Of a stretch of DNA of 64,000 nt, positions 1-64,000 are shown piece after piece (position 1 is the stretch's first letter; each line of letters opens with the position of its first letter). The notes under the pieces were generated by a model. The model searched no databases. It saw only the letters and a program-made list of their open reading frames with translations, and had not been told where the DNA came from. The position numbers and the translations under genes were made by a program. Source of the stretch: Gemmatimonadota bacterium (GTDB taxonomy: Bacteria > Gemmatimonadota > Gemmatimonadetes > Gemmatimonadales > GWC2-71-9); assembly GCA_003222155.1 (NCBI GenBank), contig QHUU01000067.1:38297-102296 (forward strand). The letters are read 5' to 3'.

Positions 1-293
1 TGGAGCTGATAGATCGCGGCGCCCTTCGGGCAGAGGGTGCCCTCGTTGTGCGGGCTGCGCGGATCGCCTTCGATGTTGACGATCTTGCCGTCGACGGTGT
101 GGATGAGGGTCGCGCACCCGACCGAACAGAACGGACAGATGCTCGGCGTCGTCTTGGCGTCCTTGATCCGCAGCTCCTGCGCCCGTGCCATCGCCGGCGC
201 CAGCGTCACGCCGAGCCCGACGAGCCCGCCGATAGCCGTGCCCGCTCCGGCGCTGGCGGTGAGGCGCAGGAAATCCCGTCGACCGACCAGCAT
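1..293 (-). CDS. fdnG: Formate dehydrogenase alpha subunit (FdnG/FdoG-like), N-terminal part; runs off the window
   Basis: Manual translation MLVGRRDFLRL...KTTPSICPFCSVGC...NIEGDPRSPHNEGTLCPKG: Tat motif RRDFL plus the 4Fe-4S motif CxxCxxxC...C; GGAGG RBS upstream; not in the ORF track. Confidence 0.85.
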   Translation of the reverse strand, partial: MLVGRRDFLRLTASAGAGTAIGGLVGLGVTLAPAMARAQELRIKDAKTTPSICPFCSVGCATLIHTVDGKIVNIEGDPRSPHNEGTLCPKGAAIYQL

Positions 294-460
294 ACGCTCC
301 TCCGCGCTCGAGAGGTGGGTGCGCGCAGCTTCCTCGCCGACCGTCGGATGATATAGAGACGGGGTTGGGAGGACGCAACCCCCCGAACGGCGGTCATTTC
401 ACGGGATCTGGCGGTCTCGGGCGTGTTGCCGTAGCGTCCGCTGCCGAGGAGGGTCGAGCG

Positions 461-982
461 ATGCCCGAACTGCCGGAGCTCACGCCGCAGCACTTCGAGA
501 TCCTGGTGGTGCGGGAGCTGCGCAAAGTCGGGCTCGACGTCTCCGAGCTCCGCATCCATCGCCGCGCCACGCTCCCCGAGCCGGAGCGGGGCTATCTGCT
601 GGAACTCACGGGCGTCCTGAGCGGCACGGCCGGGCCGCGCCCGGCCCTCATCGCCTGTCGGCGCCAGCAGGCGCCGATTGGACGGGCGGACGTGGAGTCC
701 TTGAGGGAGCACGTCAAAGAGGCGGAGGCGGCGGCCGGACTGTTGTTCGCCGCCACGGACTTCGATCCCGACGCCCTGACCGCTGCGCATGAGGGTGATC
801 TCGCCCTCCTCCGGGTCACGGACGGCCGCAGCGCGTTCGACACCAGCGGCTGGGGCGCACCGGGCCACTACCCCGCCTGGCTCCCCGCGTATTGCGCCCA
901 GACGGTGACACGTGATCCGCTCGGCCAACCGCGATATCGGCTGCTCGAGCCCGGGCAAGGCGATCAGATCCTGCATACGTAA
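461..982 (+). CDS. Mrr-like restriction endonuclease-fold protein with a degenerate active site
   Basis: FEILV...LIACRR...IGRADV...GLLFAATDF matches the Mrr_cat layout; GAGGAGG RBS before ATG 461. Confidence 0.65.
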   Translation: MPELPELTPQHFEILVVRELRKVGLDVSELRIHRRATLPEPERGYLLELTGVLSGTAGPRPALIACRRQQAPIGRADVESLREHVKEAEAAAGLLFAATDFDPDALTAAHEGDLALLRVTDGRSAFDTSGWGAPGHYPAWLPAYCAQTVTRDPLGQPRYRLLEPGQGDQILHT

Positions 983-997
983 GGAAAGGCACGTCGC

Positions 998-1288
998 ATG
1001 ACCGAGCAGGCACCGCAGAAGGACGCGATGGACGTGCTCCAGGCGTGGGTCGACGACTACAACGCGCGCGCGCGGCCGGGCATCCGGCTCGGCTCGGCCG
1101 GAGAAGCGGGTGGCGCCCAGTTGCGATTGCGGTACAGCCCCGCGGACGGTCAGGTCTCGATCCTGCACCTGGTCGCCGTGCAGCGCGATGGCCGCGCCGC
1201 CATCCTGGTGCGCCGGTTCGAGGGCCCGACCACCGAAACGGCGGTCGAGGCGGGCCTGTGGGCCTCGCGAGAGCTCGGGCGGCGCTAG
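998..1288 (+). CDS. Hypothetical protein
   Basis: 96-aa ORF with AAGGA upstream and typical codon usage. Confidence 0.65.
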   Translation: MTEQAPQKDAMDVLQAWVDDYNARARPGIRLGSAGEAGGAQLRLRYSPADGQVSILHLVAVQRDGRAAILVRRFEGPTTETAVEAGLWASRELGRR

Positions 1289-2262
1289 TCGCGATCCACG
1301 ACCTCGGCACACTGGGTGGCGCCGTGAGCCAGGGGAAAGCGGTGAACCGCCGCGGTCAGGTCGTCGGCACGAGCCGCGACGCCCTGGGCCGCACCCGGGC
1401 GTTCCTGTGGGAAGAGACCCTGGGGATCGTCGACTTGAAGCCGCTCACCGGCGTGAACACCTCCGCGAACGACATCAACGACAACGGCGACATCGTGGGC
1501 GGTGGTGACACCGGGTTCGGCGACTTCCACGCCTACGTGCTGTCCGCCGGCACGAGCTTCGATCTCGGCACGCTCGGGGGAAACGAGAGCGAGGCACTCG
1601 CCGTCAACCGGCGCGCACAGGTGGCGGGGCACAGCCGCAGCGGGGGCGCAGAGGTGCAGGCCAAGCATGCCTTCCTCATCGCCGAGCCCGGCACCATGAT
1701 CGACCTCGGCACGCTCGGCGGAGCGACCAGCATCGCGCACGACCTGAACGACCGCGGCGAAGCGGTCGGCCTGGCCGAGACGACGACGGGTGAGCCGCGG
1801 GCGTTCGTGTGGACCGCGACCGACGGGATGCGCGATCTGGGGACGCTCGGCGCCGCGAGCATGGCGCTCGGGATCAACGACCGGACCCAAGTCGTGGGCG
1901 GCAGCGGCCACGCGTTCCTCTGGACCGCGCGCGACGGCATGGTCGACCTGGGAACACTGGGCGGGCGGACCAGCTGCGCCAACGCCATCAACGAAGCCGG
2001 CTGCATCGTGGGGGCCAGCCAGACCGGGGACACCGACGCCCGCGGCCTGCCCGTCACCCATGCCTTCCTGCGGACGCCGGATGGCGGCCTGTTGGACCTG
2101 GGCACGCTGGGGGGCGAGCACAGTGCCGCCCTCGCCGTCTGCGACGTCGTAGAAGACATTGTAGGGGCGCACCATGCTGCGCCCCTACTGTGGATCGCCG
2201 GGCACAGCCACGACGCTTCCGCTCGCATGCGGGCTGCGTTGTGGGCCGTGCGCCTGGCGTAA
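1288..2262 (+). CDS. HAF-repeat protein (start codon uncertain)
   Basis: About 7 repeats of DLGTLGG..S.A..IN..GQVVG....HAFLW. Confidence 0.85.
   Translation, partial: VAIHDLGTLGGAVSQGKAVNRRGQVVGTSRDALGRTRAFLWEETLGIVDLKPLTGVNTSANDINDNGDIVGGGDTGFGDFHAYVLSAGTSFDLGTLGGNESEALAVNRRAQVAGHSRSGGAEVQAKHAFLIAEPGTMIDLGTLGGATSIAHDLNDRGEAVGLAETTTGEPRAFVWTATDGMRDLGTLGAASMALGINDRTQVVGGSGHAFLWTARDGMVDLGTLGGRTSCANAINEAGCIVGASQTGDTDARGLPVTHAFLRTPDGGLLDLGTLGGEHSAALAVCDVVEDIVGAHHAAPLLWIAGHSHDASARMRAALWAVRLA
2161..2191. repeat. GTAG-type REP-like palindrome, copy 1 (inside the HAF CDS)
   Basis: GTAGGGGCGCAccatgcTGCGCCCCTACtgt, identical to 4433-4463. Confidence 0.85.
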
Positions 2263-2327
2263 CCGGACGCCTTGACTGCGGCGCCCGGAGGCCGTCGTTT
2301 TGGAGGCCCAACGAGCAGGCGGTCAAC

Positions 2328-2759
2328 ATGAGAGGGATTCGGAAGCTGGTGCTGGCCCTGGGTGCAGCGGCATTCCTGCCCGGCGTCGCGCCGGGGCAAG
2401 CGGGCAAGAGTGCAAAGGGCGCGACCGTGAAGATCACGACACCCGCCCGTGGCGCCACGGTGAGCGGGCCCGTGAAGGTGACGCTGGTGGCGAGCGGTGT
2501 GGAGATCGTACCGGCCACGGACGAGCGTCCCGGAACGGGGCATCATCACCTGTTCGTCGATCGCGACGTGACGCCGGTGGACGACACGATCCCGCGCGGC
2601 GTGACGGGCATCATCCACCTGGGTCGCGGGCAGACCGAGTTCGTGCTGGACTCGCTCAAGCCTGGTCCACACCGCGTGATCGCCGAGGTTGCCGATTGGA
2701 AGCACGTGCCCCTGAAGCCGCTCGTTGTCGACACGGTGCGATTCACGGTGAAGGACTGA
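2328..2759 (+). CDS. DUF4399 domain secreted protein
   Basis: Signal peptide; VKITTP..GATV...PGTGHHHLFVD...IIHLGRGQTE...PGPH. Confidence 0.8.
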   Translation: MRGIRKLVLALGAAAFLPGVAPGQAGKSAKGATVKITTPARGATVSGPVKVTLVASGVEIVPATDERPGTGHHHLFVDRDVTPVDDTIPRGVTGIIHLGRGQTEFVLDSLKPGPHRVIAEVADWKHVPLKPLVVDTVRFTVKD

Positions 2760-2762
2760 GCC

Positions 2763-4418
2763 ATGACGTGGACCCAGGTGTACGATCCGCTGCACAATTG
2801 GATCTTCTCCACGCTCGTCGCGGCGTTACCGATTCTCGTGCTGTTCGGTTTGCTGGCGGGTTTGCGGGTGAAGCCCCACTGGTGTGCGATCGCGGGCGCC
2901 GGGACGGCGGTGCTGGTGGCCGTCGCGGTTTTCGGGATGCCGGTCTCGCTCGCCGGCATGAGCTTCCTGTACGGCGTCGGGTTCGGCGTGCTGAAGATCG
3001 CGTGGATCGTGCTCGCGGCCGTGTATCTCTACGACATCTCGGTATTCACGGGCCAGTTCGAGATTATGAAGGAATCGGTGGCGGGGATCACCGCCGACCG
3101 ACGCCTGCAGCTGCTACTCGTGGCGTTCTGCTTCGGTGCCTTCATCGAAGGCGCGGCGGGGTTCGGGGCGCCGGTCGCGATTGCGGGCGCCTTCATGATC
3201 GGTCTCGGATTCAAGCCGTTCCACGCCGCCGCACTCAATCTCATCGCCAACACGTCGCCCGTGGCGTGGGGAGCGATCGGCACCCCGGTGCACACACTGG
3301 CGGCGGTCTCGGGCCTGCCGGAGTCGGACTTGAGCGCGATGATCGGCCGCATCCTGCCCATCACGGGCATCATCGTGCCGTTCTGGCTGGTGCGCGCGAT
3401 GGTGGGATGGGGTGAGACCCTCGAAGTGTTGCCGGCCATCCTGGTAGTGGGAGCCTCGTTCAGCCTGACGCAATACTTCTGGTCCAACCACGTGGACTCG
3501 AACCTCGTCGACATCGCGGGCGGAGTCCTGTCGCTCCTCGCGACGGTGGTTTTCCTCCGGTTCTGGCGCCCGAAACGCGTCTGGAGGTTCGCGGACGAGC
3601 AGCCGTCGGGCGGCAATCCGGCGGTCGCTCGCAAACACTCTGCCGGTCAGATAGTCAAGGCGTGGATGCCGTTCGCGATCCTGTCGCTGACGGTGCTCGT
3701 GTGGGGCCTGCCGGCGGTGAAGGGCGCGATCAACCGCGCCACCACACCGGTGTGGGATGTTCCGCTGCTGCACAACGCGATCAGCCGCGCCGCCCCGGTG
3801 GTGACCAAGGTGACGCCCGAGGTCGCGCGTTACGACTTCAACTGGCTCTCGGCGACCGGCACCGGATGCTTCATCGCCGCCATCCTGGCCGGCCTGGTCC
3901 TCGGCCTGGGGCCGACGCAGCTGGCGAAGATCTTCTGGCACACGCTCAAGCGCATGAAGCTGGCCGTGATCGCGATCTCGTTCATGCTGGGCCTGGGGTA
4001 CACGACTCGCTACTCGGGGCTCGACGCGGTGCTCGGACTCGCGTTCACGCGCAGCGGATGGCTGTACCCGTTCTTCGGCACGTTCCTGGGGTGGCTGGGG
4101 GTGGCGCTGACGGGCAGCGACACCTCGTCCAACGCCCTGTTCGGCAGCCTGCAGCGGATCACGTCACAACAGCTCGGGCTCGATCCGGTGTTGATGTGCG
4201 CGGCCAACTCGGCGGGCGGCGTGATGGGCAAGATGGTGGACGCGCAGTCCATCACCGTAGCGACCTCGGCCACGAATCAGGTGGGCAACGAGGGCACCAT
4301 TTTCCGCCACGTGTTCTGGCATTCGATCGCGCTGGGCGCGATCGTCGGGGTGATCGTGTTGCTGTACGCGTATGTCTTCCCGGGCGGCGTGCCGCACGGG
4401 CTGACGATCGTGAAGTAG
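2763..4418 (+). CDS. lctP: L-lactate permease
   Basis: WTQVYDP; FIEGAAGFGAPVAI; LTGSDTSSNALFG; GGVMGKM. Confidence 0.93.
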   Translation: MTWTQVYDPLHNWIFSTLVAALPILVLFGLLAGLRVKPHWCAIAGAGTAVLVAVAVFGMPVSLAGMSFLYGVGFGVLKIAWIVLAAVYLYDISVFTGQFEIMKESVAGITADRRLQLLLVAFCFGAFIEGAAGFGAPVAIAGAFMIGLGFKPFHAAALNLIANTSPVAWGAIGTPVHTLAAVSGLPESDLSAMIGRILPITGIIVPFWLVRAMVGWGETLEVLPAILVVGASFSLTQYFWSNHVDSNLVDIAGGVLSLLATVVFLRFWRPKRVWRFADEQPSGGNPAVARKHSAGQIVKAWMPFAILSLTVLVWGLPAVKGAINRATTPVWDVPLLHNAISRAAPVVTKVTPEVARYDFNWLSATGTGCFIAAILAGLVLGLGPTQLAKIFWHTLKRMKLAVIAISFMLGLGYTTRYSGLDAVLGLAFTRSGWLYPFFGTFLGWLGVALTGSDTSSNALFGSLQRITSQQLGLDPVLMCAANSAGGVMGKMVDAQSITVATSATNQVGNEGTIFRHVFWHSIALGAIVGVIVLLYAYVFPGGVPHGLTIVK

Positions 4419-4432
4419 CGGGAGAGGCGTGG

Positions 4433-4463
4433 GTAGGGGCGCACCATGCTGCGCCCCTACTGT
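4433..4463. repeat. GTAG-type REP-like palindrome, copy 2 (between convergent genes)
   Basis: Identical to 2161-2191; 11-bp stem. Confidence 0.85.
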
Positions 4464-4483
4464 TTTCTGCGCGCCTGCTGTTT

Positions 4484-5848
4484 TCAGCCTCTGGCGCCCG
4501 CCCGAACCTCTGCCGGCTGCCAGATGCTGATCTTCCGTGTCTCCGGCATCAGGAACAGGCTCAGCAGGAAGGCGACCGCCGGCACGGTGATGGGATAGAC
4601 CAGCGCGTGTCCCAGGCTCTGGGACATGGATAGCCCCGCGGTCTGCGCGGACACGTACGCCGCGGTCGTGATGACGGGCACGAGTCCGCCGCCCCAGCCG
4701 TTCCCGATGTGATATGGCACCGACACGGACGAATAGCGGATGCGCGCCGGGAAGTACTCGGCGAGAAATGCGCCGATCGGGCCGTACACCATGCCGACAT
4801 ACGAGACCATGATCGCGACGATCAAGATCGCCAGCGGGTAGTTCACGTTGGCGGGGTTCGCGGCGTTACCGAGTGCGGTGTACAGCGGGTAGTAGGTGAC
4901 GGCCGCCAGGAAGAACCCGGCCAGGATGATCGGCTTTCGGCCGATGCGATCCGAGAGCCAGCCGAAGAAAATCAGCGACGGGGTCGCGATGAGCAGCGCC
5001 GCGCCCGTGATGATGGCCGGGTGCAGGACGTCGGGCTTCTGCACCTGCTGGATGAAATAGAGCGCCCAGAACTGGCCGCTGTACCACACGACCCCCTCAC
5101 CGATCACGACGACGCTGGCGATCAGCACGTATCTGATGTTCTCGCTCCAGAACGCCTCACGCCACGGATTGGCGGACGTCTGTCCTCTCGCCTTGATGGC
5201 CTGGAAGATCGGCGTCTCCTGCAGCTGCAGCCGGATGTAGATGGCGATGGCGACCATGAGCAGCGAGAGGAGGAACGGGATCCGCCAGCCCCACGCGTTG
5301 AAGGCGTCCGTCCCCACCAGCTCGCGCGTCACGACGATGACCACCAGCGACACCACGATCCCGAGCGTCGGCGACGTCTGGAGCCAGCCGGTGTAGTAGC
5401 CCCGCTTGTCGTCCGGGGCATGCTCGGCGACGTACGTGATGGCGCCGCCATACTCGCCGCCCAGGCACAGGCCCTGGATGAGGCGGAGCAACAGCAACAG
5501 AATCCCGGCCGTCGCGCCGATCTTGGCGTAGCTCGGCACGAGGCCGATCAGAGCCGTCGACAGGCCCATACCGCTCAGCGTGATGAGGAAGGTGTACTTC
5601 CGGCCGACGATGTCGCCGACGCGGCCGAAGACGAACGCTCCGAACGGACGGATCAGGAACCCGGCGGTGAACGTCCCGACCGTCTTGATGAGGGCGCTTC
5701 CGGAGGCGCCTGCGGCGAAGAACTTCACCGACAGGAGCGCGGCCAGGCTGCCGAAGATGTAGAAGTCGTACCACTCGATCACGTTCCCGACGGCTGCGGC
5801 GATGACGACGCGGCGGAGATCCTTCACGGAGAGCGCAGGAGCGGTCAT
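4484..5848 (-). CDS. MFS transporter (MHS family)
   Basis: GNVIEWYDFYIFG; GDIVGRK; GGEYGGA; WGWRIPF; ETP. Confidence 0.93.
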   Translation of the reverse strand: MTAPALSVKDLRRVVIAAAVGNVIEWYDFYIFGSLAALLSVKFFAAGASGSALIKTVGTFTAGFLIRPFGAFVFGRVGDIVGRKYTFLITLSGMGLSTALIGLVPSYAKIGATAGILLLLLRLIQGLCLGGEYGGAITYVAEHAPDDKRGYYTGWLQTSPTLGIVVSLVVIVVTRELVGTDAFNAWGWRIPFLLSLLMVAIAIYIRLQLQETPIFQAIKARGQTSANPWREAFWSENIRYVLIASVVVIGEGVVWYSGQFWALYFIQQVQKPDVLHPAIITGAALLIATPSLIFFGWLSDRIGRKPIILAGFFLAAVTYYPLYTALGNAANPANVNYPLAILIVAIMVSYVGMVYGPIGAFLAEYFPARIRYSSVSVPYHIGNGWGGGLVPVITTAAYVSAQTAGLSMSQSLGHALVYPITVPAVAFLLSLFLMPETRKISIWQPAEVRAGARG

Positions 5849-5895
5849 AACTCCCTCTGGTCGGTGGTGGAGGTTCCAGTGTCCCGCCGAAATGG

Positions 5896-5910
5896 CACCT
5901 TGTCAAGGTG
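5896..5910. promoter_or_regulatory. 7-1-7 palindrome overlapping a minus-strand TTGACA upstream of the MFS gene
   Basis: CACCTTG-T-CAAGGTG; tgtcaa at 5901-5906 is TTGACA on the minus strand. Confidence 0.45.
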
Positions 5911-5919
5911 GCGCCCGAC

Positions 5920-6540
5920 CTAGCGGCCGTGCGCGTACTTGAGGGCCGCCTCGGTACGGTTCTTGACGCCCAGCTTCGAGAACAGATGCTGCACGTGAAA
6001 CTTCACTGTGTTGTCCGAGAGGCCGAGCCGCTCGGCGATCTGCGGGTTGGTGAGGCCGCCGGCGACGAGCGTCCAGACCTCGCGTTCCCGCGGCGTCAAG
6101 TCGCCGTGCGCCCCCGCCGCCCGCCCCTCGATCCAGCGGCGCGCGGCCTGGGGGAAGACGAGCTGTCCCGCGTGGACCTGGCGGATCGCCGTGAGCGTCT
6201 GTTGCGGCGATTCCGTCTTGAGTGCCAGGCCGTCCGCGCCGGCGTCGAGGGCCGAGCGGAGCGATTCGCCGTCGTTGTACGCGGTCAGCACGAGCACCTT
6301 GGGGGGCGTGGGGCGGTCGCGCAGCGCCGCGAGTACTTCGGTGCCCTTGATCGTCGTGAGCTCGAGATCGAGAACGACGACATCGGGCTTGTGCTGCTGC
6401 ACCAGCTTCACGACCTCGGTGCCGTCGGTGGTCCAGCCGGCGACGGTGATGTCCGGCTCGCCGTCGAGCAGGGCGCGCAGCCCCTCGAGCACGATGGCGT
6501 GGTCGTCCGCCAGCAGGACGCGGATCATCGAGGGGCTCAT
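5920..6540 (-). CDS. NarL/LuxR-family response regulator
   Basis: IRVLLADDH...VVVLD receiver domain; LTPRE...TVKFHV HTH. Confidence 0.93.
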   Translation of the reverse strand: MSPSMIRVLLADDHAIVLEGLRALLDGEPDITVAGWTTDGTEVVKLVQQHKPDVVVLDLELTTIKGTEVLAALRDRPTPPKVLVLTAYNDGESLRSALDAGADGLALKTESPQQTLTAIRQVHAGQLVFPQAARRWIEGRAAGAHGDLTPREREVWTLVAGGLTNPQIAERLGLSDNTVKFHVQHLFSKLGVKNRTEAALKYAHGR

Positions 6541-7223
6541 TCCGCGGGCAGCGTGACCGTGAGCGACGTCCCCCGGCCCGGCGCGCTCTCGAGCGCGAAC
6601 GTGCCCCCCAGCATCTCCACGCGGTCTTGGATGCCGCGCAAGCCGAAGTGTCCGCCCTCCACGCCGACATCTTCCTCGCGCGCCAGCACGCGCTCCGGAT
6701 TGAAGCCGCGGCCCCGGTCCGACACGGTGAGGGCGAGCGAGCCGGCCTGCCGCTCGACGATCACGTGCTGCTCGGACGCGCCCGAGTGGCGGTGGCCGTT
6801 GGCGAGCGCTTCCTGCAGGATCCGGTAGATCGCGATCTTGGTCGGGAGCGCGCAATCGCCGAGGTCGTCGGGGAGGTCGAGCTCCACGCCCTGTTCGGTC
6901 AGGGTCTCGTGCTGGACCGCGAGGCCCTCGATGATCTCTCCCAGCGCGCGGCGCTCGAACCCCGGCGGGCGGAACGCGCCGATGAAGTTCCGGATCTCGT
7001 TCAGCGCACGCTCGAGCAGACGCACGGCTTGCCGCGACCGCTGCTGGGACGACGGGTCCCCGGCGAGCGCGCGCTCGAGCACCTGGAGCTGTGACAACGC
7101 GGCGAAGATGTCCTGTACCGGGCCGTCGTGCATGTCGAGCACGATGCGCTGCAGCTCTCGCTCGCTGGTCGCGAGCAGGCGGCGCGAGGCGGCCCGGGCC
7201 TCGGCGTCCCGCAACTCGGTCAC
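6537..7223 (-). CDS. HisKA_3 histidine kinase lacking a sensor domain
   Basis: DMHDGPVQ H-box; ILQEALAN; DRGRGF; HFGLRGIQDR. Confidence 0.88.
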   Translation of the reverse strand: MTELRDAEARAASRRLLATSERELQRIVLDMHDGPVQDIFAALSQLQVLERALAGDPSSQQRSRQAVRLLERALNEIRNFIGAFRPPGFERRALGEIIEGLAVQHETLTEQGVELDLPDDLGDCALPTKIAIYRILQEALANGHRHSGASEQHVIVERQAGSLALTVSDRGRGFNPERVLAREEDVGVEGGHFGLRGIQDRVEMLGGTFALESAPGRGTSLTVTLPAE

Positions 7224-7687
7224 AAGCGTCGCGACGCCACGAGCGGCGGGATCCGCTCCGCGACGAAGCCGAGCACCGCCCCGATCGCGAGGGCGATCGC
7301 CACGCGGATGCCCCCCTGAACGGTCCCGGCCCGGAGCCCCATCGCGACGCCCGCCCCGGCGAACGCGCCGGCCGTGTAGGCCAGGAGGGGGACGCGCGCC
7401 TGCAGCACCATCCCGAACGCCGCGGCACCGAGCACCAGTGCCTGGACGATGTCCTCACCGCCCATGGCCCGGGAGACGGCGTGCGCGACGAGGGCCCAGA
7501 CGACGCCGGAGATCGTGCCGGCGAGCGTCCGCTGTAATCCGGGAATCCCGCCGCCGGCGGCCAGGGAGCATCCCAGCGCTACGATCACCGGCCACAACGA
7601 CAGGTTCACCTTCGCCATTTCCGAAATCGCGGTCCACGCTGCCACCACCGCCGCCAGACTCAACCCTCGCATGGTCATCGGGTTCAT
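7220..7687 (-). CDS. Membrane protein, DUF1097-like
   Basis: MNPMTMRGLS..., several hydrophobic helices, AAGGG..GL...ISGVVWA; overlaps both neighbours by 4 nt. Confidence 0.65.
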   Translation of the reverse strand: MNPMTMRGLSLAAVVAAWTAISEMAKVNLSLWPVIVALGCSLAAGGGIPGLQRTLAGTISGVVWALVAHAVSRAMGGEDIVQALVLGAAAFGMVLQARVPLLAYTAGAFAGAGVAMGLRAGTVQGGIRVAIALAIGAVLGFVAERIPPLVASRRL

Positions 7688-9624
7688 GGCTTGGCCTCCT
7701 CTGAGGTGACGATTCGGTAGGCCTCCATCGCGAAGTACTCGGGCAGGCCCAGCCGGTCGGCGCGCGCCGCCGTTTCCAGGTTGCGCGTTTCCACCCGCTG
7801 CCAGAACTCGCGGTCGTCGTGCCCGCCTGGGAACGGTGCGGTGTCCTTCTGCGACTGGTGTTTGAAGATCGCGAACACCTTGGCCCGCAGCTCGTCCTGT
7901 GAGAGCGGCACCAGCACGTCCGCTTCCGTGACGGCCCACTCCTGCCATGCGCCGCGGTACAGCCAGACCTCCGGACGGGCGCCGTCGTAGCCCGCCAGCG
8001 CCTGCGTGACCGCCGCCTTGCACATGCGGTGGGTTCCGTGCGGGTCCGACAGGTCGCCCGCGACGAAGACGAGTTCCGGGCGGACTTCCTCGAGCAGCGC
8101 GCGCACGATCGCGACATCCTCGGGGCCAATCGGGCGTTTCCGCACTTCACCCGTCCGGTAGAAGGGCAGGTTGAGGAAGCGGGCCGCGGTCGGCGGCAGG
8201 CCGACCGACTCGAGCGCCGCGATCGCCTCCGACTCGCGGATCATGCGTTTCAGGTCCTGGACCACCGGCAGGTCCACGTCCCCGGGCGTCTTGCGCTCGA
8301 AGCTCGCCTCCACGCCGTCGCGCACCCGCTGCACCGCCGCCCGATCGAGCCCCAGCGTCTCCGCGGCGCGGCTCACGAAGTCGAGGTGGCGCCGCACGTC
8401 GTGATCGAACACGGCGATGTTTCCGCTGGTCATGTAGGCCACGACGATCGCGTTCTCGTTCTCCCACAGCTTGCGCAGCACGCCGCCCATCGAGATCACG
8501 TCGTCGTCGGGGTGAGGGGAGAAGACCAGCACGGGCTTACGGGACGGCAGCCGGCGGCGGCCGCGGATTTTGTCCCGCAGACGGTTGAATACGAGCCCGT
8601 TGATCGGTCCGGGAGCCCCGTGCTTCGCGAGCAGCGGGCTCAGGTGGTGCTCCGCGTAGTCGCGCGCGGTGAGCTTGAGCAGGGCCTTGCCCGTCTGCTC
8701 TGCCAGCCAGACCGCCGCCCGTTCTGTCAGCTCCGGCGTCCACTCGACGCTCGAGAGCACCCACGGCGTCTTGATCCGCGTCAGCTCGGCAGCGGCCGCC
8801 AGGTCCAGATACGCCGTCGCGTTGTCGTGCCGTTGCAGGAACGTGGCGGCCACGTCCGGCGAGACCTCGTCCTCCACCGCGCGCGCCACGATCTCGGCCT
8901 TGTGCTCTCCCGTCGCGATGAGCGCGATCTCGCGCGCCTCGAGGATGGTGGCGACGCCCATGGTGACGGCTTCGCGCGGCACGTTGTCTTCGCCGAAGAA
9001 GTCGGCGGCCGCATCCTTCCGCGTCACCGTGTCGAGGGTCACGAGCCCGGTGCGCGAGTCCTGGGAGGAGCCGGGCTCGTTGAAGCCGATGTGCCCGCTC
9101 TTGCCGACCCCCAACAGTTGCAGGTCGATCCCGCCCGCCTCGGCGATGGCGCGATCGTAGGCGGCGCAACGCTCGGCGACGCGCTCCCGCGGCACGCTGC
9201 CGTCGGGGATGTGCACGTGCTCCGGCCGGATATTGACGTGGGCGAACAGGTTTTCCCACATGTAGCGCCGGTAGCTGTGCGGGCTGTCCGGCGCCATCGG
9301 GTAGTATTCGTCAAGGTTGAAGGTGATCACGCGTGCGAAGTCCACCTCGCCCGCTTGATGGCGGCGGATCAGCTCGCGATAGATCCCCAGCGGGGTGCTC
9401 CCCGTGGCCAGGCCGAGCACGCAGCGGCCGCTCGCCGCCGTCGTGCGCGCGATCACGTCGGCGACGCGATCGGCGAGCAGCACGGCGAGATCGTCGTGGT
9501 CGGGAACCACCACCGTAGCGATGCGCTCGCGGTCGCGCGGGCCCTCGATCAGGCGCGGCGGGGCGCGCCGCGCGGGGCTGGGCGGCTTGGGGGGGCGCGC
9601 GGTGCGGGCGTCGTCGGGCGTCAT
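7684..9624 (-). CDS. nagB: Glucosamine-6-phosphate deaminase fused to a C-terminal PIG-L-like domain
   Basis: LGLATGSTP; TFNLDEYY; GHIGFNEPGS; SPHPDDDVI; DPHGTH; HQSQ; RBS AAGGAG before ATG 9624. Confidence 0.92.
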   Translation of the reverse strand: MTPDDARTARPPKPPSPARRAPPRLIEGPRDRERIATVVVPDHDDLAVLLADRVADVIARTTAASGRCVLGLATGSTPLGIYRELIRRHQAGEVDFARVITFNLDEYYPMAPDSPHSYRRYMWENLFAHVNIRPEHVHIPDGSVPRERVAERCAAYDRAIAEAGGIDLQLLGVGKSGHIGFNEPGSSQDSRTGLVTLDTVTRKDAAADFFGEDNVPREAVTMGVATILEAREIALIATGEHKAEIVARAVEDEVSPDVAATFLQRHDNATAYLDLAAAAELTRIKTPWVLSSVEWTPELTERAAVWLAEQTGKALLKLTARDYAEHHLSPLLAKHGAPGPINGLVFNRLRDKIRGRRRLPSRKPVLVFSPHPDDDVISMGGVLRKLWENENAIVVAYMTSGNIAVFDHDVRRHLDFVSRAAETLGLDRAAVQRVRDGVEASFERKTPGDVDLPVVQDLKRMIRESEAIAALESVGLPPTAARFLNLPFYRTGEVRKRPIGPEDVAIVRALLEEVRPELVFVAGDLSDPHGTHRMCKAAVTQALAGYDGARPEVWLYRGAWQEWAVTEADVLVPLSQDELRAKVFAIFKHQSQKDTAPFPGGHDDREFWQRVETRNLETAARADRLGLPEYFAMEAYRIVTSEEAKP

Positions 9625-9798
9625 CTGGCGTTCTCGCTCCTTGGGGGACAACGTAGCATATGACGATACAATACGCCCGGTCGGGACCGCGGGCAAAGTC
9701 AGGCAGCGCGGTTACTTGACGGGCCGTGCCGTTTGTCGCATATGTAAGGCGCGCCCCCCACGATTCAGCGGATACTTTCTTGTGACCGGCGGCCGTGT

Positions 9799-10944
9799 GT
9801 GCGGGTGGGAGTCTCCGTGACGCAACGGGAGCCGTTCGTCGAAGGTCGACGCGAGATCCTGCGCCAGGCGAGCGTCGCCCTCGGGGGCCGCCCCGTCACC
9901 GTGTGGGAGGTCTCGGCCCGCGCCGAGCTCGAGCCGCAAGCGTCGAGCGACCCCGCCCCAACGCACCACACCACCAAACTGGACGTCGACGCGACACTGC
10001 GGCGCTGGAACATCGCCATCGTGCAGGGCAGCCGCTGGGTCGGATGTATGACCGGCACGAACGGCTTCTGGGTGGTCGCGCCGGTCCGGACCAAGCCCCC
10101 CGCGCCGCCTCCCGACGGGCGGGAGCGGCGCAGCCGCGAGCGCCTCACGCTCGAGCTCGCCGGCCTCTGCCTCGGCCTGCTCGACCGGCGCGAGCCCGCG
10201 CCCGGCCATGCGCCGCCACGGCCCGACCCGCTCCAGGACATCACCACGCTCCCGGGCATCATCGCACACGAGCTCTCCAACCCGCTCACGGCGGCCCGCG
10301 CCGGGCTGCAGCTCGCCATGGAATCGCTGGGTCGCTGGACCGAGGTCGCGGCGGGTCGCCGCCTCGAGCTGCTCGACGAGCTGGGTCAGGTGGTCGAGGA
10401 CATCGACCGGTCGGTCAGCTTCCTGCGCGCCGTCAAGGACCGAGCGCGGGGCGCCCTGGCGCGCTCCGAGCGATTCGACGCCGTCCGCGTGGTCCGCTCC
10501 TGCTGCACGCTCGAGAGCCGGGTGTTGAAGGAGAAGAAGATCCCGCTCGAGTTCGACTCCACGCTCGAGACCGTGTATCTAAAGGGTGACCCCAACGCCC
10601 TGTACGACCTGCTCGTGAATCTGATCCGCAACGCCGCCGATGCGAGCGCGGCGCAGCCCGCGCCCATCCGCGTGGGGCTGGTCCAGGAGGCCAGCTCGCT
10701 GCGGCTCACGGTTGAGGACCGCGGCGCCGGCATCCGCCCGCAGGACCTCGAGCGCATCTTCGAGCCCGGCTACACCACCAAGGAATTCGGGGAAGGGAGC
10801 GGCATGGGGTTGGTGGTGGTGCAGAGCGTGGTCCGCAACATGTTCGCCGGCAGTATCGCGGTCGATTCGAAGGTCGGCGCTGGAACGACCGTCGCCGTCA
10901 CGCTGCCGATTCCGCCGCAGCGGTCGGTCGATCCGCAACCGTGA
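9799..10944 (+). CDS. Cytoplasmic sensor histidine kinase
   Basis: AHELSNPL; NLIRNAADA; DRGAGI; FEPGYTTK; GSGMGL. Confidence 0.88.
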   Translation: MRVGVSVTQREPFVEGRREILRQASVALGGRPVTVWEVSARAELEPQASSDPAPTHHTTKLDVDATLRRWNIAIVQGSRWVGCMTGTNGFWVVAPVRTKPPAPPPDGRERRSRERLTLELAGLCLGLLDRREPAPGHAPPRPDPLQDITTLPGIIAHELSNPLTAARAGLQLAMESLGRWTEVAAGRRLELLDELGQVVEDIDRSVSFLRAVKDRARGALARSERFDAVRVVRSCCTLESRVLKEKKIPLEFDSTLETVYLKGDPNALYDLLVNLIRNAADASAAQPAPIRVGLVQEASSLRLTVEDRGAGIRPQDLERIFEPGYTTKEFGEGSGMGLVVVQSVVRNMFAGSIAVDSKVGAGTTVAVTLPIPPQRSVDPQP

Positions 10945-12491
10945 GCCGCTCCTCCCTCGTGGCGTCGGCTGCCGCCTGCGTCGCGCTGTTCGCCCATCCC
11001 GCTTCCGCCACCGGTCAAGACCTCGCCGTCGACACCGCGGGAGCGGCGGCGTTGATCGATCAGGCGCTGAGCCACTCCGCCGTGATGGCGAACCTCCAGT
11101 ACCTCACGGACGTGATCGGCCCGCGACTCACAGGCTCGCCCGCCGCGCGCCGCGCCAACGAGTGGACCCTCGAGCGCTTCAAGGCGTACGGCCTGGACGG
11201 CCACGTCGAGGCCTGGAAGTTCGGGGGCACGTGGACGCGGGGGTCGATCCGCGTGCGCCTGACGGCGCCCCGGTCGCACGACGTCACGGCGGCGAGCTGG
11301 GCGTGGGCGCCGGGCACGGGCGGCGTCACCGTCACAGGACCGGTGGTACGCATCGACGCCAGCACGCCGGACAGCTTCGCGCTCTACCGTCGCCGCGTGA
11401 AGGGCGCGTGGGCCATGACCCGCGTGCCATCGCTCGTGTGGAACAACGACGGCCCGCCCATGACCGCCGCCGATTCGGCGCGCCAGCGCGATTTCTTCCG
11501 CAGCGTGTTCACCCCGTTCCGTGACGCGGATTCGTCCACCCGGGCCCGTATGCAGCAGTTCGCGAACGACGTCCCCTACCTGCTGCGCCGCGCCGGTGCG
11601 CTCGGCATTCTGGTCGACGCCGGAAAGGAGCACGCGCTGCTGAACATGAGCGGTTCGCCCAACCGGCCCCTGCCCCTGCCGCAGCTCGCCGTGGCGCACG
11701 AAGACTTCGCGCTGTTCGACCGGCTGCTCGGGGCGGGGACCACGCCGCGACTCGCCGTGACCATCACGAACACGCTGACCCGCGACTCGGTCCCGCAGTG
11801 GAACACGGTCGCCGAGATTCCCGGCAGCGAACACCCGGGCCAGGTCGTGATCGTCGGCGCGCACCTCGACTCGTGGGATCTGGGCACGGGCGCGACCGAC
11901 AACGGCACCGGCGCCATGTGCACGCTCGAGACGGCGCGCGCCATCGCGCAGTCGGGTCTCAAGCCGAAGCGCACGATCCGCTTCGTGCTGTTCACCGGTG
12001 AGGAGCAGGGACTCATCGGGTCCCGCAAGTATGCGGAAGCCCACGCCGGCGAAATGGACTCGATCCAGGCCGTGATCGTGCTCGACAACGGCACCGGTGC
12101 CATCACCGGCCAGGCGCTGCAGGGCCGTACCGACCTCGAGGCTCTGTGGCGCGCCATCCTCGCCCCCGTCGCCGGTCTCGGCGCCGACTCCGTGGTGAAT
12201 CGCACCAAGGGCGGGACCGACCACCTCTCGTTCCTGCCGTACGGCGTCCCCGGCTTCAACTTCAATCAGCTGGAGCGCGGTTACAACCACACGCACCACT
12301 CCCAGTCCGATACCTACGGCATGGCGATCCCGGCGGACCTGATGCAGGCGTCGGCGGTCATGGCGGTGTCGGCATTCGAGCTCGCCAACCTCCCCGGCAT
12401 GATTCCGCGAGGCGAGCGCTCTGCGCCGACGCCCGTGCAGGCCGTGAAGATCAGCGACAGCCTGGTCGTGACAGGCAGAGGATCCAACTAG
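10941..12491 (+). CDS. M28 family secreted peptidase (carboxypeptidase Q-like)
   Basis: Signal peptide; IGPRLTGS; GAHLDSWD; GATDNG; GEEQGL; HHSQSD. Confidence 0.9.
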   Translation: MSRSSLVASAAACVALFAHPASATGQDLAVDTAGAAALIDQALSHSAVMANLQYLTDVIGPRLTGSPAARRANEWTLERFKAYGLDGHVEAWKFGGTWTRGSIRVRLTAPRSHDVTAASWAWAPGTGGVTVTGPVVRIDASTPDSFALYRRRVKGAWAMTRVPSLVWNNDGPPMTAADSARQRDFFRSVFTPFRDADSSTRARMQQFANDVPYLLRRAGALGILVDAGKEHALLNMSGSPNRPLPLPQLAVAHEDFALFDRLLGAGTTPRLAVTITNTLTRDSVPQWNTVAEIPGSEHPGQVVIVGAHLDSWDLGTGATDNGTGAMCTLETARAIAQSGLKPKRTIRFVLFTGEEQGLIGSRKYAEAHAGEMDSIQAVIVLDNGTGAITGQALQGRTDLEALWRAILAPVAGLGADSVVNRTKGGTDHLSFLPYGVPGFNFNQLERGYNHTHHSQSDTYGMAIPADLMQASAVMAVSAFELANLPGMIPRGERSAPTPVQAVKISDSLVVTGRGSN

Positions 12492-12964
12492 CCTTCGGCC
12501 AGCAGCGTTTCGAGATTCAGCGGCTTCGTGTGCATCGCCAGCGTCCCGTCGGACGCTCGAGGCCATTCAGGCTCCGGCCGGTCCCGATACAGCTCGACGC
12601 CGTTCCCATCCGGGTCGCGCAGATAAATCGCCTCGCTCACGCCGTGATCGGCCGACCCCTCGAGCGGGACGCGCGCCTCGAGCAGGCGGCGCACGGCCGC
12701 CGCGAGCGCCTTGCGATCCGGATAGAGAATCGCGAAGTGGTATAGGCCGGTCGTGCCCGGGGGCGGTGGCGGCGCGCCGCGCCCGGCCCACGTATTGAGC
12801 CCGATATGGTGGTGATAGCCCCCGGCCGAGACGAAGACGGCATCCGAGCCGTATCGCGTGGTCACCTCGAAGCCCAGCACGTCCCGGTAGAATCGCAGCG
12901 AGCGGTCCAGGTCCGCCACGGTCAGGTGGACGTGCCCGATGCGGGTCGCCGGATGGATCGTCAT
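12488..12964 (-). CDS. VOC/glyoxalase family protein (CatE-like)
   Basis: IGHVHL; GGYHHHIGLNTW; GLYHFA; DHGVSEAIYLRDPDGNGVELY. Confidence 0.9.
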   Translation of the reverse strand: MTIHPATRIGHVHLTVADLDRSLRFYRDVLGFEVTTRYGSDAVFVSAGGYHHHIGLNTWAGRGAPPPPPGTTGLYHFAILYPDRKALAAAVRRLLEARVPLEGSADHGVSEAIYLRDPDGNGVELYRDRPEPEWPRASDGTLAMHTKPLNLETLLAEG

Positions 12965-13008
12965 CTTGCCCTCTGAACGTTGGCCGGTTCCCGTTGTATT
13001 TTTCCGTC

Positions 13009-14637
13009 ATGAACGCCATCCCGAGAATCCCACCGCCCGTCAACGAACCCGTCCTGAGCCACGCCCCCTCCACGCCGGAGCGGGTCGAGCTCAAGAAAGC
13101 CCTCAAGGACCTGTCGACACGTCAGGCCGACATTCCGCTCGTCATCGGGGGCAAGGACGTCCGCACCGGCACGACGGTCGACGTCGTCATGCCCCACTGC
13201 CATCACCACGTCCTCGCGAAGGTGCAGCAGGCGAGGCCCGGCGAAGTGCAGGCGGCGATCGCCGCGGCGCGCGACGCCTGGCGCGACTGGTCGGCGTGGG
13301 GATTCGAGCGGCGGGCGGCCGTGTTTCTCAAGGCCGCGGATCTGCTCGCGACGCGCTACCGTCCGATCGTCAATGCCGCCACCATGCTGGGCCAATCGAA
13401 GACGGCCCACCAGGCGGAGATCGACGCGGCGTGCGAGCTGATCGACTTCTTCCGCTTCAACGTGCACTTTGCCGAGCGCATCTACGCGGAGCAGCCCCTC
13501 TCCGCGCCGGGCACCTGGAACTACCTCGATCACCGTCCGCTCGAGGGGTTCGTCTACGCCATCACGCCGTTCAACTTCACGTCGATCGGCGGCAACCTCC
13601 CGACCGCTCCCGCCATCATGGGAAACACCGTCGTGTGGAAGCCCGCGGCCACGGCGGTGCTCTCGAACTACTTCATCCTGAGACTGCTCGAGGAGGCGGG
13701 GCTCCCCCCCGGCGTGATCAACTTCATCCCCGGGCCGTCGGCGCAGGTGTCGGAGCGCGCCCTCGCCGACCGCGCGTTCGCCGGGATCCATTTCACGGGC
13801 TCGACCGAGGTGTTCCAGGCGCTGTGGAAGCAGGCCGCGGCGAACCTCACATCCTACGCGGCCTACCCCCGCCTGGTCGGCGAGACCGGCGGCAAGGACT
13901 TCATCCTGGCACACGCGAGCGCGGACGGGGACGCGCTGGCGACCGGCATGATACGGGGCGCCTTCGAGTACCAGGGTCAAAAGTGCAGCGCCGCCTCACG
14001 GGCGTACGTGCCCGCTTCCCTCTGGCCCAAGGTCCGGGATCGCATGCTCGAAATGCTCGCCGATGTGAAGGTGGGCGACCCGGCCGACTTCCGGAACTTC
14101 ATGGGGGCGGTGATCGATCGGAAGGCGTTCGACAAGATCAAGGCGTACATCGATGCCGCGAAGCAGGCGCCGGGGGTCAAGGTGCTGTTCGGCGGCGGCG
14201 CCCGGGACACCGACGGCTACTTCATCGAGCCCACGCTGCTGCAGGTGGACGACCCGGGATACCGGACGATGTGCGAGGAGATCTTCGGGCCGGTCCTGTC
14301 GGTCCATGTGTACCCCGACGCACGCTGGACGGAGACGCTGCGCACCGTGGACGAGACGTCGCCGTACGCGCTCACAGGGGGGGTGTTCGCGCAGGATCGG
14401 CGCGCCGTGGACCAGGCACAGCAGGCGCTCCGCTACGCGGCCGGGAACTTCTATGTGAACGACAAGCCGACCGGCGCCGTGGTCGGCCAGCAGCCGTTCG
14501 GAGGAGCGCGCGCCAGCGGCACCAACGACAAGGCCGGGAGTTTGCTCAACCTCGTGCGCTGGGTCAGCCCGCGGGCCGTGAAAGAGAACTTCCTGCCGCC
14601 TCGGAGCTTTACCTACCCCTTCATGGCCGAGTCGTGA
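13009..14637 (+). CDS. pruA: L-glutamate gamma-semialdehyde (P5C) dehydrogenase
   Basis: ITPFNFT; FTGS; GETGGK; YQGQKCSA; EEIFGP; FGGARASGTNDK. Confidence 0.95.
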   Translation: MNAIPRIPPPVNEPVLSHAPSTPERVELKKALKDLSTRQADIPLVIGGKDVRTGTTVDVVMPHCHHHVLAKVQQARPGEVQAAIAAARDAWRDWSAWGFERRAAVFLKAADLLATRYRPIVNAATMLGQSKTAHQAEIDAACELIDFFRFNVHFAERIYAEQPLSAPGTWNYLDHRPLEGFVYAITPFNFTSIGGNLPTAPAIMGNTVVWKPAATAVLSNYFILRLLEEAGLPPGVINFIPGPSAQVSERALADRAFAGIHFTGSTEVFQALWKQAAANLTSYAAYPRLVGETGGKDFILAHASADGDALATGMIRGAFEYQGQKCSAASRAYVPASLWPKVRDRMLEMLADVKVGDPADFRNFMGAVIDRKAFDKIKAYIDAAKQAPGVKVLFGGGARDTDGYFIEPTLLQVDDPGYRTMCEEIFGPVLSVHVYPDARWTETLRTVDETSPYALTGGVFAQDRRAVDQAQQALRYAAGNFYVNDKPTGAVVGQQPFGGARASGTNDKAGSLLNLVRWVSPRAVKENFLPPRSFTYPFMAES

Positions 14638-15230
14638 TCGCCGGGGGCGCCCGCCCGCCCATCCTCGTGCTGGCGATGGGGGGCGCCTTCGTGTTGCTCG
14701 TGATCGCCCTCCTGATCGGCTCCCTCACACGGCCGGAGTTCCCACCGTACGCTGTCACGGCGCCGCACGCCGCAAGCGTGGGCGACTCGCTGGTCGGACC
14801 GGCGACCTACACCGTGGACGCCGCCGCCACCGATCGCTGGCGTCGCTTCGACTTCGGGCGCAACGCCGCCGTGGACTCCGGCCCCTGGGACATCGCCTTC
14901 CGCCGCTTCCACGTGATTGCCGCACCCGGGGGGGGCGTCGTCGACCTCGGTGCCGTGCCGTTCGACTCCGTGCGTGAGCTGCCCGTCGCCGGCTACGTCG
15001 AGAACACCGCGGTGCCGGATACCACAAATCCCGGGGTGGGGAAGTGGTACGCCTACAGCATGCTCAGTCACCTGTTGATGTCGAAGCATCACGTGTACGG
15101 GGTACGCACCGCAGGCGGGAGATACGCCAAGCTCGAGCTGCTCGCCTACTACTGTCGGGACGCCGGCACGGCGTGCGTCACCTTCCGCTACGCCTACCAG
15201 GGGGACGGGACCCCGCGCGTCGCCCGCTAG
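14634..15230 (+). CDS. HmuY-like heme-binding protein
   Basis: N-terminal TM helix; WDIAFRR; KWYAY; VYGVRTAGGRYAKLELLAYY...TFRY. Confidence 0.75.
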   Translation: MIAGGARPPILVLAMGGAFVLLVIALLIGSLTRPEFPPYAVTAPHAASVGDSLVGPATYTVDAAATDRWRRFDFGRNAAVDSGPWDIAFRRFHVIAAPGGGVVDLGAVPFDSVRELPVAGYVENTAVPDTTNPGVGKWYAYSMLSHLLMSKHHVYGVRTAGGRYAKLELLAYYCRDAGTACVTFRYAYQGDGTPRVAR

Positions 15231-15235
15231 CGACA

Positions 15236-15263
15236 AGCCCCCGGCCGCGCTCGGCCGGGGGCT
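15236..15263. terminator. Hairpin between convergent genes
   Basis: AGCCCCCGGCCG-cgct-CGGCCGGGGGCT, 12-bp stem. Confidence 0.65.
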
Positions 15264-15288
15264 CGCGTGGTCGGTTGCCTGCGCACGA

Positions 15289-15465
15289 TCACTTGGGCGG
15301 CAGAATCTTGAACATCCCCGTACCGCACACCGGACACACGCCCTTCAAGGCCGGCCTGCCGTTGGCCATCTTCACCTGTTGGGCGTTGGAGATCTTCCGC
15401 TTGGCCTTGCATTTCACACAGTAGCCCTCATCCGCAGCCATCGGGGCCTTTCCAGCCTTCGCCAT
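15289..15465 (-). CDS. Small basic zinc-ribbon protein (DUF5679-like), 58 aa
   Basis: Manual translation MAKAGKAPMAADEGYCVKCKAKRKISNAQQVKMANGRPALKGVCPVCGTGMFKILPPK; GGAGG RBS; below the ORF-track length cut-off. Confidence 0.85.
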   Translation of the reverse strand: MAKAGKAPMAADEGYCVKCKAKRKISNAQQVKMANGRPALKGVCPVCGTGMFKILPPK

Positions 15466-15577
15466 TGCGTTCCTCCGTTCGGGGGCAGGGGCAGGGGGAT
15501 GGGGTGCATGGGGTGGGGGTCAGAGGAGGCTCCCCCGGGTCACCCCCCCGGGACGGTGACAACATAATACGCTGTGC

Positions 15578-15820
15578 TCAAATCGTGGGAGCGGAGGTAG
15601 CTGGGGGGGTGTCGGAGAAGCCATTCCGCTTGTGAGTTCCATCACAAAACGGCTTTGTGGCGGAGCCGCCACATCTGCACAGCACAACGACTTCCGCCGG
15701 TTTGCCGTCCTTGCGGGGGGGCACGGCCAACTCTCGGCCGTCGGGGGTCACGATGCGCACCGGGCCCTGGACCACGAGTGGTCCATTGGCCTTGGGCGTG
15801 ATGGTGGGAATGTCAGTCAC
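15578..15820 (-). CDS. CDGSH iron-sulfur domain protein
   Basis: NGPLVV...LCRCGGSATKPFCDGTH; TATAAT 5 nt before the GTG. Confidence 0.88.
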   Translation of the reverse strand: MTDIPTITPKANGPLVVQGPVRIVTPDGRELAVPPRKDGKPAEVVVLCRCGGSATKPFCDGTHKRNGFSDTPPATSAPTI

Positions 15821-15869
15821 CCCCAATTATACCCCCCCCGCCGGCGTGAACGAAACGCCACCTTGCGGC

Positions 15870-16028
15870 GTACCTATCAGTGCGTTTAACGTAACTGCTC
15901 AAACTGCACGATTCGCGGCCTGGTAAGGACCGTCGCGTCGGAGGGAGGGACCGCACGCCCGAACTCCGCCGGTGGCGCCCCCAGGCCGTTTTTCGTGCGT
16001 GGGAACGGCGCCACACGTGGCAGGGTAT
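15870..16028. ncRNA. Candidate rod-shaped structured RNA (family unassigned)
   Basis: Nested pairings GCACGA/TCGTGC, CGGCCTGG/CCAGGCCG, CGGAG/CTCCG and TACCT/GGGTA in an intergenic gap. Confidence 0.35.
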
Positions 16029-16043
16029 CTCAAGCCGCTCTTC

Positions 16044-17573
16044 ATGCGAACCTCGAAGTCCTTCTGCGTAGCGCTGCTCGCGGCTGCCTGCGTTTCGGAG
16101 CACGGACCGCTCACGAACCGCATGGCGCAGTCGGCGACGCCCTACCTCGCCCGTGCGGCGCATCAGCCGGTGAGCTGGCAGCAGTGGGGACGTGATGCGT
16201 TCGCGCTCGCGGCGCGGCTCAACCGGCCGATCCTGCTGTACGTCGGTGCCGACGATTGCCGCTGGTGCGGCGTAATGGACCTCGAGGTGTATGGCGACGC
16301 CGTCCTGGGCGCGATGATCGATTCCCTGGTCGTGCCCGTGCGGGTGGATCGCGACGAGCGACCGGATGTGGCACAGCGCTACGCCAAGGCCGTGCAGCTG
16401 CTCGCCGGCCTGCGCGGCTATCCTCTCACTGTCTTCCTGACGCCCGACGGATCGGCGTTTTTCGGCGGCACGTATTTCCCGCTCGACGATCCCGTCACGG
16501 GCCGTGGTCTGAAGCAGCTGCTCCCCGAGGTCGCGCGCAGCTACCGCGAGCAACGCCCGTCGATCCTGCGGCGCGCGGCGCTGGTGCAGCGTCTCGCCGT
16601 GGGCCGGTCGGCGCCGGGTCGCGGGGCGCTCAAGGCCGCCGGGGTCGAGCGCGAGGTCGAAGCGGTGCGCGGCGCAGTCGGGGCGGCCGTCCGGGCACGC
16701 GAGAGCGTCGCGAGCGTTCGCTACGCCCAGGCTGCGGATTTGCTGCTCACCGTCTTCGCCCGCACGCGCGACTCCGCGTACTTGAGGCCCGCCCTCGCCG
16801 TGCTCGACTATATGGTCGATTCGGGTGACGCCGCGGTGGCCGCCGGCGCCCGGGACGATCCGCCCGAGCTCGTGCGGGCCGGACTGCTGCGCGATCTGGC
16901 CGCGGCGTGGTCGGCATCGAACGACCCGCGCTACCGCGACGCCGCGCGCGTGCTCGCCCAACGGCTCGCGGGTGACGTAGGCCGGGCGAGCGACCGCACC
17001 GTCTTCGCCGATCGCGACGCCTACGTGATCGGTTCCATCCTCGACGGGGGCGCGACCATGGAGGATCAGGCGGCGGTGGGGCGCGGGCAGGCGGCGCTCG
17101 ACAGCCTGCTGCGGCGTGTCTATGCTCCGCGCCGCCCCGTGCGGCACGTCGCGGGGCCGAGCTCCGCGCCGCGCGCCTTGCTGCAGGATCAGGTCCAGGT
17201 CGTGTGGGCCTGCCTTGCGGCGCATCGCGCCACCGGCGAGGCGCGCTACCTCACGGTGGCCCAAGACCTGGCTGCAGTCCTGCAGCGCGACTTCGCGGAC
17301 TCGGGCGCGGGCGGCTACTTCGACGCCGCGGCGACCGACGCGGCCGCTGCCGCTCTCGCGGAGCGCGCCAAGCCCGTGCTCGACGACCTGATGCCGGGAG
17401 CGAACGCTTCCGCGGCGCGCGCCTTGCTGCGGCTCGCCCGCGTGACCGGGGATCCGCAATACCGCCGGCGTGCCGAGGCTACACTCGTGACGTTCGCGGG
17501 CGCGGTGGCGGGGGAGGGGCTGCAAGCATCCACCTATCTCGCGGCGGTGCAGGACTACCTGCGGGACCGCTGA
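16044..17573 (+). CDS. Thioredoxin/DUF255 plus glycosidase-like domain protein (YyaL-like), lipoprotein
   Basis: LAAAC lipobox; NRMAQSATPYL; CRWC; VDRDERPD; GYPLTVFLTPDG. Confidence 0.85.
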   Translation: MRTSKSFCVALLAAACVSEHGPLTNRMAQSATPYLARAAHQPVSWQQWGRDAFALAARLNRPILLYVGADDCRWCGVMDLEVYGDAVLGAMIDSLVVPVRVDRDERPDVAQRYAKAVQLLAGLRGYPLTVFLTPDGSAFFGGTYFPLDDPVTGRGLKQLLPEVARSYREQRPSILRRAALVQRLAVGRSAPGRGALKAAGVEREVEAVRGAVGAAVRARESVASVRYAQAADLLLTVFARTRDSAYLRPALAVLDYMVDSGDAAVAAGARDDPPELVRAGLLRDLAAAWSASNDPRYRDAARVLAQRLAGDVGRASDRTVFADRDAYVIGSILDGGATMEDQAAVGRGQAALDSLLRRVYAPRRPVRHVAGPSSAPRALLQDQVQVVWACLAAHRATGEARYLTVAQDLAAVLQRDFADSGAGGYFDAAATDAAAAALAERAKPVLDDLMPGANASAARALLRLARVTGDPQYRRRAEATLVTFAGAVAGEGLQASTYLAAVQDYLRDR

Positions 17574-17671
17574 TCCGGTTTCCTTCCGCAACACTCCAGG
17601 GCCGTTTCCCGCCGCTGGCGCCTGCCGCCGCGCCGGTGCTAGCGTGACGCCCTGATCTCCATGCAGGTCGT

Positions 17672-18220
17672 ATGGATGTAACGGGGGCCTCCTCCGACGC
17701 GGAGGTGGTGGCTCGTGTGCTCGGCGGCGACCGCGAGGCGTTCGGCCTCGTCGTGCGTCGCTACGAGGCCGGTTTGCTGCGGTTCGCCGCCCGCATGCTG
17801 GGCAGCCGCGACGCCGCCGCGGATGCGGTGGCGGAGAGCTTCGTTCGGGCGTATCGCCACCTCGCGAGTTGCCGGGAGCCGACGCGGCTGCGCACCTGGT
17901 TGTATCGCATCGTGGCGAACCGGTGCAAGAGCCATCTGGCGCGGCGCCCGATCGCCGACGTCTCGCTGGACGAGGCGCCTCCCGTGGCCGATCCGTCGGA
18001 CACGGAGGTCGCCCTCGAGCGCGCCGAGCAGCTCGCGCTGGTGCGACGCGCCCTGGTGCGGCTGTCGCCCGAGAAGCGCGAGGCGTTCCTGTTGAAACAC
18101 GTGGAGGGGCTGAGCTACGAGGAGATGGCGGCGGTGACGGGGGAGCGGATTCCAACGCTCAAGATGCGCGTGCACCGCGCTCGGGAGGCGCTGCTGCAGG
18201 TGCTGGAGGACCACGAATGA
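17672..18220 (+). CDS. ECF RNA polymerase sigma factor
   Basis: GDREAF; WLYRIVAN; GLSYEEMA...TLKMRVHRAR. Confidence 0.92.
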   Translation: MDVTGASSDAEVVARVLGGDREAFGLVVRRYEAGLLRFAARMLGSRDAAADAVAESFVRAYRHLASCREPTRLRTWLYRIVANRCKSHLARRPIADVSLDEAPPVADPSDTEVALERAEQLALVRRALVRLSPEKREAFLLKHVEGLSYEEMAAVTGERIPTLKMRVHRAREALLQVLEDHE

Positions 18221-18825
18221 ACGCGATCGATCCGAGGATACATCAAGTGCTCGACGGGGAGCTGGCGCCGGGGGCCCTGTCGACCGAACTGCGTCGGTCG
18301 GTGGAGCGGCTCGTGACGGCCGTCGCCCTGCTCGCCGCGCCGCTGCCGCTCCCGAGCCTCGAGCCGCGGGTGATGGCGCTGATCCGCCGCCCCGTACCAT
18401 CGCGCGCGCGCCGTCTGCTGCGCTGGCTTGCGACGCCGCGCTCGGTCACCTTCCGGGTCCGCCCCGTCTGGAGTCTGGCGTTCGCGGCCGTGGTGGCCAT
18501 GCTGACGCTCGTCCCCATCGGGCACGAGGGCCCCGATATCGGCGAGCACGAGGGCATCGCCCAGTTCGTGGGCCGCTTTCCCGGGGCGCAGTCGGTGCAC
18601 GTGGTCGGCTCCTTCAATGACTGGCGTCCCGGCTCGATCGCGCTCGAGGACGTCGACCAGGACGGCCTCTGGCGTGCGACCGTCGTGCTCCCCACCGGGG
18701 CCTACGAGTACATGTTCGTCGTGGACGGTGAGCGCTGGGTCCCGGACCACCTCGCCGAGCGCCTGGTGTCGGACGAATTCGGGCGCGAGAACTCCATCGT
18801 GATCGTGCGGCCGGCGCGGCGATGA
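18217..18825 (+). CDS. Putative membrane anti-sigma factor with a C-terminal CBM48/AMPK glycogen-binding domain
   Basis: VLDGEL N-terminus; one TM helix; SVHVVGSFNDW...YEYMFVVDGERWVPD. Confidence 0.8.
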   Translation: MNAIDPRIHQVLDGELAPGALSTELRRSVERLVTAVALLAAPLPLPSLEPRVMALIRRPVPSRARRLLRWLATPRSVTFRVRPVWSLAFAAVVAMLTLVPIGHEGPDIGEHEGIAQFVGRFPGAQSVHVVGSFNDWRPGSIALEDVDQDGLWRATVVLPTGAYEYMFVVDGERWVPDHLAERLVSDEFGRENSIVIVRPARR

Positions 18826-19481
18826 GGCTCTGGCTCGGCTTGGCGCTCCTCGCGGGGCCCCTCGCCGCCCAATCGGCCCGGGCGCGGCTGGAAGGCCGGG
18901 TTCCGGGCGCGGCGGTTCCCGCGCTCGACTCCCTGGTCCAGCAGGCGGTCGCGGAAGGGCTGCCGACCGAGCCGCTGATACAGAAAGCCCTGGAGGGGGG
19001 GGCGAAGCAGGTCACGGCGCCCCGCATCGTCGCAGCCGTGCAGCTCAGCCTGGGCCAGTTGCGCGCTGCGCGCGACCTCTTGATCCGTGCCGGTGACGAG
19101 CCGCCGGTGACGCCTGGGGAGGTGACGACCGTGGCGTGGGCACTGCGGCGCGACCTGCCCGCCCCGGTGGTGGAGCGGGTGGTCGCCGCGCTGCCGCGTC
19201 CGCCGCGAGCGTCGGCGATGCACGCCGTCGCCGATCTTGCCGCGCATCGTTTCGACCCGGACTCCGCCGCCGACTTGATCATCGCGGCCATCGGTCGGGG
19301 GCTCGTGCGCGAGCGGCTGCTCGACGTGTCCGCCGCCGCGGCGCATGAGCTGCAGCGCGGGCACACCCATGCCGAAGCGCTCGCGCTGGTGCGCCAGGCG
19401 CTCCCCAACGTGCCCGCGTCCCCGAAACCCACGCGCAGCGCGGTGGCTCGAGCCCGCCGGCCGGCAGCCCCACCGCCGTAG
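18822..19481 (+). CDS. Hypothetical secreted helical protein
   Basis: Signal peptide; ATGA overlap; GLPTEPLIQKALEG. Confidence 0.7.
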   Translation: MRLWLGLALLAGPLAAQSARARLEGRVPGAAVPALDSLVQQAVAEGLPTEPLIQKALEGGAKQVTAPRIVAAVQLSLGQLRAARDLLIRAGDEPPVTPGEVTTVAWALRRDLPAPVVERVVAALPRPPRASAMHAVADLAAHRFDPDSAADLIIAAIGRGLVRERLLDVSAAAAHELQRGHTHAEALALVRQALPNVPASPKPTRSAVARARRPAAPPP

Positions 19482-19624
19482 CCGGGCGTGGCCGTTCCAC
19501 ACTGGAACTGGTCAACTCGCCGCGGCCGCGCGCGTTCCGCCGCGTGACGCGGCGCACCAGTCGCGGGTCTCACCCGTGAAGCGAGCCAGGGTGGCTCGCC
19601 CCATACCTCCGGAGGTATCGAAAC

Positions 19625-19837
19625 ATGATTCGTCGCACGCTCCTCGCGCTGGCGCTCCTCGCCGCTCCCGCCATCGTGGTGGCGCAGCAGCCATCCCCGA
19701 TGCAGGGGCAGGCGCCGGCGGCCGACACGTCGAAGGCCAAGCCGGCCAAGAAGTCCGCCAAGAAGGGCGCCAAGAAGCACGCCGCGAAGCCGGCAGCCAA
19801 GCCCGCGGCCAAAGACACCACCAAGACAAAGATGTAA
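19625..19837 (+). CDS. Small secreted Lys/Ala-rich protein
   Basis: GGAGGT RBS; signal peptide; KAKPAKKSAKKGAKK. Confidence 0.75.
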   Translation: MIRRTLLALALLAAPAIVVAQQPSPMQGQAPAADTSKAKPAKKSAKKGAKKHAAKPAAKPAAKDTTKTKM

Positions 19838-19847
19838 GCAGTCGGGG

Positions 19848-21080
19848 TTACGAGGTGTAATCGGCGTTGATCCGGACGTATTCCGGCGTCAAGTCGCAAG
19901 TCCACACCACCGCCTCCGCGCGACCGAGTCCGAGGTCGACGCGGAGGCGGATCGTTTTCTGCTGGAAGATCGCGCGCGCGGCGCTGGTGTCGGCGTGCGC
20001 CACGGCTCCCCCGCTGGCGAGCGTCAGCCACTCGCCATCCGCGGAGGCCTGGAGCGAGAGGCGCTCGGTGGCGAGCGTCACGCCGGCCGTCCCCGCGGCC
20101 GCCAGGATCCGGCCCCAGTTCGGGTCGGCCCCGTAAACCGCGGTCTTGACCAGGACGGAGCGCGCGATGGCGCGCCCGACCTCCCGGGCGGCCGTCTCGC
20201 TCACCGCGCCCACGACCTGGATCTCGACGAGCTTCGAGGCACCTTCGCCGTCAGCCACGATGGCGAGCGCGAGCGTCCGTGCCACGTGCTGCACCGCGTC
20301 CTCGAACACCTTCCACACCGCGCCGTCGCGCGCCGGGTCCACGCCGGACGCCCCTCCGGCGAGCAGGAGCACCGTGTCGTTGGTGCTGGTGTCGCCGTCC
20401 ACCGAGATGGCGTTGAAGCTGCGATCGGCGACGCGACGCAGCAGCGGCTGGAGCGCCGCCGGCTCGCCCGCCGCGTCCGTCGTCAGCACCGCGAGCAGGG
20501 TGGCCATGTCGGGATGGATCATGCCCGCCCCTTTGGCGATCCCCCCGACCGTGATCATGCCGGCGGGGGTCTCGAGGCGCACGGCACAGTGCTTGGGCCG
20601 GGTGTCGGTGGTCATGATGGCGCGCGCGGCATCGAGGCCGCCGTCGGCGGTGAGATGGGCGGCGGCCGCCTGGAGGGCGCTGGTGATCTGATCGAGCGGC
20701 AGCGGCACGCCGATCACGCCGGTGGAGAGCACGAGCGCGGTGCGGGCGGGCAGGCCTGCCGCCTGTTCGGCCGCGTGGGCCATCGCGCGTGCAGCCGCGA
20801 GCCCGGGCGCGCCGGTGCAGGCGTTCGCGACCCGCGCGTTCATGGCGACGGCCCGGATGCGGCCCGGGCGCTCCACCAGCAGGTCGGCGTCGTACGTCAC
20901 TGGCGCGGCGCGCAGGGCGTTCTTGGTGAACACGCCCGCCGTGGCGCAGCTGGTGGCGCTCACCAGCAGCGCGACGTCGGGCGCACCATCGGCCTTCAGT
21001 CCCGCATGCGCCGCCGCGGCGCTGAAGCCGCGCGGCGACGTGACGGAGCCGTTCGGGATCTCGGTGAAACCGGAGGACAT
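19848..21080 (-). CDS. argJ: Ornithine acetyltransferase ArgJ
   Basis: STGVIG; IMTTDT; KGAGMIHPDMAT; DGDTSTND; DGEGA; DPNWGRI. Confidence 0.95.
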   Translation of the reverse strand: MSSGFTEIPNGSVTSPRGFSAAAAHAGLKADGAPDVALLVSATSCATAGVFTKNALRAAPVTYDADLLVERPGRIRAVAMNARVANACTGAPGLAAARAMAHAAEQAAGLPARTALVLSTGVIGVPLPLDQITSALQAAAAHLTADGGLDAARAIMTTDTRPKHCAVRLETPAGMITVGGIAKGAGMIHPDMATLLAVLTTDAAGEPAALQPLLRRVADRSFNAISVDGDTSTNDTVLLLAGGASGVDPARDGAVWKVFEDAVQHVARTLALAIVADGEGASKLVEIQVVGAVSETAAREVGRAIARSVLVKTAVYGADPNWGRILAAAGTAGVTLATERLSLQASADGEWLTLASGGAVAHADTSAARAIFQQKTIRLRVDLGLGRAEAVVWTCDLTPEYVRINADYTS

Positions 21081-21164
21081 CGGCGGAAAATAGCCCGTGC
21101 CCGTCGCTTGTGTAACCGCCCGGCGCGTCATATCATAGCACAACCTTCCCGGGAGGCCCGTTCG

Positions 21165-22283
21165 ATGTCGGAACCGTTCTTGAGCTCCGACGACTACGAC
21201 GAACGCGCGCATCATCTGTACAACGACGGACAATACGACTACGCCATCGAGACTCTGCGAGAGGGGTTGGGCCTCTACCCCCACGCCGTCGAGCTGCACG
21301 TCGGCATGGGCTACGCCCGGCTCGCCCGCGAGGAGTATCTCTGGGCGCGTCGGGCGTTCGAGGAAGCGGTGGGGCTCGACCCCGAGCACGAAGACGCCTT
21401 GGCGGGGTTGGGCGAGGTGCTGCTCAAGTTTGGTGAGCGGGGCGGCGCCGTCGCCTGTTTCGACCGCATCCTCGCGCTGGGCTTCAAGGACGACCACGAC
21501 CTCATGCTGCAGGTCGGGCGCGCGCTGTTCCGTGAAGCCGCTCTGGACCAGGCGCGGCGCTTCTTCGAAGTCGCCATCACGGGGCATCCCGATTCGGCCG
21601 AGGCGGCGGCGTGCGTGGGGTACGCGGCGCACCGGCTCACGGACGAGGGGGGCGCGCTCTACTGGCTGCGCCGGGCGCTGGAACTGGAGGCGGGACACGC
21701 CGAAGCCCGCATCTATCTCGCCAACCTGCTGTACGACCGCGGGGAGTACGAGGCGGCGCTGTTTCACCTCGAGCGCACGCAGCCGGCGGATCATTTCGAC
21801 GGGCTCGCCATCTGGCGACTGATCGAGCTGAAGAAGAGCGTGTACCGTCTCCCGGATGACGACCCGGAGCTCGTGCCCTGGCATCACCGCCTCGACGAGC
21901 TCGCGGGGGACGCCGGGCCCGAAGACCTGCTGCTCGCGGAGATCGAGGCGATGGGGCCCGACGGCCAGCTGCGCGACCCGCGGCAGCTCGAGCTGTTCGG
22001 GACGCTGCTCACGGAGCTGCAGGGCATGAAAGCGCGGTCGGGGCCGGGCGACGTCCACCGCGTCAGCACGCTCGGCGGCGCGACCTACGTGGGGACGTGG
22101 GAGGAGATCGTGCGCCAGATGAAGGACGACGCCGCGGAGTGGGCCCGCGGCTCGCTCGAGCAGTACATGGCGGCTGCCGCGCACCGGGGGCGCAAGGAGA
22201 CCGGGGTCGCGATTCCCGCGACGGATCCCGAGAGCTTCATCCGGGGGAGCGCGGACGCGGGGCTGCTGCGCATACTGCACTGA
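21165..22283 (+). CDS. Tetratricopeptide repeat protein
   Basis: GGGAGG RBS; several TPR helix pairs. Confidence 0.8.
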   Translation: MSEPFLSSDDYDERAHHLYNDGQYDYAIETLREGLGLYPHAVELHVGMGYARLAREEYLWARRAFEEAVGLDPEHEDALAGLGEVLLKFGERGGAVACFDRILALGFKDDHDLMLQVGRALFREAALDQARRFFEVAITGHPDSAEAAACVGYAAHRLTDEGGALYWLRRALELEAGHAEARIYLANLLYDRGEYEAALFHLERTQPADHFDGLAIWRLIELKKSVYRLPDDDPELVPWHHRLDELAGDAGPEDLLLAEIEAMGPDGQLRDPRQLELFGTLLTELQGMKARSGPGDVHRVSTLGGATYVGTWEEIVRQMKDDAAEWARGSLEQYMAAAAHRGRKETGVAIPATDPESFIRGSADAGLLRILH

Positions 22284-22285
22284 GC

Positions 22286-22394
22286 GGAAGGTTGGTGGAG
22301 GTTCGGGAGGTTGGTGGAGGTTGGGGAAGGTTTTGACGTCAGCGGAGCAGCCTCCCCCGACCTCCACCGTCCTCCACAACCTCCACCAACCTCC
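22286..22394. repeat. Inverted element with (GGAGGTTGGT)n arms, copy 1
   Basis: Tandem 9-10-nt units, core ACGTCAGCGG, then the complementary units; between convergent genes. Confidence 0.8.
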
Positions 22395-22398
22395 GGCG

Positions 22399-22785
22399 TC
22401 AGCTGCCGTGTTTCAGTTTCACCGCGATCGAGAGCGGCCCGTCCCCCAGCGCCACGAGCGTGATCGCTCCCGCGAGGAGCAGTCCTTCGAGCTCGATGTT
22501 CCCGCCGTGCGGCACCTTCACCGCGAAGATGGCGACCAGCATCTCGATGGCCATGCAGATCGACCAGGCCCGCGTAAAGATTCCGAGCAGCACGCACGCC
22601 GCGCCCACCGTTTCCACCGCGATGAGGATCACCGCCCAGATCGTCGCGAACGGGAATCCGATCCCGTGGAGAAACCCGGCGACGGCCGGGATGCCGTTGT
22701 GAAATTTCGTCAGGCCGTGTTGCAGAAAGACGCCGCCGACGGCGAGCCGCATGAAAAACGCGGCGTACGGCGTGAGCTGGTTCAT
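22399..22785 (-). CDS. DoxX family membrane protein
   Basis: RLAVGGVFLQHGLTK; ETVGAACVLLGIFTR; GDGPLS. Confidence 0.88.
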   Translation of the reverse strand: MNQLTPYAAFFMRLAVGGVFLQHGLTKFHNGIPAVAGFLHGIGFPFATIWAVILIAVETVGAACVLLGIFTRAWSICMAIEMLVAIFAVKVPHGGNIELEGLLLAGAITLVALGDGPLSIAVKLKHGS

Positions 22786-23147
22786 GAGTTCTCCGGAAGG
22801 ATGGCGTTGGTCACCGGCCCGCGCCGGCGCGAGTCGACGCGCACTTCGCGCGCGCCGAACCGCTTGATGATCACGTCGAGACCGCGTTGTGGCCGCGCGC
22901 CCCCGCCGCCTGCCACGTCGGCGAAGCAGAGCCCCGCATCCGGCACGCCGTGCAGCGCGACGTGCCCGCCGTTGCAGACCAGCGCGGCCGACAGGCCGCT
23001 CGGCCCGAGCGTCACGACCGGCGGGCTCGCGGGGTTCAGGCCCGCCGCGTTGGCGGCGGCGAGGAGCAGCCCGGCAACGGCCTGCGCGTCCGTGAGGCGG
23101 TTCGCCGGAACGCCGCCCAGGTCCGCGAAGACGTGGTCGAACGTCAC
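22782..23147 (-). CDS. S-adenosylmethionine decarboxylase-like protein lacking the ES self-cleavage site
   Basis: HVFADLGG...LTD...GLSAALVCNGGHVALHGVPD.GLCFADV...RRG follows the SpeD layout. Confidence 0.65.
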   Translation of the reverse strand: MTFDHVFADLGGVPANRLTDAQAVAGLLLAAANAAGLNPASPPVVTLGPSGLSAALVCNGGHVALHGVPDAGLCFADVAGGGGARPQRGLDVIIKRFGAREVRVDSRRRGPVTNAILPENS

Positions 23148-24292
23148 CCCGGGCAGTGGTCCAGACGCGTGCGCAGCGGCGCGACGAACGTCCCCCGAAT
23201 GACTTCCACCCCGAGCGTGTCGTTGTACAGGTCGGTGCGCTGCGCGTTGAACAGGTAGCGGCCACTGATGATGGCGCCACCGGTCACCGGCGCGAATTGG
23301 GTGATCGTGATGCTGCCGGCCACCAGCGAGTCGGCAACCGTGCCGTGTGAAAACGCGAAGATGCTGAACAGCGGCGTGACGTTGTGGCTGCTGCGCCAGA
23401 ACGCCCACGGCCGGGGCGGGTTGCAGAAGGGGTCGAGCGTCCCGACCCGGGAGGCCCCCGCCTCCTGCGGACTGATGAAGTCGATGTCGAAAGTCGTATC
23501 CCCTCGGAGGAGCGAATCGGTCAACGTCACCAACATCTGGTCGAGCAGGGTGCTGTCGCTGGAGAGCGCCGAGTCGACCAGCTGGAATGCCAGTTTCTGG
23601 TTGAGCCTGGGGTAGTGGAGGCCCACGGCCTTCCCCCCCTCGTGACGGATCGCCGTGCCGAGCACGGTCTGGAAGAAGTATCCCGGCGAGTTCGTGTCGG
23701 CCAGGGCGAGGACGACCACGGCGCCGGTGTCGGAAACCGTGTCCGCGCCTCCGGTGGTCACGTGGACCACGTAGGGCACCGCGCCGCCCGAGGTCACGGC
23801 GGTCACGAGCCCCGTCGACGTGTTGATCGTCACCCGGGGGCTCGAGGAGGCGTCGAACCAAACGGTGTCCGTGGCGAGCGCGTCCTTCTTCTTGATGGCG
23901 TAGGGGATGGTGAACGTGTCCTGCTGCATCAGCACGACCGTGTCCGTGAGCAGCGTGAGGTCGAGCGGCCGCGAGACGGCCACGAGGGCCACCCCCGTCG
24001 CCTGCCCGCCGGACGCGGTGAGCGTCGCGACGCCCTTGCCGACCCCGTGGACGACGCCGGTCGTGGCGTTGATCGTCGCCACCGAGCTCGGACCGATGGC
24101 CCACGTGAGGGGACCGGGGTTCGCGCGCTGGCCGTCGCTGTTGTAATAGGCGAAGTCGCGCGCCGTGAGCGAGTCCCCCACGAACAACGAATCGAGGATC
24201 GGGCTCAGGATCAGGATCGGCGGCAGAGGGCTCGACACGTCGAAGCATGCGGCGCCCGCGACGATCGTGAGGGCCAACAAGGTTCGTCTCAT
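23144..24292 (-). CDS. Lipoprotein with Ig-like (Big_2) domains
   Basis: AGAAC lipobox; SSVATINATTGVVHGVGKGVATLTA. Confidence 0.7.
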   Translation of the reverse strand: MRRTLLALTIVAGAACFDVSSPLPPILILSPILDSLFVGDSLTARDFAYYNSDGQRANPGPLTWAIGPSSVATINATTGVVHGVGKGVATLTASGGQATGVALVAVSRPLDLTLLTDTVVLMQQDTFTIPYAIKKKDALATDTVWFDASSSPRVTINTSTGLVTAVTSGGAVPYVVHVTTGGADTVSDTGAVVVLALADTNSPGYFFQTVLGTAIRHEGGKAVGLHYPRLNQKLAFQLVDSALSSDSTLLDQMLVTLTDSLLRGDTTFDIDFISPQEAGASRVGTLDPFCNPPRPWAFWRSSHNVTPLFSIFAFSHGTVADSLVAGSITITQFAPVTGGAIISGRYLFNAQRTDLYNDTLGVEVIRGTFVAPLRTRLDHCPG

Positions 24293-24384
24293 GGTGCCTA
24301 AGTGTAAGAGGGCTCGGCCGGGGGTGGCCAGGGTTGCCGGTAGCGTTATGGAACCCCGTTCTCGGGGGATTGCTCCCGCCGGCA

Positions 24385-24843
24385 CTAGAACATCGACATC
24401 GCGAGAAACGAGCGCAGGTTATCGTTCGTCACCCGGAGCCGCGCGCACAGCAGCCGTACCACCGACCACAGCACCTTGTACGCGATGTCGCGGTTGAAGT
24501 CGAGCAGCAGCTCGAAGTCGGCGCGCGCGATGGTGATGAGGGTGCAGGTGGTATTGGCGATGGCGTCGGTGGAGCGCTCCGAGCGGTCGAAGATGGCCAT
24601 CTCGCCGAAGCAGGCACCGGGCTTGAGTACGGCGAGGGCTTCTTCTCCCGAGCCGGGGATGGTCCGGGAGATGCGCACCTCCCCCTCTGAAATGATGAAC
24701 AACCGGTTGCCGGGCTCGCCTTCCTTGAAGACGTGTTGGCCCACGGCGAACTTCTGCTCGCGACACACTTCTGCCACGCGGGCGAGCTCGCCGTCGTCCA
24801 GGTCTTGGAAGATCGCCGCCTGCTTCAGCAGATTCAGGTTCAC
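24385..24843 (-). CDS. Cyclic nucleotide-binding domain protein
   Basis: VFKEGEPG.RLFIISEGEV; FGEMAIFD...RST. Confidence 0.88.
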   Translation of the reverse strand: MNLNLLKQAAIFQDLDDGELARVAEVCREQKFAVGQHVFKEGEPGNRLFIISEGEVRISRTIPGSGEEALAVLKPGACFGEMAIFDRSERSTDAIANTTCTLITIARADFELLLDFNRDIAYKVLWSVVRLLCARLRVTNDNLRSFLAMSMF

Positions 24844-24879
24844 GCGGACGAAGCTATCGGGCGCCGGAGGGAGGGGCAA

Positions 24880-25392
24880 GTGAAACCGTGGGTGACGTGG
24901 GCGGATCTGCTGACCGCGCTGCGACTCCCCCTGGCGGCCGCGTTTCCGTTCGTCCACCGGCCGGCCGCGCAGCTGGGGCTCGTGGCCGCGGCCGCCGCGT
25001 CCGACTTCTTCGACGGCATGCTGGCGCGCCGCCTCGGCGAGTCGCGCGCCGGCGCCGTGCTCGATCCCACCGCCGACAAGATCTTCATGGCCGCTGCCTT
25101 CGTCACCGTCGCCCGGGCGGACCTGCTGCATCCCCTCGAGATCGCCGGCGTGCTGAGTCGGGACATCGTGGCCACGCTGGGGTACGTCGGTGCGTGGCTG
25201 CTGCGGCACCCGATGACGCTGCCGGCGCGCGCCGGCGGCAAGGCCGTCACGGTGCTGCAGCTGTTGACGCTGGTGGCCTGCATCGTCGCCTCGCCTCACG
25301 TGCGCTCGATCGCGTGGGCGACGACGGCGGTGGGCCTGTATGCGATCTGGGACTACGGCCGGGCAGCCGCCCGGGTGAACGCACAGCGCTGA
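24880..25392 (+). CDS. CDP-alcohol phosphatidyltransferase
   Basis: DFFDGMLARR...GAVLDPTADK. Confidence 0.88.
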   Translation: MKPWVTWADLLTALRLPLAAAFPFVHRPAAQLGLVAAAAASDFFDGMLARRLGESRAGAVLDPTADKIFMAAAFVTVARADLLHPLEIAGVLSRDIVATLGYVGAWLLRHPMTLPARAGGKAVTVLQLLTLVACIVASPHVRSIAWATTAVGLYAIWDYGRAAARVNAQR

Positions 25393-25401
25393 CAGGGGGA
25401 C

Positions 25402-25932
25402 GTGATGCGGAGCGTGGAGCTGGCGTTGCTGCTCGTCGTGGTCGGCACCGTGGCGCTCGCGGCGCAGGAGTTCCATCCCCCGCCCGTGCGCTCGGCCGGG
25501 GAGCGCGGCACCCGGCTGGGGCTGTTCGGGTTCGGGGTGCGTGGTGGGATCGACCTCTCCGGAAACACGCAGCTGGTGTTCGGCGTCGCGCTCGACGCCG
25601 GCAATCTCGTCACCAGTCGCTTCCGGCTCCGTCCGTCAGGCGAGATCGGCGTGTTCAACGGCGTGAACAGCTACGTCGGGAGCCTGGAAGGGATCTACCG
25701 CTTCACCGGCGAGGGACAGGCCGCCACGCCCTACGCGGGCGGCGGCTTCAGCCTCGTGGGGCACGACCGCTGCGGTACCGATCGCGATTGTCCGGACGTG
25801 TGGCTCAACGTGGTCGTGGGCGTGGAGCTGCATTATCGCTCCACCTTCAACTGGCTGCTCGAATACCACGGCATGGGTGGGTTCCGCCACAACCGCCTGT
25901 ACATGGGCCTCACGACACGGCGGGGGAACTGA
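25402..25932 (+). CDS. Putative outer-membrane beta-barrel protein
   Basis: Signal peptide, alternating beta strands, PYAGGG. Confidence 0.65.
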   Translation: MMRSVELALLLVVVGTVALAAQEFHPPPVRSAGERGTRLGLFGFGVRGGIDLSGNTQLVFGVALDAGNLVTSRFRLRPSGEIGVFNGVNSYVGSLEGIYRFTGEGQAATPYAGGGFSLVGHDRCGTDRDCPDVWLNVVVGVELHYRSTFNWLLEYHGMGGFRHNRLYMGLTTRRGN

Positions 25933-25933
25933 C

Positions 25934-26344
25934 GTGGCGGCGAACGTCGCGGAGATCACGATGCGCTGGCGCGAAGCCCTGGAGTTCGACGCGCAGGGGC
26001 CCGGACGCCCGCCGGTCGTGGTCGACGGCAACAGCGTTGTCGCCGCGTCACCGGTGGAGCTGTTGCTCGTCGCCGCCGCAACCTGCACCGCGTCGGACGT
26101 GGTGCTGATCCTCCAGAAACAGCGCGTCGCGCTGCGCGGGCTCGAGGTGCAGGTGCAGGGCACGCGCCGGACGGAGCAGCCGCGCCGCTTCCTCGCGCTG
26201 CATTTCGTGTTCACCCTCACGGGGGACGGGGCCGACGAGGGCAAGGCGCGCCGCGCGATCGATCTCTCCCTCGAGAAATATTGCTCCGTGGTCGCCTCGC
26301 TCGCCTCCGACATCCGCATCACCTACGACGTCGCACTTCGCTAG
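25934..26344 (+). CDS. OsmC family protein
   Basis: SPVELLL...CT; LSLEKYCSV. Confidence 0.88.
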   Translation: MAANVAEITMRWREALEFDAQGPGRPPVVVDGNSVVAASPVELLLVAAATCTASDVVLILQKQRVALRGLEVQVQGTRRTEQPRRFLALHFVFTLTGDGADEGKARRAIDLSLEKYCSVVASLASDIRITYDVALR

Positions 26345-26387
26345 AACGTTCGCGGGTGCCGCCGCCCTCGCCGCCGGCACGGCTCTC

Positions 26388-26813
26388 GTGGCGACGCCGG
26401 GCTGTGCGCAAGCGCTCAGCGCGACTGAAGCGGGCGTGGGCGCGACGGTCGTGCTGGCGCACCGCTCATTCTGGGGTCCGGAGCTCGTCGTCGCCCGACG
26501 CCCCGGAGGGCAGGGCCGCTTCTCCGTGACGCTGGCGGGTGGGGACTACCGGGGCACGGCCGGCGTGCGCGTGGCCGCGGACGCACAGCTGCTGCTCCGC
26601 CCGGGCGATCGCTCGGGCCCCGAGCCGTACGGAGGATTGGGATTGGCCTTCTTCGGGGCCGAGGGGGAGCGCGGCGCCGGCTACCTCACGGCGCAGGTGG
26701 GGGTGGAGGCGGCACCGGGGCGCCGCCGGGGGTGGTATGCGGAGCTCGGTTTGGGCGGCGGCGTGCGGCTGTCCCTGGGCCGGCGCTTCCGCCGGTTTCC
26801 GCCCTGGTGGTAG
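26388..26813 (+). CDS. Hypothetical protein (beta-barrel-like)
   Basis: PYGGLG; YAELGLGGG; start uncertain. Confidence 0.5.
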   Translation: MATPGCAQALSATEAGVGATVVLAHRSFWGPELVVARRPGGQGRFSVTLAGGDYRGTAGVRVAADAQLLLRPGDRSGPEPYGGLGLAFFGAEGERGAGYLTAQVGVEAAPGRRRGWYAELGLGGGVRLSLGRRFRRFPPWW

Positions 26814-26825
26814 ACCGGCGCGACC

Positions 26826-27065
26826 TCAGACGGTCGCGGCCACGGTCGCGCTGCGCCCCACCACCGGGCGGCAGTAGCGCTCTCCCAAAACGCGCAGCTC
26901 GCTGAGCTGTGGCTCGTCCAGGCCGTCGTAGCGGTCGGCGAGATAGAGCATGGTGTCGTCAAACCACTCTTTTTGATGTTCCGCGCTGGCTTCCAGAACG
27001 CCGCAGCGGAGAATGTGGGAGAACAACTCGTCGCGGGCCTGCTCGAAGGGGGTGGGGGTGGACAT
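26826..27065 (-). CDS. Hypothetical protein
   Basis: GAGGAG RBS; MSTPTPFEQARDELFSHI... Confidence 0.75.
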   Translation of the reverse strand: MSTPTPFEQARDELFSHILRCGVLEASAEHQKEWFDDTMLYLADRYDGLDEPQLSELRVLGERYCRPVVGRSATVAATV

Positions 27066-27308
27066 TCTCCTCGGTTCCGCACGTTTCTTGGCCATGCCTC
27101 TGGGTGCTCCTCTCCTGTCAGGACCGGGAACTATGGGGGCGCGGGACGGCTCGTTGCTCAAGTACCGATCAATCGGCGCCGCAATGTAATAGGGCGCGTG
27201 ATACGGCGCAAAGGGCGGACGTGCGGGCCCGCCGTGTGGTATTATCATGAACGGGAAGGCCGTGCGGGGCGGGACGCGGGGACCCGACATCTCACCCAAG
27301 GCAGGCAC

Positions 27309-27626
27309 ATGAGCGATCACTCGGACGAAGTGTACGGCCCGGACCGGGCGGAGCGCCTGCTCGCGATGTTGCGCGCCCTCGCCGAGCGCATTCAAGCACT
27401 CGACCGGGCCGGGCGACTCCTCGAGCGGGTACCCGAGCTGCAGAAGCTGCTGGGGAACACGCGCAGCGAGCTGTTTCACTATGAAGTACGCCTGACCTAC
27501 GACACGCCCGAGGTCGCCGAGAGCCGCCGCATCGTGGACGAGGCGGAGCGACAGGCGCGCGACACGCGGGCGGGATTCGACGACGACGAGGACGACGAAC
27601 CGTGGAGGAGGGTGCCGGGCGAATGA
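27309..27626 (+). CDS. Hypothetical protein
   Basis: MSDHSDEVYG...; ATGA overlap with dsbA. Confidence 0.65.
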   Translation: MSDHSDEVYGPDRAERLLAMLRALAERIQALDRAGRLLERVPELQKLLGNTRSELFHYEVRLTYDTPEVAESRRIVDEAERQARDTRAGFDDDEDDEPWRRVPGE

Positions 27627-28276
27627 AGGGGTTCTACCTGTTGCTCGTGGGGGTGGCGGTGATCGGTGGTGGAGTCTTGTGGTACGGCTCGCAGCGCACG
27701 CCGGCGCCGGCGCCGAGTGCACCCGTTGCGGTCGCGGCGGCGGACGGGTTCCGGGGTTACACGCTGGGGTCGGACTCGGCCGCGATCGAGATCACCGAGT
27801 ATTCGGACTTCGAGTGCCCGTTCTGCGCGTCGTTCGCGACGGTCCAGATGCCCGTGATCCGCGAGCAGCTGATCGCCACGGGCAAGGTGCGGTGGCGCTA
27901 CCGTGATTTTCCCCTTCCCACCCACGCGTACTCCCGCTTTGCCGCGCTGGCGGCCCAGTGCGCGGGGGAGCAGGGCAAGTTTTGGGAGATGCACGACCAG
28001 CTGTTCACCAATCACCAGTGGGCCCAGACCGGGAAGAACCCGCGCGGCCTGTTCCGCGAGTTCGCCCGCGGCCTCGGCCTCGACCTCGACAAGTACGACG
28101 CCTGCATGGACGGCCAGCGCTACGCCGGCCGCGTCCAGGCCAGCGTGCAGGAGGGTGAAGCGCGCGGCGTGAAGGGCACGCCCAGCTTTTACGTGAACGG
28201 GCGCCCCTACCAGGGGCGCTCCGCATCGGATGACTTCAAGGCACTCGTCGACAGTCTGACCAAGAAGCACAAGTGA
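27623..28276 (+). CDS. dsbA: DsbA family thiol-disulfide oxidoreductase
   Basis: YSDFECPFC; GVKGTPSF; N-terminal TM anchor. Confidence 0.88.
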   Translation: MKGFYLLLVGVAVIGGGVLWYGSQRTPAPAPSAPVAVAAADGFRGYTLGSDSAAIEITEYSDFECPFCASFATVQMPVIREQLIATGKVRWRYRDFPLPTHAYSRFAALAAQCAGEQGKFWEMHDQLFTNHQWAQTGKNPRGLFREFARGLGLDLDKYDACMDGQRYAGRVQASVQEGEARGVKGTPSFYVNGRPYQGRSASDDFKALVDSLTKKHK

Positions 28277-28704
28277 TCCGCCGTCAGGCGATCGTGCTGC
28301 TCGCGCTCGTGGGGCTGCTGGTAGCGACGTACCTCTGGCTGTACAAGATCGGTGTGCTGGGGGAGCTCCAGTGCGGGACCGGCAGCTGTGAGTACGTCCA
28401 GACCAGCGGTTACGCGCAGCTGCTCGGTCTCCCCGTCGCGCTGTACGGCGTGGCGGGATATGCGACGCTCCTGGCCCTTGGGCTCGCGGGCCTGCAGCGC
28501 CGCTTTGCGTCGGATCGACGCCTGAGCGTGCTGCTCGCGGCGCTCGCCACCGCGGGGTTCGGGTTCACGATCTATCTCACCGCCATCGAGCTGTTCGTGC
28601 TGCACGCGATCTGCCGGTGGTGCGTCGCCTCCGCGGTGATCATGAGCGCCACCTGGGTGCTGTCTCTCGCCGACCTGCGCCGCGCACCAGCGACGACCCC
28701 GTGA
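28273..28704 (+). CDS. Vitamin K epoxide reductase (VKOR) family protein
   Basis: CGTGSCEYVQTS; AICRWC. Confidence 0.9.
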   Translation: MIRRQAIVLLALVGLLVATYLWLYKIGVLGELQCGTGSCEYVQTSGYAQLLGLPVALYGVAGYATLLALGLAGLQRRFASDRRLSVLLAALATAGFGFTIYLTAIELFVLHAICRWCVASAVIMSATWVLSLADLRRAPATTP

Positions 28705-30620
28705 CGCCCTCGTCGGAGCCTCGGGCCGCCCCGCGCGGCCGCTATCTGGCTACGCTCGCGCTCGCGGCGCTGGGCGTGGTCTACGGGGACATCGGCACGA
28801 GCCCCCTGTACGCGATTCGCTATTCGTTCTCCGGGACCCACGGCATACCCGTCACACCGGGCAACGTGCTCGGCGTACTCTCGCTCGTGTTCTGGTCCCT
28901 GCTGATCGTCGTGACGATCAAGTACCACATCGTGATCATCCGGGCCGACAACAAGGGCGAAGGGGGCGTGCTCGCCCTGATGGCACTCGTCAACGGCAGC
29001 CGCGTGGCGCGGGGGCTGTCGCCGCGACGCCTCATGATCGTCCTCGGCATCTTTGGGTCGGCGCTGCTGTACGCGGACGGCGGCCTGACGCCCGCGATCT
29101 CGGTGCTCAGCGCCGTGGAGGGGCTCGAGATTGCAACGCCGGCGCTGGCCTCCTGGGTGATCCCCGTGACGCTGGTGATCCTGATCAGCTTGTTCTTGGT
29201 GCAGCGTCGCGGGACCGCCCGCATCGGGGCCATGTTCGGGCCGGTGATGCTCGTCTGGTTCGCCGTCATCGGGGTGCTGGGATTGGGCGAGATCATCCGA
29301 CAGCCGGGGGTGCTCGCCGCCGTCTCACCGGTCTCGGGTGTGCGCTTTTTCGCCGAGGATCCTGGGCGCGGCTTGGTGGTGCTGGGCGCCGTCTTCCTGG
29401 TCGTCACGGGTGGCGAGGCGCTGTATGCCGATCTCGGACACTTCGGCCATCGCGCCATCCAGATGGCGTGGTTCAGTGTCGCGCTCCCCTGCCTGCTGCT
29501 CAACTACTTCGGGCAGGGGGCGCTCCTGTTAAGCGATGCCTCGGCGGCGGAGAACCCCTTCTATCATCTCGCGCCGGGCTGGGCGTTGTACCCGCTGATC
29601 GCGCTGGCGACCGCGGCGGCCATCATCGCGTCGCAGGCGGTGATCTCCGGCGCGTTCTCCCTCACCCGCCAGGCAGTGCAGCTCGGCTACAGCCCACGAC
29701 TCCAGATCGAGCACACCTCGTCGCGCGAGATCGGCCAGATCTACGTTCCCCTGGTGAACTGGGGGCTCATGCTCCTCACCTGTGTGCTGGTGCTCGGGTT
29801 CCACGTGGTCAACACCGCGCAGCCCACGTCCGACAACATCGCCGGCGCGTACGGCGTGGCACTCTCGACCCTGATGCTCATCACCACGCTGATGTTCTAC
29901 GTGATGAGCCGCGAGGTGTGGCGCTGGAGCTTCGTGCGGGCCGCAAGCGTGGCCGCCGTGTTCTTGTGGGTGGACATCCTGTTCTTCGCCGCGAACATGC
30001 TCAAGATTCGCAACGGCGGCTGGGTCCCCCTGGTGATCGCGGGGGCGATCTTCCTGCTCATGACGACCTGGAAAGGCGGCCGCGAGATTCTCGGCAAGCG
30101 CATGCAGGAGAAGACGGTCGCGCTCAAGATGCTGCTCGCCGATCTCGCCGCCGAGCCGCCGGTGCGCGTCCCGGGGACGGCAGTGTTCATGTACGGCACC
30201 ACCGACGGCACGCCGCCGGCGCTGGTGCATAACCTCGCCCACAACAAGGTGCTGCACGAGCGGATCGTGTTCCTGACCATGGTGACGGAGGACGTGCCTC
30301 ACGTCGCGGCCGCAGAGCGCGTCACGGTGAAGCCGCTGGGGAAGGGCTTCTACAGCGTGATCGCGCGCTACGGGTTCATGGACGATCCGGATATCGAGGA
30401 CGTGCTGGCGGCCTGCCAGGTGAAGTCGCTCGATATTCCGATCGCCGGCACGACGTTCTTTCTCGGTCGCGAGACGCTCGTCGCCTCCGACCGGCCCGGC
30501 ATGCCCCAGTGGCGCGAGCAGCTGTTCGCGTTCATGTCGCGCAACGCCCTGCGGGCCACCGCCTTCTTCAAGATCCCGGCGGACCAGGTGTTCGAAGTCG
30601 GAGCTCAAGTGGAACTCTGA
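28701..30620 (+). CDS. kup: Potassium transporter Kup
   Basis: GVVYGDIGTSPLY; GEGG; GEALYADLGHF. Confidence 0.95.
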   Translation: MTPSSEPRAAPRGRYLATLALAALGVVYGDIGTSPLYAIRYSFSGTHGIPVTPGNVLGVLSLVFWSLLIVVTIKYHIVIIRADNKGEGGVLALMALVNGSRVARGLSPRRLMIVLGIFGSALLYADGGLTPAISVLSAVEGLEIATPALASWVIPVTLVILISLFLVQRRGTARIGAMFGPVMLVWFAVIGVLGLGEIIRQPGVLAAVSPVSGVRFFAEDPGRGLVVLGAVFLVVTGGEALYADLGHFGHRAIQMAWFSVALPCLLLNYFGQGALLLSDASAAENPFYHLAPGWALYPLIALATAAAIIASQAVISGAFSLTRQAVQLGYSPRLQIEHTSSREIGQIYVPLVNWGLMLLTCVLVLGFHVVNTAQPTSDNIAGAYGVALSTLMLITTLMFYVMSREVWRWSFVRAASVAAVFLWVDILFFAANMLKIRNGGWVPLVIAGAIFLLMTTWKGGREILGKRMQEKTVALKMLLADLAAEPPVRVPGTAVFMYGTTDGTPPALVHNLAHNKVLHERIVFLTMVTEDVPHVAAAERVTVKPLGKGFYSVIARYGFMDDPDIEDVLAACQVKSLDIPIAGTTFFLGRETLVASDRPGMPQWREQLFAFMSRNALRATAFFKIPADQVFEVGAQVEL

Positions 30621-30623
30621 AGC

Positions 30624-30716
30624 AGGTTGGTGGGGGTTGTGGAGGTTGGTGGAGGATGGTGGAGGTCGTCACGTCAGCGGTACAACCTCCACAACCTCCA
30701 CAACCTTCCCCAACCT
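30624..30716. repeat. Inverted element with (GGAGGTTGGT)n arms, copy 2
   Basis: Same units and ACGTCAGCGG core (30671-30680) as 22286-22394. Confidence 0.8.
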
Positions 30717-32821
30717 TATTCTATCTGTCCAAACTTCGCGATGTCCTCCGGCAGCTCTTCCTGAGTCTTGGCGGCGTCCTTGCCCTGCACCATGATCCGG
30801 ATCTGCTCGACCACGTCCGGGTTGGCGAGCGTCGTCACGTCCCCGACGTCGCGGCGATTGGAGATGGCCGCGAGCACGCGGCGCATGATCTTGCCGGAGC
30901 GCGTCTTGGGCATGTCCGGCACGATATACACGTGCTTGGGCCGCGCGATCTTGCCGATCACCTCTTCGTTCGCCTTGATCACGCGGTCGATGACGGCCTG
31001 GCTCGGCGGGACGCCGGGCTTGAGCGCGACGTACACTTCGGGCACGCGTCCCTTGAGCTCGTCCTGGACCGGGACGACGGCGGCCTCGGCGATCTCGGGG
31101 ACCGTGAGACAGGCGGACTCGATCTCCTTCGTGCCGAGGCGGTGACCCGCGACGTTGATCACGTCGTCGATCCGGCCGAGGATGCGGTAGTAGCCGTCGG
31201 CCGCCTGCACGGCGCCGTCGCCGCACAGGAACGGCCAGTCGCGCCAGTCCTTGCTCTTGGGATTCTTGTTGTACTTGCCGAAATAGGTCTTGACGTAGCG
31301 GTCGCGGTCGCCCCAGATGGTTTGCATGACGCCCGGCCACGGGTTGCGGATGCACATGTTGCCCGCCTTGCCGGACCCCTTGGGAACCTCCGCGCCGGTC
31401 TCGTCGTAGATGACCGGATGAATCCCGGGCGCGGCGGGGCCGCAGCTGCCGGGCTTCATGGCATGAATCGCCGGCATGGTCGTGCCGAGAAAGCCGCCGG
31501 TCTCGGTCATCCACCACGTGTCGGTGATGACGGCTTCCCGCTTTCCCACCTCGTCGTAATACCAGCGCCACGCCTCCGGCTCGATCGGCTCACCCACCGT
31601 CGTCATCGACTTGAAATGGTACTTGTACTTGCGGGGCTCCTGGGGACCGAGCTTGCGCAGCATCCGGATCGCCGTCGGCGCGGTGTGGAAAATGTTCACT
31701 CCCAAGCGCTCGGCGATGCGCCAGGGGCGGCCCGCGTCGGGGAACGTGGGCACGCCCTCGTACAGCACGCTCGTGGCCGCGGTCGCCAGCGGGCCATACA
31801 CGATGTAGGAATGCCCGGTGATCCACCCGATGTCCGCCATGCACCAATAGATGTCGTCCGGATGAATGTCGAGGACCCACTTGGAGGTGGCGGTCACGTA
31901 GGACAGATAACCGGCGATGCCGTGCTGGGCGCCCTTGGGCTTGCCGGTGGTGCCGCTCGAGTACATCAGGAACAGGGGAGCTTCCCCGGGGAGGGCGACC
32001 GGGTCGACTTTCTTGCCTTTGTAATCCTTGAGCAGGTCGTTCACGAAGACATCGCGACCCGAAACCATCGGCGTCTTGGCGGAATATTTTCCGGGATAAC
32101 GCTGCCACACCAGAACCTTGTCGACGTCCTGCCCCAGCTCCTTCGCGGTCCGCACCGCGATGTCCGCGTTCACCTTGTGGTCGATCAGCGTGCCGTTGCG
32201 CCAGTAGCCGTCCATGGTGATCAGCACGCGGCTGCCCGAATCCTGAATGCGCGAGCCGCACGACTGGCCGCTGAATCCGCCGAACACCTGCGAGTGGATG
32301 ACGCCCAGTCGTGCGCACGCCAGCATCGTGATCGGCAGCTCCGGGAGCATGGGCATGTGCAGGGTGACGCGGTCTCCCGCTTTGAGTCCCACGCCGCGGA
32401 GCAGGGAGGCCACCTCGTTGACCCGGTCGTACAGCTCCCGGTACGTGATGGCCACATCCGGCTCCGTTTCCTGCTCGGGCACGAAGATGAATGCCGCCTT
32501 GCGCCCGTACTTCTCCAGGTGCCGGTCCACGCAGTTGTAGCACGCGTTGATCTTGCCGCCGACGAACCATTTCCAGAACGGCGCGTCGCTGGTGTCGAGC
32601 ACGGTGTGATAGGGCTCGAACCAGGTCAGCATGTCCGCATAGGTCTTGAAGCAGTCGGGGAAGCGGTCGAGGCCGAACTGCTCGAACACGCGCGGGTCCC
32701 GCATGTTCGCCTGTGCCTTGAACTTCTCCGAAGGTTGATAGTACTCCTCTTCCTTCCAGTGCACGGCGATCTGGGCTTCGCTGACCTCGGTTAGCTCCTT
32801 CACTTTGGGTGTGGCTGCCAT
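30716..32821 (-). CDS. acs: Acetyl-CoA synthetase
   Basis: YSSGTTGKPKG; GHSYIVYGPL; TWWMTETG; PKTRSGKIMRR. Confidence 0.95.
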   Translation of the reverse strand: MAATPKVKELTEVSEAQIAVHWKEEEYYQPSEKFKAQANMRDPRVFEQFGLDRFPDCFKTYADMLTWFEPYHTVLDTSDAPFWKWFVGGKINACYNCVDRHLEKYGRKAAFIFVPEQETEPDVAITYRELYDRVNEVASLLRGVGLKAGDRVTLHMPMLPELPITMLACARLGVIHSQVFGGFSGQSCGSRIQDSGSRVLITMDGYWRNGTLIDHKVNADIAVRTAKELGQDVDKVLVWQRYPGKYSAKTPMVSGRDVFVNDLLKDYKGKKVDPVALPGEAPLFLMYSSGTTGKPKGAQHGIAGYLSYVTATSKWVLDIHPDDIYWCMADIGWITGHSYIVYGPLATAATSVLYEGVPTFPDAGRPWRIAERLGVNIFHTAPTAIRMLRKLGPQEPRKYKYHFKSMTTVGEPIEPEAWRWYYDEVGKREAVITDTWWMTETGGFLGTTMPAIHAMKPGSCGPAAPGIHPVIYDETGAEVPKGSGKAGNMCIRNPWPGVMQTIWGDRDRYVKTYFGKYNKNPKSKDWRDWPFLCGDGAVQAADGYYRILGRIDDVINVAGHRLGTKEIESACLTVPEIAEAAVVPVQDELKGRVPEVYVALKPGVPPSQAVIDRVIKANEEVIGKIARPKHVYIVPDMPKTRSGKIMRRVLAAISNRRDVGDVTTLANPDVVEQIRIMVQGKDAAKTQEELPEDIAKFGQIE

Positions 32822-33026
32822 GTGCCGGTGCCTCCTGGGAATACGGGCGGCTGTGCTGCTCGTCCCACTGCGGTGGTGAGTGGGGTTAAGGTATGCCCCC
32901 GACGTGAATGACGGTCAAGACGGTCCTTGCAAACTGCGCGGCGGCATTCCGTCTGCGGTAGCACGGCGGGTGAGGCGTCTCACGCCGGCTTTGACAACCG
33001 GTTGACGGCCCGCAGGTTAGCTGTGT

Positions 33027-33042
33027 TGGCACTGGAGTCGCG
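33027..33042 (+). promoter_or_regulatory. Candidate sigma-54 (-24/-12) promoter
   Basis: TGGCACtggagTCGC with GG-N10-GC spacing, 48 nt before the STAS gene. Confidence 0.45.
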
Positions 33043-33089
33043 TACCCCACTGGGCGGCGATCTAACTGGAGCCGACTGTGGAGGAGACG

Positions 33090-33407
33090 ATGGCGATGTC
33101 GACGCACCCGAGCGAGAAGGTCTTGGCGGCTCCCGAGGAGCTGGGGCTCGACTCGCGCACGGCCTTCCGCCGGACGGCCACGGAGCTGCTGGAGCAACTC
33201 GGGGAGGGGACGGGGCGCCTGGTGATCGATCTCTCGGGCACCCACCAGATCGACAGCGCGGGGCTCGGGGCCTTGATGCTCATCCAGCGTAAGGCGGCGG
33301 AGCGCCGGCTGACGGTGTGCCTGCGCGGCGCCAACGAGGAGCTGCGGTTCCTGCTGGTGTTGACCAAACTCGACGACTTGTTCGAGCTGGAGAGCGGCGG
33401 CCGCTGA
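33090..33407 (+). CDS. STAS domain anti-anti-sigma factor
   Basis: LVIDLS...IDSAGLGAL; GGAGGAG RBS. Confidence 0.88.
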   Translation: MAMSTHPSEKVLAAPEELGLDSRTAFRRTATELLEQLGEGTGRLVIDLSGTHQIDSAGLGALMLIQRKAAERRLTVCLRGANEELRFLLVLTKLDDLFELESGGR

Positions 33408-33452
33408 GCAGCCCGTAGACGGCCGGGGGGGGTCGCATATATTGGCCCACCT

Positions 33453-33827
33453 ATGGCTTCCCCCCTCTCCGGCGCGCCGCGCCGGGTGTTGTTCGTCGAG
33501 GACGAGTCGGCGCTGCGCCGTACCTACCAGCGGTACTTCTCCACGCGCTATGACGTAGCGTTCGCCGCGAGCGGCAGCGAGGCCCGCCGCCAGCTGGAGG
33601 ACTTCCGGCCGGAGGTGCTGGTGCTCGACCTGCGGCTCCCCGATACCGACGGGGTGACGCTGTTGCAGGAGATCCGCCAGTCCCGGCCCTCCCTCCCCGT
33701 GATCGTGACGACGTCCTACGTCAGCATGGAGCCGCTCATCCACGTGCTCGACCTGGGGCATTCGGGCTACCTGGTCAAGCCGTTCGACATGGAAGATCTC
33801 GCCGCGCGCATCGATGCTCTCGGCTGA
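33453..33827 (+). CDS. Single-domain response regulator
   Basis: VEDE; LVLDLRLPD; YLVKPF. Confidence 0.9.
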   Translation: MASPLSGAPRRVLFVEDESALRRTYQRYFSTRYDVAFAASGSEARRQLEDFRPEVLVLDLRLPDTDGVTLLQEIRQSRPSLPVIVTTSYVSMEPLIHVLDLGHSGYLVKPFDMEDLAARIDALG

Positions 33828-34494
33828 GGGGCTACGGCACGCCTACGGGCGCGTGGTCGCGCTCGACGGTGTGTCGCTCACGCTCGCACCGGGACAGACG
33901 CTCGCAATCTTCGGGCCCAATGGCGCGGGCAAGACCACGCTCCTCAAGGTGCTTGCGGGGTTGATCCGGCCGCAGCAGGGCTGGGCCCGCGTCGCCGGCG
34001 GGCGGCGCGCCATCGGCTGGATCGGTCACCAGTCTCATCTGTACGGCCACCTGAGCGTGCGGGAGAATCTCTTGTTCTGGGCCGCGCTGTATGGGGTGGC
34101 ATCAGTCCAGCGTGGCGGGCGCGCCACAGCTATCCTCGAGCGTCTCGGCCTCTCGGACCGGGCCGGGCAACCCGTCCGCTCGCTGTCCCGCGGCCTGGCG
34201 CAGCGGGCGGCGATCGCCAAGGCGTTGGTGCACGACCCCCCCGTGCTGCTGCTCGACGAGCCGTTCACGGGGCTCGATCTCGCCGCGGCGGCCCAGCTGC
34301 GGACCCTGCTGGGCGAGCTGCGCGGTGCGGGGCGAGTGGTGGTGCTGGCGACGCACAACGTCGACGAGGGTGTCGAGCTCGCCACGGACGTGGCGTTTCA
34401 GCGGCAGGGGCGGTTCGTGCAGCTGGCGCCGCGGGGGGCACGCGGCGCCGCGGAGATCGCCGAGGCGTACCGGCGAGCCGTGACGGATGCGTGA
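33814..34494 (+). CDS. ccmA: Heme exporter ATPase CcmA
   Basis: GPNGAGKTT; LSRG; LLLDEP; precedes ccmB. Confidence 0.88.
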   Translation: MLSAEGLRHAYGRVVALDGVSLTLAPGQTLAIFGPNGAGKTTLLKVLAGLIRPQQGWARVAGGRRAIGWIGHQSHLYGHLSVRENLLFWAALYGVASVQRGGRATAILERLGLSDRAGQPVRSLSRGLAQRAAIAKALVHDPPVLLLDEPFTGLDLAAAAQLRTLLGELRGAGRVVVLATHNVDEGVELATDVAFQRQGRFVQLAPRGARGAAEIAEAYRRAVTDA

Positions 34495-35167
34495 GCTGCT
34501 CGAGCAGGCGTGGACGGTGGCGCGCAAGGACCTGGTGCTCGAGTTCCGGACGCGCACGGCCCTGCTCTCGGCTGTGGTGTTCACGGCTCTCGTCCTGACG
34601 GTGTTCAATTTCGGGCGCGATCCGACGGCCGTCGCGACGATCGATCTCGCGCCCAGCATTCTCTGGGTCACCTTCACGTTCGCCGCCATGCTCGCGCTCA
34701 ATCGGGCGTTTCAGCTCGAGCTCGAGAACGGGGCGCTCGAAGGGTTGCTGGTCTCCCCGCTCTCGCGTCACAGTCTCTATCTCGGCAAGCTGCTCGCCAA
34801 TCTCGGATTCGTCGGGGTAGTGGAGGCCGTCGGGCTGCCGCTGTTCGTGCTGTTCTTCGACGTGCCCGTCGGCCCGGTCTTGTTTCCGCTGATCGCGGTG
34901 ATCGCCCTCGCCACCGTGGGATTCGTCTCGGTGGGGACGTTGTTCAGCGCGATGGTGGTGCGGACGCGCTTTGCGGAGCTGATGCTGCCGGTGCTGCTCT
35001 TGCCGTTTCTGCTGCTGCCGCTGACCTACGCCGTGCAGGCCACGGCCCGCCTCCTGGGCGGCCGTCCCTTGAGCGAGGTCTCGGGCTGGCTTAAGTTGCT
35101 CGCCGCATACGACCTGGTGTTTGTCGCAGTCGCGTTGCTGCTGTTTCCGCACACGGTGGACGAATGA
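34487..35167 (+). CDS. ccmB: Heme exporter CcmB
   Basis: KDLVLEFR; ELENGALEGL; LPVLLLP. Confidence 0.9.
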   Translation: MRELLEQAWTVARKDLVLEFRTRTALLSAVVFTALVLTVFNFGRDPTAVATIDLAPSILWVTFTFAAMLALNRAFQLELENGALEGLLVSPLSRHSLYLGKLLANLGFVGVVEAVGLPLFVLFFDVPVGPVLFPLIAVIALATVGFVSVGTLFSAMVVRTRFAELMLPVLLLPFLLLPLTYAVQATARLLGGRPLSEVSGWLKLLAAYDLVFVAVALLLFPHTVDE

Positions 35168-35829
35168 GTCTCGCACAGAAGGGGCGCCGGGTCGTGCTGT
35201 CCGGCTTGCTGCTGCTGGGCGGCGTGTATGTGCGGGCCCTGGCGTTCACGCCGGTCGAGCGGTTCCAGGGCCCCGCGCAGAAGATCTTCTACCTGCACGT
35301 TCCCGCCGCCGTGACCACGGAGCTGGCGGTGATCCTGGTTGGTCTCGCGGGCGTGTTCTTCCTGTTTCTGAAGGACCCCCGGCTCGACCGGTTCGCGGAG
35401 GCCTCGGCGGAGGTCGGCACGGTGTTCGCCGGGATCGTCCTGACGACGGGCCCGATCTGGGGGAAGCCCATCTGGGGCACGTGGTGGACCTGGGATGCCC
35501 GGCTCACCAGTACGCTGTTCCTGTTCTTCCTCTTGATCAGCTATCACGTGCTGCGGGGCGCGGTGACCGACGCGGGGCTGCGCGCGCGGTACGGCGCGGT
35601 GCTCGGGATCTGTGCGGTCGTGCTGGTCGGATTCATTCACCTGAGCGTGTATCTCTTTCCGACGCTGCACCCGCAGCCCATCGTGCTGCGACCAGGCAAG
35701 CCCGGCCTGCCGCCGGAGATGCTGGTCACGCTGCTGATGTCGTTCGGTGTGTTCCTCGTGCTCTACGTGGGCTTCGTGATGCAGCGCTACGCCATCGCTC
35801 TGCAGCGTGACGCGTCGGCACATGTCTGA
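35164..35829 (+). CDS. ccmC: Heme exporter CcmC
   Basis: YLHVP; WGKPIWGTWWTWDARLT; TLHP. Confidence 0.92.
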   Translation: MSLAQKGRRVVLSGLLLLGGVYVRALAFTPVERFQGPAQKIFYLHVPAAVTTELAVILVGLAGVFFLFLKDPRLDRFAEASAEVGTVFAGIVLTTGPIWGKPIWGTWWTWDARLTSTLFLFFLLISYHVLRGAVTDAGLRARYGAVLGICAVVLVGFIHLSVYLFPTLHPQPIVLRPGKPGLPPEMLVTLLMSFGVFLVLYVGFVMQRYAIALQRDASAHV

Positions 35830-35932
35830 GGTGCCGCAGAACGCTGGGTACCTCGTTGCCGCCTACATCATGGTGCCGGTGATCCTGCTGGCGTACGCCG
35901 TGTCGCTGTACCGGCGCAGCGCCAGGCCCTAA
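35822..35932 (+). CDS. ccmD: Heme exporter small subunit CcmD (36 aa)
   Basis: Manual translation MSEVPQNAGYLVAAYIMVPVILLAYAVSLYRRSARP; YL.AAY TM helix directly after ccmC. Confidence 0.7.
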   Translation: MSEVPQNAGYLVAAYIMVPVILLAYAVSLYRRSARP

Positions 35933-36513
35933 GCGTCACGCTTGTCGACGAACAGCTCGGCGCGGGCGTTGGACAGGCGCTCGAGCCCGTCAGGGACCTG
36001 CGTCGCCCACAGGTGCAGGGCCTCGTCCGCGGCGCGCAGGTCCCCCGCCTGGAACAGCGCTCCGGCGTTGAGCCACAACGCTTCGGCGCCGCCGCCGGCC
36101 GCATAGGCCCGGGCGAACCGGGCGGCCGCGTCGGCGTGCCGGCCGGCTCGGGCGTACAAGTCGCCGGCCGCGAGGGCGGCATCGGGGCGCTCCTCGAGAG
36201 TGAGCACCTGCTCGTAGGCCACCAGGGCATCGTGCGCGCGGAACACCATCTGAAACGCCTCCCCCAGGAGCATCCAGGCGTCGGGGTTTTCGGGGAACCG
36301 CTCGGCGGCGTCCTGCGCGGCGGCGACCGCGCCCCACCGGTCCTCGATGGCGCGCCGCAGGCGCACTAGCGCCGGGAAGCACTCGGTGAACGCGGGACTC
36401 ACGGTACAGCCCAACCGCAGCCACCAGTCGGCGCGCTTGGGCGCGTCCCGCTGGCTGGCGGCGGCTCGCCGCACGGTGAACCGCACGAGCGCGGAGCGCA
36501 GGGCCCGGAGCAT
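35929..36513 (-). CDS. TPR protein
   Basis: PENPDAWMLLGEA TPR helices. Confidence 0.7.
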   Translation of the reverse strand: MLRALRSALVRFTVRRAAASQRDAPKRADWWLRLGCTVSPAFTECFPALVRLRRAIEDRWGAVAAAQDAAERFPENPDAWMLLGEAFQMVFRAHDALVAYEQVLTLEERPDAALAAGDLYARAGRHADAAARFARAYAAGGGAEALWLNAGALFQAGDLRAADEALHLWATQVPDGLERLSNARAELFVDKRDA

Positions 36514-36555
36514 TGCTTGATAATGGTTTTAGGTCCCGAGAGATTGCAACCACGC

Positions 36556-37380
36556 ATGGCACCAGAGCCCCGTCGCCACGCCCGTCACCCCCTTGCGGGA
36601 AGGCGTATCGTCGTGACGCGCGCGCGCGAGCAGGCGAGCGAGCTGGCGCGGGCGCTCGAGGCGCTCGGCGCCGAGGTGCTGCCCGTGCCGACCATCCGCA
36701 TCGTGCCGCTCGCCGACCTCACCGCGTTGCGCACTGCGCTCACCGACGCCGCTGCGTATGACTGGATCGTCTTCACCAGTCAGAACACCGTCCACGTCGT
36801 GTGCGATCGGCTGCCCGAGTGGGGGCTCGCCGCGCGCGACCTGGCGCGGATGGCCGTGGCCGCCATCGGCCCGGCGACGGCACAGGCGCTGGAGCGATAC
36901 GGCGTCACGCCGGATGTCGTGCCGCCCAAGTACGTCGCGGAAGCGGTCGTGGCCGCGGTGGTCGCGCGCGGCGCGGTACAGGGCAAGCGCTTCCTGGTGC
37001 CTCGGGCGCGCGAGGCCCGCGATGCCCTGCCCGAGGGGCTCCGGGCGCGCGGCGCGGTCGTCGACGTCATTCCGGTCTACGAGACCGTCCGGGCCGCGGG
37101 GGACGGGAGCGCGCTCGCGGCGCAGATTCTCGGCGGCACGATCGACGTCGTCACGCTCACGTCGTCTTCCACCGTGCGGGGCTTCGTCGATCTGGTGGGG
37201 CGAGCGGCCGCGACGTCGAGTCGGTTCGCCGCCGCGGTGATCGGTCCCGTCACGGCCGCGAGCGCCCGCGAGCTGGGACTCCCGGTAGCGATCGAGGCGG
37301 AGGACTATACCGTCGGGGGGCTCGTGGCGGCCCTGGTCCGCTACTACGGGGAAGGGAAAGGGGGGAAGGGGGAAGGGTGA
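36556..37380 (+). CDS. hemD: Uroporphyrinogen-III synthase
   Basis: IVVTRAREQA; WIVFTSQN; AIGPATA; TSSST. Confidence 0.9.
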   Translation: MAPEPRRHARHPLAGRRIVVTRAREQASELARALEALGAEVLPVPTIRIVPLADLTALRTALTDAAAYDWIVFTSQNTVHVVCDRLPEWGLAARDLARMAVAAIGPATAQALERYGVTPDVVPPKYVAEAVVAAVVARGAVQGKRFLVPRAREARDALPEGLRARGAVVDVIPVYETVRAAGDGSALAAQILGGTIDVVTLTSSSTVRGFVDLVGRAAATSSRFAAAVIGPVTAASARELGLPVAIEAEDYTVGGLVAALVRYYGEGKGGKGEG

Positions 37381-38303
37381 GCGGCGCGCTGAAGCTCGGG
37401 ACTCGGGGGAGCAGGCTCGCCCTGTGGCAGGCCCAGTGGGTGCAGGCGGCCCTCGCCCGCCACGGCGTGCAAATCGAGCTCGTGGTCATCAAAACGCGGG
37501 GCGATGCGGAAGTCGACCGCCCGCTGCACGAGCTGGAAGGGAAGGGGTTCTTCACCAAGGAAGTCGAGGATGCGCTGCTCGCCGGGCATATCGACGCGGC
37601 GGTGCACTCGCTGAAAGACCTGCCGACGCGGCTCCCCGACGGTCTCGCGCTCGCGGCCGTACCCGCGCGCGCGGACCCGACGGAGGCGCTCGTGACCCGC
37701 GAGGCGGGCGTGGCGTCGATCGCCGGTCTGCCGGACGGTGCGAAGATCGGCACGTCGAGCCTGCGACGCGTGGCACAAGTGCGCTACCTCCGACCTGACC
37801 TCGAGATCGTCGCGCTACGCGGCAACGTGCCGACCCGCGTCCAGAAGGTGACGGAGGGCCGCGACGGGCTCGCTGCGGCGCTGCTCGCGGCGGCGGGGCT
37901 CGAGCGGCTCGAGCTGACCGGTCGGATCGCCGCGCGCGTCGATCCCCTGGTCGTGATGCCCGCACCCGGGCAGGGCGCCCTGGGTCTCGAGGTGCGGAGC
38001 GACGACCGTCGGACGCGGGTCGCGCTCGCGCCGCTCGAAGACGGGGAGAGCGCGCGCCACGTCGCCGCCGAGCGCAGCCTGCTCGCGACGCTGGAAGGCG
38101 GGTGCCAGGCTCCGGTCGCGGCGTACGTAGGGACTCGGGACTCGGGACTCGGGACCCGGTTGTTCGGGAGGGTCACGGCCCTCGATGGCTCCGTCCAGAT
38201 CACGGCTTCGGTCGAGATCGACGCCGGCGATCCCTCTGCCGCGGGCGTCGCGGTCGCGGGCTTGCTCCAGGGGCAGGGTGCGTCGAGATTGCTCGCGCGA
38301 TGA
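37377..38303 (+). CDS. hemC: Porphobilinogen deaminase
   Basis: [33 protein letters not shown]. Confidence 0.95.
38130..38157 (+). repeat. Heptamer tandem repeat inside hemC
   Basis: (GGGACTC)x3 + GGGACCC. Confidence 0.8.
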
Positions 38304-39271
38304 GCCAGTTCCCGATCCGCCGGATGCGGCGGCTGCGTCGCACGCCCGCGCTGCGCCGGCTCGTGCAGGAGACGCACCTCGTCCCCTCGCAGCTCGTGTG
38401 GCCCCTGTTCGCGTGCCACGGCAGCGGCGTGCGGCGCGAGGTGGCCCTCCTCCCGGGCGTGTACCAAACGTCCGTGGACGAGCTGGTCAAGGACGCGGAG
38501 CGGGCGCACCGGCTCGGCCTCGGCGGGATCATTCTCTTCGGCCTGCCGGCGGCGAAGGACGCCACCGGGTCCGAGGCATACGACGAGCAGGGCATCGTCC
38601 AGCAGGCGGCGCGCGCCGTGAAGCGGGCGGTCCCGGACCTGCTCGTGATCGGGGACGTGTGCCTCTGCGAGTACACCGACCACGGACACTGTGGCGTGAT
38701 TCAGGACGGCGACGTGGACAACGACGCGTCGGTGTATCTGCTCGGTAAGGTCGCGGTGACCCAGGCGCGCGCGGGGATCGACGTGGTGGCGCCGAGCGAC
38801 ATGATGGACGGCCGGGTGGCGGGGATCCGCAAGGCGCTCGACGCGGCCAAGCTGTCGCATGTCCCGATCATGTCGTACGCGGCGAAAACGGCGTCGGCGT
38901 TCTACGGCCCGTTCCGCGAAGCCGCCGGGTCCACGCCGCAGTTCGGCGACCGCCAGTCGTACCAGATGCCGGGCGGCAACGCCGACGAAGCGATGAAGGA
39001 GATCCGGCTCGACGTCGAGGAAGGCGCGGACATCATACTGGTGAAGCCCGCGCTGCCCTGCCTGGACCTGGTGCGCCGGGCCAAGCAGGAGTTCGGCTCC
39101 CCGCTCGCGGCGTATCAGGTGAGCGGGGAGTACGCGATGATCAAGGCCGCAGCCGCGCGCGGCATGCTGGACGAGACGCGCGCCATGTGGGAGACGCTGT
39201 ACGCCATCCGGCGCGCGGGCGCCGACATCATCCTCAGCTACTTCGCGCCGACCGTCGCCGAATTGCTCTAG
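38300..39271 (+). CDS. hemB: Porphobilinogen synthase
   Basis: [35 protein letters not shown]. Confidence 0.95.
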
Positions 39272-39951
39272 CGGCGCGGCAGCAGCACCGCCTTCCACAG
39301 CGCCGCGGCCACGCCGGCACCGATCAGCGGGCCGATCCAGTACACCGCATGGGCGTTCCACTGCCATGCGACCAGCGCCGGCCCGATGGCGCGTGCGGGG
39401 TTCATGACCGCGCCTGTGAAGTTCCCGCCGACCAGGGCGTCCACGAAAATGGCGAGGCCGATGCCGAAGCCCCCGATCTTGGGCGCCTCCGGCGACACCG
39501 CGGTGCCGAACACGGCGCTCACGAGGAAGAACGTGAGCGCCGCTTCGATCCACACGCCCTGCAGGAACGTGACGTCGTTGCCGAGCCGCGGCGTGCCCAC
39601 CAGCGCGAGGCCGACCGCCATGCGGGGCAGCACCGTTCTCACGAGCGCCGCGCCCACGACCGCGCCCGCCACCTGGGCGCCGATGTATTGCCACGCGACG
39701 CGGCCGCCGATGCGGTTCGCGATCCACAGGCCGAACGTGACCGCGGGATTGATGTGGCCGCCGGAGATGCTCATCGTCATCGAGACGATGATCGCCATGG
39801 CGACGCCGTGCGCCAGGGCGACGCCGAGCGAGCCGATGCTGCTGGCGGTGGTCCCGGCGGCGACCAGCGCCACGACGCTGCCGGCGCCGAGAAACACGAA
39901 CAGCAGAGTGCCGACGAATTCGGCCGCGAGCGGCCGCAGCTGCTTGGGCAT
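39268..39951 (-). CDS. Aquaporin/MIP channel
   Basis: [14 protein letters not shown]. Confidence 0.92.
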
Positions 39952-39992
39952 GAGAAGATCCTCGGGGTTGGAGGAGAATCCGGGAGGCACGA

Positions 39993-41237
39993 CTACGTCC
40001 GCCGCAGCACGAGCGACGCGTTGATCCCGCCGAAGCCGAACGAGTTGGTGAGCACGATGTCGGGCGCCGCCGCGCGGCCCTCGCGCGGCAGGCAATCCAG
40101 GTCGCAGGCGGGGTCGGGGCGCTCGAGGTTGATGGTGGGTGGGAGCCAGCGACGGTCCACCGCCAGGGCGCAGATCGCCGCCTCGATGGCGCCGCTCGCG
40201 CCGAGGGCGTGCCCGTAGTACCCCTTGGTGCCGCTGACGCTGAGGCGGTAGGCATGCGCGCCGAACACCTGCTTGATGGCGGCAGTCTCGGTCGAGTCGT
40301 TGAGCGGCGTCGAGGAGCCGTGCGCGTTGATGTACCCGACCTCGGCTGGCGCGACGTGTGCGTCCGCGAGCGCGAGCCGCATCGCCCGGGCCGCCTCGCG
40401 GCCGTCGGGGCGGGGCGCGGTCATGTGATAGGCGTCGTTGGTGAACGCGTAGCCGGCGAGCTCGGCGTAGATCCGGGCGCCCCGCGCCACGGCGCGGCCC
40501 CGCTCCTCCAGCACCAGGACCGCGGCGCCCTCCCCCATGACGAAGCCGTCCCGATCTTCGTCGAACGGCCGCGAGGCGTGTGCCGGGTCGTCGTTGCGGG
40601 TGCTCATCGCGCGGATCACGCTGAAGGCCGCGTACGTCATGGGCGCGAGCGGCGCCTCCGCCCCACCGGCCAGCATCACGTCGGCGCGGGCCTCGCGGAT
40701 CGCGTGGAAGGCCTCTCCCACGGCGATGGTCCCCGACGCGCAGCTCATCGCGTTGGTCGAGTTCGGGCCGGTGACCCCAAACTCGATCGCGATGTTGCAG
40801 CTCGCGGCCCCGGGGAACACGGCGAGGGCGAGCGCGGGATCGAGCCCGCGCGGGCCCTCGGCGCGGAACCGCTCGATCTGGGACTCCGCGAACGCCACGC
40901 CCCCGAGCGCCGAGCCCATCATGGCGCCCACCCGGTCCGCACGCTCGCGCCCGGGATCGAGCTCCGCGTCGGCGAGCGCAAACCGGGCGCTCGTCACCGC
41001 CAGCTGTGAAAACCGGTCGAGCCGCTTGGCGCGCTTGGCGTCGAGGTGGTCCTGCGGCCGGAAATCGGGGATTTCGGCGGCGATCCTCGAGCGGTAGGGC
41101 GTCGGATCGAAGCGGGTGATCTCGCGCACCGCGGACGTGCGCGCCGTGAGTCCGGCCCACAACCCCTCCGCTCCCGTGCCGATCGGCGTCACCGCGCCGA
41201 CTCCGGTGATCACCACCCGCCGCGCTCCATTCTTCAC
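39993..41237 (-). CDS. Beta-ketoacyl synthase (FabF-like)
   Basis: RVVITG; MSCASG (Cys); NAHGSST and GHALGA (His-His); NSFGFGG. Confidence 0.92.
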   Translation of the reverse strand: MKNGARRVVITGVGAVTPIGTGAEGLWAGLTARTSAVREITRFDPTPYRSRIAAEIPDFRPQDHLDAKRAKRLDRFSQLAVTSARFALADAELDPGRERADRVGAMMGSALGGVAFAESQIERFRAEGPRGLDPALALAVFPGAASCNIAIEFGVTGPNSTNAMSCASGTIAVGEAFHAIREARADVMLAGGAEAPLAPMTYAAFSVIRAMSTRNDDPAHASRPFDEDRDGFVMGEGAAVLVLEERGRAVARGARIYAELAGYAFTNDAYHMTAPRPDGREAARAMRLALADAHVAPAEVGYINAHGSSTPLNDSTETAAIKQVFGAHAYRLSVSGTKGYYGHALGASGAIEAAICALAVDRRWLPPTINLERPDPACDLDCLPREGRAAAPDIVLTNSFGFGGINASLVLRRT

Positions 41238-41695
41238 GACTGAGCCTCCTCCGCAAATCGTTTGAGTCCCGCGAGCGTGCGCGCGGCGATGCCGTGCACG
41301 AACACGGGCCCGATCACGAGGCGCGCCACGAGCCCGCCGACGAGCGGCCAGGGCGGTCCCCCCCACCGATGTACCACGGTCACCTGCACGCCGTCCGCGC
41401 CGGGCGCGAGCCGCCACACCACGTCCATGCCGCGCGTGATACCCCGGACGTGCCGGTAGCGGATTTCGGCCGCGGGCCGATCCACGGTCATCTGCGACAT
41501 CCACCACGCGGGATAGCGCAGCGGGCCGAAGGGGCGCACCGCCGCCATCTCGACGAGGCCGCCGCCGTTGCGGCGCTCCAGGAAACGGACCCGGCGGTAG
41601 TGCGGCAGGATTTGGGGCCAGCGTTCGATGTCGGCCGCGAGCTCCAGAACGCGATCGTTCGGCGCACGGATGACGATTCGGTCGACGGTATGCAT
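41234..41695 (-). CDS. SRPBCC/START polyketide cyclase-like protein
   Basis: ADIERWPQILPH; IRYRHVRG; MDVVWRL. Confidence 0.8.
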   Translation of the reverse strand: MHTVDRIVIRAPNDRVLELAADIERWPQILPHYRRVRFLERRNGGGLVEMAAVRPFGPLRYPAWWMSQMTVDRPAAEIRYRHVRGITRGMDVVWRLAPGADGVQVTVVHRWGGPPWPLVGGLVARLVIGPVFVHGIAARTLAGLKRFAEEAQS

Positions 41696-41697
41696 GG

Positions 41698-42393
41698 CTA
41701 TGATGCCTTCGGTGCCCATGCCGCCACGACCCGGAACCCGGGCCGATACCGCGCCACCGCCGGCACTCCCGCCTCCTCCAGCATCGCGTTGAACTCTCCT
41801 CGCGTGTAGCCCCGCCTGAGCGACACGACCGCGTCGCGCCGCGTCACGCGGTCCATACGCAAACCGAGACACGCCGCCCACACGCCGGCCATCGCGACGC
41901 GTGAGCGGCGCAGATCCGCGAGCACCACCACGCGCCGTGCCAGCCGGTCGCAGGCGCGGATCCAGCGCACCGCCGCCGTGCGCGACAGGTGATGCAGCAC
42001 CTGGCTCACCGTCACAACGTCCACCGACTTCGGAGCGAGCGGCGGGGCGTTGCCGTCGGCGATCACCACCGCCACGCCGCTTCGCTGCGCCAGGCGTGCT
42101 GCGGCCGGGATTACTTCGACACCGATCGGCGTCAGCGTGATCCCGTGCCGTGCCGCTGCGGCGACCGCGGCGCGGGGGATGTCGCCGGCCCCCGTCCCGA
42201 TGTCGAGTAGCGTCCACCGCGCATCCCGCATCCCGCATCTCGCGTCCCGCGCGGCGCGGAACACGCCGTCTAGAGCGTCGACGACGGCCTTCGTCCCTCC
42301 GAAAAGCGCATTGAGTCGTGCGATATCCCGCAGCTCCCTCCCGACCGCGATCGGATCGGCTCGGCGATCATCCAGCAGCTCGCTCTCGATCAT
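41698..42393 (-). CDS. SAM-dependent methyltransferase
   Basis: ELLDD; LLDIGTGAGD; VLHHL; DLRR. Confidence 0.85.
   Translation of the reverse strand: MIESELLDDRRADPIAVGRELRDIARLNALFGGTKAVVDALDGVFRAARDARCGMRDARWTLLDIGTGAGDIPRAAVAAAARHGITLTPIGVEVIPAAARLAQRSGVAVVIADGNAPPLAPKSVDVVTVSQVLHHLSRTAAVRWIRACDRLARRVVVLADLRRSRVAMAGVWAACLGLRMDRVTRRDAVVSLRRGYTRGEFNAMLEEAGVPAVARYRPGFRVVAAWAPKAS
42221..42250. repeat. Heptamer tandem repeat inside the methyltransferase
   Basis: GCATCCC GCATCCC GCATCTC GCGTCCC. Confidence 0.75.
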
Positions 42394-42887
42394 CGACCGC
42401 CCCCGCCCCCGCCCCCCAGACCGACGTAGCCACCGCGGTAGTACAGCAGCGGCCGTCCGTCGGACACGGTGCCTCCCGTGACCAGGCCGAAGAACACGGT
42501 GTGATCCCCACCCGGTGCCTCCGCCTGCTTCTCGCATTCGATGCTCGCGAGCACGCCTTCGAGCACCGGCAGGCCGAGCCGCGTTTCGCGGTAACCGATG
42601 CCGTCGAAGCGGTTCGGATGGTCCTCGGCAAACCGTCGGGAGATCGCCTCCTGATCGGCGGCGAGCACGTTGAGCACGAAGCGATCCGCCGCCTTGAGCG
42701 CCGGGTGCATGTCGTTGTCATGGGCGACCGACACGAGCACGAGCGGCGGATCGAGTGAAACCGACGCCACGGAGCTCGCCGTCATCCCGATCGGTTTGCC
42801 CGACCGGTCGCGCGTGGTGACCACCGTGACGCCGGTCGCGAACCGGCCGAGCAGCTGGCGGAACTGCGAGGGGTCGACGCCGTGCAT
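42390..42887 (-). CDS. Flavin reductase (HpaC/RutF-like)
   Basis: FATGVTVVT; SVSLDPPL; GDHTVFFG; PLLYYRG. Confidence 0.9.
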   Translation of the reverse strand: MHGVDPSQFRQLLGRFATGVTVVTTRDRSGKPIGMTASSVASVSLDPPLVLVSVAHDNDMHPALKAADRFVLNVLAADQEAISRRFAEDHPNRFDGIGYRETRLGLPVLEGVLASIECEKQAEAPGGDHTVFFGLVTGGTVSDGRPLLYYRGGYVGLGGGGGGGR

Positions 42888-42889
42888 GG

Positions 42890-44122
42890 TCACCAGAGCA
42901 GTCGGGCGAGAACGCGCGGAGTAAGGACGCGGCGCGCCGGCAAGAGATTTCCAGTCACGCTGACTAGAAGATCCGCGAGGTCGGGGCGTCGCGCCAGGCG
43001 GGCCACCACGCGGTCGGTGAGGGCGGGAGACCCGACGCCGAGCCCGATCAGACGCTCGAGCAGCCATTTCCCCCGCAATGCGCGGCGGCGCGCGCGCTCA
43101 TAGGATTGGAGAGATGTGGTCGCGCTGACCCCGGGCGCAAGCCCGTGGGTGAGACAGGCCGCCGCCAGCTCGGCGCCGCGCAGCGCGGTGTGGATCCCCT
43201 GGCCGGTGAACGGATCGAAGAAATCCGCGGCGTCTCCCACCAGCAGCGCGCCGGGCACCGCGGCGACCCTCGCCCATTGGGCGAAGGGACCCGTGGCGAG
43301 CACTGCGCGGACCTGGCGGCGCGGGTCGAACCGCCCCGCGAGTCCCGGGAACCGGTCCAGCTCCGCAAAGAATTCCGCGCGGTAATCCCGCCTGCTCCGC
43401 CGCACGTCGCGGAGCGGCAGCACGAGCGCCACCGTGGTGATCCCGCCGCCTACGGCCCCGAGCCCGACGTACCCGCGGTCGCTCACGTGCAGCTCCCCGA
43501 TCTCGTCCACGCCGGCGACGTCCGCCACGTGCGCGGTGAAGGCGACTCGGCGCGGCGGCGAGTGGCGCACGAGGCCGAGCCTGCGGGCGACTACCGAGCG
43601 CAGCCCATCGGCACCCACCACAAAACGGCCGTGACACGTGACACGTTGCCCGTTACACGAGCGTGCGACGACGCCGGCGACACGCCCGTCCTGCCACACC
43701 AGGTTCTCTACCGTTACGGACTCGCGGACCTCAGCCCCCGCCCGCGCCGCGGCGGCGACGAGGATCGCGTCGAACGAGGTCCGCGGCACCGCGAGGCTGT
43801 AGGGTCGGGACGCGCCGCGGAACCGGCCGATCATCGCGGTCCCGCCCGGCGCGACGACCTTCATGCCGTACAGCTTGGCGTGCGTGGTGCGCTCGACCGC
43901 TCCGAGCAGACCTGCGCCCAGGCGCTCCAGCACGTCGGTCGTCGCGGGGCTCAAGTACTCCGAGCATGGCTTGTCGCGGGGGAAGCGGGAGCGATCGAGC
44001 AGCAACACCGACGCGCCGGCGCGGGCGAGCAGCAACGCCGTCGTGGCTCCCGCCGGGCCGGCGCCGACGACGACCGCATCCCAGATCAGTGGGAACCCAC
44101 GAGCGCGACCGCGGCTCCGCAC
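42890..44122 (-). CDS. FAD-dependent oxidoreductase (geranylgeranyl reductase-like); start uncertain
   Basis: VVGAGPAG; FPRDKPC; GADG; LVGDAA..DPFTGQGI. Confidence 0.85.
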   Translation of the reverse strand: MRSRGRARGFPLIWDAVVVGAGPAGATTALLLARAGASVLLLDRSRFPRDKPCSEYLSPATTDVLERLGAGLLGAVERTTHAKLYGMKVVAPGGTAMIGRFRGASRPYSLAVPRTSFDAILVAAAARAGAEVRESVTVENLVWQDGRVAGVVARSCNGQRVTCHGRFVVGADGLRSVVARRLGLVRHSPPRRVAFTAHVADVAGVDEIGELHVSDRGYVGLGAVGGGITTVALVLPLRDVRRSRRDYRAEFFAELDRFPGLAGRFDPRRQVRAVLATGPFAQWARVAAVPGALLVGDAADFFDPFTGQGIHTALRGAELAAACLTHGLAPGVSATTSLQSYERARRRALRGKWLLERLIGLGVGSPALTDRVVARLARRPDLADLLVSVTGNLLPARRVLTPRVLARLLW

Positions 44123-44760
44123 AATGTGGCGGCCAGGTTGACACCGTCGTTGTCCAGCCAGCGCCACCCTCCGGTCAGGATGACCAGTTCGTGGCAGACG
44201 GTATTCGCGCGCTCGAAGCGCGCGTCGCACGCGGGACACTGGTATTTGCCCTGGAGTGTTGCGCCCAGCAGCGAGTCCGCCAGCATGCCCGCGACACCGG
44301 CGCCCGTCACGGTGGCCAACCCCGGAGCGGCGCACCGGGGTCCCAACACGTGGGCGAGCCAGGCGATCGTCGCCGCCCCGGCCACGCCGCCCAGCGTTCC
44401 CAGCGCCGTGATCCCCCCGGACGTGCCGCGGGTCACGCGCCGTCCCGACGTGATGAGGCGAGGAGGGAAGGGGGAGAATGCGCCGATCTCGGTCGCCCAC
44501 GTGTCGGCGGCGGCCGCGGCGATTGCGCCGGCCGCCGCCGCCCACGCGCCGAACAGCGCCGCGACCGCGGCCACGCCGCCGTTGGCCAGCACCTGTCGTG
44601 CGGTGCGGTGAGGACCCTGCCGCTCGGCCAGTTGGGAGAGGACGCTACCGGAGAGAAAGAAGGCGGCCAGCAGCGCCAGCCCGCCCCAGCCGAGGCCCCA
44701 CGTCGTGCCGGCCCCCACCGCGCAGGCCGCGACCAGCCCGCCGCGGGTGAGCCATCTCAC
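44086..44760 (-). CDS. DUF92 (TMEM19/VTE6-like) membrane protein
   Basis: QVLANGG; ADTWATEIG; GTSGGIT; DSLLGATLQ; LDNDGVN. Confidence 0.88.
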   Translation of the reverse strand: MRWLTRGGLVAACAVGAGTTWGLGWGGLALLAAFFLSGSVLSQLAERQGPHRTARQVLANGGVAAVAALFGAWAAAAGAIAAAAADTWATEIGAFSPFPPRLITSGRRVTRGTSGGITALGTLGGVAGAATIAWLAHVLGPRCAAPGLATVTGAGVAGMLADSLLGATLQGKYQCPACDARFERANTVCHELVILTGGWRWLDNDGVNLAATLCGAAVALVGSH

Positions 44761-44981
44761 TCGTCGAGCAGCTCGTCCAGTATGCGGCGGCGCAAGTCGG
44801 GAGACGCGCCATGAGCCCGGCAGCGCGCCCGCACGAACGTGAGGAACACTTTTTCGAAATCGAAATTCTCACCACACGGGGGACATTCCGCGATGTGCTG
44901 CCGGATCTCCTCCGCCACCGCGGGCGTGAGCTCTCGGTCGAGGTACTCGTAGAGGTGTTCTTTGCATTCCCGACAGTTCAT
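44757..44981 (-). CDS. Zinc-binding anti-sigma factor (RsrA/zf-HC2 type)
   Basis: C...YLDREL...HIAECPPC; soluble. Confidence 0.9.
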
Positions 44982-45610
44982 GTCGCGTTTCCCTTGATGT
45001 ACCCCATCCCGACCGCGTACTCGTACAGCTTCTGCTGCAGCAGGCGCCGGGCACGGAACAGCCGCGACTTCACCGTGCCGACCGGCACTTCCAGAATGCG
45101 GGCGATCTCCTCATACGACATCCCCTCCACGTCGCTCAACACCACCGTCTCACGGAATTGTTCCGGGAGCGCGTCGATGGCGCGGAGGACTTCGTCGTCG
45201 ACGATGCGGTCGAAGAAGGTCCCCTGCGGGTCGTCGTCCTGGATCTCCTCGAACACCGAAAAGGGCTCGATCGCGTCGATGTCCACCGTCTCGGGGTGGC
45301 GCGTGCGCCGGCGGTATTCATTAATGAAAGCGTGCCGCAGGATGGTCAGCAGCCAGCCCTTGGCGTTCGTGCCCTTCTCGAACTGGTGCCAGGCGCGGTA
45401 CGCCTTGAGCATGGTCTCCTGGACCAGGTCATCGGCTTCGGCGGGATTGCCGGTGAGCCGCAGCGCGACCCGGTACAGGCTGTCGAGATGGATCAGCGCC
45501 TCGCGCTCGAAGCTCGCCCGCTTCTCGGCCTCGGCCGCGGGGCTGGGGGCGGCCGGAGGCGGCGGGGGGGACGAGGGGGGCGGGGAGCCGGGGGGGAGCG
45601 GAGGCGTCAT
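44978..45610 (-). CDS. ECF sigma factor (SigR/SigH-like)
   Basis: [34 protein letters not shown]. Confidence 0.92.
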
Positions 45611-45681
45611 GGCGTGCCGTAACCTCTCCCCGTGCGGCCGGGTTCCGCAATGGGGTAGGGGCGTGCTACGTTTCGCGCGCC

Positions 45682-46287
45682 GTGGTCCACAGCATCGTCC
45701 CGCTCGCCGTCCTGGAGGCGGTCAAGAACCTCGACACGCCGGTCGAGGACGGGCTGTCGGAGTTCGCCGAAGAGCTCTTGTCCAAGCGACTCGGCCTCTC
45801 GAACACGGTGGCGATGCAGCTGCGCGAGTACGAGGGGATGGTGCGGCGCGACGCCGCCGCCGATCAGGCGCACGTCGAGGCGCTGTTGCGGCTGGTGGGG
45901 CGCCGCCCCGACGCCGACCTGGTGTTCGCCGATGCGGGTCGCCGGGCCGCCCGCCGGGCGGTGCGGCGTCTGTTCGGGCTCACGCGCCTGGCCGCCCGCG
46001 GCGCGCCGCGGTTGTTCGGGTACGCGGCCGCGCGTCGGGCGGCGCGCGCCGTGTTCGCGGCCGAGCTGCGGCGGGAGCGACACGTCCCCATCGCCCACGT
46101 GCGCGACGCCGTCGCCGTGCACGCGACCCCGGACGGGGCGGCCTGCGCCTTGTACGGCACCGGGTTCACCGAGCTGCTCCGCCTCCTGGTCGGATTCGAG
46201 GGGGCGATGCTCCACGTCTCGTGCCGCGCGACCGGCGGGACGGTGTGCGAATGGCGGGCCGCCCCACCGGATCCACGTCACCACTGA
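45682..46287 (+). CDS. Hypothetical protein with a V4R-like C-terminus
   Basis: ACALYG...[11 protein letters not shown]. Confidence 0.55.
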
Positions 46288-47471
46288 TGCCTCCGTTGCT
46301 CGACGGCTTCGATTTCGCGGCGCTCGCGGACGCACTCGCCGCGCTCGGCGCCGACGGCTGGCTCGTGTACGACTTCCGCAAAGTGAACCCGATCGCCGAG
46401 CGGATCCTCGGGCCGACCGGGATGGGAACGCGGCGCCTGTTCGTGCTGCTGCCCCGGGCCGGGCGTCCCATCGCCGTGGCCCATCGCATCGAGCTCCAGC
46501 CGCTCGCCGACTTTCCGGGCGAGGTGCGGCCCTACGGGTCGTGGCGCGAGCTGCACGGCCACCTCGGCACGCTGGTGCGCGGCCGCACCCTCGCCCTCGA
46601 GATCTCGCCGCTGGACCAGGTGCCGTACCTGGATCGCGTACCGCACGGCGTGGTGCAGCTGCTCGAGTCGTTCGGGGCCCGGCTGGTGTCGTCCGCACCG
46701 CTCGTGTCGCGCTTCGCGGCGCGCTGGTCGGCGGGCGAGCTCGCGGGTCACCGCAGCGCCGCGGAAGCGCTCGCGGGTATCGCGCGCGACGCGTTGTCGT
46801 GGACGGGCAGTGAAGCGGCGCGCGGTGCCGAGGTGCGCGAGACGGGCGTGCAGGCGCGCGTGCGCGAGGCGATCGAGCGGGCTGGTCTGTGGACCAACGA
46901 GGGCCCCATTGTGGCGTTCGGGCCCACGAGCGCCATGCCGCACTACGAGCCGCACGCGGGGGCGGACCGGCGGCTCGCACCGGGCGACGTCGTGCTGCTC
47001 GACCTGTGGGCGGGTCCGGGGCGCGGGTCGGTGTTCGCGGATCAGACGTGGATGGGGTTCGCGGGGCGGGCTCCCGACGCGGAGGTCCGTCGGGTGTGGC
47101 ATGCGGTCAAGGCGGCGCGCGAGGCCGCCGTGCGGTACCTGCGGGAGCACTGGCGTCCGGACGGCGTCGTGACGGGAGCGCAGGTGGACGACGCGGCGCG
47201 CGGCGTGATCCGCGAGGCGGGGCTGGGCGACTACTTCGTGCACCGCACCGGGCATTCGATCGACCGTGATCTGCACGGCTCGGGGCCGCACATCGACAAC
47301 TTCGAGACCGAGGACGCGCGAGCACTGGTGCCGGGCGTCGGGTTTTCGGTCGAGCCGGGCGTCTACCTGCCGGAGCGGTTCGGGATGCGCAGCGAGATCA
47401 ACGTCTACATCGACACGACCGGCCCCGAAGTGAATCCGCGCACGCCCCAGCACGAGCTGTTTCTGCTCTGA
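46287..47471 (+). CDS. M24 family (Xaa-Pro) aminopeptidase
   Basis: PHY; LLDLW; ADQTW; HRTGHSI; SVEPGVY; RSE. Confidence 0.9.
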   Translation: MPPLLDGFDFAALADALAALGADGWLVYDFRKVNPIAERILGPTGMGTRRLFVLLPRAGRPIAVAHRIELQPLADFPGEVRPYGSWRELHGHLGTLVRGRTLALEISPLDQVPYLDRVPHGVVQLLESFGARLVSSAPLVSRFAARWSAGELAGHRSAAEALAGIARDALSWTGSEAARGAEVRETGVQARVREAIERAGLWTNEGPIVAFGPTSAMPHYEPHAGADRRLAPGDVVLLDLWAGPGRGSVFADQTWMGFAGRAPDAEVRRVWHAVKAAREAAVRYLREHWRPDGVVTGAQVDDAARGVIREAGLGDYFVHRTGHSIDRDLHGSGPHIDNFETEDARALVPGVGFSVEPGVYLPERFGMRSEINVYIDTTGPEVNPRTPQHELFLL

Positions 47472-47483
47472 CGGTCGGGCGGC

Positions 47484-48308
47484 TCACAACACCGCGAGCA
47501 CCAGCCCCGCCCACACGGCCGCGCCCACCGCGACGTGGGCGATCTGCAGGAGCCGGGGCAAAGCGAGCAGGACCATCGTCGCAGCGACCGCGACCTGCAT
47601 GGTGACGAGGGCCACCACAGACCACGCACCACGCTGCTTCGTCCGTAGTGCCCACCAGCAGACGTATCCGGCCAATGCGTAGGCCAGCAGTCGGTGCGTC
47701 CAATGGACGTGTTGCAGGTAGTTCCCCGCCGGAACGAGCTCGCCGTTGCAGAGCGGAAACCCGATGCACGCGCTGGCGGCGCCGAGATTCGCGGTGAGCG
47801 CGCCGAACAGGACGGTGACGAAGCCGAGGGCGAGGGCGCCCAGCCCGGCCCGTGAGGGCCGGGCCAGCGGAACCCCGCGCGCCACCACCAGTAGCGTCGC
47901 GAGCAGTAGCATGGCAGTCCCCAGGTGCAGGATCACGGTCCACGGCGGCAGGCTCAGCTTGACCGTCACGGCCCCCAGCCCGACCTGAAGGACGAGCAAC
48001 GCCAGCGCGCCGTACGCCGCCACCCCCGGGGACGCTTCCCGTTTCCCGTTTCCCGCTTCCCGCCTCAGCCACCACGCATGCGCCGCCAGCACCGTCACCA
48101 GGACGGCGACCGCCGCTGCCGCGAGGCGATGTCCGTATTCGATCAGGGTCGGCAGGTCGAGGGGCGGAAGCAGCCTGCCGTTGCACAACGGCCAGTGCTC
48201 CCCGCACCCCATCCCCGAGCCGGTGATACGGACGATGGCGCCGAGGATGATGAGGAGGTAGGTGACGGTCGCCGCGGACCAGGCGAGCCGCGTGAAGCGT
48301 CGCGTCAT
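47484..48308 (-). CDS. ctaA: Heme A synthase
   Basis: GSGMGC..WPLCNG; IEYGHR; ILHL; HWTHR; IAH. Confidence 0.88.
   Translation of the reverse strand: MTRRFTRLAWSAATVTYLLIILGAIVRITGSGMGCGEHWPLCNGRLLPPLDLPTLIEYGHRLAAAAVAVLVTVLAAHAWWLRREAGNGKREASPGVAAYGALALLVLQVGLGAVTVKLSLPPWTVILHLGTAMLLLATLLVVARGVPLARPSRAGLGALALGFVTVLFGALTANLGAASACIGFPLCNGELVPAGNYLQHVHWTHRLLAYALAGYVCWWALRTKQRGAWSVVALVTMQVAVAATMVLLALPRLLQIAHVAVGAAVWAGLVLAVL
48034..48063. repeat. Heptamer tandem repeat inside ctaA
   Basis: GCTTCCC GTTTCCC GTTTCCC GCTTCCC. Confidence 0.8.
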
Positions 48309-48408
48309 GGGTGCGGAATCTATGTCCGCGAGTGAACTCGCGGCTCGGCCATGTGAGTGAACTGACGAATGCACACGCCGCTTCAGCGGCGCGTTATAAT
48401 TGGCGCTC

Positions 48409-49782
48409 ATGACCCAACCTTCCCGATCCGAGCCTATCGATCGCTGGGGCGACCGCCTGCCGCGCCGGCTCGGGCTGTGGAGTGCCGTCGCGGTGCTGGT
48501 GGGCTCGACCATCGGCGGCGGCATCTTTCGCACACCGGCGGTGATCGCCGGCCGCGTGCCCGAGCCGGCGCTCATGCTCTTGGTCTGGGTTCTGGGCGGG
48601 CTGCTCGCGCTGTGCGGCGCGCTCACGTACGCGGAGCTCGCGGCGATGTTTCCGCGCTCGGGCGGGGTGTACGTGTACATCCGCGAGGGTTTCGGCCGGC
48701 TGCCGGCGTTCCTCTTCGGGTGGACCGAGCTGGTGCTGATCCGGGCCTCGGCGCTCGGCGCGATTGCCACGCCGTTTGCCGAGTACCTGCTGCGCTCGAT
48801 CGGCCGGGACCCGGCGCTCCCCGAGAATGCGGGACTGGTGCACTACGTCGCCGCGGCGGCCATCGCGGTCACGGCGGCCTTGAATTACTACGGGGTGCGC
48901 TGGAGCGCGCTCGTCCTGAATCTCACGACCGGCGCCAAGTACGGCGCGCTGGTGGTGCTCGTCCTCCTGGCGTTTCTCGTGGGGCAGGGCGACTGGACGC
49001 ATTTTACGACCGCGGCGGGTGCGGTCACGCCCGGCCTGTTCGGCCTGGCGCTGGTCTCGGTGCTGTGGGCGTACGACGGCTGGGGCGATCTCTCGTTCGT
49101 GGGCGGCGAGGTGCGGGACCCGGAGCGGAACCTGCCGCGGGCGCTGGTCGTGGGGACCGCTGGGATCATCGCGATCTACCTGCTCGTCAACGCCGCGTAT
49201 CTCTATCTGCTGCCGCTCGGCCAGATGGCCCGGTCGCCACTGGTGGCCGCCGACGCCGCGCACGCGGTGCTGGGCCGGATCGGCGTCGGCGCGGTGACGG
49301 TCGTGGTGATGCTCGCGACGTTCAGTACGCTCGTCGGCTCGATCCTCACGGCGCCCCGCATCTTTTTCGCGATGGCGGACGACGGGCTGTTCTTCCGGGC
49401 CATCGCCACGGTTCACCCGCGCTACCAGACGCCGTCCGCGGCCATCGTGCTCACCGGCTGCCTGGGGGTCGGTTTTGTGCTGGCCCGCACCTTCGAGCAG
49501 CTCGCCGACCAGTTCGTGGTCGCGATCTTCCCGTTCTACGCGCTCGCGGCGGCGGCCGTGTTCGTGCTGCGCCGCCGGCGCCCCGAGCTGTCACGGCCGG
49601 TGCGCGTGCTCGGGTATCCGGTGGTGCCCCTGCTGTTCGTGCTCGCGAGCTTCCTCATTCTCGGGAACGCACTGTGGGCCCACCCACGTGAGACCGGGTT
49701 CGCCTTCCTCATCATCCTGCTCGGTGTGCCGGCCTACCTGTGGTGGACGCGCCGAAGGCTCAGAACGAATAGCGCAGCGTGA
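48409..49782 (+). CDS. APC family amino acid permease
   Basis: IGGGIF; YAELA..PRSGG; WAYDGW; TP. Confidence 0.92.
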   Translation: MTQPSRSEPIDRWGDRLPRRLGLWSAVAVLVGSTIGGGIFRTPAVIAGRVPEPALMLLVWVLGGLLALCGALTYAELAAMFPRSGGVYVYIREGFGRLPAFLFGWTELVLIRASALGAIATPFAEYLLRSIGRDPALPENAGLVHYVAAAAIAVTAALNYYGVRWSALVLNLTTGAKYGALVVLVLLAFLVGQGDWTHFTTAAGAVTPGLFGLALVSVLWAYDGWGDLSFVGGEVRDPERNLPRALVVGTAGIIAIYLLVNAAYLYLLPLGQMARSPLVAADAAHAVLGRIGVGAVTVVVMLATFSTLVGSILTAPRIFFAMADDGLFFRAIATVHPRYQTPSAAIVLTGCLGVGFVLARTFEQLADQFVVAIFPFYALAAAAVFVLRRRRPELSRPVRVLGYPVVPLLFVLASFLILGNALWAHPRETGFAFLIILLGVPAYLWWTRRRLRTNSAA

Positions 49783-52700
49783 GCTGGATCTGGTAGACGC
49801 TGCTGATCCTGCCGTCGAACGGCTTCGCGGCGCCGGTGGTCGCGTCATACAACCGGTTGTCGAACGTGAACGTCGGGATCGACGTCGGATCGTTGAGGGG
49901 CGCGGTGTTGGCCGCGTTGCGGCCGGTCTGAATGAGCGCCCGCTGATCCGGGAAGGTCGGGCTGAGCGTCGGCAGCCTGATCTGGCCCCAGTCCTTGTTC
50001 AGGAAGTTGAGGAAGTTGAAAAAGTCGAGCTGCACCGCGAGCTGATGCCCCCGGAACTGCGGGATCGACTGCCGTATGGAGAGGTCGAGTCGGTCCTGGG
50101 CGGGGCTGCGGCAGCTGTCGCGCTTCATGATGTGGCCGCGCTGCTCGGCCAGGCACGGCTGGGCGTCGATGAACCGGTTGAACGCCTGCGCGGCAACGAC
50201 GTTTTGCACGAACGCGCCGTCCACGCCGGTGCCAATCCGAATCTCGTTCGGGTCCGTCGCATCACGAGGGATGTACAGGAGATCGTTGCCGTTGTAGAGG
50301 TCGCCGTTCAAGTCGCCGGACGCGACATAGCTGATCGGAACACCTGAGCTACGCTCGTAGTAGACCGTGAGGTCGGTGCTCACGCCCTTCCAAGGCAAGG
50401 AATAGGTCCCGTAGGCGAGGAAACGGCCCGGCCGCGAGAACACGGAGGGGGAGGTCTGGAGATCCTCGTGCGCGTCCGAGAGCTGACGGCCGTTGCGCCA
50501 GTTCGAGATCGCCCGGTCCGACGTGAGGCTCTGGACGTCCTCGGACTTCGTGTAGGTGTAGGCAACCGTCGCCTCGAAGCGGTCCGAAAAGCGCCGGCTG
50601 AGCTGCCCCGACAGGGAGTAGTTGAAGTCCTTGGATTGGTTCGTGACCTGGATCATGCCCTCGGTGAACTGCACTCCTCGTAGCTGTGTGATCCAGCGCT
50701 GATTGTTGTTCGTCACATTACCGTTCGAGGCGATCGTGTCGGCATATAGAACACGGCCGTCGCGATCGGTGTACGGCTGCCCGGCCAAGAGGCGCGGGCC
50801 CCTGATGTTCAAGTCGCGGATCAGGACGCCGTTGATCGCCTTGCGGTACATCCCCTCGACAGTGAGCACGGTGTTGTACGGCAGCTGCCGGTCGAACCCG
50901 GCCGACACCCCGAAGTACTGCGGGTACTTGAAGTTTGCGTCAGTGAGATTCACGCCCACCGTCCCGGCCTGCCCCGGTCCCGGTACGGGCGACCCGACGC
51001 AGGCCTTCGGGAGGGCGGTCACGTCAACGGTGAACGCCGGGACGGTCCCTGCAGCCGTACAGCTGAGGCGTACGAGGCCCAGCCCCGTGTTCGCGTAGGC
51101 GTTGCCGAGCAGAATGTAGGGCGGCGGGCCAGTGTAGACGCCGAGGCTGCCCCGAAACTGGTTCCGTTGATCGCCCGTGGCGTCGAAGTTGAAGCCGACC
51201 CGCGGCGACAACAGCACCCGCGTCTTCGGTACGACATCCGTGCGTATGCCCGGCAAGCCGGCCGCCGCGAGCGCGTTCGTCAGGGTGTCGTTCTGGGACG
51301 GGTGGTCCGGCAGGCTGGGGATGTCGGCGCGCACACCGGCCGTCACGGTGAACCGATCGTTCACTCTCCATTGGTCCTGACCGTACAGGCTGTACACGCG
51401 GACGTGGAAGTCCGCCGGAATATCCGCGGGGTTCTGGCTGTTCGCATAACCGACGGCGTACCCGCTCGGAGTGCCCGCTTCAAGCGCCGCAATGGTCTGG
51501 AAGGTGTACACCCCGTACGAGCCCTGCGCGAAATTGTTGAAGATGTGCGTGAAGTCGAGACGGCCGCCCACGGTGAAGGTGTGCGGGCCCTTGGGGATCG
51601 TGACGTTGTCCACGAGCTCGAAGATCTTCTGGTCGAGCAGGTTGTTCGGCGAAAACTGCTCGGTGCCAAACGTCACCGCACGCACGGTCCCGCCCATGTT
51701 GACGCCCACGCCCACCTCGGGCGCCTGCACCGGCACAGTCCGTTCGTAGTTAATCGTGCTGTAGCCTACGATCAGCTCGTTGGACAGACCGCCGGCGAAA
51801 TTGGAGTACAGTTGGCCGGTCGTGGAGCTGTTCTTCGCCACTGTCGAGAACTGGTTCGAGCCGAACCGGAACCCGGAGTTCTGATTCAGCGGCGAGTTGT
51901 TGTACGTGGCGATGTTGCGTGAGAACGAGCCGTCTTCATCGTGGTTGATGATCTGGCGCACCACCAGGCGGTGCACGGGCGAGATCTGGTAGTCGATTCG
52001 GCCGAACAGGTTCCTCAGGGGGTTGTCATTGTTGACGAGGCCCGTGGACCCGACGTTGAAGTTGTAGGTGCTTTGCATGAAGTTGGCGATCCGCGTCAGG
52101 CTATCGAGTGCCACGGACGGGGAGTCGGGCCGAGCCGAGGGCTGGCCGCCCAGGTAGTACGGACCAGTCGCGGGCCGGGTGCGCTCCTGGAATTCCGGCG
52201 CGACGAAGAAGTGCAGCCGATCGCGGATGATCGGGCCACCGACGTAGAAGCTGTACTGCTCGACCTCGAACGACGAGGGGCGGAGAAGCTCGCCGACGAG
52301 GTGCAATCCAAGCACATCCGTGTTGCTGCGATAGGTGTAACTCGCGCCCCCGTGGAACTCGTTCGTGCCGCTCTTCGTCACCGCGTTCACGAGCATGCCG
52401 GCGAAGTTGCCCTGGCGCACGTCGCTCGGCGTGAACACGACCCGGAACTCCTTCACCGCGTCCAGGGACACGATCTTACCACTGGCGCTGCCGCCCGGCA
52501 CGCCATTCGTCGCCGACAGGTTGAAGCGCTCACTCTGATTCGCGCCGTCGATCGTGATCGTGTTATACCGGTTGTACGCCCCGGCGCCGCTGGCGGCACC
52601 CGAGGCTGGGTAGACCACCTGCGGCGAGAGTTTGAGCTGATCGATGAAGTCGCGGCTGAAGGTCGGAATGCGGCGCACCAGGGAGTCGGAGATCTGGGAG

Positions 52701-53128
52701 CCCACGCCCTGGCGCGTCGGGGAGAAATCAGGCGTGGCCCCGCCCGTGACGGTGACCGCTGCCAATTCCACGGCCTGCGGAGCGAGCTGCGCGTCCACGC
52801 GCGTCGCTTCGGACAGCCCGACATCGACATCATCGCGTTGGTAGGGCTGATGCCCGATGGCGCGCACGGTGACGGTGTAGGGGCCTCCGACCTCGAGACC
52901 CTGCACGAGATACACGCCGTTTTCCCGCGTGCGGGAGCTGGTGGCATAGCCCGTGCTGCGGTTGACGATCCGCACATCCGCGAGAGCGACGGGCTGGCCG
53001 CTCGCGTCGGTGACCTTGCCTGTGATCGCCCCGGTCGTGACGCCCTGGGCCCCGACCGCGGGCGCGACGAGCGTCGAGAACAGCACCGCCGCGGCGACGG
53101 CGCGCGGCGCGCTAACGATCCACGGCAT
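49760..53128 (-). CDS. TonB-dependent receptor (Oar-like, with carboxypeptidase regulatory domain)
   Basis: Signal peptide; VTKSGTNEFHG; SPRVGF; C-terminal LRYSF. Confidence 0.9.
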   Translation of the reverse strand: MPWIVSAPRAVAAAVLFSTLVAPAVGAQGVTTGAITGKVTDASGQPVALADVRIVNRSTGYATSSRTRENGVYLVQGLEVGGPYTVTVRAIGHQPYQRDDVDVGLSEATRVDAQLAPQAVELAAVTVTGGATPDFSPTRQGVGSQISDSLVRRIPTFSRDFIDQLKLSPQVVYPASGAASGAGAYNRYNTITIDGANQSERFNLSATNGVPGGSASGKIVSLDAVKEFRVVFTPSDVRQGNFAGMLVNAVTKSGTNEFHGGASYTYRSNTDVLGLHLVGELLRPSSFEVEQYSFYVGGPIIRDRLHFFVAPEFQERTRPATGPYYLGGQPSARPDSPSVALDSLTRIANFMQSTYNFNVGSTGLVNNDNPLRNLFGRIDYQISPVHRLVVRQIINHDEDGSFSRNIATYNNSPLNQNSGFRFGSNQFSTVAKNSSTTGQLYSNFAGGLSNELIVGYSTINYERTVPVQAPEVGVGVNMGGTVRAVTFGTEQFSPNNLLDQKIFELVDNVTIPKGPHTFTVGGRLDFTHIFNNFAQGSYGVYTFQTIAALEAGTPSGYAVGYANSQNPADIPADFHVRVYSLYGQDQWRVNDRFTVTAGVRADIPSLPDHPSQNDTLTNALAAAGLPGIRTDVVPKTRVLLSPRVGFNFDATGDQRNQFRGSLGVYTGPPPYILLGNAYANTGLGLVRLSCTAAGTVPAFTVDVTALPKACVGSPVPGPGQAGTVGVNLTDANFKYPQYFGVSAGFDRQLPYNTVLTVEGMYRKAINGVLIRDLNIRGPRLLAGQPYTDRDGRVLYADTIASNGNVTNNNQRWITQLRGVQFTEGMIQVTNQSKDFNYSLSGQLSRRFSDRFEATVAYTYTKSEDVQSLTSDRAISNWRNGRQLSDAHEDLQTSPSVFSRPGRFLAYGTYSLPWKGVSTDLTVYYERSSGVPISYVASGDLNGDLYNGNDLLYIPRDATDPNEIRIGTGVDGAFVQNVVAAQAFNRFIDAQPCLAEQRGHIMKRDSCRSPAQDRLDLSIRQSIPQFRGHQLAVQLDFFNFLNFLNKDWGQIRLPTLSPTFPDQRALIQTGRNAANTAPLNDPTSIPTFTFDNRLYDATTGAAKPFDGRISSVYQIQLTLRYSF

Positions 53129-53262
53129 GGTTGGATCTCTCCCTTGCGACGCTGTGATGGGTGAACGGCTGCCGGTCGACGCCGCGGAAACTGAACCTCG
53201 GTGGGAAGCGCGTCAAGGACGCACGGCCAACCTCCGTAACGATCGGGTGATCTCGCCCCTGC

Positions 53263-54393
53263 CTACGTCCGCGCCTTCCGCCACAGCCACACCCCCGCCG
53301 CGCCGAAGATCACGTTCGGCACCCACGCGGCGAACCCCGGCGGCAGCGCCCCGCCCGCCCCGACCGCCTTCGACAGCTGAAACATCAGCAGGTCCACGAA
53401 GGTCGTAGCGAGGCACACCGCCACGCCCCACGCCGTCCCGCTGCGCGGCGTGGAGATCGCCAGCGGCGCGCCGAACAAGGCGATGATGATGCACGCGAAC
53501 GGCACTGACAGCTTCAACGCCCGCTCCACCTGCAGCTTCTTCGTGTCCGAGCCCGAGCGCGACAGCGCATCGACGTAGCGGCCCAGCTCCGCGTAGCGCA
53601 TCTCGTCGGGCGCCTTGGGCTCCGCCAGCAGGTCGGCGGGCGTCTCGCGCAGCGCCGTGGCGCGCAGCGTGTCGAATACGAACGTCGTCTCGCGACCGGG
53701 GCCGACCAGATAGCGCAGCGCCCCCTTGTTGAGGGTCCAGCCGCGCTTCGCCGGCGTCGTGTCGTAGGCCGCCCGCTGCGCCGCCACCACGATGGTCGGG
53801 TAGTCCTCGCCCGTGCCGCCGCGCTCCAGGATCACGTCGCGCATCTCCGCGCCATTCGAGCGCAGCTCGAGCGACCGGATGGAATACACCCACCCCGAGT
53901 CCGCCCGGTACACGAACGGATTGAAGCGCGAGGCGACCTGCCGCACCGTCTTCTCCCCCAGCAGCTCGGCCCGCCGGGCCGACGTCACCGGCGCGAGCTC
54001 CGTCAGCCCCAGATCGAGCAGCGCGGCGGCCAGCGAGGCGACGAGCAGCGGCCGCACCACCCGGTGAAACGAGATCCCCGACGCCTTGGCCGCCACCAGC
54101 TCCGAGTGCCGGCCCAGCGCGCCCACGGTAAACACCACGGCGAACAGCACGGCCACGGGCAGCACGAGCGAGATCGTCTCCGGCAGGAAGAACACGTACG
54201 AGTAAGCGAGGCGCGTCTTGGGAATGCCCCGTCCCAGATAGGTCGAGAGCTTGTCGGTCAGGTCGATGACCATCACGAGGAAGGGGAACCCCAGTGCCGC
54301 GAGCAGGAACACCTTGGTCCACTCGCGCAGCAGATAGCGGTCGAGGGTGCTCAGCGGGGATTGCGCCACGGGGCCCCGATCCACGCCGGCCAC
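53263..54393 (-). CDS. lptG: LPS export permease LptG
   Basis: LDRYL; SELVAAKASGIS; AAWVPN. Confidence 0.85.
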   Translation of the reverse strand: MAGVDRGPVAQSPLSTLDRYLLREWTKVFLLAALGFPFLVMVIDLTDKLSTYLGRGIPKTRLAYSYVFFLPETISLVLPVAVLFAVVFTVGALGRHSELVAAKASGISFHRVVRPLLVASLAAALLDLGLTELAPVTSARRAELLGEKTVRQVASRFNPFVYRADSGWVYSIRSLELRSNGAEMRDVILERGGTGEDYPTIVVAAQRAAYDTTPAKRGWTLNKGALRYLVGPGRETTFVFDTLRATALRETPADLLAEPKAPDEMRYAELGRYVDALSRSGSDTKKLQVERALKLSVPFACIIIALFGAPLAISTPRSGTAWGVAVCLATTFVDLLMFQLSKAVGAGGALPPGFAAWVPNVIFGAAGVWLWRKART

Positions 54394-55889
54394 AGGTCGC
54401 TCCAGTCACCGCCGTGCGGCGAGTTCCCCGGCTTGCGGATGCGCCACAGACCGAACAGGCCGGCGGTCGCGAAGATGAGGTTGGGCGTCCACATCGCGAG
54501 GAACGGGGACAGGATCAGGCGATCCCCCAGCTCCTCTCCGCCGATCAATCCGATGTAGTAGACCGTGAACACCGCTACGCTCACGCCGAGCACGAGGCCA
54601 ACGCCGCCGCGCTGGAAGCGCAGCGCGATCGGTGCGCCGACCAGCGCGAACACGAGGCAGGCGACGGCGATCGCGGCCTTCTTCTGGATCTCGACCTCGT
54701 ACGCCGCGGCCCGCTCGCGTGCCCCGCGTAGCCGCTGTTGCTCGCTCACGCCGGCCCCGGGTGTGATCAGCCCGGCGGCGATGTAGGGCGGCGTGATCGG
54801 TACGCGCCCCCCTGCGGAGGGCGGCAGCGGCCGGGGCGGTTTCACCGCGCCGCGCGGCGCGGGGCGCGGCGTCTGCGCGCCCGCCTCGGCCGGCAGGAGC
54901 CACGTGGCGAGCCGCTGCAACGCGCGGCAGTACGGGCCCGGCGGCCTCGCGTCCCGCGGACGGGCCGACGTGCTCGGCGGCAGCGGCGCGAGCCCCGCCA
55001 GGCGGCGCAGGTCGTTTTCGATCACGAGCCGGGCGTCGCCCGCGGCGCTCTCGACATCGCGCCGCGCCGCGTCCACCGCCTCCTGCATCTCGCAGGTCGA
55101 CATCTCCCGGTCGCTCTTGTACGTGTCCGTGGTGGTCGGCTGGAAGCTGTTGGCCACGCCCACGACGCGCATACGGTTCGTGGAGAAGAACGTGCGGTTG
55201 AACTGGGTCGGGTCGGTCCGGTTCACCTCCTCGATGTCGCCGTCCAGGAGGGTCAGGAACAGGTCGCGCCCACCAGCGGAGTAGGCCATGCGCCCGCTGT
55301 CCGCCGTGATGATGCGGCGGCGCTCGGCGTCGCTCAGGTCGTAGAGCGTCACGTCCTTGAGCTTGTTCGTATTGCCGTCGATGCGCGACGCGCGCAGGAA
55401 CGTCTGCCCCGGCACGACCTCGTTGATCACCTGCTCCTTGAGCGCCAGCGACGGTTTCTTGCGCTGGATGTCCATCTGCAGCGTCCGCAGCTGGTGGTTG
55501 GTGCGCGGCAGCAGCTGATCGTTCCACAGGAACGACAGGAGCGCGATGCCGGCCGCGCCCGCGAGCGTCGGCGCGATCACGCGCCCGACGCTCACGCCTC
55601 CGGCCTGCATCGCCGTGATCTCGTTGTCGGCCGCGAGCCGGGTGAACACGTGCAGCACGGCGACCAGCACCGCCATCGGGAGGGTCACCGCGACGATGAA
55701 CGGCACCGACAGCAGGAACACCTCGATGATGACGCTCGTGGGCAGGCCCTTGCCGAGCAGGCTCGAGAGCTGCTTCGCGATCTGCTGGATGAGCATCAGC
55801 GACGTGAGCGCCGCCAGGGCGAAGCCGAGCGGCGCGATGTGCTGGCGCAGCAGGTAACGGCTGATAGTGCGCACGATCGGTGGCGCCAT
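54351..55889 (-). CDS. lptF: LPS export permease LptF
   Basis: ISRYL; DNEITAMQAGGVS; VEIQKK; MWTPN. Confidence 0.85.
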   Translation of the reverse strand: MAPPIVRTISRYLLRQHIAPLGFALAALTSLMLIQQIAKQLSSLLGKGLPTSVIIEVFLLSVPFIVAVTLPMAVLVAVLHVFTRLAADNEITAMQAGGVSVGRVIAPTLAGAAGIALLSFLWNDQLLPRTNHQLRTLQMDIQRKKPSLALKEQVINEVVPGQTFLRASRIDGNTNKLKDVTLYDLSDAERRRIITADSGRMAYSAGGRDLFLTLLDGDIEEVNRTDPTQFNRTFFSTNRMRVVGVANSFQPTTTDTYKSDREMSTCEMQEAVDAARRDVESAAGDARLVIENDLRRLAGLAPLPPSTSARPRDARPPGPYCRALQRLATWLLPAEAGAQTPRPAPRGAVKPPRPLPPSAGGRVPITPPYIAAGLITPGAGVSEQQRLRGARERAAAYEVEIQKKAAIAVACLVFALVGAPIALRFQRGGVGLVLGVSVAVFTVYYIGLIGGEELGDRLILSPFLAMWTPNLIFATAGLFGLWRIRKPGNSPHGGDWSDLWPAWIGAPWRNPR

Positions 55890-55931
55890 TATATTCGGAA
55901 GTCCAAGTCTCTACAAGACATCACTACCCCC

Positions 55932-56858
55932 GTGACCATCCGAAAGAGCCGCTTCTCGCGCTCGGGCCTCTGCCTCGCGCTCGCCCTCGTTGTCCCCGCA
56001 TGCGGGGCGCGCGATCGGGCCGCCCGCCCGCGCGAGTTCGTCGGCCCGCGCGCCTTCGGCTATCTCGAGCAGCAGATGCAGTTCGGACCGCGCATCCCCG
56101 GCACGGCGGCGCACGAGCGCGCCGGGGACTGGATCCTGCAGCACCTCCGTGCCACGGCCGACAGCGTCGTGGTGCAATCCATCACTCACGCCACGCGGCA
56201 CGGCGCCACGCTGCACCTGCGCAACTTCTTCGCCCGCTTCCGGCCCGGCGCTCCCGACCGGGTGCTGCTCCTGGCGCACTGGGACACGCGGCCCCATGCC
56301 GACCAGAGCCAGAATCTGGGCCAGCAGCGCCTCCCCGTCCCCGGAGCGAACGATGGCGCGTCCGGCGTCGCCGTGCTGCTGGGCGTGGCCGACGCGCTCA
56401 AGGCGAAGCCGCCCACGCTCGGCGTGGACCTGCTGTTCGTGGACGGAGAGGACTACGGGAACTTCGCCACGGACTCGACCGACGTGCTGATCGGCTCCCG
56501 CTACTTCGCGGCCCACCAGCCCCCCGGCTACCAGCCGTTGTTCGCCGTGCTGTTCGACATGGTCGCGGACAAGGACCAGCAATTCTACTATGAGGGCAAC
56601 TCGCAGGCCTTCGCGCCCGAGGTGGTCGACCGGGTCTGGCGCGTCGCCGCCGAGCTCGGCTATGGCCGCGTCTTCGTTCCCGGCGTGCGGAACACGCTCA
56701 CCGACGACCACGTGGCGCTGCAGAAAGCGGGCATCCACGCGATCGACGTGGTGGACTTCGATTACCCCTACTGGCACACGACCGAGGACACCGTCGACAA
56801 GGTGAGCGCGGCGTCTTTGCAGGTTGTCGGTGACGTAGCTGTGGCGTTGGTGCGGTAG
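55932..56858 (+). CDS. M28 peptidase / glutaminyl cyclase-like lipoprotein
   Basis: FGPRIPG; AHWDTRP; GANDGASG; DGED; DDH; WHT. Confidence 0.85.
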   Translation: MTIRKSRFSRSGLCLALALVVPACGARDRAARPREFVGPRAFGYLEQQMQFGPRIPGTAAHERAGDWILQHLRATADSVVVQSITHATRHGATLHLRNFFARFRPGAPDRVLLLAHWDTRPHADQSQNLGQQRLPVPGANDGASGVAVLLGVADALKAKPPTLGVDLLFVDGEDYGNFATDSTDVLIGSRYFAAHQPPGYQPLFAVLFDMVADKDQQFYYEGNSQAFAPEVVDRVWRVAAELGYGRVFVPGVRNTLTDDHVALQKAGIHAIDVVDFDYPYWHTTEDTVDKVSAASLQVVGDVAVALVR

Positions 56859-56859
56859 A

Positions 56860-56960
56860 AACGCGGAACGCGGAAGGCGGAACGCGGAACAGATTGACGA
56901 GCGCCGGTGACCGAAGCTCGCTGCACCGTTCCGCGCTCCGCGTTGCCACTTCCGCGTTCG
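56860..56960. repeat. Inverted pair of heptamer arrays
   Basis: (AACGCGG)x~4 ... (CCGCGTT)x~4 downstream of the stop codon. Confidence 0.75.
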
Positions 56961-57034
56961 TGATACCGCAATCTTTTGGCGACCGTGGCGTAAAACGGAT
57001 GCCGCTGCCGGCTGGCTAGTCGTTACCGTGCATC

Positions 57035-57445
57035 ATGGACGACCGCCGCGCCGCCCTCTTGCTCGCTCTGCTCGCCCTCGCCGGCGCGGGTGCCCGGCTG
57101 GCGCTGGCGCCCACCACACCCGCCGCGCCCGGAGACGTCCGGCTGGTCGCGCTGGACACGCCTCCCCTCCGCGGCCTGAACGCGACGGCGCGTACGGCCG
57201 CCCGGCTGGCACGCCCGCTCCTCCCCGGCGAGCGGGTCGACCTCGACCGCGCCGACGTGACGGAGATCACGCGGCTGCCGCGGATCGGACCGGCCTTCGC
57301 CCACCGGATCGTCGCGTGGCGCGAGCAGCACGGCGCGTTTGGCGGGTTGGTCCGGTTCGACAGCGTGCCGGGCGTGGGCCCGAAGCTGGTCGAATCGCTC
57401 CGACCCTACGTGATGTTTTCGGGGGTCATCCCGCCCGCGCCTTGA
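57035..57445 (+). CDS. comEA: ComEA-like HhH DNA-binding protein
   Basis: VDLDRA...LPRIGP..A.RIV..R..HG.F; VPGVGP. Confidence 0.8.
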   Translation: MDDRRAALLLALLALAGAGARLALAPTTPAAPGDVRLVALDTPPLRGLNATARTAARLARPLLPGERVDLDRADVTEITRLPRIGPAFAHRIVAWREQHGAFGGLVRFDSVPGVGPKLVESLRPYVMFSGVIPPAP

Positions 57446-57469
57446 CTTCCCTCGGTCGGCCCGTATGTT

Positions 57470-59202
57470 ATGCTGTTCATTTTCAACGAGTTGCGTACGG
57501 CGACCGCGGCAGCCACCTCCGACAAACTGGGTGAAATCCTCCTCCGGGAGGGCTTGATCACCCAGGACCAACTCAAGAAGGCGCTCCTCGAGCAGAAGAA
57601 CACGGGGATGCGTCTGGGCTACACGCTGGTCAAGCTGGGCTTCGTCGAGGAGACGGAGATCTCCAAGATGCTGGCCCGGCAGTATCGTATGCCGGCCGTC
57701 GACCTGTCCCGCTTCGAGGTCGATCCGAAGATTCTCAAGCTGTTGCCGCCCGACGTCGCGGTGAAGCACACGGTGCTGCCGCTCAAGCGCGAGGGGCGGA
57801 CGCTCACGGTGGCGATCGCGGACCCCAACAACGTCACGGCGATCGAGGACATCAAGTTCATCACGCGCTGCGACGTGTTTCCGGTGATCGCGGGGGAGTA
57901 CACGCTCCGCAACGCGATCGAGAAGTACTACCAGCAGTCCGACGCGCAGCTGCAGACGCTGCTCAAGGACATCGAAGCGGCCGAGGATCTCGAGGTCGTC
58001 TCCGACGAGGTCGACGAGGACGTCAAAGCGCAGGACCTGGCGGACGACGCGCCGGTGGTGAAGCTGATCAACGGACTGCTCACGGACGCGGTGAAGCGGG
58101 GGGCGTCGGACATCCACATCGAGCCGTTCGAGCACGAGATGCGGGTCCGCTACCGCGTGGACGGCGCGCTGCACGAGGTGATGAAGCCGCCGATCAAGAT
58201 GCGCGCGGCGCTGACGTCGCGCGTCAAGATCATGGCGCAGCTGAACATCGCCGAGCGGCGGGTGCCGCAGGACGGTCGCATCAAGCTGAAATTCGGCGCC
58301 AAGGTCATCGACTATCGCGTCTCGACGCTGCCGGTGCTGTTCGGCGAGAAGATCGTGCTCCGCATTCTCGACAAGGGGAACCTGGCGCTCGACTTGACGA
58401 AGTTCGGGTTCGAGGCCAAGGCCGAGCAGGACCTGATGCGGGCGATCCTGAACCCGTACGGCATGGTGCTGGTGACCGGCCCGACGGGATCGGGCAAGAC
58501 CACGACGCTGTACTCGGCGCTGTCGCGTATCAACCAGATCGACGTGAACATCATGACGGCGGAGGATCCCGTCGAGTACAACCTGATGGGCATCAATCAG
58601 GTGCTGGTGCGCAACGACGTGGGCATGACGTTCGCGGCCGCCCTCAAGGCGTTCCTGCGGCAGGACCCGAACATCATCATGGTGGGCGAGATTCGCGATC
58701 TCGAAACCGGGTCGATCGCGATCAAGGCGGCGTTGACCGGCCACCTCGTGCTGTCCACCCTGCACACGAACGACGCGCCCTCCACGGTGACCCGCATGGT
58801 GGACATGGGCATCGAGCCGTTCAACGTGGCGAGCGCGGTGAACCTGATCGTGGCGCAGCGGCTGGTGCGACGCATCTGCTCGGACTGCAAGCAGGAGCAC
58901 AAGTACTCCGAGGAGGAGCTCAAGGCGCTCGGCATCCCCTTCGCCGAGGCGCAGAAACTGACGTTCTACAAGGGCACCGGCTGCGACACCTGTGGGAGCA
59001 CGGGGTACAAGGGGCGCCAAGGGCTGTACGAGGTGATGGCGCTGTCGAGCGCGCTGCGGCGTATGGTGCTGAAGGGCGGGTCCACGGAGGAGCTGCGGGA
59101 GCAGGCAGTGAAAGAAGGGATGCTCACGCTGCGCATGGACGGCATGCTGAAGGTGAAGCGCGGCATCACGACCCTCGATGAAGTCGTGAAGGAGACGGCG
59201 GC

Positions 59203-59206
<4 letters not shown>
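57470..59206 (+). CDS. pilB: Type IV pilus assembly ATPase PilB
   Basis: ASDIHIEP; GPTGSGKTT; RQDP; GHLVLSTLHTN; Cys4 motif; start uncertain. Confidence 0.95.
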
Positions 59207-60360
<1,154 letters not shown>

Positions 60361-60386
60361 GCGCCCGAAGCGAAGGGGAGGGAGCC

Positions 60387-61592
60387 ATGCCGGTCTTTCA
60401 ATACACCGCCCGCACGCTCAAGGGCGATCTCGTCAACGACAAGATCGACCTGCCGTCCCGTGACGACGTCATCGCGCACCTGCGGAAGAACCGCATGGTC
60501 GTCGTCCAGGTCCGCGCCGCGCCCAAGGAGTTCAAGCTCAACCTGAAGTTCGGCGGCGGCGTCAAGACCCGCGACGTCGTCGTGTTCACCCGCCAGTTCG
60601 CCACCATGATCAATGCGGGCCTGCCGCTGGTGCAGGCCCTCGACATCCTGGCCCAGCAGACCGAGAACAAGCTCCTGGCCGATACGACCCGCCAGGTCGT
60701 GTACGACGTCGAGAGCGGCCAGACCCTCGCCGACGCCCTCCGCAAACATCCCAAGGCGTTCAGCGACCTGTACGTCAACATGGTGGCGGCGGGCGAGGCC
60801 GGCGGTATTCTCGACACCATTCTCGTCCGCCTCGCCGAATTCCTCGAGAAGAACGACGCGATCGTGCGCAAGGTGAAGGGTGCGATGATCTACCCCGGCG
60901 TGATTCTGTCGGTCGCGGTCATCGCGGTGTCGGTGCTGCTCATCTTCGTGATCCCGACGTTCCAGAACATGTTCGCGTCCGTGAACCTGCAGCTGCCGCT
61001 GCCGACCCGGATCGTGATCGGGATGAGCAATGTCCTCAAGAACTACTGGTGGCTCATGCTGGGGGCCGCCGGCGCGGGGGTGTTCGCCTTGACTCGCTAT
61101 TACAAGACGGCGCCGGGCCGGCTGCAAATCGATACGCTGCTGCTCAAGCTGCCGGTGCTGGGCGACGTGCTCCGCAAGTCCGCCGTCTCCCGGTTCACTC
61201 GCACGCTAGGCACGCTGATCTCGTCCGGCGTGTCGATTCTCGACGGTCTCGAGATCACGGCGCGCACCGCCGGCAACATGGTCATCCACAACGCCGTGAT
61301 GGAATCGCGCGCCTCGATCGCCGGAGGCGAGACGATCGCCGCCCCGCTCGCCAAGTCGAAGGTGTTCCCGCCCATGGTGATCTCCATGATCTCCGTGGGC
61401 GAGCAGACCGGCGGTATGGACGAGATGCTCTCCAAGATCGCGGACTTCTACGACGACGAGGTCGACGCCGCCGTCAGCGCGCTGTTGTCGCTCATGGAGC
61501 CGATCATGATCGTGGTGCTGGGCGTGATCGTGGGCGGCATGGTCGTCGCGATGTACTTGCCGATCTTCGATATGGTCAACGCGGTGCAATAG
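60387..61592 (+). CDS. pilC: Type IV pilus platform protein PilC
   Basis: FTRQFATM; AGEAGG; GEQTG; MYLPIF. Confidence 0.95.
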   Translation: MPVFQYTARTLKGDLVNDKIDLPSRDDVIAHLRKNRMVVVQVRAAPKEFKLNLKFGGGVKTRDVVVFTRQFATMINAGLPLVQALDILAQQTENKLLADTTRQVVYDVESGQTLADALRKHPKAFSDLYVNMVAAGEAGGILDTILVRLAEFLEKNDAIVRKVKGAMIYPGVILSVAVIAVSVLLIFVIPTFQNMFASVNLQLPLPTRIVIGMSNVLKNYWWLMLGAAGAGVFALTRYYKTAPGRLQIDTLLLKLPVLGDVLRKSAVSRFTRTLGTLISSGVSILDGLEITARTAGNMVIHNAVMESRASIAGGETIAAPLAKSKVFPPMVISMISVGEQTGGMDEMLSKIADFYDDEVDAAVSALLSLMEPIMIVVLGVIVGGMVVAMYLPIFDMVNAVQ

Positions 61593-62151
61593 AGGAAAAC
61601 CACTGCCGCGGGAAGCGCGGCAGGAACTTGACGCGCCGGTTCACCACGGCCTGCACCCTTCGCCACCAGCAAATGATCGGCTGCGCGGTTCGGCCGACGC
61701 TCACGACGGCAAATGGAATCGAGTCCGCCACCACGGTGCGCAGATCGGGCTGGCTGAGGGAGCACAGGTCCTCCGCCGTCTTCACGCCGAAGGTCGAGTC
61801 CGGCCCCGTCCACGGATGATTGTGCCACACGGCCAGCGTCGCCCGACCGCAGGGCAGGGGCTGCACCTGATCGGCGCTGGAGCTCACCACATCGGGCATC
61901 ACGAAATCGTCGACCAGCGCGCTGTCACCCGCCACCCTGCCCTGCAGGCACAGCACCACCTCGCGGTCGAGCCCGGCCGCCAGCAGACTGACGCGCCGCA
62001 GCAGTGACGGCGCCAGCGCGAGCCGCTTGAGCGGTTGGGAGGCGAGGATCGCGGAATCCGTAGCGGTGAGCGGCGCCTGGGCGAAACCGGAGACGGGAGA
62101 CACCAGCGCGGCGACCAGCGCGCCGGCGAGGCGACGCAGCCCTGGCGACAT
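61576..62151 (-). CDS. Secreted protein with a JAB/JAMM-like motif
   Basis: Signal peptide; EVVLCLQG...WHNHP...LSQPD. Confidence 0.55.
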   Translation of the reverse strand: MSPGLRRLAGALVAALVSPVSGFAQAPLTATDSAILASQPLKRLALAPSLLRRVSLLAAGLDREVVLCLQGRVAGDSALVDDFVMPDVVSSSADQVQPLPCGRATLAVWHNHPWTGPDSTFGVKTAEDLCSLSQPDLRTVVADSIPFAVVSVGRTAQPIICWWRRVQAVVNRRVKFLPRFPRQWFSSIAPR

Positions 62152-62356
62152 TCCATACGATACAACGGTCCCGCCGCGCTCGCCCCACGACCCAAAGCTC
62201 TTGCACTTTGCCAGACCAGTGCCAATACTTACAGCCCCAAGCCGCAAGTCATAGGCCGCAAGAGTGCTGTAACTTGTACACATTCAATATGTTACACCGT
62301 CGCCTTGCGGCTTCCGCCTTGAGGCTGGCGACTCGGTTACGGGAGGTGCTGCATCG

Positions 62357-64000
62357 ATGAGCTGGTTCGGCGACGGCTCGCGCGGGTCGGCGATCCCGAC
62401 TCCACAGAGCCTGCTGCGGTCGGTGTATGTGGGGCGGCTGTGCGTCGCGGTCGCGATTTATCTCGCGGCGGCACTCAAGTTCGCCGTGGCGGCGCCGCTC
62501 GACCTGCTCGTCACGTCGTTTGTGCTCGTGGCCACGGTCGTGGTCACCAGTGCGTCGTACTGGTACACGCATTTTCTCAGGCGCTCGCCGGGTCGCACCT
62601 TCCTGTACGGGCAGGCGCTGTTCGACGTCGGGCTGATCACGACGGTCGTCCACATCACGGGCGGGCCGCAGAGCGACCTGACGCCCTTGTACGTCCCGTT
62701 GATCGCGGCGACGGCCGTGCTGATGCCGCCGGCGAGTACGGGGCTGGTCACGGCGCTCGTCGGCATCGTCTATTTCGCGGACGTGTTCTTCGGCCACCGC
62801 ACGCCCATGACCGGGCAGGTCGCGTTGCAGCTGCTGGTATTCGTAGGGGTGGCGGCCGTGACCGCGTACTTCGCGAGCCGCGTCTCGGTGATGGGAGCCG
62901 AGCGTGAGGCGCTCGCGGGGGAGCTGCGCCAGGCCCGGCTCGAGGCGGCCGATGTGCTGCGCAGCGTGCCGACGGGGATCGTCACGGTCGACCAAGCCGG
63001 CCACCTCCTCTACTGCAACCCGGCGGCGGAGCAGATCTTCGGCTTCAAGGAGCGTCAGTGGCGCGGTCGGCCCATCATGCCCGAGTTCGCCAAGATCGCG
63101 CCGGAGTTCTGGGCCGCGATCACGGCGACCGCGCGACGCGGCGTGCGGGCCATGCGGGTCGAGGCGGTGGTGCGGCGTCCCGACCGCACATTCCCGATCG
63201 GCGTGACGACCACCACGCTGGAAGTGGAGGGGGCCGAGCCCCGCGTGACGGCCATCTTCACCGACATCTCGGACTCGAAGCGGTTGGAGGAGCTGCACCT
63301 GCGCGCCGAGCGGCTGGAGGCGGTCGCCGAGCTGTCGGCGAGCCTCGCGCACGAGATCAAGAACCCGCTTGCGTCGATCCGCTCGTCGGTCGAGCAGCTG
63401 GGCCGGGCCAAGCGCGCCAACCCTGACGAGAAGTTCCTCACGTCCCTCGTGGTGCGCGAGAGCGATCGCCTGTCGCGCCTCTTGTCGGAGTTCCTCGACT
63501 TCTCCCGCGTGCGCGCGACGGAATGCCGCCCGCTCGACCTCCACACCGTGGCCGGGGCCGCGATCCGCCTGGTGCGCGAGCACCCCGACTGCCCCGAAGA
63601 CGCGGTGATCGACCTGGCGGGCGGCGCGGCACCCATGGAGGGAGACGAAGACCTGCTCCACCGCGTGGTGTCCAATCTGGTCCTCAACGCCGTGCAGGCG
63701 AGCGGCAAGGACGCCCGCGTTGTGGTGCGGACGGGCCGTCCCGCGCCGCAGGAGGTCCCAGGTGGGGCGGGCATCGAGCACCCGGTGATGCTCACCGTCA
63801 CCGACAACGGCCCCGGCATCCCCGAGAATCTCCGGGCCCGACTGTTCGAGCCGTTCGTCACGGGGCGGGTCGGGGGGACGGGGCTGGGGCTCGCGATCGT
63901 GCAGCGCGCCGTGGAGGCGCACCGCGGCCTGGTGCTGGTGGATTCCACGGCGGGACGGGGAACGACGTTCACGGTGTACCTGCCCGCAGCCCGACGGAGA
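62357..64000 (+). CDS. pilS: PilS-like membrane PAS sensor kinase; runs off the window
   Basis: Manual translation from ATG 62357 (GGAGG RBS): multiple TM helices, ITGG, PAS, LAHEIKNPL, NLVLNA, DNGPGI, GTGLGL. Confidence 0.85.
   Translation, partial: MSWFGDGSRGSAIPTPQSLLRSVYVGRLCVAVAIYLAAALKFAVAAPLDLLVTSFVLVATVVVTSASYWYTHFLRRSPGRTFLYGQALFDVGLITTVVHITGGPQSDLTPLYVPLIAATAVLMPPASTGLVTALVGIVYFADVFFGHRTPMTGQVALQLLVFVGVAAVTAYFASRVSVMGAEREALAGELRQARLEAADVLRSVPTGIVTVDQAGHLLYCNPAAEQIFGFKERQWRGRPIMPEFAKIAPEFWAAITATARRGVRAMRVEAVVRRPDRTFPIGVTTTTLEVEGAEPRVTAIFTDISDSKRLEELHLRAERLEAVAELSASLAHEIKNPLASIRSSVEQLGRAKRANPDEKFLTSLVVRESDRLSRLLSEFLDFSRVRATECRPLDLHTVAGAAIRLVREHPDCPEDAVIDLAGGAAPMEGDEDLLHRVVSNLVLNAVQASGKDARVVVRTGRPAPQEVPGGAGIEHPVMLTVTDNGPGIPENLRARLFEPFVTGRVGGTGLGLAIVQRAVEAHRGLVLVDSTAGRGTTFTVYLPAARRR

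Follow-up and report, generated by a model that had tools for sequence, protein, structure and literature searches.

The core of a nine-gene operon in a Gemmatimonadota bacterium, which encodes a methyltransferase (MT), a flavoenzyme (FAD), a START-domain protein and a ketosynthase (KS), is likely to be an aromatic polyketide synthase that needs no chain-length factor (CLF), borrows its acyl carrier protein (ACP), and makes an alkylresorcinol-type lipid. We give this reading, which is drawn from sequence comparison, a probability of roughly one in two. Related operons carry a type III polyketide synthase (T3PKS) in the place taken here by KS and START, and thus a phenolic, alkylresorcinol-type lipid is the likely product.

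The operon lies in the window, meaning the whole stretch of 64,000 nucleotides that was analyzed. Part of the interpretation offered by the first-pass annotation has held: the place of the T3PKS is indeed taken, a separate fabF exists, and the gene order is conserved. Its proposal of control by oxidative stress is not supported as a general property. No description of this cassette or route was found in the literature searched, although subscription journals and supplements may hold one.

Operon organization

Reading of the open reading frames and family profile matches confirmed the nine minus-strand genes in the order and with the families originally assigned (Table 1). The tight coupling claimed for eight of them, with overlaps or gaps of 2 nt or less, is also evident from the junctions. 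Sigma and anti-sigma, as well as flavin reductase and methyltransferase, are joined by ATGA overlaps; anti-sigma and DUF92, as well as START and KS, are joined by GTGA overlaps; and a 2-nt gap lies between methyltransferase and START. DUF92 overlaps the flavoenzyme gene by CTGA if the latter starts at CTG 44089, or by 37 nt if it starts at GTG 44122. There is no ATG near this start, and the same CTG is present in a relative (G213). The flavoenzyme/flavin reductase junction is either a 2-nt gap to ATG 42887 or a GTGA overlap at 42893, and a 41-nt gap separates KS from the aquaporin start (ATG 39951).

Table 1. Features of the operon, listed in the direction of transcription
Feature	Position	Strand	Role	Basis or remark
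SigR/SigH-type promoter-like match GGAAC-N18-GTT	45621..45646	-		ends 10 nt before sigma start; putative
ECF sigma factor, SigH/SigR-like	44978..45610	-	accessory, family-limited	TIGR02947 best match
RsrA-type zinc anti-sigma (HxxxCxxC)	44757..44981	-		TIGR03988; PF13490
DUF92 membrane protein	44086..44760	-	accessory	PF01940 E 9e-53; C-terminal CxxC...C/H motif
Flavoenzyme, T3PKS-linked (HidB-like) kind	42890..44089	-	core	PF01494; start probably CTG 44089 or GTG 44122
Flavin reductase	42390..42887	-	accessory	PF01613 E 4e-46
SAM methyltransferase, PRK06202-like	41698..42393	-	core	NF004851 121 bits, under cut-off 243
START/SRPBCC protein, kin of type II PKS aromatase/cyclases	41234..41695	-	core	PF10604, PF03364
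Stand-alone ketosynthase, distinct clade, elongating residue set	39993..41237	-	core	catalytic residues; tree
Aquaporin/MIP channel	39268..39951	-	accessory	PF00230

In line with the earlier statement for this DNA, no ACP, CLF or FabG gene was among those called in the window with a codon-model caller. A tblastn search with the nine proteins found no second KS on the window's contig. PF00550 (ACP) had no match on that contig, and a tblastn search of loci L033-L152 with the genome's own AcpP gave no match (E<1e-5); an ACP of highly divergent sequence could escape either search.

Conservation of the cassette

START and KS are adjacent in 40/40 regions from the window's own phylum and in 79/80 loci from other phyla, many on short contigs, which upholds the expectation of conserved synteny. 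The other-phylum loci come from Chloroflexota/Thermomicrobia, Eremiobacterota/Vulcanimicrobiota, Armatimonadetes, Eisenbacteria, Rubrobacteraceae, Nitrospinota and others. The flavoenzyme is encoded in all 40 own-phylum regions and 72 of the 80 other loci, and the methyltransferase in 37 and 61, respectively; the latter is missing from 3/40 own-phylum regions and from genus g3 (0/8). A START gene match occurs in 199 of 301 sampled own-phylum genomes (a few are weak), mostly as a single copy. One further intact copy has a START protein with Paenibacillus catalpae in its 90% cluster.

The remaining genes are less constant. DUF92 is present in 30/40 own-phylum regions and flavin reductase in 34/40 (in two of these on the opposite strand, at a distance of about 6-9 kb), and neither occurs in any of the 80 other-phylum loci; aquaporin is present in 29/40 own-phylum regions. 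The order in other-phylum loci is MT-FAD-START-KS, whereas in the window the genes for flavoenzyme, reductase and methyltransferase precede START-KS. Overall, a four-gene core of methyltransferase, flavoenzyme, START and KS has been extended to nine genes in a lineage-specific way. In the 40 and 79 loci, START is followed by a single KS gene with no adjacent CLF called, and no second cyclase or KR was found in the cassette.

Relation to type III PKS operons

Comparison of loci bears out the idea that KS and START occupy the position of a T3PKS, next to a methyltransferase and a flavoenzyme from the families that accompany T3PKSs. The order in other-phylum loci parallels the MT-oxidoreductase-T3PKS order given for hidABC and planctomycete operons in PMC10896814. 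The annotation's statement that this methyltransferase type and an FAD oxidoreductase accompany T3PKSs is likewise supported, both by the two enzyme families and by fetched T3PKS regions. The methyltransferase retains an intact SAM motif (DxGTG), its family HMM matches three T3PKS-linked methyltransferases (E 1e-46 to 1e-51), and the four plasmid homologues fetched, out of five, all adjoin a T3PKS; a structure search returned no solved structure for it. The flavoenzyme shares the motifs KxCxE[YF]xS and GY[VAC]GL with two T3PKS-linked flavoenzymes, and its assignment rests on these motifs and not on HMM score. T3PKS-linked flavoenzymes score 137-176 bits on the family HMM, no higher than unrelated Streptomyces NRPS-linked ones (206).

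The description of this flavoenzyme as "GGR-like" is no more than a family label, as the protein falls just short of TIGR02032 (152.9 versus a cut-off of 158.8). Among solved structures, it is closest to halogenases and to a geranylgeranyl reductase. A halogenase function was rejected because WxWxIP, the flavin-dependent halogenase motif, is present in 0/102 family members; YxWxFP, the GGR motif, is also found in 0/102.

T3PKS matches were detected in 23/301 own-phylum genomes, of which 20 have no START match. Of the T3PKS regions fetched (17), six have the arrangement MT-FAD-T3PKS, and each of these six comes from a START-negative genome; in both counts, related genomes are not independent. 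Two of these six (G126 and G147) also lack the operon KS, and three congeners carry START-KS. Three genomes have matches to both T3PKS and START, two of them with a methyltransferase beside the T3PKS, and 82/102 START-negative genomes have no T3PKS match either. No T3PKS was found in the window's own genome (95% complete), operon included.

The START protein and the ketosynthase

By sequence profile, the solved proteins closest to the START family are aromatase/cyclases from type II PKSs. BexL, WhiE-ORFVI, TcmN and ZhuI are the best matches, and such cyclases make up 10 of the first 11. A fold search with a model of a 44%-identical relative (P0035), not of the window's own START, agrees with this kinship. 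The TcmN/WhiE pocket residues W28, Y35, W65, M91 and W95 are kept, and a conserved His occupies the E34, R82 and Q110 positions. TcmN R69 and W108 are absent; both are reported as essential in TcmN in the preprint that also provided the pocket residue roles (bioRxiv 10.64898/2026.02.27.708631).

The KS has an intact catalytic set (C166, H306, K338, H343), as claimed for its Cys-His-His residues, and this set is present in 106/106 operon KSs. The possibility that it is the genome's only FabF was rejected, because the recommended check located a housekeeping fabF in a complete plsX-fabH-fabD-fabG-acpP-fabF operon on contig C110. The operon KS compares at 48.5% with the genome's own FabF, is not orthologous to the acpP-adjacent fabF, and does not group with own-phylum FabF (rejected, p-AU 0.035). 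However, raw similarity and fold put it nearer FabF than KS-alpha: it passes the fabF model TIGR03150 (524 versus a cut-off of 493.75), it scores 428 bits for FabF versus 336 for KS-alpha among PDB entries and about 440-523 versus 382-434 with family HMMs, and the top 41 matches in a fold search are all FabF-type entries.

The operon KSs have a remodelled acyl pocket. Its residues A110, L111, A137, F141 and S165 are invariant (106/106), in place of G107, I108, V134, I138 and A162 in E. coli FabF, and 99/106 carry the T305S change of polyketone KSs. The gate is of the FabF type (D268-N406 and P275, with D268 and P275 in 106/106). Polyketone KSs lack the corresponding D265-N404 pair and have Leu instead of the loop-2 Pro, as described in PMC9006962, and this polyketone gate is absent from operon KSs. 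Since the pair and the Pro are kept, the enzyme is not suited to retaining a reactive poly-beta-keto chain. No Asp is found near the approximate position of polyene-KS D113, which blocks beta-ketoacyl reloading, and a FabF can form a triketide lactone in vitro (D113 role and lactone from PMC9006962). Five signature columns are common to the operon KS and KS-alpha, and five others, gate included, are common to FabF.

Many of these features would also fit the tailoring of a non-aromatic lipid, an explanation we regard as unlikely. The KS would perform one special fatty acyl-ACP elongation, START would either carry lipid or act as a dehydratase, a double bond would be reduced by the flavoenzyme as by a GGR, and the methyltransferase would methylate the chain. 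The FabF-like KS, the loss of R69 and W108, the geranylgeranyl-reductase relatives of the flavoenzyme, and the fact that START folds matched in the P0035 search also bind lipids and plant hormones all agree with it. It leaves unexplained why the same methyltransferase family lies beside T3PKSs and why START-negative relatives carry MT-FAD-T3PKS, and it is further opposed by the cyclases that dominate the START matches and by the lack of the GGR motif YxWxFP.

Proposed route

In the preferred reading as an aromatic polyketide synthase, the KS would presumably be homodimeric, as FabF is. It would receive an acyl chain from the ACP of fatty-acid synthesis (acpP of the fab operon on C110) and add about three malonyl-ACP units with no reduction. 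Because the FabF gate is kept, the ACP-bound intermediate would be released in each cycle, which favors a short chain. START would then accept the tetraketide on its ACP and form a single ring by C2-C7 aldol closure, yielding an alkylresorcylate or alkylresorcinol. Methylation by the methyltransferase and ring hydroxylation by the flavoenzyme, as proposed for HidA and HidB, would give a methylated alkyl-hydroquinone/quinone-type membrane lipid. In the window's phylum, the flavin reductase may supply reduced flavin.

The same ring chemistry might instead begin with an acetyl or short acyl starter. Prenylation of the resulting small aromatic head, for instance orsellinate/orcinol, would then yield a quinone- or tocopherol-like meroterpenoid. 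We judge this rather improbable. Where FabF has G107, I108 and I138, the operon KS pocket has larger, invariant residues (A110, L111, F141), and an I108F change restricts FabF to C8 (PMC9006962), but T3PKS counterparts are described as taking long acyl starters. A UbiA prenyltransferase gene is part of the operon in 3/80 other-phylum loci, and one also adjoins a KS-CLF-flavoenzyme cluster (L207) that has a methyltransferase of this family, but the other 77 of the 80 loci have no nearby UbiA. DUF92, common in the own-phylum regions, would fit prenylation if it corresponds to plant VTE6, a phytyl-phosphate kinase; it is absent from the other-phylum loci, and the term "DUF92" did not occur in the papers listed for this link.

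Phylogeny of the ketosynthase

The phylogenetic check against FabF and KS-alpha placed the operon KSs in a clade of their own (100/99), apart from housekeeping FabF. The earlier "FabF-type" label is correct as far as the fabF model and elongating residues go, but it undersells a separate, deep clade. Three trees place this clade beside KS-alpha/CLF with moderate, taxon-dependent support (95/93 in one, 67/93 in another), and a further tree did not settle its position relative to them. The 95/93 tree omits 14 rows of a 46-row set, including the long rows L223 and L224 and a Bacillus CLF; L224 fell among PKS-side rows in a quick tree. AU tests rejected neither a position beside core FabF (p-AU 0.905) nor KS-alpha+CLF without the operon KS (p 0.458).

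An origin of KS-alpha and CLF by duplication of a homodimeric FabF-like enzyme has long been proposed. It is possible, though we advance the idea only tentatively, that the ancestral type II aromatic PKS, as it was before the duplication, survives in this cassette: a homodimeric KS just outside KS-alpha/CLF, working with the fatty-acid ACP and a TcmN-type cyclase, that makes a monocyclic phenolic lipid. This lipid would belong to core metabolism across most of a major soil phylum and be present in at least six more phyla, and the cassette would be interchangeable with T3PKS cassettes. A degenerate type II PKS, whose KS-alpha now works without the CLF it once had and builds a larger polycyclic polyketide or pigment, is very unlikely. 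The operon KS and KS-alpha are joined at 71/24 in the 95/93 tree and share five signature columns, and the cassette has a TcmN-type cyclase partner, but in three trees (95-99) KS-alpha forms a clade that excludes the operon KS, the gate and four other columns are those of FabF, R69 is absent, and the cassette has neither second cyclase nor KR. DarAB-like chemistry, a head-to-head joining of two acyl chains with START aromatizing the cyclohexanedione to a dialkylresorcinol, would match the ACP-less KS-aromatase layout of brt and related clusters, but is most improbable because DarB belongs to a distinct KS class that has lost elongation ability (PMC6836626), whereas the operon KS keeps its Cys-His-Lys-His set and gate and sits among FabF/KS-alpha in trees of FabF, KS-alpha and CLF sequences, with DarA/DarB compared by description.

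Regulation

SigR-RsrA and SigH-RshA are thiol switches in which RsrA-type anti-sigmas sense thiol oxidation. The sigma factor matches TIGR02947 best (175 bits, under the cut-off of 251.55), the anti-sigma passes TIGR03988 (64.7 versus 62.5 bits), and the reported zinc motif is present as H29-x3-C33-x2-C36 and kept in relatives. A ZAS-type anti-sigma is coupled to a SigH/SigR-like sigma, as in the SigR-RsrA switch. In the window's family, this pair at the operon head may add thiol-stress induction. Stress induction does not appear to be general, since the sigma/anti-sigma head is confined to that family (sigma in 16/20 of its loci versus 0/20 others). In addition, the window's strict SigR-type promoter-like match, GGAAC-N18-GTT, recurs in just 1/16 other sigma-headed loci.

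A genome-wide SigR-type regulon was rejected as unproven: matches occur at several thiol-related genes, but the strict motif at spacer 18 has no strand enrichment (21 forward versus 18 reverse). A sigma-70 consensus scan found no promoter. A TTGC-type element (8/16 sigma-headed loci versus 21/310 controls) and a relaxed ECF motif (8/16 versus 9/310) were not counted, because both patterns were picked after inspection and overlap in close relatives.

Significance and comparison with known systems

If the preferred reading is right, the cassette represents a third route to alkylresorcinol-type rings besides T3PKS and DarAB, and one that is common in the window's phylum. A system of just two proteins, KS and cyclase, that uses the ACP of its host would lend itself to simple tests in E. 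coli, and the KS-alpha/CLF duplication idea would become testable on a natural enzyme. The KS is annotated as FabF, and the cassette escapes genome-mining catalogues built on KS-CLF pairs; those that demand the pair within 2 kb (PMC10132072) cannot list it.

Housekeeping FabF resembles the operon KS in fold, catalytic residues, gate and TIGR03150 match, but the operon KS is a second copy with its own cross-phylum clade and invariant acyl-pocket changes. The SigR-RsrA/SigH-RshA switches are approached by the sigma, the anti-sigma and the promoter-like match upstream in the window, although here they are tied to the cassette in one family only. Type II aromatic PKSs (KS-alpha/CLF/ACP with TcmN, WhiE-ORFVI, ZhuI or BexL) have as their aromatase/cyclases the nearest solved relatives of the START protein, and they share T305S with the operon KS, which groups beside KS-alpha/CLF in three trees with moderate, taxon-dependent support; the cassette differs in its single KS gene, its lack of CLF and ACP, its FabF-type gate, and a START without R69 and W108. 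DarAB/BrtCD/StlCD dialkylresorcinol systems also pair a KS with an aromatase, often without an ACP, and brt sets a precedent for ACP-less resorcinol clusters (PMC6836626), but by description DarB is a non-elongating class and the operon KS has the elongating set. The hidABC (cyanobacterial hierridin) and planctomycete mtr-fdo-t3pks operons, as described in PMC10896814, PMC6836626 and PMC8086630, share the methyltransferase-flavoenzyme-synthase order seen outside the window, the T3PKS-linked methyltransferase family, the flavoenzyme motifs, and the lack of a dedicated ACP. With HidA and HidB matched by description, the difference is that an elongating, thiolase-fold Cys-His-His KS and a START protein are found here instead of a T3PKS.

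Gene content and conservation of the operon

Reading the junctions from the sequence bore out the nine minus-strand open reading frames in the order that the first-pass annotation had listed (sigma, anti-sigma, DUF92, flavoenzyme, flavin reductase, methyltransferase, START, ketosynthase [KS] and aquaporin), and family scans upheld every label. Eight are coupled by overlaps or 2-nt gaps, and the aquaporin gene is preceded by a 41-nt gap. The flavoenzyme gene has no ATG near its start; a candidate CTG start (see table) is kept in genome G213. Two genes run divergently to the operon, with or without the sigma gene: one whose V4R-like match is weak, in 34 loci of the phylum, and one for an M24 peptidase, in 33.

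Coordinates of features in the window and in other fetched loci
Location	Strand	Feature	Remark
Window, 39268..45610	-	Nine-gene operon	
Window, 44089		CTG, putative flavoenzyme start	Would create the usual 4-nt overlap
Window, 44250-44190		CxxC...C/H, possible zinc-binding motif	C-terminal part of DUF92; kept in 27 of 30 called operon DUF92 proteins
Window, 45682-47471	+	Weak V4R-like match, M24 peptidase	Divergent from operon
Window, 33814-39271	+	ccmA/B/C-like and hemD-hemC-hemB-like genes	Converge on operon end; labels presumed from translation
L001:10986-14151 (G000, the window's genome; C110)		Futalosine-pathway-like genes	Directly after housekeeping fabF; presumably mqnE, mqnA and mqnC, judging by sequence
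L207:5260-12207 (G442)		KS-alpha, chain-length factor (CLF), cassette-family flavoenzyme (434 bits)	UbiA, a methyltransferase of the cassette family (230 bits) and a metallo-hydrolase-like gene run divergently
L228:1-4169 (Novosphingobium plasmid pLA3)		Operon of ACP, FabF/B-like KS, type III PKS and FAD monooxygenase	Divergent from a methyltransferase of the cassette family

The nine genes had been put forward as one system, a description that stands for the window, where the operon is real and tightly joined; the conserved part comprises four genes only, those for the methyltransferase, flavoenzyme, START protein and KS. START matches occur in 199 of 301 sampled genomes of the phylum (a few of the matches are weak, and G000 and the unpublished G157 are counted), and homologues 59-61% identical to the window's START fall in clusters with members named Gemmatimonadota or Gemmatimonadales. 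START and KS genes are adjacent in all 40 fetched regions of the phylum, accompanied by the flavoenzyme in 40 and the methyltransferase in 37, as well as by flavin reductase (34), DUF92 (30) and aquaporin (29). Five further regions yielded START-KS in four, with tailoring genes absent nearby in two of these, and START alone in G113. There, at locus L218 (contig C23), neither KS nor tailoring genes accompany START, and the 2.0-Mb genome, 95% complete, yielded no operon-type KS.

A scan with distant START sequences as queries returned at least 600 matching stretches, the best 80 of which were kept as loci from other phyla. These best 80 are named mostly Chloroflexota/Thermomicrobia, but also Eremiobacterota/Vulcanimicrobiota, Armatimonadetes, Eisenbacteria, Rubrobacteraceae and Nitrospinota, and have the order methyltransferase-flavoenzyme-START-KS, with KS following START in 79, the flavoenzyme in 72 and the methyltransferase in 61. 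One more intact cassette has its START in a cluster that includes Paenibacillus catalpae. No match to DUF92, flavin reductase or anti-sigma was found in the best 80 of the at least 600 loci. The conserved unit is thus the four-gene cassette, and the remaining operon genes are additions in one lineage. ACP gave no match in 120 loci (40 from the phylum and the best 80 of at least 600 from others).

Genus g3 (e.g., L039 and L045) and locus L042 keep START-KS and the flavoenzyme, and the methyltransferase was not found there (8 of 8 g3 genomes); these cassettes offer natural unmethylated variants for comparison. At L065, L069 and L105, the flavoenzyme or START gene is immediately preceded by a B12-binding radical SAM gene.

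Ketosynthase and START protein

The operon KS is distinct from housekeeping FabF: a plsX-fabH-fabD-fabG-acpP-fabF cluster lies on contig C110, with 48.5% identity between its FabF and the operon KS, and contig C92 holds a third KS. Two FabF-like matches were found in 10 of 12 genomes of the phylum checked, and three or four in the other two. In all trees, the operon KSs, which come from at least five phyla, group together as a single clade (support 99-100), and grouping the operon KS with FabF of its own phylum is rejected (p-AU 0.035). Compared with the quick tree, a topology with the clade next to core FabF is not rejected (p 0.905). The clade lies on the KS-alpha/CLF side of the FabF split at 95/93 (32-row mixture-model tree, long rows left out) and is sister to KS-alpha plus CLF at 67/93 (79-row LG+G4 tree); a tree that omits CLF and includes long rows does not fix its place. 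The trees are unrooted, and the KS-alpha/CLF affinity is conditional on a FabF root, in line with the published view that KS-alpha and CLF stem from duplication of a FabF-like ancestor (PMC10132072, PMC13685256).

Signature columns form a mosaic (5 shared with KS-alpha, 5 with FabF and 16 unique), and overall similarity and fold are nearer FabF than KS-alpha. A basic residue occupies the E. coli K65 position, which we take to be an ACP contact, as in FabF and CLF and unlike KS-alpha. The acyl pocket shows an invariant remodelling, and the FabF gate, a type described as marking KSs that release product each cycle (PMC9006962), is kept.

Six loci from the phylum of G303 (L208-L213, in G469, G460, G538, G397, G602 and G496) carry KS-alpha/CLF pairs with no ACP match within the fetched 8-18 kb; an unannotated gene of ~300 aa lies just upstream in four, and an FAD monooxygenase downstream in two. 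These pairs group in a clade of their own and appear to be type II PKSs without an ACP.

A 52-sequence START profile first matches BexL, WhiE-ORFVI, TcmN, ZhuI and StfQ, in agreement with the predicted fold of a 44%-identical relative (pLDDT 91.8). Aligned to a WhiE-ORFVI-type sequence, START keeps W28, Y35, W65, M91 and W95, and E34, R82 and Q110 are replaced by H32, H82 and H109 in 126 of 126 sequences. The first motif was partly built into the scan; in a pattern-free alignment H109 is invariant and H32 and H82 reach at least 90%. Residues R69 and W108, reported as essential in TcmN (bioRxiv 10.64898/2026.02.27.708631), are absent. The pattern is consistent with an enzymatic pocket whose putative activity would involve a different ring chemistry.

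The cassette and type III PKS clusters

Alkylresorcinol operons of planctomycetes and cyanobacteria are described with the order methyltransferase-oxidoreductase-type III PKS; planctomycete genes yielded alkylresorcinols and one probable C-methylation, with the role of the oxidoreductase left open (PMC10896814). In the cyanobacterial hierridin operon hidABC, HidA methylates pentadecylresorcinol, and hydroxylation is proposed for HidB (PMC6836626, PMC8086630). The window's methyltransferase has five plasmid homologues, and all four fetched adjoin a type III PKS; an HMM of 96 cassette methyltransferases matches three tested type III PKS-linked ones at E 1e-46 to 1e-51. Motifs KxCxE[YF]xS and GY[VAC]GL are common to cassette flavoenzymes and two type III PKS-linked ones; cassette-HMM scores of type III PKS-linked flavoenzymes are no higher than those of unrelated flavoenzymes.

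Type III PKS matches occur in 23 of 301 genomes of the phylum, 20 without a START match. Regions from 17 of these 23 were fetched, and six are methyltransferase-flavoenzyme-type III PKS, all in START-negative genomes. Within genus g30, G126 and G147 carry this arrangement without the operon KS, and G148, G190 and G197 carry START-KS. Counting against a strict swap, 82 of the 102 genomes without a START match also lack a type III PKS match, three genomes contain both, and related genomes are not independent cases. Locus L207 (see table) combines this tailoring pair with a third type of synthase.

Regulation

Of 20 regions from the window's family, 16 carry the sigma gene within the operon, against none of 20 from other families; sigma homologues lie elsewhere in 5 of 5 genomes with an operon lacking it. 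In the window, GGAAC-N18-GTT ends 10 nt before the sigma start, a position compatible with autoregulation and a near-leaderless transcript. Among 16 other sigma-headed loci, one has the strict motif, which shows no genome-wide enrichment. Thiol-stress induction of the window operon, as originally suggested, is plausible but unproven.

Proposed chemistry and comparison with known systems

The simplest reading, to which we give a probability of about one half, is that the cassette acts as an iterative synthase of few cycles. The KS, as a homodimer, would work on fatty-acid ACP for about three unreduced extensions, START would close one ring, and methylation and flavin-dependent hydroxylation would then give an alkylresorcinol- or hydroquinone-type lipid. 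Tailoring of a non-aromatic lipid is a distinctly less probable account. A short starter that is prenylated later, slightly less probable again, draws on UbiA in 3 of the best 80 of at least 600 loci and on a single KS-CLF cluster that shares the tailoring genes. A degenerate type II PKS is improbable, and DarAB-like chemistry marginally more so.

The cassette is real and widespread, and no description of a methyltransferase-flavoenzyme-START-KS cassette was found in the literature searched. Lacking a type III PKS, it falls outside hidABC; lacking CLF and ACP and having the FabF gate, it also falls outside the type II PKSs. The cassette nonetheless probably functions as a hybrid of these two kinds of system.
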